NCBI GenBank assembly: GCA_965203355.1
Contig: OZ241889.1
Location: 1 to 64,000, forward strand
From: Candidatus Latescibacterota bacterium
GTDB lineage: Bacteria > Latescibacterota > UBA2968 > UBA8231
Direction: 5' to 3'
Length of the DNA stretch: 64,000 nt
Under the pieces are notes generated by a model. It had not been told where the DNA came from, did not search any database, and worked only from the letters and a program-made list of their open reading frames with translations. Positions 1 to 64,000 of this stretch are shown here, piece by piece. A program made the translations under genes and the position numbers. Every line of letters begins with the position of its first letter. Position 1 is the first letter of the stretch.

Positions 1-29
1 GAGTAGAGGCCACTTTGTAGAAGAAGGGG

Positions 30-923
30 TTGGGATTGTTTGGATTTGGCAAGACAAAAGCCACCGGGATTCACATCAGCGGCCAGACCATGCGCATCGC
101 CGCCCTGGACGCTGACCGCGCTGGCGTCCGACCGCTCGTCTTGACAGCCGAAGCGCTAGAGCACCCCTTCGACCCGGTGTCCTTAGGCGACGAGCAGCAG
201 CGACGCGAACTAGCCACCAAGTTAGCCGCGCTCGCAGCGGCTTACAACTTCGACTACAGCATGGCCTGTTTCTCGCTAGACCGGCGCTTGGGTCTCGTTC
301 AGCGCCGGCCCCTCGTAGCGAGGACTGAGCGCGAAAACCGCGAACAACTCCTGTGGGAAGCCGAGCAGCTCTTGACCGAAGACGCGAAGGCGTTTAGCTG
401 CAATTTTGTGCTGACCTCGCAGTGGGGCTTTGTGGTGGCGGCGCGGCACCGGGCGCTCGCTGGCTACCGCGCCCTAGGCAAGGCCGCGGCCGCCAGTCGG
501 CTCGACGTCGATCTAGTGCCTTTTGCCCTGTACAACGCCAGCGAACGCGCTAACCTGCTCGCCAAAGATACCTTCTCGCTGCTGCTCTACGCGGATTTGA
601 GCGAGGCTTGGCTCCTGCTTATAGAGGAAGGCGAACTGTGCGCCCTGACCAGCTGTTGCTGGGAGCAAGAGGAGGACGCCCCCGCCGTCTTAGCAGGCGC
701 AGCGCACAAGCTGCTAAGCACGAGCGGCAACGGCCTCCAACGTCTATGGGGGGCCGGCTTCGTGTATTGGAGCGAGGGCTTGGCCGCGCACTTGGGGGTG
801 CCGCATTCAATCCTCGACCCACTCGCCGCGATCAAACCCAAGTTGCTCGACAGCACCCCACCCGCCCAGCGGTCCCAGTATGCCATCGCCGTCGGGCTCG
901 CTCAGCGGGGGTTGATGCGATGA
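30..923 (+). CDS. PilM-like type IV pilus assembly protein (divergent actin-like fold)
   Basis: N-terminal GIHISGQTMRIAAL resembles the PilM GLDIG..IK start; C-terminal QYAIAVGLAQRG resembles the PilM end motif; TTG start. Confidence 0.6.
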   Translation: MGLFGFGKTKATGIHISGQTMRIAALDADRAGVRPLVLTAEALEHPFDPVSLGDEQQRRELATKLAALAAAYNFDYSMACFSLDRRLGLVQRRPLVARTERENREQLLWEAEQLLTEDAKAFSCNFVLTSQWGFVVAARHRALAGYRALGKAAAASRLDVDLVPFALYNASERANLLAKDTFSLLLYADLSEAWLLLIEEGELCALTSCCWEQEEDAPAVLAGAAHKLLSTSGNGLQRLWGAGFVYWSEGLAAHLGVPHSILDPLAAIKPKLLDSTPPAQRSQYAIAVGLAQRGLMR

Positions 924-1801
924 TCCGCGTTGAACTTCTCGGTCGCCCCGGGCGGTCGCCTTGGCCCAAAGTTTTGCTTTCGGTGCTCGTCTTATGTGGC
1001 GGCCTATACGGCTTCCACCGCTTCTTCCCCGCGCTGACGGAGCCGATTTTTCGCGCGAGTTCCGCCCTCATGGCCGCAGCGCAGCAAGAAATCGCCCCAC
1101 CGCGAGCACCCGCCAGCCCCGTGCAAGCAACCGCCCCCAAGCCCGCGGCCCGCGAAGCGACTCCGAGTCCCGAGCCAGAGCCCCCAGCAAGTCCGGCGGT
1201 CCAGCGAGAAGCAATCCCCACCCCGCCCCAGCGCAGCACAACCTGCCACCACGTCATGCAGGTCGCCGAACAGGTCCCCGCCGAAACGCGCGTCGCGTCG
1301 CTGAATTGCAACGCAAGCGGGGAATACTGGCTGGAGGGGACCAGCCTCTCGTACAAAGCACTGCGCGCGTTTCGGCTTCGCTTGCAGGCATTGCCATCGC
1401 GGGTGTCGTTTGCGACTTGGTGGGAGGAGCGCACACTGCGCTTTTCATTCCAAGGCCACTTTGCCGAGCGGGCTACCCCGCCACCGACGGCCCTCTCGCC
1501 CGATCAAGCGGAGCAATTCTTCGGCAAGGTGGCCCGCTGGGCCGACGCCAGTGGCCTAGACAGCCTGTCGGTCCACGAGCCCATCCATAAGTCCTTGTCG
1601 CCAGATCGCACGCGCCAGCGGCAAAAACTGCGGGGCATTGGCGCCCCTCAGCAGATCAATGCCTTCTTGCAGCAGTTGCAACAGGCCAAAGAAGTCGCCA
1701 CCCTCGGCGAGGTCTTGCTCATGCCCATCACAAGCGGCGAAAACGGCTGGGGGCAAGCGCGGCTCTACGCGGCCGTGGACATCATTGTGGACCGCCCCTG
1801 A
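920..1801 (+). CDS. Membrane-anchored hypothetical protein, possibly PilN/PilO-like
   Basis: ATGA overlap with upstream stop; MIRVELL start like PilN, one TM helix, Pro/Ala-rich linker; true start taken as ATG 920 within ORF 608..1801. Confidence 0.5.
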   Translation: MIRVELLGRPGRSPWPKVLLSVLVLCGGLYGFHRFFPALTEPIFRASSALMAAAQQEIAPPRAPASPVQATAPKPAAREATPSPEPEPPASPAVQREAIPTPPQRSTTCHHVMQVAEQVPAETRVASLNCNASGEYWLEGTSLSYKALRAFRLRLQALPSRVSFATWWEERTLRFSFQGHFAERATPPPTALSPDQAEQFFGKVARWADASGLDSLSVHEPIHKSLSPDRTRQRQKLRGIGAPQQINAFLQQLQQAKEVATLGEVLLMPITSGENGWGQARLYAAVDIIVDRP

Positions 1802-2295
1802 TGAACCGCTTTGCCGACGCAGCCATCTATCCCGGCAGTTTCGACCCCATCACCTTTGGCCACCTGAACATCCTAGAGCGCGCCTTGGGCATCTTCTCCC
1901 AAGTCACGCTGCTGGTGGCAATCAACCCCAACAAAAAGCCGCTCTTTTCGCTGGCCGAGAGCCGGGCGATGATCTCCGAGGCCATTAGCGACTGGCCCCA
2001 AGCCAAGGTCGATTTTCACGACGGCCTGACCGTTGACTATGCACGGCAGCACCATATCCGCACGGCCGTGCGGGGCCTGCGGGCGGTGACCGACTTTGAG
2101 AACGAGTTCGCCATGGCCTTGACCAACCGCTCGCTGTGGCCCGAGTTCGACACCGTCTTTCTGATGACGAAGGCCGAGTACATGTACCTCAGTTCGTCGG
2201 TCGTGCGCCAAGTGGCGCAAATGGGTGGGCAGTTGGACCAGTTCGTGCCGCCTTGTATCGAACGCCGCCTGCGGGAGAAATTCCACAATGCCTGA
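1801..2295 (+). CDS. coaD: Pantetheine-phosphate adenylyltransferase
   Basis: AIYPGSFDPITFGH, RGLRAVTDFENE and SSSVVR motifs. Confidence 0.97.
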   Translation: MNRFADAAIYPGSFDPITFGHLNILERALGIFSQVTLLVAINPNKKPLFSLAESRAMISEAISDWPQAKVDFHDGLTVDYARQHHIRTAVRGLRAVTDFENEFAMALTNRSLWPEFDTVFLMTKAEYMYLSSSVVRQVAQMGGQLDQFVPPCIERRLREKFHNA

Positions 2296-3370
2296 ATCCC
2301 AGCGCGAAGTGCAGGCGCTGCTCGCACTGAGTCAAGCCGAGCGGCCCAAGCACGTGCGGCGCTTGCTCGCCCACTTTGGCTCGGCCCAAGAAGCACTCGC
2401 CGCCGCCGATTGGACCGCCGCCGTAGGGGCCAGTGCGCCCGCACAGCGGCCCACTCAGGACGACTTGGCTTGGGCTGCCGACCAGTGGCAACGGCTCTGC
2501 GCGGCTGGCGGCCGCTGTCTAGTCCCAGCCGACGCGGACTATCCCCAACTGCTGGGCCAAATCGCCGCACCGCCTCCCGTGCTGTTTGCGCTGGGCCCGG
2601 GCGATTTGGCCCCGCCCACCGTAGCCATCGTCGGCTCGCGCAAGGCATCGGACAGTGGCAAGCTGATGGCTGCCGAACTAGCCCGCGAGTTAGTAGCCCA
2701 AGGCATCTGCATCGTCAGCGGCATGGCTTTTGGCATTGACGCGGCCGCCCACCAAGCCGCGCTCGCCGCCGACGGGCGCACCATCGCCGTGTTGGGCTGC
2801 GGGGCCGATGTGCCCTATCCCCGCGCCCACACCCCACTCTACCGCCAAATCCGCGCACGGGGGGCCATCGTTTCTGAGTTTGCTTGGGGGGCGCAGCCGG
2901 AGCGAGGGGCCTTCCCGCGCCGCAATCGCATCATCAGCGGGCTGAGCTTGGGGGTGATCATCGTCGAGGCCCCGCAAAAGAGCGGCGCACTGATTACAGC
3001 CCAACACGCCCTAGAGCAAAACCGCGAGGTATTTGCCGTACCCGGCGATGTGCGCTCGGGCCGCAACGCCGGCTGCCACCAACTCATCAAAGAGGGGGCC
3101 AAGCTGGTCGAGCATATAGACGACGTGCTGGAAGAATTGGCGATGTGGGCTTCCCCGCGCCCGCAGCCTACGCCCACACTCGCGCCCACGCTGCCCCCGG
3201 AGGACGAGAGCGTCTATGCCCTGCTGTCGCGCCAACCTCGGCACATCGACGAACTCGCCCAACACAGCCCCCTGCCGCCCGCGACCCTGCTCGACGTACT
3301 GCTGCGGTTGGAACTCGACGGCCTAGTCGAGCAGCTCGCCGGCAAGCGATTTTTGCGCCGCGCCGGGTAA
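2288..3370 (+). CDS. dprA: DNA-processing protein DprA
   Basis: VAIVGSR, IVSGMAFGIDAAAH, FPRRNRIISGLS, SGALITA and REVFAVPG motifs; C-terminal winged helix; start ATG 2288. Confidence 0.95.
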   Translation: MPESQREVQALLALSQAERPKHVRRLLAHFGSAQEALAAADWTAAVGASAPAQRPTQDDLAWAADQWQRLCAAGGRCLVPADADYPQLLGQIAAPPPVLFALGPGDLAPPTVAIVGSRKASDSGKLMAAELARELVAQGICIVSGMAFGIDAAAHQAALAADGRTIAVLGCGADVPYPRAHTPLYRQIRARGAIVSEFAWGAQPERGAFPRRNRIISGLSLGVIIVEAPQKSGALITAQHALEQNREVFAVPGDVRSGRNAGCHQLIKEGAKLVEHIDDVLEELAMWASPRPQPTPTLAPTLPPEDESVYALLSRQPRHIDELAQHSPLPPATLLDVLLRLELDGLVEQLAGKRFLRRAG

Positions 3371-3390
3371 ACCCTACGCCGCCGCCGCCG

Positions 3391-3528
3391 CTAATCGTCC
3401 GAGTGCTCTATCTGCAACGGTTCGTCGCGGCGGGATTTAGCGCGAAAAAAAGGCCGCGTCAAACGCCACAACACGTACGCGGCGGCGAGGGCGGCAACGC
3501 CAATAGCCGTCGGCGTTTGCCAATCCAT
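3391..3528 (-). CDS. Small FeoB-associated membrane protein (45 aa)
   Basis: MDWQTPTAIGVAALAAAYVLWRL single TM helix directly downstream of feoB. Confidence 0.55.
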   Translation of the reverse strand: MDWQTPTAIGVAALAAAYVLWRLTRPFFRAKSRRDEPLQIEHSDD

Positions 3529-3529
3529 G

Positions 3530-5662
3530 TCAAAAGCCCAAGGCCGTGCCGACCTGATAGGTCGCCAGCGCACCGAGATAGGCGAGAGTCGTCATATAGC
3601 CAAAGCTGAGCAGGGACCAACGATAGGAACGGGTCTCTTTTTTTATGACGACTAAGGTCGAGAGGCACTGGGCGCAGAGGGCGAAAAATACCAGGATCGA
3701 CAGCGCCACCGGCAGGGTGTAAATCGGGCGGCCATCCGGCCAGGTCGCGGCGGCTAGGGTCGTGCGCAGGCCCGCGGAGCTTTCGTCTTCGCCCGCGCCG
3801 AGGCTGTAGATGGTGCCCAAAGCCGAGATAATGACTTCGCGGGCCGGGAAGGAGGCGATGACCGCCATGCCAATGCGCCAATCCCATCCCAAAGGACGCA
3901 CAGCCGGCGCGACCCAGTGTCCGGCCCGGCCGAGATAGCTGTTTTCTACCAACTCAGCCGCCTGGCGCTTTTCCAAGGCGTCGAGGGCGGCGGGCGCAAC
4001 CACTTGGCGCTCAACTTGGTGGCGCTCGATCACGCTGGCTGGACGCGGGAAGTACGCCAGTGCCCACATGGCAATAGTCGTCGCCAAGATGAGGCTACCA
4101 GCGCGGACGACAAAGGCCCGGCTGCTGTGGTACACGCGCAACAGCACCGTGCGCGGATCGGGCGTCTTGTACGAAGGCAACTCCAGCAAAAAGGGCGGCG
4201 GATCGCCGCGGAGCAAGGTCCGCTTGAGCAACCAAGCCACTGGGATGGCGACCAGTGCGCCGAGGCAATAGAACGCCGATAGGGTCAGCGCCTGCAAGCC
4301 GATGATACCACCCAACAACGGGCGGTCCGGGACAAAGGCACCGATGAAAAGCACGTACACGGGCAGGCGCGCCGAACAACTCATCAGCGGCGCGACCAAG
4401 ATGGTGGCAAAGCGGTCGCGCCGGTCTTCAATGGTACGAGCGGCCATGATGCCTGGGACGGCGCAGGCAAAGCTGGACAGCAGCGGCATGAAGGCCGTGC
4501 CAGAAAGCCCCACGCGGGTGAGCAACCGATCCATCAACAGGGCCGCCCGCGCCATGTAGCCGCTGTCTTCGAGCAGGGCAATAAAAAAGAACAAGATGGC
4601 GATCTGCGGCAGGAAGATGAGCACCCCCCCCACGCCGGCGATGAGACCATCGACGACGAGACTTTGCAGGGGACCAGCCGGGATGAGCGCGGCCGCGCGG
4701 TCGCCGCAGGCAGCAAAGAGCGCGTCAACGCCATCCATCAGCGGCCCGGACCAAGTGTAAATGGCCTCAAAGACCAAGACGTTGACCAGCAAGAAAATCG
4801 CCACACCTAAAAGGCGGTGCGCGAGAATGCGGTCGGCCCGATCCGAGCGGCGGTCCGCTAGGCGGCTGGGCTGGGCAATCGCCCGCGCGAGCAGGCCGTC
4901 GATCCAGGCATAGCGAGCCTTGCTTTCTAGCGCGGACAGAGCATCTGCGCCAGCCGTGCGCAGGTCGTGCAAGCAGCCCTCGGCTTCATCACCTGCGGAC
5001 GCCAACAAGCGGCGCTCGGCATAGCCGTCTTCATCGACTAGCGCGCGTAGGGCCTCTACCGGGGAGAGCGGGCCGGGAACGGCGGCTTGCAGCTCGGCAA
5101 TGGCGCGTTGGAGTGGGTCGGGCAGTTCCACCCGCTGCGGCCGCGCCGGGGCTGGATCCGCACTCAAAGCCGCCAACGTGCGCCGCAACTCGTCCAATCC
5201 CTGCCGCCGGTGGGCACACACGGGCACCACTGGCGCACCGAGCACCTCGGACAGGATACGGGCGTCAATGCTAATGCCCCGCCGGATGGCTATGTCCTCC
5301 ATGTTGAGGACCACGACCAAGGGCAACCCTATTTCCGCAAGTTGAGAAACCAAGTAGAGATTGCGCCGCAGGTTGCTGGCATCAACGACCGCCAAAATGC
5401 CATCTATGGGCGGCGCGTCTGGCTGTTGGCCCAAGAGCACGTCAATGGCCAGCATCTCGTCGGGCGAATGAGCCGCGAGGCTATAGGCCCCGGGCAGGTC
5501 GATCAGGTCTAGCGCGTCTCTCCCATCCAGCGTCAAGGTGCCCACTTTGTGCTCCACGGTGACGCCCGGGTAGTTGCCGGCGTGCTGCGCCAGGCCGGTC
5601 AGGGCGTTGAAAAGCGTGGTCTTGCCCGTGTTGGGATTACCGATAAGTGCGAGCGTCCGCAC
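3530..5662 (-). CDS. feoB: Ferrous iron transport protein B
   Basis: GNPNTGKT, GNYPGVTVE, DLPG G-domain motifs; membrane domain with FLPQI, ACAVP, SCSARLPVY. Confidence 0.97.
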   Translation of the reverse strand: MRTLALIGNPNTGKTTLFNALTGLAQHAGNYPGVTVEHKVGTLTLDGRDALDLIDLPGAYSLAAHSPDEMLAIDVLLGQQPDAPPIDGILAVVDASNLRRNLYLVSQLAEIGLPLVVVLNMEDIAIRRGISIDARILSEVLGAPVVPVCAHRRQGLDELRRTLAALSADPAPARPQRVELPDPLQRAIAELQAAVPGPLSPVEALRALVDEDGYAERRLLASAGDEAEGCLHDLRTAGADALSALESKARYAWIDGLLARAIAQPSRLADRRSDRADRILAHRLLGVAIFLLVNVLVFEAIYTWSGPLMDGVDALFAACGDRAAALIPAGPLQSLVVDGLIAGVGGVLIFLPQIAILFFFIALLEDSGYMARAALLMDRLLTRVGLSGTAFMPLLSSFACAVPGIMAARTIEDRRDRFATILVAPLMSCSARLPVYVLFIGAFVPDRPLLGGIIGLQALTLSAFYCLGALVAIPVAWLLKRTLLRGDPPPFLLELPSYKTPDPRTVLLRVYHSSRAFVVRAGSLILATTIAMWALAYFPRPASVIERHQVERQVVAPAALDALEKRQAAELVENSYLGRAGHWVAPAVRPLGWDWRIGMAVIASFPAREVIISALGTIYSLGAGEDESSAGLRTTLAAATWPDGRPIYTLPVALSILVFFALCAQCLSTLVVIKKETRSYRWSLLSFGYMTTLAYLGALATYQVGTALGF

Positions 5663-5685
5663 AGAAAGCCTGTTGGGCAGGAAAA

Positions 5686-5934
5686 CTAGGAGACTAGACG
5701 GATGGCGGCGGCATCCCGACGCCGAAGGGCGAGGCGAGTTTGCCCTATCTGGACAATGAGCGCGGCCCCGGAGCGCAGTACGCGCAAGTGTTCTCCGGGC
5801 AAAAAGCCCAATTCGCGCAGGCGAGCGGCCAAGCGCGCCGGGGCCAAAATTTCGGCGACGATGGCTTCGCCATGCCGCGGCAGTTGCGATAAATCGAGCG
5901 GGGGAGCGGATGGGCGAGGCTTGCGACGTTCCAC
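5686..5934 (-). CDS. feoA: FeoA family protein
   Basis: RLRELGFLPGEHLRVLR...IGQTRLALRR FeoA motif directly upstream of feoB; start uncertain (GTG 5934 chosen). Confidence 0.85.
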   Translation of the reverse strand: MERRKPRPSAPPLDLSQLPRHGEAIVAEILAPARLAARLRELGFLPGEHLRVLRSGAALIVQIGQTRLALRRRDAAAIRLVS

Positions 5935-5955
5935 GCGATATGTCCGGCTTATGTT

Positions 5956-6016
5956 GTTTAGGTTACTAACGATATGTTTGACATAGCAAACATATGTAAT
6001 AAAGGCCATAAGTCAA
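5956..6016 (-). promoter_or_regulatory. feoAB promoter with overlapping palindromic operator (putative metal-dependent repressor site)
   Basis: Minus strand TTGACT(6016-6011)-N16-TATGTT; inverted repeat ATATGTTTG-N6-CAAACATAT at 5972-5995; TTTAGGTTACTAA at 5957-5969. Confidence 0.55.
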
Positions 6017-6182
6017 TGTATTTTTTGCTAGATTACACAAAATGTATGGACGGGCTATCTTCTCGACAGCCGCGAACGGCCCTCTGCTGCGCGGCCACCC
6101 GCGTCCCTTGATTTCCATTCGACAAAAACCGAGACGTTGTTCATCTTATTTTTTTAAACGGACGAAACAAGGCAAGACGACC

Positions 6183-7049
6183 ATGACAAAGTTGATCCTA
6201 GGGGCGGTGTGGTTAAGCGCAGTCCAAGCAGGCGCCGTGGATTTCTACGCGCATTGGGCCGACGGGAAGGCCGAGATATCTAGCTACGAGGTGGTCCAGC
6301 CGCGCTACGGTGCGCTGCGGCAGGGGTACGCGGTCATGATTTTCGTGACCGAGAGCCTGCACCAGCAAACCTCGATCAAGGTCGAGTCGCCAACGCCGGA
6401 GGCCGACCAATTCTACGCGCTCAAGCTCAACCACATCCTCAAGTTCCCGACCGGCATATACGACTACTCGGTGATGACTTCGGTTTTCAGCCAAGTGGAC
6501 GGCGAGCAGCAGCCCTTTGAACTGCGGCGCATCTCGTTCAGCGCCCAGGAGTGGTGCGGGCAGGTCTTTGACGAGGCCCTGTTCCGCAACGGGCAGATCA
6601 ACGGGCACATCAGCAGCTATTTTGCCAGCGAGGGCCGGGGCACCTATCAGCTAAAGCAGCCCAAGCATTTCGTCAGCGAGGATCATCTGCTAATCCGCAT
6701 CCGAGAGCTGCAAGGGCCGTTTATGGCGCTAGGCGAGGTGCGGGCGGTGGAGATGCTGCCGAGCTTTTGGCAGCTTCGGCAGGCGCACAAGCCCCACGCG
6801 TTCGCGGCCGGGCGAATCCACAAGGTTGCCGAGGAGCAAGCCGGTGAACTGGCCAGTGTGCGTTGGGACCTGCATATCGGCCAGCGGCAGCGGACGTTGT
6901 GGACGGAAAAAGCCTATCCACATCGGATTCTGCGCTGGGAGGACAGCGATGGGGGGCGCGGCGAATTGATGCGGACGATCCGGGTGCCCTACTGGCAGCT
7001 CCAGGCCGACGCCGACGCCGTGTACCGGCGGGAGTTGGGCATTCCCTGA
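6183..7049 (+). CDS. Secreted hypothetical protein
   Basis: Signal-peptide-like N-terminus (MTKLILGAVWLSAVQAGA); WADGKAEISSY, YDYSVMTSVF and QEWCGQ look like conserved motifs of an uncharacterised family. Confidence 0.7.
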   Translation: MTKLILGAVWLSAVQAGAVDFYAHWADGKAEISSYEVVQPRYGALRQGYAVMIFVTESLHQQTSIKVESPTPEADQFYALKLNHILKFPTGIYDYSVMTSVFSQVDGEQQPFELRRISFSAQEWCGQVFDEALFRNGQINGHISSYFASEGRGTYQLKQPKHFVSEDHLLIRIRELQGPFMALGEVRAVEMLPSFWQLRQAHKPHAFAAGRIHKVAEEQAGELASVRWDLHIGQRQRTLWTEKAYPHRILRWEDSDGGRGELMRTIRVPYWQLQADADAVYRRELGIP

Positions 7050-7060
7050 CAAGCGTCTTT

Positions 7061-7502
7061 CGCGCCCCGCGTCACTCAGCCTTTCCTTTCAACACCTCCA
7101 GCAGGGTCTCGCGCTTGGCCCGTGCCTCTTCCAAGGTCGGGTCCAAAGACAGGGCTTGGTCGAAGTGTTGCAGGGCTTCGGCACTGCGGCCCAAGTTGTA
7201 GAGGATGACGCCCATGTTGGAATGGGCCACGGCGTCGCCGGGCGCGAGGGTGATGAACTGCTGCAAGCGTTCCAGCGCCTCGTCGTAGCGCTGCTGTTCA
7301 AACCGCAGATGGCCCAGCCAACGGAAAGCCTCTGCATGGCTCGGAACCAGCTCAATGGCGCGCATGTAGTGTTCCGCCGCTTCGGGGCGCCCGGCTTGGT
7401 GCGCTGCCCGCCCTTTGTAAAAAGAAAGCTGGGCGGCGTTTTCCACGCTCGACTCCAAGGCCACCGCCTGCTCTAGCGCGGCAACCGCTTCTTCATACCG
7501 CT
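7061..7502. repeat. Direct repeat copy 1 (~440 bp TPR-encoding tail)
   Basis: Near-identical to 9141..9582 (offset 2080), scattered substitutions only. Confidence 0.95.
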
Positions 7503-9108
7503 CCGAATCGTGCAGGACACTGCCTAAGTTGAAGTAGCGGTTCGCGCGCTTTGGGTCGAGCGCGATGGCGTGGCGCAAGTGTTGCTCGGCTTCCTCGTAG
7601 CGTCCCAAATCCCAGAACGCCACCCCCATCATCGCAGGTATCCGAGAGTCGTTTGGGCGTTGTTCTGCGGCGACCCGATAAGCGTCGAGGGCGTCCTCAA
7701 ACTGCCCCTTATAATACAGTTCGTTGCCTAAATGGCGGTGGGCATTCCGCGCCTGCGGGTTGAGCGCGATGATGTGGCGATGGAAGGTTTCGTCGTCCCG
7801 ATAGATGCTCGCCTGCCGCCAAGTTAGCATTCCCAGCGCGACCAAGACCACCCCCACAACGCCCAGCACCCCTTTTTGCCACCAGTCCGGCAGGCGACAG
7901 ACGCCATACGCAGCCGAGCCAATGACGACAGCCATGAACCCAATGCCAGCGAGGTACTGAAAGCGGTCGGCCACGAAAGCATACTGCATATAGCCGTGAT
8001 CGACGAAGCCGAGCACCGGCGACAGCGTGAGTGCAAAAAACAACGCCCCAGCCAACGGGCCACGCCCAAGCGTCCGGCGAAAGTGCCACAAAGCTACCGC
8101 CAGCGCGACAGCGGCCATGAGATACCCCCAAGCCAGCGGGTCGGCCACGCGGATGTCCCAACGGGGGTAAATGACGGCCAACTCCGCCGGCCACAGCAGT
8201 TTACCGGCGTAAAACCACAGGGCGCGCGCGGCGATGAGCGCCCGCTCGGTTAGTGAGTAGTCGAAAGACGTAGAGCCTTGAGACCAGTAAAAAGACAAGT
8301 CGCCGACCGCAAAGGCCAGCCCAACCGCCAAGAACGGCACGAGCCGAAACAGGTCGGTCGAGGTCACGCGGCCCTGCTTCCACCAATGCACGAGCAAAAG
8401 CGCCGCCGGTAGCGTAATCGCGATGGACTTGCTGAGCAGGGCCGCCACGTACAACGCCAGCGACCGCACATACCAGCTCTGCACAAAACGCATCCACAGC
8501 GGCCGCGGCGGCCGATACACCCACGCAACCGACAGCTCATACAACCGCCGACTCGCCTGCTCCACAGAACGCATCCACGCCAGCACCGCCAGCAGGTAGA
8601 ACAGACCCGACAGCACATCCTTGCGCTCCATGACCCAAGCCACCGACTCCACGTGCAGCGGATGAACCGCGAACACCGCGGCTACTACCCACGCGCCGGG
8701 CACTGCCAACCGCCGCAGGAGATGCCACAGCAGCAGCGTATTCGCTAAATGCAGGAGCACGTTGACGACGTGATAGCCGGCCGGATCAAACCCCCACAGC
8801 TTGTGTTCCAGCCAGAAAGTTGTATAGGTCAGCGGCCAATAGTGCCCTTCGTGTTCGAGGTCGCTGGGAGAAAACCAGATTTGCCACAAACCCGATACTT
8901 CCCGCACCGGATCGATCTCAATGCACAGATTGTCGTCCCAGACAAAGCCCCCCCACAACATCGCCGGCAGGTAGCTTACTGCCACCAGCAGGACCAGCGC
9001 GAGACCGGCTAGCGCGTCCGGCCTCCCGTAGGAAGGTGACACCGGGGCGATTGGGTCGATCGGGGCGATTGTTGGGTCGGGCTTTGTCCTCTTTCTTCGT
9101 TTGGCCAT
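7072..9108 (-). CDS. TMTC-like GT-C protein O-mannosyltransferase with C-terminal TPR repeats
   Basis: FVWDD, YWPLT, HVVNVLLH, FAVHPLHVESVAW, ERKDVL, LLSK and ADRFQYL motifs; several TM helices; TPR tail. Confidence 0.85.
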   Translation of the reverse strand: MAKRRKRTKPDPTIAPIDPIAPVSPSYGRPDALAGLALVLLVAVSYLPAMLWGGFVWDDNLCIEIDPVREVSGLWQIWFSPSDLEHEGHYWPLTYTTFWLEHKLWGFDPAGYHVVNVLLHLANTLLLWHLLRRLAVPGAWVVAAVFAVHPLHVESVAWVMERKDVLSGLFYLLAVLAWMRSVEQASRRLYELSVAWVYRPPRPLWMRFVQSWYVRSLALYVAALLSKSIAITLPAALLLVHWWKQGRVTSTDLFRLVPFLAVGLAFAVGDLSFYWSQGSTSFDYSLTERALIAARALWFYAGKLLWPAELAVIYPRWDIRVADPLAWGYLMAAVALAVALWHFRRTLGRGPLAGALFFALTLSPVLGFVDHGYMQYAFVADRFQYLAGIGFMAVVIGSAAYGVCRLPDWWQKGVLGVVGVVLVALGMLTWRQASIYRDDETFHRHIIALNPQARNAHRHLGNELYYKGQFEDALDAYRVAAEQRPNDSRIPAMMGVAFWDLGRYEEAEQHLRHAIALDPKRANRYFNLGSVLHDSERYEEAVAALEQAVALESSVENAAQLSFYKGRAAHQAGRPEAAEHYMRAIELVPSHAEAFRWLGHLRFEQQRYDEALERLQQFITLAPGDAVAHSNMGVILYNLGRSAEALQHFDQALSLDPTLEEARAKRETLLEVLKGKAE

Positions 9109-9140
9109 GTATCTACTGCTCCTCTTGGCGGCCTTTAGAC

Positions 9141-9582
9141 CGCGCCCCGCGTCACTCAGCCTTTCCTTTCAACATCTCCAGCAGGGTCTCGCGCTTGGCG
9201 CGTGCTTCTTCCAAGGTCGGGTCCAAAGACAGGGCTTGGTTGAAGTGTTGCAGGGCTTCGGCGCGGCGGCCCAAGTTGTAGAGGATGACGCCCATGTTGG
9301 AATGGGCCACGGCGTCGCCGGGCGCGAGGGCGATGAACTGCTGCAAGCGTTCCAGTGCCTCGTCGTAGCGCTGCTGTTCAAACCGCAAATGGCCCAGCCA
9401 ACGGAGAGCCTCTGCATGGCCCGGAACCAGCTCAAGGGCGCGCATGTAGTGTTCCGCCGCCTCGGGACGCCCGGCTTGGTGCGCTGCCCGCCCTTTGTAA
9501 AAAGAAAGCTGGGCTGCGTTTTCCACGCTCGACTCCAAGGCCACCGCCTGCTCTAGCGCGGCAACCACTTCTTCATACCGCT
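9141..9582. repeat. Direct repeat copy 2 (~440 bp TPR-encoding tail)
   Basis: Near-identical to 7061..7502. Confidence 0.95.
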
Positions 9583-11350
9583 GCTCCTCTTGGCGGCGGA
9601 GGATGAACACACCCCGGTCGCCGGGGTCCAGCGGAGAAAAAGCATGCACGTTCAGTTCGGGTCGCTGCGTTGGATAGGGGTGGACTTTGAGCTGGGCGAC
9701 GACCTCATAGCTCGACGCAAATTGTTCGACCCTTGCTCGGCGCGACCCCTCGACGATCCAGTCGGGCGTGTTCTGCTCGATATAGAGCGGGGCATCTAAC
9801 GCGGCGATTTTGTCTTTGGGCAGTGGCGTATTCTGGTCTAAGACGCAGCAAAACCGCACGTGGTCGCCCGCGTAGAAAATCAGGGCCTCGCGCTCGGCAA
9901 AGCCCGGCACGTACACGAGGTCATCCTTTTCGGCGTTCTGCAACAAGTAATTGGACACGACCGAGATAGAGTCGCGGTACGGGCGATGCACTTCGCGGAT
10001 GAACTCAAACAGGTGCAGCCCGAGCGTTTTTTGGCCGCTAAAGAGCATCACCATGTTGAACGGATAGGCCCCAATGCTGGTGAACAGCAACGCGACGAGC
10101 GCCACCGCGCCGGCGATGACATGCCGCCGCCACGCCCATTCCACAAAAAGCCCCTTCATCGCCAACAGCAACGGCAACGCCCCCACGTAGTAGCGCAGAT
10201 CGGCAGACAACGGATTCCGCCATATAGGCTGCACCGACAGCATGGCTGAAAACAGCGCAAACAGCGCACCCATAAGGATGATTTTTCCGGCCGCCGCCAA
10301 GGGGAAATCCTCTTGGGCAATGGAGGCGCTGTCGTTGGCCCGCTGGTCTCGGCACACCGGTCGCGACGCTCCGACCGCCTGCTTCCAGCGGATTAGTGCC
10401 ATGCCCACGAACCACGAGAATACCGGCCACGAAATCCAGTCGGCGGTAAACAAATCCCGGATATATAGCCAGATTTTTGCGGTTAATAAGACGAACTCCG
10501 ACTTGTCGCCTTGGTACGGGGAGAGATTTTGTCCGGCAAATCCCGTGAAGCCGCTGCGCGTGCCGCCGATGACGCCCAGCCAATAGAGATAACCGGCACC
10601 CAACGCCACGACAGCCGCGCCGCAAATGGCGAACAACACCCACTCCCGCCGCGTGGTTATGCGCGCGCGAAAGAGCAGATGATACGCCGCCAGCGCGAGC
10701 ATGGTTGCCGCGCCACCAGCGTAGTGGTTGAAGAACGACAGCGCAGCTACCAGCGCGAGCATTGGCAGGTAGGCCGGATGCTTGCTCCGCCAGTAGCGTT
10801 CATACATATAGAAGAGGAGTACCAGCGCGAGAACCATGACCGAGAAGTAGCGGGACTGGCGGAAATACAGCAGCAGTTGCGCCGACCCGGCGGCGAATGT
10901 AAAGATGAAAAACCTCAGCCGCGGATGCTCTGGCAGGTGCTGGCGCAACAACAGGTAGAAGACGCCGAGCGCGACGATGCCGAGGAGGGCGTGCATGATG
11001 CGGGCCCCGATCTCGTTGACGCCGAAGAGGGCAAACCCCACTGCGTTCAGGGCGTACATCACGGGCGGTAGCACGTCGCGCAACGCTTGGTTGAGCGTCC
11101 GCCCATTGGTCCCGCCGACCAGATTGCGCCCGTCCCATCCGGTGATGTCCCCTTGCTGCAACAGGGTCTTGCCGAAAAAGGCCGCCGCGGCCTCGTCGTA
11201 CCACAGCGCAGCGTAGTCCAAATTCACCAGACACAGGTAGGCGGCGACCAACAGCACACCGAGGGATGCCGCCGGGTATGGCGCGGCTTGCAAACGGGCT
11301 GACAGGGAGCGCAAACCGAAATTATGTCGGGCTTGAATCGGCGCGGACAT
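9152..11350 (-). CDS. ArnT/PMT-like (GT39/GT83-type) GT-C glycosyltransferase with TPR tail
   Basis: LWYDEA, LPP..Y, LFGVNEIGAR and RQSRYF motifs; many TM helices; start taken as ATG 11350, next to the upstream stop. Confidence 0.8.
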   Translation of the reverse strand: MSAPIQARHNFGLRSLSARLQAAPYPAASLGVLLVAAYLCLVNLDYAALWYDEAAAAFFGKTLLQQGDITGWDGRNLVGGTNGRTLNQALRDVLPPVMYALNAVGFALFGVNEIGARIMHALLGIVALGVFYLLLRQHLPEHPRLRFFIFTFAAGSAQLLLYFRQSRYFSVMVLALVLLFYMYERYWRSKHPAYLPMLALVAALSFFNHYAGGAATMLALAAYHLLFRARITTRREWVLFAICGAAVVALGAGYLYWLGVIGGTRSGFTGFAGQNLSPYQGDKSEFVLLTAKIWLYIRDLFTADWISWPVFSWFVGMALIRWKQAVGASRPVCRDQRANDSASIAQEDFPLAAAGKIILMGALFALFSAMLSVQPIWRNPLSADLRYYVGALPLLLAMKGLFVEWAWRRHVIAGAVALVALLFTSIGAYPFNMVMLFSGQKTLGLHLFEFIREVHRPYRDSISVVSNYLLQNAEKDDLVYVPGFAEREALIFYAGDHVRFCCVLDQNTPLPKDKIAALDAPLYIEQNTPDWIVEGSRRARVEQFASSYEVVAQLKVHPYPTQRPELNVHAFSPLDPGDRGVFILRRQEEQRYEEVVAALEQAVALESSVENAAQLSFYKGRAAHQAGRPEAAEHYMRALELVPGHAEALRWLGHLRFEQQRYDEALERLQQFIALAPGDAVAHSNMGVILYNLGRRAEALQHFNQALSLDPTLEEARAKRETLLEMLKGKAE

Positions 11351-11352
11351 TG

Positions 11353-13128
11353 CTAGAGGCCGGTGGATGGCGACAAAGAGGAGTGGTTGAGCTGAGCGGC
11401 CGTCAATTTTTCTATGTTTTCGCGCAGGTAAGAAAAGACGTCGGGCCGGTGTTTTGCGGCACACAGCAGGGGTAATCGAAATCTGCCGGCGGGCCGATAG
11501 TCGATATGCGCGGTGGGCGGCTTTTGCAAATTGACCGTCAAAATCGCCTTGAGCCGCTCGGTGGCGAACAGGTTTTCGCTTTGGGTGACGAGGCGCAGTT
11601 GTTCGTAGTAGCGGTTGAGTTGCCCGTCGGTAATACGCCCTTCATCGGCGGCGATGCTCTCCAAGTAGCCATCGGGCAGGCGGCGCATGATGTGGCCGGG
11701 GCGCACACCCAACCCCGGCAGGTGTGCCTGTAGCACATCGCTGTATCCGTAAACGTCAATTAACTTCTGATCCGTGCGAGCAAAGAAGGGCGCCATTCCC
11801 ATATCGCACAGGTGAATGACCGGCACTGGGGAACGAGCGATGATTTTGCCCAGCCGCGCACTGGGGTGGTCCGGGTATATTTCGGTCGCGCCGCGCCGGA
11901 AGGCCATGTAATTCATTAGGCTGGTCCCGCGATGATACGCCGCTCTTTCGTCGGAAATACCCCCAGCCTCGGTCGGGTCCACTTTGTGATGCGAAAAGGG
12001 CGACATGAGCGGTGTATGTGGCAGCGCAACCATCCACAGCCCGGCAAAAGCGGCCGGCAGCGCGGGAAGATACGCCCGGCTCGGCGCACTTTTGCGCCCG
12101 GCCAACCTCGACCGGATGGTCGTTGTGATTTCCTCCGCGTGGTCGACAATGACGACAACCGCCAGCAGGTACGAGTAGGTGAAGAACCGGCCCCCCATAT
12201 AGTCGGCACCCGTGTACAGCACGTAGAACAAGTGCAAGGCGACGCCCGAGGCCAGGGCACGGGAAGCGCCGTTGCACGCGATCAGCCAGACCAGGGCCGT
12301 AAAAATAATCGGCAACACCGGCGGGTCGTTTCTCAGGGTAAAGAGATAATAGTAAAGGCCGTTTTGTATCTGCACTACGTGCGAAAGCCCGCTGCCTAGT
12401 TTGTTGTAAGCGGTCATCGGCAGCGGAAAGCCAAAATACAGCAGCGAAAACCCGGTCCACGCAGCCAGCGGTAGCAGCAGCAAAACCACGGCGCCGACCA
12501 GAACTCGCCGCGAACCCGCCCGCCGCATCTGCCAAAGTGCGTACAACAGCGGCGGCCAGACAATCAGGGCAAAGTCGTGGCGGAACAGCGGTGCGAGACC
12601 GGCCACAGCGGCCAGCGCAAGCAACCCCCGCCCATGCCAAGGTTGCCGCCAAAAAATCAAAAACCCGACTAGCATCGCGTAACCAAAGGGATTGTGAAGC
12701 CCGGACCAAGTAAAATCCATATACGAGTTGGACGCGGTCAAAAACAGCAGCGCAGTGGTCCATTTTGCCGGCGTTTTGAGCAGCAACGCCAACAACACAA
12801 GTGAAATGCCATTCAAAACAACCGCCTGTACCGCGAAATTGACAAAGTAAGACGCCGTGAACAACCGCCCGAACGCGGTCAAAAAGAAGCCCATCACGCT
12901 GGTGAAAAGTTGAATCCGTTCATGCGGATTCCAGCGCAACCCATTGCCGGAGAACAGTTGCTCAACCTGCCGTGCGATGATCCAAAAATCGTCGCACAGC
13001 CAAGCGTTTTTGACAAACACAAAGGCAAACAGGGCCACAGCACCCCCCGCGAGAGCCACAGCCCAGCGGTCGCGGGTGCTGCCCTCGCTTTCCCGGACGA
13101 GCCTTCGAGATTCCCTACGATCGGCCAA
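11353..13128 (-). CDS. GT-C membrane glycosyltransferase, AftB-like
   Basis: NAWLCDDFWI..R, G.GLRWNPHERIQ.FTS, YFGFPLP.TAY.K and GADYMGGRFF motifs. Confidence 0.75.
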   Translation of the reverse strand: MADRRESRRLVRESEGSTRDRWAVALAGGAVALFAFVFVKNAWLCDDFWIIARQVEQLFSGNGLRWNPHERIQLFTSVMGFFLTAFGRLFTASYFVNFAVQAVVLNGISLVLLALLLKTPAKWTTALLFLTASNSYMDFTWSGLHNPFGYAMLVGFLIFWRQPWHGRGLLALAAVAGLAPLFRHDFALIVWPPLLYALWQMRRAGSRRVLVGAVVLLLLPLAAWTGFSLLYFGFPLPMTAYNKLGSGLSHVVQIQNGLYYYLFTLRNDPPVLPIIFTALVWLIACNGASRALASGVALHLFYVLYTGADYMGGRFFTYSYLLAVVVIVDHAEEITTTIRSRLAGRKSAPSRAYLPALPAAFAGLWMVALPHTPLMSPFSHHKVDPTEAGGISDERAAYHRGTSLMNYMAFRRGATEIYPDHPSARLGKIIARSPVPVIHLCDMGMAPFFARTDQKLIDVYGYSDVLQAHLPGLGVRPGHIMRRLPDGYLESIAADEGRITDGQLNRYYEQLRLVTQSENLFATERLKAILTVNLQKPPTAHIDYRPAGRFRLPLLCAAKHRPDVFSYLRENIEKLTAAQLNHSSLSPSTGL

Positions 13129-13171
13129 GGAACCCTTCCAATGAGTAGTGATTCATCCTTTGCTTTTTTTG

Positions 13172-14899
13172 CTATGGCCCGCCCACCCCGGTCGCTTGGG
13201 TGACAAACCGGATACCCGCATTGGGCGGCGGCGAGGCCGCGTCGGGATAGAGTTGGCGGATCAATTTCGTGAAAGTGCCCCCCGTGATCGTCGGGGTGTA
13301 TTCCCGCCACGCACGGATGGGCGGTTCGTCGGCGTCGCGGCGCAGGATGCGGAGGGGGCCAAATGTTTTTTCTATTGAGTAGCCGGGAACGAAAGTGGCC
13401 GAGTCCGCCGACACAATGTGGCTGACCGAAGCTACAATCGCTTCTAACTCGGTCCTTGCTTGGTCCGCGAATATGAGGCGTCCTGTATTGGCATCATAGA
13501 AAGGTATCGTGCGGTGCAGGTAGTAGTACCCGGGGCCGTTGAAATAGGGGCGATCAACCTGCCACACGGCGGCGACCCCGGGCGCCTCGGCAAGATAGCG
13601 ATACGCGGCGAAAATCGGGTCCTGATCGCCGAGGAAATGGACGATGCCGGTCTCCCTTGAATAGGCCCGATACACCCTGTCTTGGTGCGGCAGCGCGTTC
13701 AGAATGCCGGCCAGGGAAATCGCGGCGAATGCTACCGCCAGCATCAGGGAAGCCGGCCCCCACGACCGGCGCGACCGGCCCGCGCTAGCGCGGGACGCGA
13801 ACCACACCGCAAAGTCTGCGCCAATCAGCAGCCAGAGCGGAATGACGACGAAGATAAAGCGATACTCCTTGTGCGACTGCGCCGAGTGGCTCAGGAGCGT
13901 CAAGGCGATAAGCGTCAGCAGGAGTCCATAGCGCCGGAGGTCGGGCAAAGCCAAGACGCACAAGGCCACCAGCCCCATATTGGCGATCAGGAGCCAATAG
14001 AGGAATTGCCATGCCGGGCTTTCACCGGCGCGCAAGTCGCCGAGGGCGAGGTTGACGCGGATGTTGACGACATAGGAGTGAAACAAACCACCGTCCCACA
14101 TGATCGCATCGAAGATACCAACGCCGACGAAAACCGCGGCCGCGGCCAGCACAAGCGGCCTCTTCTTTTCGGTCCGCAAAAAGAACAGGCCGAAAACCAG
14201 CAGAGCCAACGGGGCATACTGCACCCGGACCGCCGCCGCCAGTACCGCCAGCAAAGCCACCGGCAAGACCACTCGCAGTTTGTCCGGCGTCGCCCGCCCA
14301 CAGAGCGCGAGCAAGGACATTAGCAGAGCCGTGGCGACAAACTCGGTCATCGGCTTGTGGGCAAAACCGACAAGCTCGTACCAGAAAGCACCCATCAGCA
14401 ACGCGACCCGCGCCGTGCTTTCGCCAAAGTGGCACCGGGCAAAAAAGTACATGCCCGCCGGAATCAGCAGGGAGATCGCGCAAAACGCGAGCTTGACGCC
14501 GCCGACGTACCAGAAAGGCTGACCGAGGCCGGCGATGTCGAACAGTTTCAAGACGACAGCGACCAACCCGGGCACGAGCCACTGACGGGCACCGTAGAAG
14601 TATTCCCAATAGGTTACGCCGTTGCCGAACACTAGGCGGTGAGCCGGCTCTAGGTACTGCATGATTTCGTCGGGATGCAAAACGAAATCGCCGGACAGCG
14701 CAACGGCCGCACGCACGACAAAGGCCAGCGCGAGTACCGGCAGCAAAAGTTTCCAAGGCCGCTCGGCCGCCGGGGCTAGATGTAGCAGGAGATCGGACAT
14801 CGAGCGCAGGCGCGCGGACCAAGGCCGGGCCTGCGGGCACTTTTGGGAGCGCACGGCGGCACCGCGACCACGCGCTTGAGATCGCTTGCGCTTGGACAA
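13172..14899 (-). CDS. PIG-B/Alg9-like (GT22) mannosyltransferase
   Basis: HPDEIMQYLEPAHRLVFG..YWEY and HKEYRFIF motifs typical of GT22. Confidence 0.85.
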   Translation of the reverse strand: MSKRKRSQARGRGAAVRSQKCPQARPWSARLRSMSDLLLHLAPAAERPWKLLLPVLALAFVVRAAVALSGDFVLHPDEIMQYLEPAHRLVFGNGVTYWEYFYGARQWLVPGLVAVVLKLFDIAGLGQPFWYVGGVKLAFCAISLLIPAGMYFFARCHFGESTARVALLMGAFWYELVGFAHKPMTEFVATALLMSLLALCGRATPDKLRVVLPVALLAVLAAAVRVQYAPLALLVFGLFFLRTEKKRPLVLAAAAVFVGVGIFDAIMWDGGLFHSYVVNIRVNLALGDLRAGESPAWQFLYWLLIANMGLVALCVLALPDLRRYGLLLTLIALTLLSHSAQSHKEYRFIFVVIPLWLLIGADFAVWFASRASAGRSRRSWGPASLMLAVAFAAISLAGILNALPHQDRVYRAYSRETGIVHFLGDQDPIFAAYRYLAEAPGVAAVWQVDRPYFNGPGYYYLHRTIPFYDANTGRLIFADQARTELEAIVASVSHIVSADSATFVPGYSIEKTFGPLRILRRDADEPPIRAWREYTPTITGGTFTKLIRQLYPDAASPPPNAGIRFVTQATGVGGP

Positions 14900-14931
14900 A
14901 AGCTATCTCCTAATCTCAGAGAGCAAGCCGG

Positions 14932-15339
14932 TCAACGCCCTTCCTCCCGAAACGTCCAGTGCGAGTTCAAGAAGTAGTTGATCAACGTCCCCGGCGCGAT
15001 CGCGCATCCTTGCAGCCACACCGGATTAACGTGCGGCACCAGCACCGACAACGCGACAAACGTCGAATAACTCACCCCAAGAGCCAGCAGCGACACAAGG
15101 TGAAATCGCAAACCCCGAATCCGCTTGCGGCTACTCAGATCGCGATCGGCAAAAGTCCAATAGTTGTTGATGAGAAAGTTCGAAAGGACCGAGATTTCAA
15201 TCGCAATGGGCGAGGCCAGATACTTGTGGACGCCGAGTTGGAGCAGCATTTGGAACGAACCGAGGTTGACCACCCCGCCGCTGAGGCCAGTCAGGCAGAA
15301 TTTTACAAAGGTGCGGGACGTGCCAAACGCAGCGACCAT
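14932..15339 (-). CDS. GtrA family protein (lipid-linked sugar flippase-like)
   Basis: FVKFCLTG...VN, NFLINNYWTF and NYFLNSHWTF; 4 TM helices. Confidence 0.9.
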   Translation of the reverse strand: MVAAFGTSRTFVKFCLTGLSGGVVNLGSFQMLLQLGVHKYLASPIAIEISVLSNFLINNYWTFADRDLSSRKRIRGLRFHLVSLLALGVSYSTFVALSVLVPHVNPVWLQGCAIAPGTLINYFLNSHWTFREEGR

Positions 15340-15357
15340 GTTGCGCGGGCCTCGCTT

Positions 15358-16197
15358 TTACGCTGCGTCGTATGCGGCCATCAAGCCGCGCAAGTAGCGC
15401 ACGGCCTTGGGCACGGCGGTCGCCTCTGCTTCCACGTCCTGCCCTTCGTACACCACCGACAGCCAGCCATTGTAGTTGACGCCCTGCAAGATCTCGAAGA
15501 TGCGCGGATAGTTGAGCCACTCCTCAACGCCGCTTTGGATGCGATAGATCTTGCAGCGGACGTGGACGGCCAACGGCGCGGTCTCCTCAATGCTGCCGTA
15601 GAAGTTCAGGGCCGGATCCTCGTGCCCGCGCTGGCCCGAAGCCCCGGGCGAGCCAACGTATTGCCCCGTGTCGAGGATGTGCGAGAAATACGGGTTATTG
15701 ACGCCCTCGACAATGCGGCGCACATCTTGGCCCGTGCGCGTGACGCAGCCGTGATTGTGGTTGTGCAAACCGACCACCACGCCCTTTTCCTCGCCGTGCG
15801 CCGCCACTTCCGCCAAGCAGGGCATCATCCGCGCCCACACGTCCTCTTCGCGGTCGCCGGGGGGAATCCACGCGGCAAAGACCCGCACCAGCGGAATGCC
15901 CATGAACGCGGCCACGTCGATCCACTCCTTGGCGGTGGCGACTTCGGCCGCGAGCTCGTCTTGCGGCTTGCCAAAATTGGAACTGACGCCGATGTAGGAG
16001 AGCGCAATCCCCCGCCGGAAGGCCTGCATGCGAATGCGGCGCAGATACGCTGGGTCGAGCGAGGCCAAGGCGCGCGTGTGAATGTCGATGCCGTCGAGGC
16101 TAAGCTCGTAGGCGCGTTCAATAAACTGCTCCAAGTCGAGCTTGTTTGCGGCAAATTCGTCTTTGTAACTGAGGGACATGCAGCCTAGTTTGAGCAT
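15358..16197 (-). CDS. Sugar phosphate isomerase/epimerase (xylose isomerase-like TIM barrel)
   Basis: VRVFA, GLHNH, LDTG and LSVVYEG motifs; start ATG 16197. Confidence 0.85.
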   Translation of the reverse strand: MLKLGCMSLSYKDEFAANKLDLEQFIERAYELSLDGIDIHTRALASLDPAYLRRIRMQAFRRGIALSYIGVSSNFGKPQDELAAEVATAKEWIDVAAFMGIPLVRVFAAWIPPGDREEDVWARMMPCLAEVAAHGEEKGVVVGLHNHNHGCVTRTGQDVRRIVEGVNNPYFSHILDTGQYVGSPGASGQRGHEDPALNFYGSIEETAPLAVHVRCKIYRIQSGVEEWLNYPRIFEILQGVNYNGWLSVVYEGQDVEAEATAVPKAVRYLRGLMAAYDAA

Positions 16198-16332
16198 TTG
16201 CGGCTTCCTTTCGATTAGAAAATGAACTCGGCGACCCATAGGAATCTAACGCACCAAAACGCAGCGGCCAATTTGTCCACCGCCCAGGCTTGTGCTATCT
16301 TCCGCGCTTCACCTCAAACGGGAAGCAACGCT

Positions 16333-17433
16333 GTGATCGAAGTAGGAGAATACAAAGTCGCCGAGCCGGATGGCATTGAAACGCCAGCCATGCTGGTCTT
16401 TGCCGACCCACTCGACCACAACATAAAAGCAGTCGGCGAACTAGCCGGCGGCAGCGAGCATCTGTTCGTCCACGTCAAGACCCACAAGTCCATTGACGTA
16501 ACGCGAAAACAGCGCGCGGCCGGCGTCGCCGGGTTCAAATGCGCCACGCTCAAGGAACTGGAAATGGTCCTCGACGCCGGCGCACAAGAAGCTATTCTGT
16601 CCTATCCGCTGGTGCAAAAAAGCAAAGTCCTGCGCTTCGCCAAATTGGCGCAAAGAGCGGCGACCGTCAGCGCGATTGCCAGCGTGCCCGCGCACGTAGA
16701 AGTCTTGGGCGACGTGGCCCAAGAGCGGCAGCAAACGCTGCGCGTGATGATCGACCTCAACGTAGGCATGTTCCGCACCGGCGTTCCCTTGGGCGAGGCC
16801 AGCGACCTCTACCGCCAAGTCGCCCAACACCCCCACCTTTCGCCGGGCGGGTTGCACCTGTACGACGGGCACGAACACATCGCCGAGCCTCAGGCGCGCC
16901 AAGCCGCGGCCGAGCGGCACATCCGCGATGCCCAGCGCCTCAAAGTAACCCTCGAAGGCGCGGGCTTGGCCGTGCCCCGCATCGTCGGCGGCGGCTCCTT
17001 TTCCTTTTTGTACTACGCCCGCACCGAGGGGATGCACGGCTCGCCAGGCACCTGCGTTTACTGGGATGCCGGGTACGGCAGCAAAATGGCCGAGCTGCCC
17101 TTCAAATGGGCGGCCCTCGTCTTGACGCAAGTGGTAGATCGCTATCCCGACCAGCAGACGATCACCACGGACTTGGGCACCAAGGCCATCAGCGACGATG
17201 GGGCCCTAGCGAGCCGCGCCAAGCTCCTACAGAACCCAGCGGCCGAACTGCTCAGGCAAAACGAGGAGCACGGCGTCTTCTCTTGGCCTGAGCCTCAGCC
17301 CGAAGTCGGCGCCTACCTCCTCGCCGTTCCTTGGCACGTGTGTCCGACGACGATTCGCTACCCAGGGGCCCACGTCATCGACATGCACGGGCAAGTTGCC
17401 TCCTACTATCTACACTCGGCCCGCGACCGGTAG
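16333..17433 (+). CDS. D-threonine aldolase / D-serine dehydratase family PLP-dependent enzyme
   Basis: ETPAMLV, HVKTHKS (PLP lysine), GMFRTG, YDGH, DLGTKA, NEEHG and PWHVCPT; GTG start 16333. Confidence 0.9.
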   Translation: MIEVGEYKVAEPDGIETPAMLVFADPLDHNIKAVGELAGGSEHLFVHVKTHKSIDVTRKQRAAGVAGFKCATLKELEMVLDAGAQEAILSYPLVQKSKVLRFAKLAQRAATVSAIASVPAHVEVLGDVAQERQQTLRVMIDLNVGMFRTGVPLGEASDLYRQVAQHPHLSPGGLHLYDGHEHIAEPQARQAAAERHIRDAQRLKVTLEGAGLAVPRIVGGGSFSFLYYARTEGMHGSPGTCVYWDAGYGSKMAELPFKWAALVLTQVVDRYPDQQTITTDLGTKAISDDGALASRAKLLQNPAAELLRQNEEHGVFSWPEPQPEVGAYLLAVPWHVCPTTIRYPGAHVIDMHGQVASYYLHSARDR

Positions 17434-17464
17434 CGTGGAGTCGCCAACCACGCTGAGAGGTCGC

Positions 17465-17846
17465 ATGGATGGAAAACTGGGCAGGCGAGATATGGTGTAT
17501 CCTACCAACGTTCTTAAGCTACGGAATGTAGCAACCGAAATCACAGTGCTGCACTTTCACACGGGCTACCGGATTGGTTCATAGACCTGTTGACCGATCC
17601 GGGCGATGGGGTCTGGACCCATTCATTGGATCCGGCACAACCGCCTTTGCGGCACGTCGCAAGTACAGAGAGGAACCCAAGCTCAAACTAGCGCATTGTA
17701 CGTCTGACTTGCGGCTTGCGATACGACGTATGTCTAACGATCGAATTGCGGCTTGTATCGAGGAGTTGGCCGGAGAATTTTGCGATGAAAAAGGAGAATT
17801 CAATTGGAACAAGATCGCGGCTTTCAGCGCCGCTGCCGAAGCATGA
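17465..17846 (+). pseudogene. Decayed restriction-modification remnant: frameshifted N4/N6 DNA methyltransferase C-terminus plus probable restriction endonuclease C-terminal fragment
   Basis: Across frameshifts reads ENWAG/RDMVYPTNVLKL/TECSNRNHSAAL..LPDWFIDLLTDPGD.V/LDPFIGSGTT (motif I), then IEELAGEFCDEKGEFNWNKI. Confidence 0.7.
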
Positions 17847-17874
17847 ACCACCCGGCGTCTATTAACTCGCCCTG

Positions 17875-19026
17875 ATGCGTCAACTCGCCGAACTGGCCGC
17901 CAAAAAGCGACGGCGGGTCGTGGGCCTGATGTCCGGCACCTCGGCCGACGGGATCGACGCCGTGCTGGTCGATCTGTGGGGCTGTGGCGAATCTACGCGC
18001 TGCGAAGTCCTATCCTTTATCACCACGCCACTGCCCAGCGACTTGCGGCGCGCGGTGTTCGCTCTCTTCGCCGCCGATGCGTCGCTCGACGCGCTGTGCC
18101 GGGTCAACTTTGCTCTCGGCGAGGCGTTGGCCACAGCGGCCCTAACCGCAGTCGAGCAGGCCAAGCTCGGCCCCGAGTCCATCGACCTGATCGGATCACA
18201 CGGGCAGACCGTGCGCCATCTGCCGACCAGCGGGGCCACCTTGCAAATTGGCGAACCCGCCGTCATTGCCGCGCACACAGGCGCGGTGACCATTGCGGAC
18301 TTTCGCGTGGCCGACATGGCCGTCGGCGGCGAGGGCGCACCGCTGGTGCCCTTGGCGGATCACCTGCTCTTTGGCCATCGGCGCGAGGGGCGTCTGTTGC
18401 TCAACATCGGCGGCATTGCCAACATCACGGCCTTGCCGGCCCAGGCCGACCCCCGCTCAATACGGGCCTTTGACCTAGGACCGGGCAACATGCTCATCGA
18501 CGCGGCTGTGGCACACTGCACCGAGGGCCGCGAGCACTTCGACCGGGGCGGCGAGCGCGCGGCGCGGGGGCGCGTTGATGAAGCCCTGTTGGCCGAGCTG
18601 ATGCGCCACAGCTTCTTGCAGCGCGAGCCGCCCAAATCCACCGGGCGCGAGGAATTTGGCGAGCCATTCCTCGCGGAAATTCTCCGCCGCGGCACCTGGC
18701 GCGACGACGACCTGATCGCCACGCTGACCGCCTTTACCGCGCAATCCATTGCCGAAGGCATTGGCCGCTTCTGCCCCGGCGAGTTCGCCAAGCTCTGGGT
18801 CGGCGGCGGCGGCGTCCACAACCCGCGCATCATGGCCGGGTTGCAACGCGCGCTGCCAGATATAGCGGTGAAATCGCTAGCCGAACTGGGCGTTGATCCA
18901 GATGCACGCGAAGCCCTCGCCTTTGCCGTGCTTGCCAACGAGACGCTGATGGGCCGCACCGGCAACATCCCGGCCGTCACCCGCGCCCAGCGCTCGGTCG
19001 TCCTCGGCAAAATTGCCCTGCCGTGA
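17875..19026 (+). CDS. anmK: Anhydro-N-acetylmuramic acid kinase
   Basis: GLMSGTSADGID, GSHGQT, GGEGAPLVP, LNIGGIAN, GPGNMLID and PPKSTGRE. Confidence 0.96.
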   Translation: MRQLAELAAKKRRRVVGLMSGTSADGIDAVLVDLWGCGESTRCEVLSFITTPLPSDLRRAVFALFAADASLDALCRVNFALGEALATAALTAVEQAKLGPESIDLIGSHGQTVRHLPTSGATLQIGEPAVIAAHTGAVTIADFRVADMAVGGEGAPLVPLADHLLFGHRREGRLLLNIGGIANITALPAQADPRSIRAFDLGPGNMLIDAAVAHCTEGREHFDRGGERAARGRVDEALLAELMRHSFLQREPPKSTGREEFGEPFLAEILRRGTWRDDDLIATLTAFTAQSIAEGIGRFCPGEFAKLWVGGGGVHNPRIMAGLQRALPDIAVKSLAELGVDPDAREALAFAVLANETLMGRTGNIPAVTRAQRSVVLGKIALP

Positions 19027-19130
19027 ACCGCCTAAGGCGACTGGCCGGTCGCCCGCAAATTTGATGAGAATCCGCGCCGCGAATATGTTTCCCCGCTAGT
19101 TTTTCGCTGCTAAACCACAAAGGAGCCCCA

Positions 19131-22043
19131 ATGGATCACCGCGATTTTGAACTGCTGCGCGACGAAGAAATTCCCGAACTCAATACCCGCGCCTTGCTCT
19201 ACCGACACCGCACCGGCTGCGAGATTGTCTCGCTGATCAACGACGACGAAAACAAGGTCTTTGGCATCAGCTTCCGCACTCCACCAGCCGACTCGACCGG
19301 CATTGCCCACATCCTCGAACACTCGGTGCTGTGCGGCTCGCGCAAGTATCCGGTCAAGGAGCCGTTTGTCGAGCTGATCAAAGGCTCGCTCCACACCTTC
19401 CTCAACGCCTTCACCTATCCAGACAAAACCTGCTATCCGGTCGCCAGCACCAACGTGCAGGATTTCTACAACCTGATCGACGTGTACCTCGACGCCGTGT
19501 TCTACCCGAGGCTGACGCCGGAAGTCCTGCAACAGGAAGGCTGGCACTACGAGCTAGAAGCCCCCGGCGATCCGCTGCGCTACAAAGGCGTGGTCTTTAA
19601 CGAAATGAAAGGCGCGTACTCCGACCCAGAGCAGATCCTGGCCGAGCGCATCCAGCAATCCATCTTCCCGGACACGACGTACGGCGTGGACTCCGGCGGC
19701 GACCCGCGCCACATCCCGGCCCTCACCTTTGACCAGTTCAAGCGCTTCCACGACGACTTTTACCATCCGTCCAACGCCCGCATCTACTTCTATGGCGACG
19801 ACGACGCCCAGCACCGCCTCGCGCTTTTGCACGACTATCTAAGCGACTACGAGACGCACTCGGTTGACTCGACCATCGCCAGCCAGCCGCGCTTTGCCGC
19901 GCCCAAGCGGCAGCAATTTCCCTATGCGGTCGATCCAGACGCGGCCGAAGAGCCAAAGTGCTTTGTCGTGCTCACTTGGTTGTTGCACGACGCGATTGAT
20001 CCCGACGAGCGCCGGGCCTTGCAAGTGCTTGAACACGCGCTGCTCGGCACTCCGGGTTCGCCGCTGCGCAAGGCCCTGATCGACTCCGGGCTGGGCGAGG
20101 ATTTGACCGGCAGCGGGCTAGAGGTCGAATTGGCGCAGCTATTCTTCAGCGTGGGCCTCAAAGGCGTACAACAAAGCGATGTCGATGCGGTCGAGGCCCT
20201 GATCTTGCAGCACCTCGGCGCCTTGGCCGACGGCGGGATTGACCAAGGAATGGTCGCGGCTGCGCTACACACCGCGGAGTTCCGGTTGCGGGAAAACAAC
20301 ACCGGGTCCTTTCCGCGCGGCTTGGGGCTGATGCTGCGGCTGTTGACGGACTGGCTCCACGACCGCGACCCTTTCACTCCCTTGCGCTTTGCCGATTCCT
20401 TCGCCGCGCTCAAGGCCAAGTTAGCGGCGGACGACCGCTATCTAGAAGGGCTGATCCAACGCCACCTCCTAAACAATGCACACCGCACGACCGTGGTCCT
20501 GCAGCCCGATGCCGAGTTGGGGACGCGACAGGAGGAGGAAGAGACCGCGCGTCTAGCAGCGGCCCGGGCCAACATGAGCCACGCGGATTTAGCCGAGCTG
20601 GTCGCGTCCACTGCAAAGCTCAAGCACCTGCAAGAGCAACCCGACGCACCCGAGGACTTGGCCAAACTGCCCCGCCTGCAATTGAGCGATCTCGACCAAG
20701 CGATCAAAACCGTTCCGCGGCACGAGGACCAAATCGCCGGGGTGCCGATGCTCCACCACGACCTCTTCACCAATGGCATCGCCTATCTCGACGTGGGCTG
20801 CGATCTGCGGGTGCTGCCCCAAGAGCTTTTGCCCTATATCCCGCTCTTTGGGCGCGCCCTGCTGGAAATGGGCACCAAACGCATGAGCTTCGTCGAGCTG
20901 CAACAGCGGATCGGCAGCCAGACCGGCGGCCTGAGTGCCCAATCGCTGGTGGGGCCACGTCCCGATGGCGGGCCAGCCGCCGCGTACCTCTTTTTGCGCG
21001 GCAAGGCCATGGCTGAACGGGTCGCCGATCTGACGGCGATTGTGCGCGACGTGCTGCTAGAGGGCCGTCTAGACGACCGCGCACGCTTCTTGCAGATGGC
21101 CTTAGAAGAGCGGGCCAGTGCCGAGGCCGGATTGGTGCCGGGCGGGCATCGGGTGGTATTAGCGCGGCTGCGGGCGCAATTCGACGAGACCGGCTGGCTC
21201 GCAGAGCAGATGCGCGGCTTGAGCTATTTGTTCTTCTTGCGGCAGCTCATCGAAGACATCCGTCGCGACTGGCCAGCGGTCCAAGCGCGGCTGGAACAGA
21301 TCCGCGCCCTGCTAGTCAACCGGGCGGGCATGCTGTGCAATGCAACCGCAGCTAGCAGCGACCGCGCGGCCTGCGACCAGAGCTTAGCGGCGCTGTTGCA
21401 CGAGTTGCCCCAAGACGCGCACTCGCCCGCAACCTGGACGCCGCACCTGACCGCGGCCGACGAGGGCCTGACCGTCCCGGCCCAAGTCAATTACGTGGGC
21501 AAGGCGGCCAATCTCTTCGCGCTCGGCTACGAATTGCATGGGTCGTCGGTCGTCATCACGCGCTACTTGGCCACCACTTGGCTCTGGGATCGGGTGCGGG
21601 TCCAAGGCGGAGCCTACGGAGCCTTTTGCTCCTTCGACCCATTTAGCGGCGTGTTTGCCTACGCGTCGTACCGCGACCCCAACCTGCTAAAGACGCTACA
21701 AGTGTACGACCAGAGCGGCTCCTTCCTGCGCGACCATCCGATCAACAGCGCCGAACTGACCAAGGCCATCATCGGCACCATCGGCGACTTCGACGCCTAT
21801 CAGCTCCCCGACGCCAAGGGCTACGCCTCGCTGGTGCGCTACCTGACCGGCATCGACGACGACTATCGCCAGCAAATGCGCGACCAAGTCTTGAGCACCA
21901 AGCCCGAGCACTTTGCCGATTTTGCCGCCGTGCTGGACCAAGTCGGCACCGCGGGCCGGGTCGCGGTGCTGGGATCGGCGGATGCGATCGCTGCGGCTTC
22001 GGCCGCACGCGGGAATTGGCTGACGCCGGTCAAGGTGCTGTGA
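19131..22043 (+). CDS. Insulinase family M16C metallopeptidase (PreP-like)
   Basis: HILEH inverted zinc motif, GSRKYPVKEPF, LNAFTYPDKT, GVVFNEMKG, RVQGGAYG and SYRDP. Confidence 0.95.
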   Translation: MDHRDFELLRDEEIPELNTRALLYRHRTGCEIVSLINDDENKVFGISFRTPPADSTGIAHILEHSVLCGSRKYPVKEPFVELIKGSLHTFLNAFTYPDKTCYPVASTNVQDFYNLIDVYLDAVFYPRLTPEVLQQEGWHYELEAPGDPLRYKGVVFNEMKGAYSDPEQILAERIQQSIFPDTTYGVDSGGDPRHIPALTFDQFKRFHDDFYHPSNARIYFYGDDDAQHRLALLHDYLSDYETHSVDSTIASQPRFAAPKRQQFPYAVDPDAAEEPKCFVVLTWLLHDAIDPDERRALQVLEHALLGTPGSPLRKALIDSGLGEDLTGSGLEVELAQLFFSVGLKGVQQSDVDAVEALILQHLGALADGGIDQGMVAAALHTAEFRLRENNTGSFPRGLGLMLRLLTDWLHDRDPFTPLRFADSFAALKAKLAADDRYLEGLIQRHLLNNAHRTTVVLQPDAELGTRQEEEETARLAAARANMSHADLAELVASTAKLKHLQEQPDAPEDLAKLPRLQLSDLDQAIKTVPRHEDQIAGVPMLHHDLFTNGIAYLDVGCDLRVLPQELLPYIPLFGRALLEMGTKRMSFVELQQRIGSQTGGLSAQSLVGPRPDGGPAAAYLFLRGKAMAERVADLTAIVRDVLLEGRLDDRARFLQMALEERASAEAGLVPGGHRVVLARLRAQFDETGWLAEQMRGLSYLFFLRQLIEDIRRDWPAVQARLEQIRALLVNRAGMLCNATAASSDRAACDQSLAALLHELPQDAHSPATWTPHLTAADEGLTVPAQVNYVGKAANLFALGYELHGSSVVITRYLATTWLWDRVRVQGGAYGAFCSFDPFSGVFAYASYRDPNLLKTLQVYDQSGSFLRDHPINSAELTKAIIGTIGDFDAYQLPDAKGYASLVRYLTGIDDDYRQQMRDQVLSTKPEHFADFAAVLDQVGTAGRVAVLGSADAIAAASAARGNWLTPVKVL

Positions 22044-22052
22044 GCATCGGCT

Positions 22053-22130
22053 AGTGGCCAGTAGCCAGTGGCCAGTGGTCAGGAACTACTGACCACCGAC
22101 CACCGACCACTGACCACTCTTTTTTATTTT
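22053..22130 (+). terminator. Long hairpin made of heptamer tandem repeats followed by a U-tract
   Basis: Four AGTGGCC-like units, loop GAACTA, four GACCACY units, then CTTTTTTATTTT just after the peptidase stop. Confidence 0.7.
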
Positions 22131-22223
22131 CGCGGTTCACATAGTTGCGCCTTGTGGGTCATATAGGGCAAACGCGCTACCGGCCGGAGCGACAACCCGC
22201 ACTCTTTCATTGAGGAGGACATC

Positions 22224-22325
22224 ATGCAACTCTCAGCCGTTCGCATCCTATGTGTCGCCCTGATCGCCGTCTATATCACCTACGAGGTGTTGGTGTTGCG
22301 CCCGCACGGCAAAGGCGCAAAGTAA
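22224..22325 (+). CDS. Small 33-aa single-TM protein
   Basis: GAGGAGG RBS 5 nt before ATG; MQLSAVRILCVALIAVYITYEVLVLRPHGKGAK*. Confidence 0.6.
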   Translation: MQLSAVRILCVALIAVYITYEVLVLRPHGKGAK

Positions 22326-22329
22326 GCGT

Positions 22330-23595
22330 TCACGCGCGCTCGTCCGTCAGGCGTTTGGCGTATTCGCCGCGCGGGATGCGGAAGTAGCCCTGAAAGTACA
22401 GTACGCCCGCGGCCGTAATCACGGCACTGCCCAAAAACAACGCCCGATACCCCAGCGCGTCGATCAGCCAGCCGCCGGCGAGCGAAACGCCGGCGGTGCT
22501 GACGCCGTAGGCCATGGTCAGCGCCGAACTCATGGTCACCCGCCAACGCTCAGGGACCAATTCCTGCTGAAAGACAATATAGACCGAGCGGCGGACCGAG
22601 CTGAGAGCGACCAGAGCCATACAAGCGGTTCCGGCCACCGCCCAATGGGCGATCAGCGCGAGGGGAACGAGGCACAGCACCATCGCCCCGGACCCCACGG
22701 TTATCACCGGCACCCGACCAAAACGCCGACTGAGCGCCGGGGCGGCCAGCGCGGTACACGCGGCCAAGAGCTGGCCCCCAGCCGTCAAGCTGCCAATCAG
22801 CACCGTGGAGACCCCGAGGCCGTCATCCATATAGACATTGAAAAAGACGCGGAGACTGTTTTCCGCCGCCATCTGCAAGAAGGTGACCAAGCTCAAGGCG
22901 AGAATGATGGCCAAGGGGAAAGGCGTTGCTGCGCCGCGTTCCCTATCGGGCGGTTTGGGCGGACGGGAGCGGGTGGCGGCGATAGCACCGGCACTGACAA
23001 ACAGTACGCCAGCGGCTAGCAGCAGTGGATAGCGATAGGGGGCCGGGTGGTCTTCGGGCAGGCCGAGGAGCGCGGAGAATAGGCCGGGCAACAGTCCACC
23101 GCACAAACTGCCAGCAAAACCCGCCAGCGGCCACAGGGCCACCTGAGTCGAGAACACGTGATTGCGCAGTCGCGGTGGACAGATGAGGGTCAGAAAGGGA
23201 ATTGAGCAGACGAGGAAGAGCGTGTTGCCGAGGACGCCGAGGGCATAGGCCGCCATGATCCAAGCGAGCTGCGCGGCGGCCGGAGCAAACTCGCTGAGGG
23301 GCAGCAAGCCAAAACCGAGAGCGGCGACCACCATGCCGACCATCATGCTCCGACGCGCACCCCAGCGGTTGGCCAACAGCCCCGCGGGCATACTCAAGAG
23401 GGCAAACGACAACGCGCCAACGGCGTTGACTTGGCCGATCAACTGAGGGCCGTAGCCCAAGCGCAGGAGATAGAGATTGAGCAAGACCGTATAGACGCCG
23501 CCGAAAATCGTAAAGCCGATCAAGGCTTGGCTGAAGAGCACCAAGCGCACGTCGCGGTTGAAAAGCGCCAGCGCCTCGCGGTGAGTGGAGACCAA
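22330..23595 (-). CDS. MFS transporter
   Basis: About 12 hydrophobic segments; G.LANRWGARR motif A-like. Confidence 0.9.
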   Translation of the reverse strand: MVSTHREALALFNRDVRLVLFSQALIGFTIFGGVYTVLLNLYLLRLGYGPQLIGQVNAVGALSFALLSMPAGLLANRWGARRSMMVGMVVAALGFGLLPLSEFAPAAAQLAWIMAAYALGVLGNTLFLVCSIPFLTLICPPRLRNHVFSTQVALWPLAGFAGSLCGGLLPGLFSALLGLPEDHPAPYRYPLLLAAGVLFVSAGAIAATRSRPPKPPDRERGAATPFPLAIILALSLVTFLQMAAENSLRVFFNVYMDDGLGVSTVLIGSLTAGGQLLAACTALAAPALSRRFGRVPVITVGSGAMVLCLVPLALIAHWAVAGTACMALVALSSVRRSVYIVFQQELVPERWRVTMSSALTMAYGVSTAGVSLAGGWLIDALGYRALFLGSAVITAAGVLYFQGYFRIPRGEYAKRLTDERA

Positions 23596-23686
23596 TTTAT
23601 TTTTTGACGAAATGAGAGCGGTCGGTTATGTATAGGGCCGTAAATCAACGGCTCGCCGCGAAAAAAGGCAATGCAGCAGAGGAGAT

Positions 23687-24604
23687 ATGACGCGCAGCGG
23701 AATTCTTTGGGGTTTGTTGGCATGGGCATCGAGCGTCTTGGCCGCAGAGATAGTCCAAGTGCAGACGCCGGCTGGCACCATGCACGAATTGGCGCGCGTC
23801 GCCGCTGGTTATTTTGCGATGGGCTCGACCGAGGGACGGGCGGACGAGCAGCCGGTCCACCCAGTCTATCTCGACGAATTCTACATAGACCGTTTTGAGG
23901 TCAACAACGACCAGTACGCTGCCTTTTTGAACGACATCAACCGCAACGCAGACGAGGAAGGGCATCGGCTGCTCGACGTGCGCGACGCCGACGTGCAAAT
24001 CAGCTACTCGGACGCAGGATACGCGCCGCTTCCCGGCACCGAGCAACGGCCAGTCGCCGAAGTCTCGTGGTACGGTGCTCGTGCGTATTGCACTTGGGCC
24101 GACATGCAGTTGCCAACCGAAGCCATGTGGGAAAAGGCCGCCCGCGGCAGCGACGGCCGCATTTATCCCTGGGGCGATTCCATCGACCGCAGCCGAGCCA
24201 ATTACGGCAAAGAGGGCTGCTGTCGCGGCGACGACAGCGACGGGTTTTTCGACTCGGCTCCCGTAGGCTCTTATCAGCGCGGGGTTTCGCCCTATGGAGC
24301 CTACGATATGGGAGGCAATGTCTGGGAGTGGGTGGTGGATTGGTACGGCGAGGATTACTACGCGCAAAGCCCCGAGCGCGATCCGCACGGGCCGGATGCC
24401 GGCATCAGCCGAGTGCTGCGGGGCGGGTCGATGAGCAGCGACCCCTATCGCCTGCGCACCACCGACCGCAGTGGGTTGCCGCCTTCGGTGAGCTATGTCA
24501 TCGTTGGATTTCGCTGCGCGGCGCGCGAACTCCCCGCCACCGCAGTGCAGGCCGCCCGTTGGGGACAAATCAAGCGCAGGGCCGAGGAAGGGGATGCGCG
24601 ATGA
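23687..24604 (+). CDS. Formylglycine-generating enzyme (SUMF1/FGE-sulfatase) domain protein, secreted
   Basis: F.MGS, LPTEAMWEKAARG, YPWG, SPYGAYDMGGNVWEW, RVLRGGS and GFRCA; signal peptide. Confidence 0.92.
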   Translation: MTRSGILWGLLAWASSVLAAEIVQVQTPAGTMHELARVAAGYFAMGSTEGRADEQPVHPVYLDEFYIDRFEVNNDQYAAFLNDINRNADEEGHRLLDVRDADVQISYSDAGYAPLPGTEQRPVAEVSWYGARAYCTWADMQLPTEAMWEKAARGSDGRIYPWGDSIDRSRANYGKEGCCRGDDSDGFFDSAPVGSYQRGVSPYGAYDMGGNVWEWVVDWYGEDYYAQSPERDPHGPDAGISRVLRGGSMSSDPYRLRTTDRSGLPPSVSYVIVGFRCAARELPATAVQAARWGQIKRRAEEGDAR

Positions 24605-24618
24605 ACCCGCACAAAGGC

Positions 24619-24660
24619 AAACAGCCCCTCAGCTTGTGCAAGCCAAAGGGCTGTTTATTG
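24619..24660. terminator. Putative bidirectional intrinsic terminator
   Basis: AAACAGCCC...GGGCTGTTT inverted repeat between the convergent FGE gene and tRNA. Confidence 0.55.
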
Positions 24661-24670
24661 TTTATAATAG

Positions 24671-24746
24671 TGGTGGCTCCTCGCGGAATCGAACCGCGGA
24701 CACAGAGATTTTCAGTCTCCTGCTCTACCAACTGAGCTAAAGAGCC
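24671..24746 (-). tRNA. tRNA-Phe (GAA)
   Basis: Reverse complement GGCTCTTTAGCTCAGTTGGTAGAGCAGGAGACTGAAAATCTCTGTGTCCGCGGTTCGATTCCGCGAGGAGCCACCA; cloverleaf, GAA anticodon, encoded CCA. Confidence 0.97.
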
Positions 24747-24800
24747 ACCCGAAGAAAGACTCAAATTAAAGCCCCTCATTTGCCTTGTCAAGGAAGCGCC

Positions 24801-25322
24801 ATGCCCGTCTCGATCATCCCGTTTAACATGCCCGAACCTGCTGAAATTCCTCCGCACATCGTCGCATCACTTGAGGCCATGTCTCCAGACCAAGCCGTGA
24901 TCCAAGGCATGGATTTGCTGCTGGGCATCGAAGCGGCAGACACCATCGTATATGAGCGCGTTGGCCACGGGGTCGTCCACGCGGCCGGTGCCGGCGCCGA
25001 AGTCCTGCAACGGGTGCTGGAACAAGACGACGCCCGTTCCTTCGCCGCTCAAGACGGGATGGGTCACTCCGCGTTGCTGCTAGTGGGGCAGACCCACGCC
25101 GACGAAAAAAGCCCTCTGCCAGCAGGAGTGGTGCGCTTCCTGTTGGAGGGAGCTGAAAGCGGGTCTATCGGCTTTAGCTACGTGTTGCCGCTCAAGGCCA
25201 GCGGCGGCCAGCTATGGGGCGCGTTAACGCTGATTCGCCGAGCGGCGAGCGGGCCGCTCAACCACGAGCAGCCCAATCTGTGCGAGGGTATGCGGCGCGT
25301 GTTAAGCCGGATGGGCGATTAG
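24801..25322 (+). CDS. Hypothetical protein, GAF-like
   Basis: YVLPLKASGGQLWGALTLIR resembles a GAF C-terminal strand; start uncertain. Confidence 0.55.
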   Translation: MPVSIIPFNMPEPAEIPPHIVASLEAMSPDQAVIQGMDLLLGIEAADTIVYERVGHGVVHAAGAGAEVLQRVLEQDDARSFAAQDGMGHSALLLVGQTHADEKSPLPAGVVRFLLEGAESGSIGFSYVLPLKASGGQLWGALTLIRRAASGPLNHEQPNLCEGMRRVLSRMGD

Positions 25323-25588
25323 GCTGAGACCGGCTCGACGACTCCGTTGGTCAGCATCCAAGCCTCGACCTCATCGCCATCGACATCGGCCAACATCTGG
25401 CCGTTGATCTCGACGCAGGGCGATAGCGGCTGGCCGCTTTTCTGGACCATCTCAGCGTAAATATCGGGATGGTTGATAATGTCTTTGTCTTCGTATGCCA
25501 AGTCGTATTTGGCGAAGGTAGCGCGCACGCTATTGCTCCAACCGCAAACCGGCTTCAGATAGGCGACGATGCGAGGGGCTTCAGCCAT
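25319..25588 (-). CDS. Glutaredoxin-like protein (monothiol CGWS)
   Basis: YLKPVCGWS...KSGQPLSPCVEING. Confidence 0.85.
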   Translation of the reverse strand: MAEAPRIVAYLKPVCGWSNSVRATFAKYDLAYEDKDIINHPDIYAEMVQKSGQPLSPCVEINGQMLADVDGDEVEAWMLTNGVVEPVSA

Positions 25589-25769
25589 GATTGAAATTCC
25601 TTTCTGGCGTGTATAGAAACGATTTTGCGTTTGGTGGAATATAGAGACGCGCCCCTCTCTGTCAAGCAGCGCATTGAATGATTGACGAACCGCATACCCT
25701 AATGTTACATTTGAAAAACTCCCTCTCCCTTGGCGTTTTTACTCTTCATCCATTAATACAGGAGTAATA

Positions 25770-27041
25770 ATGAATTCTACCGAAGTTCTTTGCGTGCGCG
25801 GCGGCCGTCCTCTCCAAGGTGAGGTCGAGATACAAGGGTCTAAAAACGCTGCTTTGCCCATGTTGGCGGCCTCGTTGTTGGCCACTGAAGGGCAAACCGT
25901 TCTACACCGGGTACCTCCGGTCAACGACGTATTGGTGGCCCTAGAAGTGTTGCGTCGGCTTGGCGCACGCGTTGATTACGATGCAACCCAAGGAGTGGCC
26001 GTCCTAGACACGCGCGATGTCAAAGAAACCCAACTTCCCGCGGATTTGACCAATCGCTTTCGCGCCTCGCTGCTTTTCGTCGGGCCGCTGTTGGCGCGCT
26101 TTGGCCGCGCTTGGATCCAAGAGGTCGGCGGTTGCACGATTGGCTCGCGGCCAACCGACTATCACTATCGCGGTTTTGCCCGGCTCGGGGCCGAGGTCGC
26201 AGGCGTGAACGGCGGCGGCATCGGCGCGGTGGCCAAGCAGCTATCCGGTGCCTTTATGTACTGCGATGTGCCCAGCCATACGGGGGTCGAAAACCTCATT
26301 ATGGCCTCCTGTTTGGCAGCGGGAGAGTCCGTGGTCGAAAACGCGGCCTCCGACCCGGAGATCGCCGATCTCGCATCGCTCCTGCAAAAAATGGGGGCCC
26401 AAGTCGAAGGCGTTGGTACGCGGCGAGTGTATGTTAAGGGAGTCCACGAGCTGGTAGGTGCCGAGCACACGATCATGTACGACCGGCTCGACGCCGGCCT
26501 GATGATGATGGCGGGCGCGATTACGGGCGGCGACATCGCCATCAAAGGCGTGGTGCGCGACCACCTGTACGTTTTTGAAGCCAAGCTACAGCAAATGGGC
26601 GTCGAGATGGCCGAGGAAGGGGCTTGGATGCGGGTGCGCGGGCCGCAAACCTTGTCGCCGATCAACGTAGTAACCACCTTTTACCCCGGTTTCCCAACGG
26701 ACTTACAGCCCGGGATAACGGCCCTAGCGTGCCTGGCCAAAGGAGACAGCTACATCCGCGAGACCGTATTCGAAGATCGCCTTGGCCACGTCAAAGCCCT
26801 GCGTTCCTTTGGCGCTCGCATCGCGCCGGAAAAGGACCGCTTGGTGTTGGCGCACGGACCAGCCCAGCTCAAAGGAGCGGCGGTCAAGGCTACGGACATT
26901 CGCGCCGGGGCCGCCTGCGTACTCGCTGGCCTAGCGGCCGAGGGTTGCACCGAAATCAGCAACCTCTACCAACTCGACCGCGGACACGCCCACCTCGAGC
27001 ACCGCCTGCGGGCCTTGGGTGCTGACATCGAAAGGCACTAA
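25770..27041 (+). CDS. murA: UDP-N-acetylglucosamine 1-carboxyvinyltransferase
   Basis: GSKNAALP, GGCTIGSRP (catalytic Cys), PGFPTDLQ, DIRAGA and LDRG. Confidence 0.93.
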   Translation: MNSTEVLCVRGGRPLQGEVEIQGSKNAALPMLAASLLATEGQTVLHRVPPVNDVLVALEVLRRLGARVDYDATQGVAVLDTRDVKETQLPADLTNRFRASLLFVGPLLARFGRAWIQEVGGCTIGSRPTDYHYRGFARLGAEVAGVNGGGIGAVAKQLSGAFMYCDVPSHTGVENLIMASCLAAGESVVENAASDPEIADLASLLQKMGAQVEGVGTRRVYVKGVHELVGAEHTIMYDRLDAGLMMMAGAITGGDIAIKGVVRDHLYVFEAKLQQMGVEMAEEGAWMRVRGPQTLSPINVVTTFYPGFPTDLQPGITALACLAKGDSYIRETVFEDRLGHVKALRSFGARIAPEKDRLVLAHGPAQLKGAAVKATDIRAGAACVLAGLAAEGCTEISNLYQLDRGHAHLEHRLRALGADIERH

Positions 27042-27132
27042 GGCGCGTTGCACATTGAACGAGAACAAGCGGTCGGGAGCGCGCATCTCGGCCGCTTATT
27101 TTTGTTTGTCTATCACCAGATAGGAGAGCACC

Positions 27133-28257
27133 ATGATCGTCCAATCCGACGCCGTGTATGTAGCGCGTTCACCCATCGACCGCGCCGACGCTCCCTTTGC
27201 GACCTACCAAGAGTTGGCCTATCGCACCCTCGCCGCCCTTGAGATGCCGCTACCGGACGCCGGCACCATCTTGCTCAAACCCAACGCCACCGTGCTCTAT
27301 CCACCAGAAAAGCGCGTCATCACCCATCCCGGATTTGTCGGCGGCTTGCTCGACGCCTTGCGCGACCGCGGCGTATCCGCCGAGCGCATGGTGGTGGCCG
27401 ATGGCCAATCCGGGGAAAACCCCACCGCCGGACACACCTGGGCATTATGCGGCTATCGCGCCATGACCGAGGCGCGGGGGGTGCGGCTCGCAGAAATGAA
27501 CACCGACGAGGATGCCCGCGTCGTCGAGGTGGCCGATGGCGTGGTGTACGCGCGCTATCCCCTGTACCGCGAAGTAACCGATTGCGCCTTCTTTTTTAAC
27601 GTCCCCCTCGCCAAGTGCCACAACCTCGGCTGCACTACTTTGTCGATTAAAAACCTGATGGGCATCATCGCCAAGCCCGAGCGACACTTGTGCGCGATCC
27701 AAGCGGTGGACAAGCCTTACGCCGAGGACCTGTGGCGACTGACCAAGAGCGGCTTCAGCCTCTTTGAAGACCGCTTCTATCACAAGCTCTGCGATCTATT
27801 GGTCGCGCTGCGCGGCTTGGGGATGCCGCGACTTTCAGTGGTAGATGGCCTAGTCGGCCGCGACGGCACTGCCTTCAACGAAGGAGCCAACTACCCCCTT
27901 GGCTGGGCTGTGGCCGGCGTCAACGAAGTACACCTAGATGCGATAGCCACCTACCTGATGGGCCTCGACCCACAGGCCACCCCCTACCTGCAATTCGCCC
28001 ACGCCCGCGGCCTAGGGGCCATTGATCCCGAGAAAATCGAGGTCGTCGATCTCGCCAGCGGCACGTCGCTTTCAGGCGCGGATCTCGCCGAGTTGCGGCC
28101 GGCCGCGCCGCTGATGCCCATCTCCCGCCGCAAAGGCGGGTACTACAAGCGCTTTCGCACCGACGGGTCGGCGGTGCCTTGGCGCTTGGACGAGGTCAAC
28201 GCCCAACGCCAGCAGGACGGTTTGGCACCCGTTCCCTATGAGCCAGCCCGCGCCTGA
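27133..28257 (+). CDS. DUF362 domain protein
   Basis: ILLKPN, THP, VPLAKCH, TLSIKNLMG and VVDG motifs. Confidence 0.85.
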   Translation: MIVQSDAVYVARSPIDRADAPFATYQELAYRTLAALEMPLPDAGTILLKPNATVLYPPEKRVITHPGFVGGLLDALRDRGVSAERMVVADGQSGENPTAGHTWALCGYRAMTEARGVRLAEMNTDEDARVVEVADGVVYARYPLYREVTDCAFFFNVPLAKCHNLGCTTLSIKNLMGIIAKPERHLCAIQAVDKPYAEDLWRLTKSGFSLFEDRFYHKLCDLLVALRGLGMPRLSVVDGLVGRDGTAFNEGANYPLGWAVAGVNEVHLDAIATYLMGLDPQATPYLQFAHARGLGAIDPEKIEVVDLASGTSLSGADLAELRPAAPLMPISRRKGGYYKRFRTDGSAVPWRLDEVNAQRQQDGLAPVPYEPARA

Positions 28258-28585
28258 GCACACCCTCCGCGCCTGCCAACGCGCCGTGGACGAGTGGATC
28301 GCCGACATCGGTGTGCGCTACTTCTCCGAACTGACCAATACGGCCGTGCTGATGGAAGAAGTCGGCGAGTTGGCGCGGATCATGGCTCGCACCTTTGGCG
28401 AGCAGAGCTTTAAGGCCGGCGAGGAAGCCGATCTCGGCCTGGAGATGGCCGACGTGCTCTTCGTCCTCATATGCCTCGCCAATCAAACCGGGATCGACCT
28501 GGAGGAATCCTTCCAGCGCACACTGGCCAAGAAGACCCGACGCGATCGCAGGCGGCACGGGGAAAACCCCAAACTCCAATCTTGA
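28238..28585 (+). CDS. MazG-like nucleotide pyrophosphohydrolase (YpjD-like)
   Basis: YFSELTN..LMEEVGELAR, EMADVLFVLICLAN. Confidence 0.9.
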   Translation: MSQPAPEHTLRACQRAVDEWIADIGVRYFSELTNTAVLMEEVGELARIMARTFGEQSFKAGEEADLGLEMADVLFVLICLANQTGIDLEESFQRTLAKKTRRDRRRHGENPKLQS

Positions 28586-28648
28586 TTCAGCCAACAGCCG
28601 GCCAGTTGTGCTGCGCCCTACACACCCTCTTTTTGCGAAAGGCGGCCC

Positions 28649-29311
28649 ATGAGTTCCCGCAACGGTTTTATCGAAGCGCGTATTTACGACTACATCCTCG
28701 CCAATTCGCTGCGCGACCGCGCCGCGCTCAAGCGGTTGCGGCAGGAGACCCAAGCCATGCCCATGGGCGGAATGCAGATCTCGCCCGATCAGGGACAGTT
28801 CATGGGGCTGCTCGTCGAGCTGATCGGCGCCAAGCGCATCGTCGAGGTGGGGACCTTTACGGGCTACAGCAGCATCGCCATGGCACTGGCCCTGCCCGCG
28901 GACGGGCGTCTAATCGCCTGCGACGTCAGTGATGAGTTTACCAGCATCGCCCGGCGCTATTGGCAAGAGGTCGGCGTGGCCGACAAGATCGAATTGCGGC
29001 TGGGACCAGCCGTAGCAACGCTCGACCGAATGCTGGCAGCCGGAGCAGTGGATTGCTTTGACATGGCCTTTATTGACGCGGATAAGGAAAACTACGACGC
29101 CTATTACGAGCGCTGCCTACAACTCTTGCGCCCGGGCGGCCTGCTCCTACTCGACAACGTGCTGTGGGGCGGGCGACCCGCCGATGCCAACGAGCAGTCC
29201 GAAAGCACCGTGGCGATCCGAGCACTCAACGCCAAAATCCACGCCGATGAGCGCGTAACCGCGTCCCTGCTGTCGGTCGGCGACGGGCTGACGCTGGCGC
29301 GTAAGCGGTAA
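28649..29311 (+). CDS. Class I SAM-dependent O-methyltransferase (catechol/caffeoyl-CoA type)
   Basis: MQISPDQGQF, EVGTFTGYS, FIDADKENY, DNVLW and GDGLTL. Confidence 0.93.
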   Translation: MSSRNGFIEARIYDYILANSLRDRAALKRLRQETQAMPMGGMQISPDQGQFMGLLVELIGAKRIVEVGTFTGYSSIAMALALPADGRLIACDVSDEFTSIARRYWQEVGVADKIELRLGPAVATLDRMLAAGAVDCFDMAFIDADKENYDAYYERCLQLLRPGGLLLLDNVLWGGRPADANEQSESTVAIRALNAKIHADERVTASLLSVGDGLTLARKR

Positions 29312-39515: not shown

Positions 39516-40193
39516 ATGATGACAAGTGAAGTGCAGTTCGGGCAACCACCTCCTGTGCAGGGAATGGAGCCGATACCAGTGTCGGCATTGCAACATGCGG
39601 TGTACTGCATGAGACAATGCGCTCTAATCCACTTGGAACGACTTTGGGAGGAAAATCGGTTTACCGCTGAAGGTCGAGTGCTGCATCAAACCATTGACGA
39701 AGCAGGGCATCGGCGCAAGGCAGGTGTGCTTCAGATGATGTCACTCCCGATCTACAGCATCCGGCTCAATCTTACAGGGGTCGCCGATATGGTTGAGTTC
39801 CACGAAAGCCAGACAAGTATTACCCCGTTCCCGATCGAGTTCAAACGAGGCAAGGCCAAAGTACATCGCGCCGACGAGGTGCAACTCTGCGCCCAGGCAT
39901 TGTGCCTTGAAGAAATGACCGGTACAGCAGTGCCGATGGGAGCTTGTTACTACGGACAAACCAAACGGCGGAAAGAAGTGTCTTTTGATGCCGAGCTCCG
40001 CACCCTCACCGAGACAACAGTCGAACAAGTAGCCGCGCTCTTCGCTCAAGGCCGCACACCCTCAGCCGAGTACGAAGCAGCCAAGTGCCGCGGGTGTTCG
40101 CTGCTCGACCAGTGTCGTCCCAAGGCGATGGAGCGTTCGGTTCTCGCTTGGCGAACGCGGGCCCTAACATCACACCTTGCAGAATCTGGATAA
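39516..40193 (+). CDS. cas4: Cas4 nuclease
   Basis: SALQH..YC.RQCALIH, G..D.VE, PIEFKRG, QLCAQALCLEEM and C..CSL...C Fe-S cysteines; start may be the later Met (MEPIPV). Confidence 0.95.
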   Translation: MMTSEVQFGQPPPVQGMEPIPVSALQHAVYCMRQCALIHLERLWEENRFTAEGRVLHQTIDEAGHRRKAGVLQMMSLPIYSIRLNLTGVADMVEFHESQTSITPFPIEFKRGKAKVHRADEVQLCAQALCLEEMTGTAVPMGACYYGQTKRRKEVSFDAELRTLTETTVEQVAALFAQGRTPSAEYEAAKCRGCSLLDQCRPKAMERSVLAWRTRALTSHLAESG

Positions 40194-41233
40194 TGCCCAT
40201 GAGGCGATTGCTCAATACACTCTATGTTACTACGCCCGGATCACGTCTGACCAAAGATGGCGAGAACTTGGTCGCGGAAGTAGAAGGTGAGGAGCGAGCG
40301 CGGGTTCCGTTCCACATGTTGGGATCCGTGGTGGTTTTCGGTAGCATTTATATATCTCCACCTTTGATCCAAGCCTGTGCCGCTGGTGGTATCGTCTTAG
40401 TACTCTTGGACCGATTCGGCCGATTCCAAGCCCGAGTCACGGGACCAGTCTCCGGCAACGTACTGCTGCGGCGCGCACAATATAAAGCCAGCGACGAGCC
40501 AGAAGAGATCATTCGCAGTATTCTCGTCGGCAAGATCGCCAATCAGCGAAGTGTCCTACAAAGAGCACAGCGCGATTATGGGGATCAGCTTGAACCTCCT
40601 GGCCATAAAAATATGTCCGCCGCGACGAATCGCCTTCGGCAGATTGTGCAACGCATCAACAACGGCCACGATAGTATAGATAGATTACGCGGTTTTGAAG
40701 GCGAGGCTGCACATATCTATTTTTCGGTCTTTGGTCGCCTGATCCGCGTACCCGAACCAGAGATGGCATTTGTCGGTCGTAATCGGCGACCGCCACGTGA
40801 CCCTATAAATGCTCTGCTTTCATTTCTCTACACTCTTCTTGTCCACGACTGTAGCTCTGCCGCCGAGAGCGTTGGTTTAGATCCTGCCGTGGGGCTCTTT
40901 CACAGAGATCGTCCCGGCCGGCCGAGTCTTGCGCTAGATCTTATGGAAGAATTGCGACCAGTCTTGGCCGATCGGCTTGCATTATCGCTAGTAAATCGTC
41001 GGCAAGTTAGTGCAAAAGACTTCCAGACCCGAGAAGGCGGTAGTGTTTCAATGAGCGACGACGCTCGCAAGACAGTTCTCACTGCTTGGCAGGAACGAAA
41101 GCGCGTAGAGAGGACTCACCCTTTTCTTGGGGAAAAGGCACCGCTCGGTTTGGTTCCATATCTCCAAGCACAGTTGCTAGCTCGGCACCTTCGAGGTGAT
41201 TTAGACGCTCACCCGCCATGGTTATGGAAATAA
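40193..41233 (+). CDS. cas1: Cas1 (type I-C)
   Basis: LLNTLYV, GNVLLRRAQY, LRGFEGEAA, RNRRPPRDPINALLSF and SLALDLMEELR. Confidence 0.97.
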   Translation: MPMRRLLNTLYVTTPGSRLTKDGENLVAEVEGEERARVPFHMLGSVVVFGSIYISPPLIQACAAGGIVLVLLDRFGRFQARVTGPVSGNVLLRRAQYKASDEPEEIIRSILVGKIANQRSVLQRAQRDYGDQLEPPGHKNMSAATNRLRQIVQRINNGHDSIDRLRGFEGEAAHIYFSVFGRLIRVPEPEMAFVGRNRRPPRDPINALLSFLYTLLVHDCSSAAESVGLDPAVGLFHRDRPGRPSLALDLMEELRPVLADRLALSLVNRRQVSAKDFQTREGGSVSMSDDARKTVLTAWQERKRVERTHPFLGEKAPLGLVPYLQAQLLARHLRGDLDAHPPWLWK

Positions 41234-41264
41234 GTCGCCCCTCGCATGGGGCGTGAATTGAAAC
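41234..41264 (+). repeat. Solitary CRISPR repeat between cas1 and cas2
   Basis: GTCGCCCCTCGCATGGGGCGTGAATTGAAAC; 2 substitutions and 1 deletion relative to the array repeat; stem CGCCCC/GGGGCG intact. Confidence 0.9.
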
Positions 41265-41276
41265 AAACAAAACAAA

Positions 41277-41567
41277 ATGATGGTTCTCGTTACATATGAT
41301 GTCTCGACGACATCTGATGGCGGCACACAGCGGTTACGACGTGTTGCTAAGATGTGTCGCGACTTTGGACAAAGAGTGCAGTTTTCAGTATTTGAGATTG
41401 AGGTGGACTCGGCTCAATGGACTGCTTTGAAGACGCGACTTGAAGCGATTATTGATCCAAAAACCGATAGTCTTAGGTATTATTTTCTCGGTGCGAATTG
41501 GGAGCGGCGCATAGAGCATGTCGGTGCCAAGGCGACTGTCGATTTGAACGGAACACTGATTGTCTGA
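41277..41567 (+). CDS. cas2: Cas2
   Basis: VLVTYDV, RLRRVAK.C..FGQRVQFSVFE and DSLRYY.LG. Confidence 0.97.
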   Translation: MMVLVTYDVSTTSDGGTQRLRRVAKMCRDFGQRVQFSVFEIEVDSAQWTALKTRLEAIIDPKTDSLRYYFLGANWERRIEHVGAKATVDLNGTLIV

Positions 41568-41753
41568 GAAGGATGGTGCGAACCACAAGCGATTAGGTAA
41601 ACGAGAGGCGGTCCGCACATCGTATAACTCATTGAGAATCAAAGGAATATGGATCGCGAATGGTACTTATCACTCTTCTAATTCGGAAAGTCTACTAGGG
41701 TTCGCGCTAACTTATCTCTTCAGTGTTGTTACACAATGTATTAGCTTGCAACA
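41568..41753 (+). promoter_or_regulatory. CRISPR leader
   Basis: AT-richer non-coding 186 bp between cas2 and the first repeat, with GCGAACC / GGTTCGC motifs as seen in I-C leaders. Confidence 0.75.
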
Positions 41754-50889
<9,136 letters not shown>

Positions 50890-50921
50890 CTCCTCAACAC
50901 CTGCGTGGCATCCACGCTCGA

Positions 50922-51794
50922 TCAGGCATCTGCATCTTCAATACCGCAGGCATCGACATAGACACTTAATAGGCGCTCCTGAAGCAAATTGCGCCCACCA
51001 GTTTCGACCGCGGCCTTATCGAGATTGAAGAAAAACTCAAGCGAGGCAGCGTCACCCACTTTGGCTGCGTATACCTCTGCCAAGCAGCCAAAGAACACTT
51101 CCAGGTCGAGTGGCGGTTTGAGACGGTGCCGGACAAGCAGCTCGGCGACGAGCCGGGTGGACTCGTCGCCACTGGGAGCTGTCGCGCCCGTGGTTAGTGG
51201 CACCCCTTGAGCCAGATGCAGGAAAACGAACTCCATACATTCCCGAAGCAGCCTAGACTCGCGGTCTTTAAGCGCATCGAGCCAGGCCGCTTCCGCCGCA
51301 CGGACCTGCCTTTTGGGGATTATGGCAGCACTGCGCCGCAATAAAATCCATAGACAGGTGATCAACCAACAGGCGGCCTGAAACAGGATTACCGCCAGCT
51401 CCACCAAAGCAACGACCACATGAATATAGACGGCATTCTTTCCGCGCACCTGGATACCTCCAACCTTGGCACTCGAATACCGCGGTTTGAACCAGTTGAA
51501 AGTTCCAACCGCCGTCTTGGTCGAGATCGAAAGGCCGCTCTTCGACAGATTGAGTTTGGTCGGTCCTTTGCCGTAGCGTCCCCGCAAGACGAAACGCCCG
51601 TTTTGTAGAGCGGCTTGTGTGCCGTTCGCGATCCGCGTTGATACGCGCATACCGCGACTGGAATTGGCCGTTACGTTGATCCCCGCTACCTTTGTTTCTA
51701 CACGCAAAGCAACCCCTCCAGTGCGGCTTACCCGAAGGTATTTACCGCGGTATTCAATGCGTTTTAACCGGCCGTCTGCATCTCGTTCCAACAA
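50922..51794 (-). CDS. DUF4236-like membrane protein
   Basis: Gly-rich beta repeats including KLNLSKSGLSISTK, a TM segment and a helical C-terminus. Confidence 0.55.
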   Translation of the reverse strand: MLERDADGRLKRIEYRGKYLRVSRTGGVALRVETKVAGINVTANSSRGMRVSTRIANGTQAALQNGRFVLRGRYGKGPTKLNLSKSGLSISTKTAVGTFNWFKPRYSSAKVGGIQVRGKNAVYIHVVVALVELAVILFQAACWLITCLWILLRRSAAIIPKRQVRAAEAAWLDALKDRESRLLRECMEFVFLHLAQGVPLTTGATAPSGDESTRLVAELLVRHRLKPPLDLEVFFGCLAEVYAAKVGDAASLEFFFNLDKAAVETGGRNLLQERLLSVYVDACGIEDADA

Positions 51795-51903
51795 TGAAAT
51801 TACCTCCTTTTAGCAAGAAAAAGAGCAGGGCCGTGGCAAAGTCGCCACGCACAAAGCGCCCGGTTCCCCATCCTTAAAAGCCCCTGCATTCGGTTGTATC
51901 CCC

Positions 51904-53625
51904 TCACAACCGCGGCCGCAAGTTCAGCAGCACCAACAGCCAAGTGCGGCTCCAGTACGCACTGTTGATATAGGGATTTTTCGCGCTGGGCCAGTTGGTC
52001 CAATAGGTCTCGTTGTGCGGGATGCGGTGCGGCCATTGGACGAGGGGAATGGAGGGTAACTCGGCCAGCCAGCGGTCCATGGCTTGCCGGTAAAGCTCGG
52101 CCATCTCCGGCGCGTCGGTCGGGGTCTGGCCCATCTGGTCGATCAGCGCGTCGTAGGCCGAGTTTTGCCAGCGCCAAGGCATGTCGGCTGGTTGGCCGGT
52201 GGGCTGGACAAAGCGGCTGTGGTACTGGCGCAGCACAAAATAGGGATCGCGCATCGAGCTGAAGTTGCCGATTAGGTACGCACGGGCCGTGCCCTGACGC
52301 AGGCGCGTGGAAAAGTCCGAGGTCATGCGAAAAGAGGCGTTGATGCCGGCCTTTTTGAGCTGGGCGATGAGCACCGGCGTCAAGTCCTGAAAGTGGGAGA
52401 AAATGTCGATGACCATGCTCAACGGCTGCCCGTCTTTCTCCCAGAAAACCCCGTTGCGCACGTAGCCTTTGCGGGCGAGTATCTCCGCGCTCTTTTCCAG
52501 GTCAAAGACGCCAACTTGGTGTTTGGCGATCAAGTCCTCGGCCAGCGTAAAATACCGACTCATCTGCGGCAGATCGGGCAAGGGCAGCAAGGTCAACGCA
52601 CCTGAGTTTTGCCAGCCAATGGCTACGAGCTGTTCGCGGTCGATCGCGTAGTTGACCGCCCGGCGCATCGCCGGGTCGGACCAAGGGGCCTCCAGCCCAT
52701 TAAACCCCAGCGAAATGGGCCACCAAGTAATGTAGCTATACGGCGGCTCGCGGCCCGTCCAAGTGGTGATGTTGCGATTGCGCTCCAAGAGAGAGACCAT
52801 GTTGGCCGGACGCAGCTCCAAGCAAGTGTCGATGTTGTTGGCGATCAGGTTTTGCACGCGCTTGTGTTCTTCCATGTAGGTCAGGTAGATCAGCCGCTCG
52901 ACTTGGGGCAACTCCTGAAAGCCAAGTTGCTCAGCCCACCAACCCTCGCGCAGGTCCCAGATCCGCTGGGCTGGTTCCGAACGCACCATGCGATAGGGAC
53001 CGGTCAGCACCGGCCAGCCTTTTTGCAGATCGAAATTGGAAAAAGTCAGCGGGTCTTTGTCCTCCCAGATGTGCTTGGGCACGATGGGGACGCCTTGGTC
53101 GCCGCTGTGGACGAAATAGCTGAAGAGGAAGCGCGGGTTAGGGGCCTTGAGCGCGACGCGCGCCGTCAGACTGTCGAGGGCGACCACCTCTTCGACCCAA
53201 GTCGCCATATCCGTCGAGTACACGAGCTGTGGGGCGTGCTCCACCAGCATCTTGATGGTGAAGACCAAGTCGTGCGCCGACCAAGGATGCCCATCGCTCC
53301 ACTCGACGCCCGGCCGAATTTTAACCACGAGTTCGGTGAAATGCTCGTTGAAGTGATGGCTCTCGGCGATCCAAGGTATTAACTCGGAATCTTCCTCGTA
53401 GGCGTTGAAGAAGTAGAGCGGCTCGTAGAGAAAGTTATATCCTATGCGCGAGATGCTGCCCGGGATGAAGGGATTGAAGGAGTTGTAATCCTGGATCTGG
53501 CCGGAGCACGTATTAGGCTCGGCGCAGTCCATGATGAGGGTCCGGTGGCGCGGCACCTTTTTGAGGGTGCCCTCGTCGCCGGCGCAGGCGAGGAAGGATA
53601 CGGTGGCTAAAAGCAAAATGTACAT
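51904..53625 (-). CDS. ABC transporter substrate-binding lipoprotein (family 5, peptide/oligosaccharide type)
   Basis: Lipobox FLAC, LYEPL, IRPGVEWSDGHP, TGPY and RRAVNYAIDR. Confidence 0.9.
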   Translation of the reverse strand: MYILLLATVSFLACAGDEGTLKKVPRHRTLIMDCAEPNTCSGQIQDYNSFNPFIPGSISRIGYNFLYEPLYFFNAYEEDSELIPWIAESHHFNEHFTELVVKIRPGVEWSDGHPWSAHDLVFTIKMLVEHAPQLVYSTDMATWVEEVVALDSLTARVALKAPNPRFLFSYFVHSGDQGVPIVPKHIWEDKDPLTFSNFDLQKGWPVLTGPYRMVRSEPAQRIWDLREGWWAEQLGFQELPQVERLIYLTYMEEHKRVQNLIANNIDTCLELRPANMVSLLERNRNITTWTGREPPYSYITWWPISLGFNGLEAPWSDPAMRRAVNYAIDREQLVAIGWQNSGALTLLPLPDLPQMSRYFTLAEDLIAKHQVGVFDLEKSAEILARKGYVRNGVFWEKDGQPLSMVIDIFSHFQDLTPVLIAQLKKAGINASFRMTSDFSTRLRQGTARAYLIGNFSSMRDPYFVLRQYHSRFVQPTGQPADMPWRWQNSAYDALIDQMGQTPTDAPEMAELYRQAMDRWLAELPSIPLVQWPHRIPHNETYWTNWPSAKNPYINSAYWSRTWLLVLLNLRPRL

Positions 53626-53640
53626 AGGCCCTATTCTCTT

Positions 53641-54399
53641 TTAACGGCATTGCAGCGCACAAGCGCGGCTTTGGGCCAGCGCGGCTACGGGGTCGGGAAG
53701 TTGGGGGCTAAGCTCAATGCTCGCCGGGCCGGCGTACGGGCTCAGGGCGAGGGCGGCAAACGTCGCGGCGAGCCCCTCCTCGGTCAACACACCCGCTAGC
53801 AGGGGCCAGTGCAAATCGGCCTCCCCGTCGTTGTCATCCAGATGCACGTACCCAAGCCGATCTCCGGCAGCCGCGACGACCGCGGCCGGTTCTTCCTTGG
53901 ACATCTGTAGGTGGCCGGTGTCGAGGAGCAAGTAGAGGTTGGGGTGGTTTAGACGGGACAGGTACTCCAAGGTCCCGGCCGCCGTTGGCAGCGCCTTGCC
54001 AGGGAAGTGCTCAACCCCGACGCGAATCGCCCGCGCGGCCGCAAAGTCCGCCACTTGCCCCAAGGCGTCCCCAAACTGAGGTAGCGCGGCGGGGTCGGTC
54101 CCTGGAACTACATACGCCGTGCTAGCACCAAGGGCGGCGGCGTGGTCCAGCGCCGCGCGGCAGTGGTCGAGAGCGGCTTGTCGAGCGGCGGGCGCGCCGT
54201 CGAGGGCCGCGCCCTCTTCCATGTTAAAGCACAGCGCGAGGCAGGAGACCGACAGGCCGAGGTCGCCAAGGCACGTGCGCGACGCCGGGCTGACAAAGGT
54301 CTTCGCCTGCACGTCAATGGAGCGAAAGCCGATAGCGGCGATAGCGGCGAGGGCGTCTTCTTCCGGGCCAGTCAAGGCCCAAGCACAACAGGATAGCAC
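53641..54399 (-). CDS. Sugar phosphate isomerase/epimerase (TIM barrel)
   Basis: VEHFP, LLDTGH, YVHLDDNDG..DLH and IEL; GTG start after AAGGA. Confidence 0.85.
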   Translation of the reverse strand: MLSCCAWALTGPEEDALAAIAAIGFRSIDVQAKTFVSPASRTCLGDLGLSVSCLALCFNMEEGAALDGAPAARQAALDHCRAALDHAAALGASTAYVVPGTDPAALPQFGDALGQVADFAAARAIRVGVEHFPGKALPTAAGTLEYLSRLNHPNLYLLLDTGHLQMSKEEPAAVVAAAGDRLGYVHLDDNDGEADLHWPLLAGVLTEEGLAATFAALALSPYAGPASIELSPQLPDPVAALAQSRACALQCR

Positions 54400-54425
54400 C
54401 GCGATCTTTCCTTTCGGTAAGCAGG

Positions 54426-55217
54426 TCAAGCGGGCAGCACACCGTAGCACACGCGGCGAGTTTCCTCGACCTTGGCGAAACCGAGGCGCGCCAGGGCGTG
54501 GCCGGGCCGGCGGTCCTTCATCACCACGCGGCGGCGAGCAACGCGGCGGGCCTCGCCCACATCCGCCGGAGCGGGGCTACCCCCCCGAGCCAAGTAGCGG
54601 ACCAAATCTAAGCCCGGAGCGTCGGCCATAGTTTCGCTAAACATGGGGTCAAAGTAAACCACATCCCAAGCGTCGTCGGCTTCGCGGCGCAGATAGTCGG
54701 CATAATCGGCGTTTAGGACTTCGACGCGGCGCATGGCCGGGGCGAGGACCGGCGGATCGTCAAGCACGTAGCAAGCCAGGCCACGGGCGACCAGCAGCGC
54801 CAACAGCGGCGAGGCTTCGAGGGTGCGGACGCGACCCGACGCGCCGACCTTGTAAGCGGCCACGATGGCGTCCGCCGCCAAACCGCAGGTACAATCGAGA
54901 ACGCGGTCGCCTAGTTTGAGTTGCAAGGCGTCAATCAAAATGTCGGGCTTGCCTTGTTCCAAGGCGAGGACCCGCAATTTGGCCATGTTGGGATGGTAGC
55001 GGAGGCTCCGTCCGGCGACCCAAAGGGCGAGCTGGCCGCGCTCGACGACAATCAGGCCGGCGAGGGCCTCGTCCACCGCCATTTCAGCGAGCGAGCGGTG
55101 GGCGCGCGGCACATAGCGGTAGCCCGTTTTGCCGGCCAGGCAACGCGCCTTCGCAAGCTCCCGAGGGCCGGGGCGCGAAGCGGTCGTTACGGCGAGAGCG
55201 AGCGGTGGTTCCTGCAT
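54426..55217 (-). CDS. RsmJ-like class I SAM-dependent methyltransferase
   Basis: HPNMA, VLDCTCGL..D, DVVYFDPMF and ARRRVVMK. Confidence 0.8.
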   Translation of the reverse strand: MQEPPLALAVTTASRPGPRELAKARCLAGKTGYRYVPRAHRSLAEMAVDEALAGLIVVERGQLALWVAGRSLRYHPNMAKLRVLALEQGKPDILIDALQLKLGDRVLDCTCGLAADAIVAAYKVGASGRVRTLEASPLLALLVARGLACYVLDDPPVLAPAMRRVEVLNADYADYLRREADDAWDVVYFDPMFSETMADAPGLDLVRYLARGGSPAPADVGEARRVARRRVVMKDRRPGHALARLGFAKVEETRRVCYGVLPA

Positions 55218-55244
55218 CCGGCGGTACAACGGCCTTCAACCCAC

Positions 55245-56555
55245 TTAGGCTGGGACAAAACGCTCCAGTCGCCAGCGCTTGGCCCACGTCTTTTCCAAAC
55301 GCACGCACAAGCACACGTCGTTGCCCTGATACGTCTCCGCGAGGACCTGACCCTGCTGATGTAAATGGGCCAAGAGTCGGCCCTCGGCTTGGGGAACTTG
55401 CAACTCCAAAGTGATGTCATCGGCGACGCGATACGCGCGTATTTTGTCGCGCAGCGCGTCGAGGTTGATGGCTTGGCTAGCTGAGATGGCGATGGCGTCT
55501 TCGCGGCCTGCGTATGCGGCCACGACCCGCTCCTCTTCGCCGGGGGCGACCTGATCGATTTTGTTGTACACCCTCAGAGTGGGGCTGTCGGCCAGCCCGA
55601 GGTCGCGGAGGACGCGCTCGACCGTGGCGACCTGCGACTCGTAGTACGGAAAGCTCAAGTCGATCACGTGGAGTAGCAAGTCGGCCTCCACGGCCTCTTC
55701 GAGCGTAGCGCGGAAAGAGGCAAACAGGTGGTGGGGTAGGCGGTTGATAAAACCGACCGTATCGGTGAGCAGGATCTTGTGGTTGCGGTCGAGATCAACG
55801 GCGCGGGTGGTCGAGTCCAAGGTGGCAAAAAGCTGGTCCTCAACTAGCACGTCCGCGCCGGAGAGCATCCGCATCAGGGTGGACTTGCCGGCGTTGGTAT
55901 AGCCCACGAGCGCTACCTTAAAAGCATCGGCGCGATTTCTGCGGTTGGTCGCCATCTGCACGCCGATCTTGTCGAGCTTGGCCTTTAGGAGATTGATCTG
56001 ACGGCGAATCAGGTGGCGGTCAATATCCAATTGTTTTTCGCCTGGGCCTCGAGCGCCGGTCGCCACGCCGGTTGCCCCCCTCCCGCGAACGGCCCCGCTG
56101 CCAGCTTGGCGCGACAGGTGGGTCCAGTAGTTAGTCAGGCGCGGCAGGAGGTAGTTGAGCTGGGCCAACTCGACTTGGAGCCGCGCCGTGTGGGTGCGCG
56201 CGTGGCGGGCGAAAATGTCCAAGATCACCGCGCTGCGGTCGATGATGCGGCGGTTGGTGACGCGCTCCAAGTTGCGCATCTGAGCGGGCGCGAGGTCGTT
56301 GTCAAAGACGATCGCGTCGGCTTTGCACTCGGCCGCAAGCTGCTTGAGGGCAGCGGCCTTGCCCTTGCCGACGTAATGGGCCGGATCAATGCGGTCGCGC
56401 CCTTGAAGCTGACGCGCGGCTTCAACGAAGCCGGCCGTAGCGGCTAAGCGACCGAGTTCGTCGAGGGAGTGCTCGGCCTCCCAAACCGGCATCTCGGGCA
56501 GGGAGACGCCGACGAGGATGACGCGATCTGGGCTCGGTGTGCCATGTATTTCCAT
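55245..56555 (-). CDS. hflX: GTPase HflX
   Basis: ILDIFA, LQVELAQL.YLLPRL, GPGEKQL, VGYTNAGKST, LFATLD, DTVGFI and NKID. Confidence 0.97.
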   Translation of the reverse strand: MEIHGTPSPDRVILVGVSLPEMPVWEAEHSLDELGRLAATAGFVEAARQLQGRDRIDPAHYVGKGKAAALKQLAAECKADAIVFDNDLAPAQMRNLERVTNRRIIDRSAVILDIFARHARTHTARLQVELAQLNYLLPRLTNYWTHLSRQAGSGAVRGRGATGVATGARGPGEKQLDIDRHLIRRQINLLKAKLDKIGVQMATNRRNRADAFKVALVGYTNAGKSTLMRMLSGADVLVEDQLFATLDSTTRAVDLDRNHKILLTDTVGFINRLPHHLFASFRATLEEAVEADLLLHVIDLSFPYYESQVATVERVLRDLGLADSPTLRVYNKIDQVAPGEEERVVAAYAGREDAIAISASQAINLDALRDKIRAYRVADDITLELQVPQAEGRLLAHLHQQGQVLAETYQGNDVCLCVRLEKTWAKRWRLERFVPA

Positions 56556-56736
56556 GCGGCCTTCTTCCTTTTTTGGGCTTGCTGTACAGTGCCTCAAACA
56601 CACACAGAACGCATCACTTTGTCAATATCGCAAAGGCGTTTTCGCGCCGCCAACACACGCTGGCCATAAAACAATCGCTTTGGCAGCAATCGCCGCCAGT
56701 TTTGTCGTCCCTTTGGGCAAACATCGTCGTTTAACA

Positions 56737-56765
56737 TTGACTTTTTGATAAATTAAACCTATGGT
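56737..56765 (+). promoter_or_regulatory. Putative sigma70 promoter upstream of the histidine kinase-like gene
   Basis: TTGACT-N17-TATGGT. Confidence 0.45.
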
Positions 56766-56975
56766 AGTAGCCTTGTTTTGCAAACGATTGCTTTCCATCA
56801 AAACACGAGCCACCCCATAGCTCCTGCTCTGCCTTTGCGCCTAGTCTATTCGCATTTCTAACAAATAATACAGCCTACCCATTTTAGCCCTGTTGACTTG
56901 CCGATGAGTCTGCCGGGCACGAGATCATGGCCCGAATTTTTGTTGCCGTCTGTAAGCGGAAAAAGAGGACTGACC

Positions 56976-58199
56976 ATGAGCAAACACAGCGGCGGAAATG
57001 CTAACGAGGACCTGTTGCGCGACTTGCGGCTCGCGGTTTGGCGGCACAAAGAACCAGCGGGCGAATTCATGATTCTAGCCCAGGTCTGTCAGACCTTGGA
57101 CCACGCCGGGGTCGCTTACGACGGTTGCCGGTTGTACCGAGTACACACCGACAACGGCGAACACAAGACGCGCGTCCATCCCTTGACAGCCGACGGGCAT
57201 TGGTCGCCGCTAACCAAAGGACAGCAGTGGGTGCTGGGAGCGTGGAAATCAGCCGCGACCTGCTATCGAGCACCGAGCCGCCACGGCGAATGCGCCTGGT
57301 TGGCCCAACAGATGCGCTGCCGTGTCAAAGCCATCCTCGAAACGACCTTTGATCAAGGCGTCCTAGCCGTTTATCGCAAAGAAGCCATCACCTGCCGCAA
57401 CGCAGACATCGGCTTGTTCAAGGGCTTGGGCGAAGTCCTCAGCGGACTATACTGCCGACAAGAAGACCTGTTGCAATTGCAGGCCAAAGAAGCCCAGTTG
57501 CGCCAAGCACAGAAATTGCAGGGGATGGGGCAACTGACAACCGAGTTCGCCGGCGAAATCAACCAACACTTAGAGGCGATCATCGGCGAGACCAGCCTGC
57601 TGCGCGAAGGCGACTTAGCACCCGTCGTCAGCCATGGCGTACAAGTTGTGTACGAGGCCGGCCTCCAAGCGCACAGCACCAGCAAGCGGCTGTTAGAGTA
57701 CGCGCGCCAGCAGAAGACGCAAAAGGAATGGATCAACTTCACCCGCCTCGTGCAGGAGACCGTCCGGCTGACGCGCCAGACGCTCTTGCAAGACCAGATC
57801 GAAATCGTCGAGGCCCTAGCCCCAAACCTGCCCTATATCAAAGCCCATGCCGGCCAACTCCAACAGGTCGTCCTCAATCTCATCCAAAATAGCCGCGATG
57901 CCATCAAGCAGGTGCGCGATGCCGGGCGGATCGCGCTGCGGCTATCGACCCGCCAAGGCTGCATCGCGTTGAAGGTCGAAGACAATGGACCGGGCATTCC
58001 CGCAGAAATCCGGGCCGACGTTTTTGCCCCTTTCTTCACGACCAAGGCGTCGAGCCAGCACAGCGGATTGGGCTTGAGCGTCTGCATGGGCATTGCCCGC
58101 GACCACCACGGCCGCCTATTCGTCGAAGACTGCGTCCACGGGGCCTGTGTAGTCTTGGAATTGCCCAGCAGTTCGCTCGCCGCGTTAGTAAACAACTGA
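56976..58199 (+). CDS. Sensor histidine kinase-like protein with degenerate H-box
   Basis: QQVVLNLIQNSRDA (N box), DNGPG (G1), FAPFFTTK (F), GLGLS (G2); H-box reads FAGEINQHL. Confidence 0.85.
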   Translation: MSKHSGGNANEDLLRDLRLAVWRHKEPAGEFMILAQVCQTLDHAGVAYDGCRLYRVHTDNGEHKTRVHPLTADGHWSPLTKGQQWVLGAWKSAATCYRAPSRHGECAWLAQQMRCRVKAILETTFDQGVLAVYRKEAITCRNADIGLFKGLGEVLSGLYCRQEDLLQLQAKEAQLRQAQKLQGMGQLTTEFAGEINQHLEAIIGETSLLREGDLAPVVSHGVQVVYEAGLQAHSTSKRLLEYARQQKTQKEWINFTRLVQETVRLTRQTLLQDQIEIVEALAPNLPYIKAHAGQLQQVVLNLIQNSRDAIKQVRDAGRIALRLSTRQGCIALKVEDNGPGIPAEIRADVFAPFFTTKASSQHSGLGLSVCMGIARDHHGRLFVEDCVHGACVVLELPSSSLAALVNN

Positions 58200-58256
58200 C
58201 CTTGTTGCAACGGGTGCGCTCTTATATGTTCAGACCCACAGCGCGCAACGCGGGAG

Positions 58257-58751
58257 ATGAAGCGCATGGTCATCGTACTAATGGGCGTAACGGGCAGCGG
58301 CAAAACGACGGTAGGCGAACAGCTCGCCCAACAGCTCGGATGGGCTTATTACGACGCCGACGACTTCCACCCGGAAGCCAACGTGTGCAAAATGGCCAGC
58401 GGCACCCCGCTTACCGACGCGGATCGCTGGCCATGGCTAGAAGTCCTTTCTGAAGCCATCGAGCACTGGCTCCGGGCCGAGCAAGGCGCGATACTCGGCT
58501 GCTCTGCGCTCAAACAGAGCTACCGCGACCTCTTGGTCGGCGGACGGCCCGGCGTGCAGATCGTCCATCTTAAAGGCCCAAAGGCACTCATCGCCCGGCG
58601 GCTCAAAACGCGGCAACACCGCTACATGCCGGCCAGCCTGCTCGACAGCCAGTTTGCAACCCTCGAAGAGCCACACGACGCCCTGAGCGTGGACATCGGC
58701 CCGGCGCCAGCAGCCATTGCCGCGTTCATTCGCACGGTCTTGCAGCTCTGA
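58257..58751 (+). CDS. gntK: Gluconokinase
   Basis: MGVTGSGKTTVG, DADDFHP..N..KM..G.PLTD.DRWPWL, CSALK and LLDSQF.TLEEP. Confidence 0.93.
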   Translation: MKRMVIVLMGVTGSGKTTVGEQLAQQLGWAYYDADDFHPEANVCKMASGTPLTDADRWPWLEVLSEAIEHWLRAEQGAILGCSALKQSYRDLLVGGRPGVQIVHLKGPKALIARRLKTRQHRYMPASLLDSQFATLEEPHDALSVDIGPAPAAIAAFIRTVLQL

Positions 58752-60443
58752 TTAGGTGCCCCATCCCAAGTACACAAACAAGTACATCGCCAAAAAAATC
58801 GTCACCAACAACACGCTGCTACTGATGGGCCACGCCCGCGCAAAGACGCCCGCCGGGCCGTGATATTGGCGCACCTTTGCCAGCAGAGCGAAGACCTGTC
58901 GCTGGCCCCAATCGACCCCTCCTGCCCACAGCGGCGCACCCACCCGGACGCACCACCGCGCCGCCCCTATCAGCAGCTTGCGATAGGTCCAGTCCACGTC
59001 GATATTGGCCGAGCGCAGCTCCGGCGGGTAGTTGCCCGTCAGCTTGAGCGCGACAAAGGCCAGCGCCGAAAAGAACAAAAGCTGGAGTTGCAAAACGATG
59101 TGGGTCGCATTGTACGGATCATAGGCAATCGGGTAGGGCAGGAGCCGGTACAGATAGTGCGGGAACGAGCCAACGCCAATACACAGCACCGCCCCAATCC
59201 CCATCGCCCAGAGCATGTTGCGCGGGGCTTCGCGGCAGCGGATCCCGGCGTCGTGGGCGAAGAAGGCAAAGAAGGGAACCTTAATGCCGGCGTACACGCC
59301 TATCGAGGCAAACAGCAACAGCAACCACACCACGAGGTGTCCCTCTTTGGCCGCGGCCTGCGTGATCATGGACTTGCTGATAAAGCCGCTAAAGAGCGGG
59401 AAGGCCGAAATCGACGCGGCTCCGACCATGCAGAAGCCGCAGGTCAACGGCATGGATTTGTACAGCCCCCCGAGATCCGATCCTTTAATCCGGCCAGTCC
59501 GATAGATCACCGCCCCCATCGACATGAACAGGAGTGCCTTGTAGAGGACATGGACAAAGGCGTGGGCCACTGCGCCGTTGACGCCCATGCCCGGCCCCAA
59601 GCCGACGCCAATGACCATAAAGCCGAGCTGGTTGATGATACTGTAGCTCAACACGCGGCGCAGATCGTTTTCAATCACCGCATAGAAGATGGGGAACATC
59701 GCCATGGCCGCGCCGATGTAGAGCAGAAATTCGGTGCCGGCAAAACTGCGCGCCAACACATAGACCGCGGTCTTGGTGCTAAAGCAACTCAAAAAGACCG
59801 CGCCCGTGGGCGTGGATTCCGGGTAGGCATCCACCAGCCACGAGTGCAACAATGGAAAGGCGCATTTAATGCCAACGCCGAGGAAAATCAGCCGCGTCGC
59901 CCAGCTATCAATGCCCAGATGACCCAGTGCCAGCGAACCGGTCTGCTGGTAGTGCCACGCCGTGCCGACCAACAGCAGCAAGCCAGAACTGACCTGGATC
60001 AGCAGGTAGCGCGTACCCGCGGCAATGGCCCTGGCGCTTTGGTTGGCCCAGATCTGAAAAACCGAGCTGATCGCCAACAGCTCCCAGAAGATGAAGAGCA
60101 CCATGAGATCGCCGGCAAAGACCGCGCCCACAGCCGCGCCCGCGTACAGCAAGCCGGTCGCCGATTGCAAGCGGTCGCGCAGGTGCAGCGAAAAGAGTGC
60201 CGCGAGGAAGGCGGCCAAGTGAAAAAGATAGCCAAAGAGCAGGCTGAGTTTATCGACGCGCACCCAGTGCAATTCGCATCCAGCGAGGGAGCCGACCTGA
60301 CTGTAGCCTGCTTGATAGCCGAGGAGATTGTAGAATCCGGCCAGCGGCAACAGGAGCAACGCCACCCGCCGCACGGCCAGCGGCAAGACCGGCAACAAAA
60401 GCCCGCCGAACAGCAGGAAGGCGGCCGGATGCAGACTAATCAT
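58752..60443 (-). CDS. mrpD: Mrp Na+/H+ antiporter subunit D-like
   Basis: FIFWE, FPLLHSWLVDAYPE, LRRVLSYS, HVLYKALLF and SGFISK. Confidence 0.88.
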   Translation of the reverse strand: MISLHPAAFLLFGGLLLPVLPLAVRRVALLLLPLAGFYNLLGYQAGYSQVGSLAGCELHWVRVDKLSLLFGYLFHLAAFLAALFSLHLRDRLQSATGLLYAGAAVGAVFAGDLMVLFIFWELLAISSVFQIWANQSARAIAAGTRYLLIQVSSGLLLLVGTAWHYQQTGSLALGHLGIDSWATRLIFLGVGIKCAFPLLHSWLVDAYPESTPTGAVFLSCFSTKTAVYVLARSFAGTEFLLYIGAAMAMFPIFYAVIENDLRRVLSYSIINQLGFMVIGVGLGPGMGVNGAVAHAFVHVLYKALLFMSMGAVIYRTGRIKGSDLGGLYKSMPLTCGFCMVGAASISAFPLFSGFISKSMITQAAAKEGHLVVWLLLLFASIGVYAGIKVPFFAFFAHDAGIRCREAPRNMLWAMGIGAVLCIGVGSFPHYLYRLLPYPIAYDPYNATHIVLQLQLLFFSALAFVALKLTGNYPPELRSANIDVDWTYRKLLIGAARWCVRVGAPLWAGGVDWGQRQVFALLAKVRQYHGPAGVFARAWPISSSVLLVTIFLAMYLFVYLGWGT

Positions 60444-60696
60444 AGTAATCCTCGCGGCGCATCAGCACCTTGCGCATTTGAGTGGCCGCCAAAACCAAAA
60501 GCACACACGCGACAAACCCGTATATCGCGTAAAAGCCAAACCAGCCCTCAATCGGGAATACGCCTTCGGCAAAGTTCAAATGCCGATGGAAGAGCAGGTC
60601 CGCGCCCAAAAGCAAGGCGCAGAGCGCAAAGAAGATCCAGATCAAACGGCGGACGTTCCTCGGCGGGTCGAATAGGTGTTTTTTCTCTGCGTTCAC
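60436..60696 (-). CDS. Small two-TM protein of the Mrp operon
   Basis: FDPPRNVRRL...FGFYAIYGFVAC..LV...MRREDYYD; overlaps the downstream start. Confidence 0.7.
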   Translation of the reverse strand: MNAEKKHLFDPPRNVRRLIWIFFALCALLLGADLLFHRHLNFAEGVFPIEGWFGFYAIYGFVACVLLVLAATQMRKVLMRREDYYD

Positions 60697-60700
60697 AACC

Positions 60701-62155
60701 TTATCCTCCGATCTGACGGCAGAGGGCGAGGAGCGGGTCGGGATAGAGGAAGAGCAGCAGCCCGCCCAGTGCCGTGCAAACCAGCGGCAAGACGCAGGCC
60801 AATGGGGCTTCCTGTAGGCCGCTTTCTTCATCGGGCGCGGCATAGAAGAAAGCGTTGACGGCCACCGGCAACAGATACGCCATGTTGAGCAGCGAGCTTA
60901 GCACGAGTACGCCAATGGCCGCGTACTGCTCGGCCTCCAGTCCGGCGAGAATGAGGTACCACTTGCTCCAAGCACCGCCCAGCGGCGGCAAGCCGATGAT
61001 GCTCAGCGAGCCAACGAGAAAAGCCCCCATCGTCCACGGCATTTGCCGACCAATACCCTTCATCTCGCTGATCTCGGTTTTGTGCAGAGCAACCGCGATG
61101 GCTCCGGCGCAAAAGAAGAGCGTGATCTTGCCGAAGGCGTGCATGGCAATGTGCAAGCTGCCGCCGAGAATGCCCCAACTATTGGCTAGCGCCGCGCCGA
61201 GCACGATGTAGGCCAGTTGACTGACCGTGGAGTACGCCAAGCGCGCCTTGAGGTTGTCCTTGGTCATCGCCACCAGCGATCCAATGAGAATCGTCGCGCA
61301 GGCCGCGTAGGCCAAATAAGTGCCCAAGCCCGTGTCGGCGAGCAGGTCCATGCCGAAGATATAGACAACGACCTTGAGGATGGTGAAGACGCCAGCCTTG
61401 ACCACGGCGACTGCGTGCAGGAGGGCGCTGACCGGTGCCGGCGCGACCATGGCGGCGGGAAGCCAGCGGTGAAAGGGCATCAGCGCGGCCTTACCCGTGC
61501 CAAAGGCGTAGAGAAAAAGCAGGACGCCGAGGCCCCATGTCGGGGCCTTGCCAGCGAGGATCCCCCCCGGGACGAAGTCGAGGGTGCCGGTGAGATGATA
61601 GGTGGCGACCATCGCCAGCAGCAGGAAGCAGATCGACGTCGAAAGCAGCACGCCCATATAGACGCGGCCCCCGGCTTGGGCATCCGAATTGCGGTGGTGG
61701 GTGACCAGCGGATAGGTCGAAAGCGTCAGTGCCTCATAGCAAAAAAACAGCGTCAACATGTTGCCGGCGAAGGCCACGCCCAAGGCACTGGCGATCGCCA
61801 AGGCAAAAAAGGCGAAGAAGCGGGTCTGGTTTTGCTCGCGGTGCCTCCGCATGTAGCCGATGGAATACACCGAGGTCGCCGTCCACAGCCCAGCGGCGAT
61901 CAGCGCAAAGAGCGCGCCCAGCGGCTCGACGGCAAAGACTAGGGGCAGGCCCGGGAAAACCTCTACCAGATGCACCATGGGCCGGTCCCCGGCCGCGACT
62001 TGGGGCACTAAGGTGCAGACCACGGCAAAAGTGCCTAGCGCGGCGAGCAGGGTCGCGGCTTCGCGCAGATTGGGGCGACAGCCCAACAGGGCGATCAACG
62101 GCACAACGCCCAAAGGCAGGAGCACAGCCGCGACAATGGCCGTCGAAGCACTCAT
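60701..62155 (-). CDS. Mrp antiporter subunit D family protein
   Basis: YEALTLSTYPLV, KAALMPFHRWLP.AM.AP, LHAVAVVKAG and LAYSTVSQL; start ATG 62155. Confidence 0.88.
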   Translation of the reverse strand: MSASTAIVAAVLLPLGVVPLIALLGCRPNLREAATLLAALGTFAVVCTLVPQVAAGDRPMVHLVEVFPGLPLVFAVEPLGALFALIAAGLWTATSVYSIGYMRRHREQNQTRFFAFFALAIASALGVAFAGNMLTLFFCYEALTLSTYPLVTHHRNSDAQAGGRVYMGVLLSTSICFLLLAMVATYHLTGTLDFVPGGILAGKAPTWGLGVLLFLYAFGTGKAALMPFHRWLPAAMVAPAPVSALLHAVAVVKAGVFTILKVVVYIFGMDLLADTGLGTYLAYAACATILIGSLVAMTKDNLKARLAYSTVSQLAYIVLGAALANSWGILGGSLHIAMHAFGKITLFFCAGAIAVALHKTEISEMKGIGRQMPWTMGAFLVGSLSIIGLPPLGGAWSKWYLILAGLEAEQYAAIGVLVLSSLLNMAYLLPVAVNAFFYAAPDEESGLQEAPLACVLPLVCTALGGLLLFLYPDPLLALCRQIGG

Positions 62156-63633
62156 GGCGTAGCGCCCAAGAGCCAGTGTGCGGCCTGGCGGGCGACCCCG
62201 GCCGTCAACGAGGTCTGCACCCCAAAACCGAGGGTAAGCGCGATGAGCAGCCAGGCCGGGATCTGCATCGAGAGCGGGGCTTCGGCCACCGGCTCGGCCC
62301 CTTCGGGCACTGGCCGGAAATAGGCGATCTCGACAAAGCGCCCAATATAGACCAGTGCCAGCAGCGAGCTGAGCACCACCAGCGCGGCCACCGGCCACCA
62401 CCCGTGCTCCAGCGCGCCCAAGATCAAGTACCACTTGCTGACAAAGCCCACGGTAAACGGCACGCCAACCAGCCCCAAGCCAGCGAGGACAAAGGCGCAC
62501 GAAGTCAGCGGCAGGCGCTGGCCCAACCCACTGAGGTCGGCCAGTTGCAGGGAGTGGATGCGGAAGAAGATGCTGCCAGCGGCCAAAAACAGGGCCGCCT
62601 TCATCAGCGCGTGATTGAACAGGTGGACGATACCGGCTGTCAGCCCAGTAGCCGATCCCAAGCTAATGCCGAGCATCACATAGCCGATCTGCGCCACGCT
62701 CGAATAGGCCAACAGCCGCTTGAGATTGGTCTGGTAGATGGCCACGGCCGAGGCGATGAAAATGCCCAAGAGCACCAGCGGTAACAGCAGGACATCGAGG
62801 TGCATAGTCCCCAAGGCAAAGTCCACGCCAAAAATCGTGAAGACAAAGCGCAAAAAGGCGTAGGCTGCAACTTTGGTCGCCGTGGCCGAAATGAAGGCCG
62901 TAACAGCCGAAGGCGCGTACGTGTACGCGTTGGGCAACCAGATGTGCAGCGGAAAAAGCGCCATCTTGAGCGTAAAGCCAACGCTTATAAAGGCAAAGGC
63001 CACGTGGATGGTGCGGGTGTCGGCAACGGCTTTGATGCGCCCGGCGAGATCAGCCATGTTGAGCGTACCCGTCATCGCGTACATCAGGCCGATGCCGATC
63101 AGGATAAAGGTCGCGCCGATCGTGCCCAAGATCAGGTAGTTATACGTCGCCATAAGGGCGCGGCGGTCCCGGCCAAGACTAATCAACCCATACGCCGAAA
63201 GCGACGAGATCTCCATAAACACGAAGACATTAAAGGCGTCGCCGGTAATGGCAATGCCCAGCAGGCCAGCGAGACAAAGCAGAAAGATCGCGCAGAAATA
63301 CGGGCGGCGCTCGGCTTCGATTTCGCGTGTAGTACTCGCCGGTGCGTAGCTCAGGACCACGGCGCCGATTAGCGCCACTAGGAGGATCAAATACGCATTG
63401 AGGGCATCGACCCGAAACTCAATGCCCCACGGTGCGCTCCAGCCGCCCATAGCATAGGAGATGGGGCCGGCCGAGAGGACTTGCTGCAACAGCAGCGCGG
63501 CCAGCCCCAGCGTACCCCAGCCGACGGCCACGACAAACGGCCATAGCAACTGCCGCGGACGCAGCAATAGGCAGAGCGGCGCAGCGACCAGCGGCAAGAC
63601 GATCTGCAAGGCGGGTAAATGGCCGGCGATCAC
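62152..63633 (-). CDS. Mrp antiporter subunit D family protein
   Basis: GDAFNVFVFMEI, LFPLHIWLP.AY, LLAYSSVAQIGY, NHALMKAALF and GFVSKW. Confidence 0.9.
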   Translation of the reverse strand: MIAGHLPALQIVLPLVAAPLCLLLRPRQLLWPFVVAVGWGTLGLAALLLQQVLSAGPISYAMGGWSAPWGIEFRVDALNAYLILLVALIGAVVLSYAPASTTREIEAERRPYFCAIFLLCLAGLLGIAITGDAFNVFVFMEISSLSAYGLISLGRDRRALMATYNYLILGTIGATFILIGIGLMYAMTGTLNMADLAGRIKAVADTRTIHVAFAFISVGFTLKMALFPLHIWLPNAYTYAPSAVTAFISATATKVAAYAFLRFVFTIFGVDFALGTMHLDVLLLPLVLLGIFIASAVAIYQTNLKRLLAYSSVAQIGYVMLGISLGSATGLTAGIVHLFNHALMKAALFLAAGSIFFRIHSLQLADLSGLGQRLPLTSCAFVLAGLGLVGVPFTVGFVSKWYLILGALEHGWWPVAALVVLSSLLALVYIGRFVEIAYFRPVPEGAEPVAEAPLSMQIPAWLLIALTLGFGVQTSLTAGVARQAAHWLLGATP

Positions 63634-63986
63634 GAACCCTCTTCCCGGCGTTGGATTTCGTCTTCTTCGATGGTCCCGTAGGCCGCGCGAATGCGCACCA
63701 CTAGCGCCAATCCCACCGCGGTGGTAGCAATGCCGACGACAATGGCGGTGAGGATGAGGACGTGGGGCAGGGGGTTGGAGTACGCGGTCGCGCCTTCGAC
63801 GAGAATGGGGGCGGTGCCGCCCTCGACTTTGCTCAGGCTGATGTAGAGCAAAAAAACCGAAGTCTGGAAGATATTGAGGCCGACCAGCTTGCGGATCAGA
63901 TTGCCGCGGGCAATGACGTTGTAGAAGCCGGCCATCATCAGGAAAATGACGATCCAGTAGCTGTACAGGCCCAAGAACGAACTCAT
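63630..63986 (-). CDS. mrpC: Mrp antiporter subunit C
   Basis: NLIRKLVGL, NPLPHVLILTAIVVG and YGTIEEDEI. Confidence 0.93.
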   Translation of the reverse strand: MSSFLGLYSYWIVIFLMMAGFYNVIARGNLIRKLVGLNIFQTSVFLLYISLSKVEGGTAPILVEGATAYSNPLPHVLILTAIVVGIATTAVGLALVVRIRAAYGTIEEDEIQRREEGS

Positions 63987-64000
63987 GGCCGCTCTCGGCT

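What the first reader, a model, noticed from the sequence alone, without database searches (positions are those of the whole stretch)
41231..41300. Solitary CRISPR repeat wedged between the cas1 stop and the cas2 start
Seen: a 31-nt near-perfect repeat with an intact stem starts at the first base after the cas1 TAA and ends 12 nt before the cas2 ATG. The intervening AAACAAAACAAA has no Shine-Dalgarno. Established: Cas5c cuts at the 3' base of this hairpin and leaves a 5' handle on which Cascade assembles. Inference: the cas mRNA is cut between cas1 and cas2, and the cas2 initiation region plus start codon occupies the 'spacer' position. Free Cas5/Cas7 could then block or destabilise cas2 mRNA, a post-transcriptional feedback on spacer acquisition. 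Alternatively it is a scar of ectopic integration or an older array.
Basis: partly seen in the sequence, partly recalled or inferred. Interest (0 to 1): 0.75.

Follow-up and report, generated by a model that had tools for sequence, protein, structure and literature searches.

The report
Lone CRISPR repeat before cas2
A single, almost intact copy of this bacterium's own CRISPR repeat sits in the messenger RNA between two immunity genes, and related genomes carry similar lone repeats right at the starts of neighbouring immunity genes, which suggests that the CRISPR machinery may control its own genes through them.

Summary
Window 41234-41264 is a solitary, sense-strand copy of the locus's own type I-C repeat. 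It has 2 substitutions and 1 deletion against 118 identical array repeats. It starts one base after the cas1 TAA and ends 12 nt before the cas2 ATG.

It is not alone. A second solitary repeat at 35954-35983 heads a crRNA-like gene whose spacer matches the cas5c promoter. The cas7|cas4 gap holds a decayed copy.

None of 10 relatives tested (Cas1 83-97% identical within the group) has a recognisable repeat at cas1|cas2. The sister locus L003 keeps a hairpin remnant that shares one derived base.

A second Latescibacterota I-C clade has 15 sense-strand repeat-derived elements at the cas7|cas4, cas4|cas1, cas1|cas2 and cas5 junctions. Seven end exactly at the next ATG, and in five the start codon lies inside the handle. 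The 11-nt handle is far better kept than the rest. No such element was found in 70 other I-C loci.

Best reading (0.4): a cis-acting Cas5c/Cascade binding or cutting site that controls the next cistron. Main rival (0.3): a decaying array-derived scar.

Against cleavage: the copy carries G24A in a trinucleotide that one studied Cas5c needs. No RNA data exist.

The parts
33634..35937 (+). cas3 (HD nuclease plus helicase)
   Evidence: TIGR01596 E 1.5e-30 and TIGR01587 E 3.7e-29
35954..35983 (+). Second solitary repeat (30 nt), head of a crRNA-like (CreR-type) small RNA gene
   Evidence: R1 gives 30.6 bits, E 1.8e-7. A promoter-like site at 35912-35940 lies just upstream. The element is conserved in L119, L121 and L122.
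35984..36010 (+). Spacer-like segment of the crRNA-like gene
   Evidence: It is conserved in 3 relatives. Its best TTC-flanked match in the 64-kb window is 36077-36094, with 13 of 15 counted positions. None of 200 shuffled spacers reached 13; the highest was 11.
36008..36051 (+). Terminator-like hairpin (13 pairs) with a T-run
36059..36086 (+). Promoter-like site for cas5c-cas8c-cas7 (TTGACA, 16 nt, TATATT; 11 of 12). Its -10 region holds the TTC-flanked target of the crRNA-like spacer.
36115..36774 (+). cas5c. The true start is ATG 36115; the ORF start at 35965 lies inside the solitary repeat.
   Evidence: TIGR01876 aligns from residue 56 of the long ORF. Searches show the sequence. It gives E 3.6e-89 to the solved Cas5d 3vzi, and the K-H pair is aligned.
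36771..38540 (+). cas8c
   Evidence: TIGR01863 E 5e-169
38540..39484 (+). cas7 (Csd2)
   Evidence: TIGR02589 E 1e-115
39485..39515 (+). cas7|cas4 gap: a decayed remnant of a repeat-derived element that is better kept in relatives
   Evidence: Relatives have a 42-nt gap that begins at the cas7 stop, with a hairpin, a GAATGAAAC-like handle, 13 nt and then ATG. R1 hits in 3 relatives at E 0.03-0.07. The homology of the window copy was judged by eye.
39516..40193 (+). cas4
   Evidence: TIGR00372 E 1.3e-36
40193..41233 (+). cas1c
   Evidence: TIGR03640 E 1.7e-149; translation
41234..41264 (+). THE FINDING: a solitary type I-C repeat. The stem pairs 41236-41241 with 41248-41253. The predicted Cas5c cut lies between 41253 and 41254. 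The 11-nt handle is 41254-41264.
   Evidence: cut position inferred
41265..41276 (+). A/C-rich 12-nt linker without a Shine-Dalgarno motif
   Evidence: Similar A-rich leaders precede cas2 in relatives and cas4 in the window.
41277..41567 (+). cas2. Its start codon would be at 'spacer' positions 13-15.
   Evidence: TIGR01573 E 1e-17
41568..41753 (+). Leader of the array
   Evidence: It lies between the cas2 stop and the first repeat.
41754..49578 (+). CRISPR array of 119 repeats of 32 nt, with spacers of 32-37 nt

Best explanation
The element is a genuine solitary copy of the locus's own I-C repeat, transcribed as part of the cas operon mRNA. It most likely acts in cis on that RNA as a docking site, and possibly a cutting site, for Cas5c. 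Cas5c recognises the hairpin base and the handle. It would cut between 41253 and 41254 and stay on the 11-nt handle, and Cas7 subunits could then load onto the next nucleotides. Those nucleotides are the cas2 initiation region (ATG 13 nt after the handle), so ribosome access, or the fate of the cas2 message, would depend on how much free Cas5c/Cas7 is present. It belongs to a set of such elements that mark the gene junctions of I-C operons in two Latescibacterota clades.

Shown: the element, its position, its hairpin and its orientation. Also shown: the sister elements at other junctions, their fixed spacing to start codons, and the selective retention of the handle.

Inferred: transcription through it, Cas5c binding or cleavage, Cas7 loading, and any effect on Cas2 level.
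For: (1) The copy is real, on the sense strand and nearly intact. No promoter-like site lies between cas1 and cas2, so it should lie within the operon transcript.

(2) The window has a second solitary repeat at cas3|cas5c. It heads a crRNA-like gene whose spacer matches the cas5c promoter after a TTC (13 of 15 positions; best shuffle 11 in 200). Position 1 of spacer and target is T/T in the window and C/C in L121. This suggests that solitary repeats in this lineage can be used by Cascade.

(3) Eight of 11 clade-A relatives have, at cas3|cas5c, a degenerate hairpin plus handle followed by about 30 nt that carry the SD and ATG of cas5c, with no promoter or terminator. Two hairpin pairs show CG-to-UA double changes.

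(4) In clade B (15 loci, Cas1 82-97% identical to each other) model R2 finds 15 sense-strand elements at junctions at E<=0.05, in 11 loci. Of the 16 non-array elements read out (15 sense, 1 antisense), 7 end exactly at the ATG of the next gene, 1 ends 2 nt before it, and in 5 the TTG of the handle is the in-frame start.

(5) In these 16 elements the handle differs from every array repeat at 8 of 176 positions, against 158 of 416 elsewhere (Fisher p 8e-20). The handle is the part that Cas5c holds.

(6) 88.7% of hairpin cells pair, and 4 pairs show double changes. The covariation score is reached by 14 of 500 shuffles and exceeds all slid controls.

(7) The sister locus L003 has, at the same place, a different 5-bp hairpin followed by GTGAA. 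It shares the derived A at position 24. Four-fold sites of cas1+cas2 are only 64% identical between the two loci. By my own rough arithmetic a neutral 31-mer would have taken about 8 changes on the window's branch, against at most 3 seen.

(8) Contigs from two other studies, about 97% and 91% identical, bridge 41234-41264 without a joint. One of them replaces the cas3|cas5c gap.

(9) A phage solitary repeat is known to nucleate Cas6f-Cas7f filaments on RNA (passages of PMC10651486).
Against: G24A falls in the U22-G23-G24 trinucleotide said to dominate recognition by B. halodurans Cas5c. G23 and G24 are invariant in all 15 array repeat types aligned. S. mutans Cas5c tolerates nearby changes.

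0 of 10 clade-A relatives give any R1 hit at cas1|cas2, even at E<=10. Their 55-68-nt gaps fold weakly, and two relatives have only a 12-nt gap. An intact element at this site is therefore dispensable.

Many sister elements are visibly decaying. The covariation is modest, and the alignment was fitted to the model. Hits were found with a model that includes the handle, so some of the handle conservation is ascertainment.

No RNA run holds the locus. Gene conversion from the 119-repeat array could keep the copy fresh without selection.
Confidence: 0.4

Rival explanations
1. Decaying relic. A piece of array material (one repeat) reached the cas1|cas2 gap by recombination in an ancestor and is now functionless. 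It looks fresh in this genome because it is young or was refreshed by gene conversion from the 119-copy array.
For: The state across clade A is patchy and graded: intact in the window, a hairpin remnant in L003, and only arguable fragments or nothing in the other relatives. The remnants at cas7|cas4 are also degenerate, and the window's own copy there has lost its 5' arm. An earlier unchecked note of this scan reached this reading for a cable-bacterium cas1-cas2 gap. G24A hits a conserved recognition base.
Against: A relic does not explain several observations. Fifteen of 16 non-array elements in clade B are sense-strand and sit at gene junctions. Seven end exactly at an ATG. The handle is kept about 8-fold better than the rest. 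Hairpins persist with changed pairs. None of the 119 array repeats carries the copy's three changes, so a very recent conversion is not evident.
Confidence: 0.3
2. Exapted translation-initiation region with no Cas involvement. Repeat-derived DNA is retained because its purine-rich 3' stem arm and A/U-rich handle serve as ribosome-binding region, spacer and even start codon for the next gene.
For: At cas1|cas2 in clade B the 3' arm has become GAGGAG or AAGGAG, 6 nt before the TTG of the handle, which is the only in-frame start near the conserved Cas2 N-terminus. The 5' arm there has decayed. Handle conservation is equally expected if the handle is the spacer between SD and start.
Against: In the window the start lies 12 nt past the handle, the TTG of the handle is out of frame, and no SD is present. 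In most clade-B elements the SD-like arm is locked in a hairpin of -8 to -12.6 kcal/mol, and GGAG lies 11 nt from the ATG. The SD-to-ATG distance at cas5c in this window is 7 nt.
Confidence: 0.15
3. Trans-acting crRNA-like guide. The repeat plus the first 30-odd nt of cas2 is processed into a guide that directs Cascade to a partly matching DNA target elsewhere, as CreR/crlRNAs do.
For: The window's other solitary repeat does exactly this. I-C crlRNAs that repress promoters are reported in a preprint (passages of 10.1101/2024.12.27.630466).
Against: There is no TTC-flanked site with 11 or more of 15 matches to the pseudo-spacer anywhere in the 64-kb window. There is no second repeat or terminator within cas2 and no own promoter. 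The 'spacer' is constrained by the Cas2 N-terminus. The rest of the genome could not be searched.
Confidence: 0.05
4. DNA-level element: an off-target integration product or the seed of a new array.
For: Its position next to the integrase genes. An earlier unchecked note of this scan read a repeat-spacer-repeat unit before cas4 in another genome this way.
Against: Off-target integration duplicates the local sequence, not the canonical repeat. Here a single copy homologous to the array repeat is present, with no second copy. The 20 nt upstream show no likeness to the leader end (by eye). No spacer has been added in the window or, as far as colinearity shows, in two related contigs.
Confidence: 0.03

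Closest known systems
Standalone repeat-like sequences / solitary repeat units in CRISPR-cas loci (Shmakov et al. 2023 preprint, PMC10120712; sections 21-23, Table 1 and passages read)
   Same: A repeat-like sequence outside the array but inside a cas locus. That survey reports 34% of 1206 I-C loci with at least one such sequence and 7% with a mini-array.
   Different: The text I read places type I elements in long gaps next to cas3, cas8 or cas6, acting on promoters. It does not mention a cas1|cas2 site or elements abutting start codons. Its Table S5 and supplementary files could hold such cases but were closed.
CreR / crRNA-like regulatory RNAs (10.1101/2023.03.10.532045; type I-C crlRNAs in 10.1101/2024.12.27.630466; passages read)
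   Same: A degenerate repeat used by Cascade for regulation rather than defence. The window's element at 35954-36051 fits this kind fully.
   Different: The cas1|cas2 copy has no own promoter, no terminator or second repeat, and no PAM-flanked target in the window. Any action would be in cis on the mRNA, not on DNA.
RNA anti-CRISPRs (Racr; RacrIC1, RacrIF1; PMC10651486, passages read)
   Same: A solitary repeat followed by unrelated RNA. RacrIC1 lies 11 nt behind a gene in one transcript. RacrIF1 nucleates a Cas6f-Cas7f filament on RNA.
   Different: Racrs are carried by phages and prophages and act against the host. This element lies in the host's own cas operon, ahead of a cas gene.
Autogenous translational operators, such as a phage coat protein binding a hairpin at a start codon, and engineered Csy4/Cas6 cut sites used to insulate genes in synthetic operons (both recalled, no call)
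   Same: This is what the element would work like: an RNA-binding or RNA-cutting protein acting on a hairpin next to a start codon inside a polycistronic RNA.
   Different: This is a functional analogy only. No natural case using a CRISPR repeat inside a cas operon turned up in my searches.

Membership tests
Type I-C CRISPR repeat | Sequence and structure match to I-C repeats (GTCGC start, 6-7-bp G+C stem, ATTGAAAC end) | tested here: met
   R1 gives 33.2 bits, E 3e-8; 6-bp stem at -13.1 kcal/mol.
Type I-C CRISPR repeat | Conserved U22-G23-G24 after the cut site | tested here: not met
   The copy reads U-G-A. G23 and G24 are invariant in 15 array repeat types. The role of the trinucleotide is taken from PMC8524198.
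Type I-C CRISPR repeat | Member of a regularly spaced array | tested here: not met
   It is a single copy, 489 nt before the first array repeat. No other hit lies in 41265-41750.
Solitary repeat unit / standalone repeat-like sequence of a cas locus | Repeat-like sequence outside any array, inside or beside the cas genes, matching the locus's own repeat | tested here: met
CreR / crlRNA regulatory mini-array | Spacer partly complementary to a PAM-flanked site at a promoter | tested here: not met
   No TTC-flanked site with 11 or more of 15 matches in the window. The rest of the genome is not held.
CreR / crlRNA regulatory mini-array | Own transcription unit with a 3' boundary (second degenerate repeat or terminator) | tested here: not met
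   No promoter-like site between cas1 and cas2, and no + strand terminator after it. No second repeat.
CreR / crlRNA regulatory mini-array (element at 35954-36051) | Repeat, spacer, 3' boundary, and a PAM-flanked partial target at the effector promoter | tested here: met
RNA anti-CRISPR (Racr) | Encoded by a phage, prophage or plasmid, often beside acr genes | tested here: not met
   It lies between cas1 and cas2 of a complete chromosomal-type I-C operon.
Intrinsic terminator | G+C hairpin followed by a T-run on the transcribed strand | tested here: not met
   The hairpin is followed by TGAATTGAAAC. The scan lists it only on the minus strand.
Off-target spacer integration scar | Local sequence duplicated on both sides of an inserted spacer | tested here: not met
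   One copy only, and it is homologous to the canonical repeat.
Cas5c substrate (functional) | Bound or cut by the cognate Cas5c | not testable with these tools
   The locus's Cas5c is close to solved catalytic Cas5c/Cas5d proteins (E 3.6e-89 to 1e-84, K-H pair aligned). There is no biochemical or RNA evidence.

The most novel reading that the evidence does not exclude
In some type I-C systems, CRISPR repeats have been recruited as punctuation of the cas operon itself. Cas5c, alone or with Cas7, recognises solitary repeats placed at cistron junctions, with the start codon at or just after the 5' handle. It then cuts or coats the mRNA. The effector proteins would thereby set, post-transcriptionally, the output of the adaptation genes cas4, cas1 and cas2 and of cas5c itself. 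This would be a natural counterpart of engineered Cas6 operon insulators and of autogenous translational repressors.
Probability: 0.3. Interest if true: 0.85.

Novelty: new variant of a known kind. Interest (0 to 1): 0.62.

Why it matters
How cells hold down the spacer-acquisition genes, whose excess risks self-immunity, is poorly understood. The known repeat-derived regulators act on DNA at promoters.

A repeat that works on the operon's own mRNA, at the start of cas2 and in relatives at cas4, cas1 and cas5c, would add a post-transcriptional layer. It would make Cas5c a gene regulator, and it would explain why lone I-C repeats also turn up at gene starts in phages.

The hypothesis can be tested directly with a reporter fusion and purified Cas5c, and the set of 27 related loci gives natural variants to test. 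If it is only a scar, the graded series still documents how array material invades cas operons and is reused as ribosome-binding sites and start codons.

Tried and rejected
- Whole genome: none is held, so off-window targets and other copies could not be sought.
- Plasmid collection: only 4 distant Cas1 matches at about 65% identity, and none informative beyond showing that Zymomonas has no insert.
- Metagenome scan: 6 loci, all 68-79% Cas1 identity, with 2-16-nt gaps and no close relative.
- RNA evidence: no RNA holder is listed, so expression and 5' ends could not be examined.
- Read laying: the contigs bridge the site, but the tables were cut (577 and 30 rows not shown). The letters at 41234-41264 in the related contigs are therefore unknown.
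- Second repeat inside cas2, or a mini-array: none found.
- crRNA-like target of the cas2 pseudo-spacer: none in the window.
- Intrinsic terminator or internal promoter at the element: none on the + strand.
- Model R1 on 10 clade-A relatives: no hit at cas1|cas2. The apparent fragments there (GTCGC...GAAAC in L017/L018; TCGCCCC-GTGA in L005) rest on my eye only.
- Consensus folding of the clade-A cas7|cas4 gaps gave no structure.
- Long cas1|cas2 gaps outside Latescibacterota (14 loci): R2 found only array repeats.
- nhmmer found no cas-region hit of 11 bits or more in 70 other I-C loci. Sensitivity is lower where the locus's own repeats score only 18-19 bits.
The same regions were then addressed by computed coordinates.
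- Literature: searches found no paper describing a repeat at cas1|cas2 or Cas5c/Cas6 acting on cas mRNA. Supplements were closed.
Full report
**1. The observation**

The window holds a complete type I-C locus (NCBIfam; the cas5c start is corrected):
- cas3 33634-35937
- cas5c 36115-36774
- cas8c 36771-38540
- cas7 38540-39484
- cas4 39516-40193
- cas1 40193-41233
- cas2 41277-41567

A 186-nt leader follows, and then an array of 119 repeats of 32 nt at 41754-49578. Of these, 118 are identical.

Directly after the cas1 TAA lies a 31-nt copy of the repeat (41234-41264), then 12 nt of A/C-rich linker, then the cas2 ATG. The copy differs from the array repeat by G13A (loop), one missing G, and G24A (handle). 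No array repeat carries any of these changes.

The copy keeps a 6-bp stem at -13.1 kcal/mol. It is the only match in the window at up to 3 mismatches, and 0 of 100 shuffles gave a match. It scores 33.2 bits, E 3e-8, with a covariance model (R1) built from 15 different I-C repeats.

**2. The element is one of several in this locus**

*Second solitary repeat.* The same model finds a second solitary repeat at 35954-35983 (30.6 bits, E 1.8e-7), in the 177-nt gap between cas3 and the true cas5c start. Around it lie, in order:
- a promoter-like site at 35912-35940;
- a 27-nt spacer-like segment;
- the strongest terminator-like hairpin of the region (36008-36041 plus a T-run);
- the strongest promoter-like site of the region (36059-36086; 11 of 12 matches);
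- an AAGGAG motif and the cas5c ATG.

The spacer's best TTC-flanked match in the whole window lies in the -10 region of that promoter (36077). It matches 13 of 15 positions when every sixth position is ignored. None of 200 shuffled spacers exceeded 11.

Three relatives (L119, L121, L122) keep the same architecture and spacer. In L121 both spacer and target begin with C where the window has T in both.

This is a CreR-type, Cascade-guided autorepressor. That is a known kind: passages in 10.1101/2023.03.10.532045 and 10.1101/2024.12.27.630466, and the survey PMC10120712.

*Decayed element at cas7|cas4.* The window's 31-nt cas7|cas4 gap looks like a decayed version of an element that relatives keep better. 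In them the layout is: stop codon, a hairpin, a GAATGAAAC-like handle, 13 nt with GGAG, then ATG. R1 hits three of these relatives at E 0.03-0.07. The layout is the same as at the window's cas1|cas2 site.

**3. Close relatives (my 'clade A')**

Cas1 searches gave 11 further species-level loci, all from genomes titled Candidatus Latescibacterota, with Cas1 83-97% identical within the group.

At cas1|cas2:
- two loci have a 12-nt gap;
- nine have 55-68 nt;
- R1 finds nothing at this junction in any of the 10 relatives searched, even at E<=10;
- the long gaps fold weakly.

The exception is L003, the window's sister in the Cas1 tree. Right after its stop codon it has a different 5-bp hairpin followed by GTGAA. 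In a MAFFT alignment it shares with the window's copy the A at repeat position 24, where both arrays have G. The solitary copy therefore probably predates the split of the two.

Four-fold sites of cas1+cas2 are only 134 of 211 identical between the two loci. By my own rough Jukes-Cantor arithmetic, a neutral 31-mer would have taken about eight changes on the window's branch. It shows at most three. This points to selection or to gene conversion from the array. I cannot tell which.

Contigs from two other studies bridge the site without a joint: run X5 at about 97% identity and run X7 at about 91%. X7 replaces the cas3|cas5c gap by 60 letters. The letters at the site itself were not shown.

At cas3|cas5c every clade-A locus carries a repeat-derived element. 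Three relatives have the crRNA-like gene described above. Eight have a short form with no promoter or terminator: a variable hairpin, an ATTGAAA(C/T) handle, and a conserved stretch of about 30 nt that holds the SD and ATG of cas5c. Two of its hairpin pairs switch between C-G and U-A.

**4. A second clade (my 'clade B')**

Fifteen further Latescibacterota loci form clade B. Their Cas1 is about 41% identical to the window's and 82-97% identical among themselves. They use a 37-nt repeat with the same ATTGAAAC end.

A model of that repeat (R2) finds 17 non-array matches at E<=0.05 in the 15 ten-kb regions (the filter-off searches agree):
- 15 are sense-strand and lie at gene junctions, spread over 11 loci: six at cas4|cas1, five at cas7|cas4, three at cas1|cas2 and one before cas5;
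- one is antisense, in a cas3|cas5 gap;
- one is a hairpin-only partial hit.

The other four loci show only sub-threshold look-alikes.

I read out 16 of these elements (15 sense, 1 antisense):
- 7 end exactly at the ATG of the next gene;
- 1 ends 2 nt before it;
- in 5 the TTG of the handle is the in-frame start (cas2 in three loci; cas1 in two, through a partial second handle copy);
- 2 are followed by 10-23 nt with an SD;
- 1 is the antisense element.

Where cas2 starts in the handle, the 3' stem arm has become GAGGAG or AAGGAG, 6 nt upstream, and the 5' arm has decayed.

Across the 16 elements the 11-nt handle differs from every array repeat at 8 of 176 positions, against 158 of 416 elsewhere (Fisher p 8e-20). 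Some ascertainment bias applies, because the search model includes the handle.

88.7% of hairpin cells pair, and four pairs show double changes. The covariation score is reached by 14 of 500 shuffles and beats all slid controls. That alignment was fitted to the model.

**5. How widespread**

I examined 70 other I-C loci:
- 8 other Latescibacterota;
- 23 from the class of a Parvibaculum locus;
- 31 from the phylum of a Desulfarculus locus;
- 6 metagenome contigs;
- 2 others.

In these, the cas1|cas2 gaps are mostly under 20 nt. No cas-region match of 11 bits or more was found by nhmmer. R2 found only array repeats in the 14 loci with gaps of 21 nt or more.

An earlier, unchecked note of this scan describes a degenerate repeat in a cable-bacterium cas1-cas2 gap and read it as a scar that now carries the cas2 ribosome-binding site. 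Other unchecked notes report I-C repeats at gene starts in phages and an integrative element. The scan has therefore met the theme before on other DNA. I treat those notes as leads only.

**6. What it most likely does**

Established background, from passages of PMC8524198:
- It recognises the cut site and the downstream nucleotides, and it sits on the handle in Cascade.
- B. halodurans Cas5c depends mostly on U22-G23-G24. S. mutans Cas5c is more tolerant.

The window's Cas5c is close to solved catalytic homologues (E 3.6e-89 to 1e-84), with the K-H pair aligned. My mapping of that pair onto the published catalytic Lys/His is inference.

A phage solitary repeat can nucleate a Cas6f-Cas7f filament on RNA (PMC10651486 passages).

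Putting this together, the best reading (0.4) is a cis-acting Cas5c/Cascade site in the operon mRNA. The predicted cut lies between 41253 and 41254, Cas5c would hold 41254-41264, and Cas7 would load over the cas2 initiation region. Cas2 output would then be tied to the pool of free effector subunits. Cas4, Cas1 and Cas5c would be controlled in the same way in relatives. Binding, cleavage and any effect on expression are all inferred.

Points against this reading:
- the G24A change;
- loss of the element in most relatives;
- visible decay of sister elements;
- absence of RNA data.

**7. Rivals**

- **Decaying array-derived relic (0.3).** It explains the graded decay. It does not explain the strand bias, the exact phasing to start codons, or the handle conservation.
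- **Exaptation purely as a translation-initiation region (0.15).** This is convincing for the clade-B cas2 starts. It fits the window poorly: there is no SD, the handle's TTG is out of frame, and the hairpin is intact.
- **Trans-acting crRNA-like guide (0.05).** No target was found in the window.
- **DNA-level integration product (0.03).** There is only a single canonical copy and no local duplication.

**8. Comparison and novelty**

The element is a solitary repeat unit in the sense of PMC10120712. That survey counts repeat-like sequences in 34% of 1206 I-C loci, but in the text I read it discusses none at cas1|cas2 or abutting start codons. Its supplements were closed.

The element fails the tests for a CreR/crlRNA gene, a Racr, a terminator and an integration scar (see Membership tests).

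Five literature searches found no description of a CRISPR repeat acting on cas mRNA. Engineered Csy4 insulators and coat-protein operators are recalled analogies only.

I file it as a new variant of a known kind, with interest 0.62. The single element in the window is modest on its own. The family-wide pattern of handle-conserved repeats at cas gene starts is what makes it worth an experiment.

Noticed in passing
window 35912-36114: A complete crRNA-like (CreR-type) gene between cas3 and cas5c: promoter-like site, solitary repeat 35954-35983, 27-nt spacer and terminator. The spacer matches the TTC-flanked -10 region of the cas5c promoter (13 of 15 positions; best of 200 shuffles 11). Position 1 of spacer and target is T/T in the window and C/C in L121.
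   Followed up: yes
window 35965 / 36115: The longest ORF for cas5c starts at 35965, inside the solitary repeat. The family model aligns only from residue 56, and the true start is ATG 36115, preceded by AAGGAG.
   Followed up: yes
L118, L120, L123-L128 (cas3|cas5c gaps of clade-A relatives): A short form of the cas3|cas5c element without promoter or terminator: a variable hairpin, an ATTGAAA(C/T) handle, then about 30 conserved nt holding the SD and ATG of cas5c. The cas5c start therefore lies about one spacer length after a solitary repeat. RNAalifold also pairs the handle with a conserved downstream CAATAC.
   Followed up: partly
window 39485-39515; L001-L007, L018 around 3261-3308: The cas7|cas4 gap of clade A carries a degenerate repeat that starts at the cas7 stop codon and ends 13 nt before the cas4 ATG. 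The window's copy has lost its 5' arm (31 nt against 42).
   Followed up: partly
L057-L071 (clade B), e.g. L065 8900-8937, L070 2227-2262, L063 385-421: Repeat-derived elements at cas7|cas4, cas4|cas1, cas1|cas2 and before cas5. Many end exactly at the next ATG, and in some the TTG of the handle appears to be the start codon of cas2 or cas1.
   Followed up: partly
window 49547-49590: The terminal array repeat (one substitution) is followed 9 nt later by the ATG of a 433-aa FAD/pyridine-nucleotide oxidoreductase ORF (49588-50889; PF13738 E 1.2e-25) on the same strand. The neighbouring gene thus starts in the 'spacer' position after the last repeat.
   Followed up: no
window 44925-45224, 45516-45815, 46504-46803: Blocks of several spacers are duplicated inside the array: two 300-nt stretches are 100% identical and a third is 84% identical.
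   Followed up: no
L059, L060, L064, L066-L069 versus L057, L058, L061-L063, L065, L070, L071: Clade B has two gene orders with near-identical adaptation modules and repeats: cas3-cas5-cas8-cas7-cas4-cas1-cas2, and cas5...cas7-cas3-cas4-cas1-cas2. The second order has much more divergent Cas5 and Cas7 (about 30% and 22% identity to the window's proteins).
   Followed up: no
L062, between cas7 and cas4: An insert of several hundred bases with an open frame separates cas7 from cas4 in this one locus.
   Followed up: no
L017 / G004:C1:1830560-1831575: cas1 of this relative is matched in two pieces, with a TAG inside. It is possibly a broken gene.
   Followed up: no
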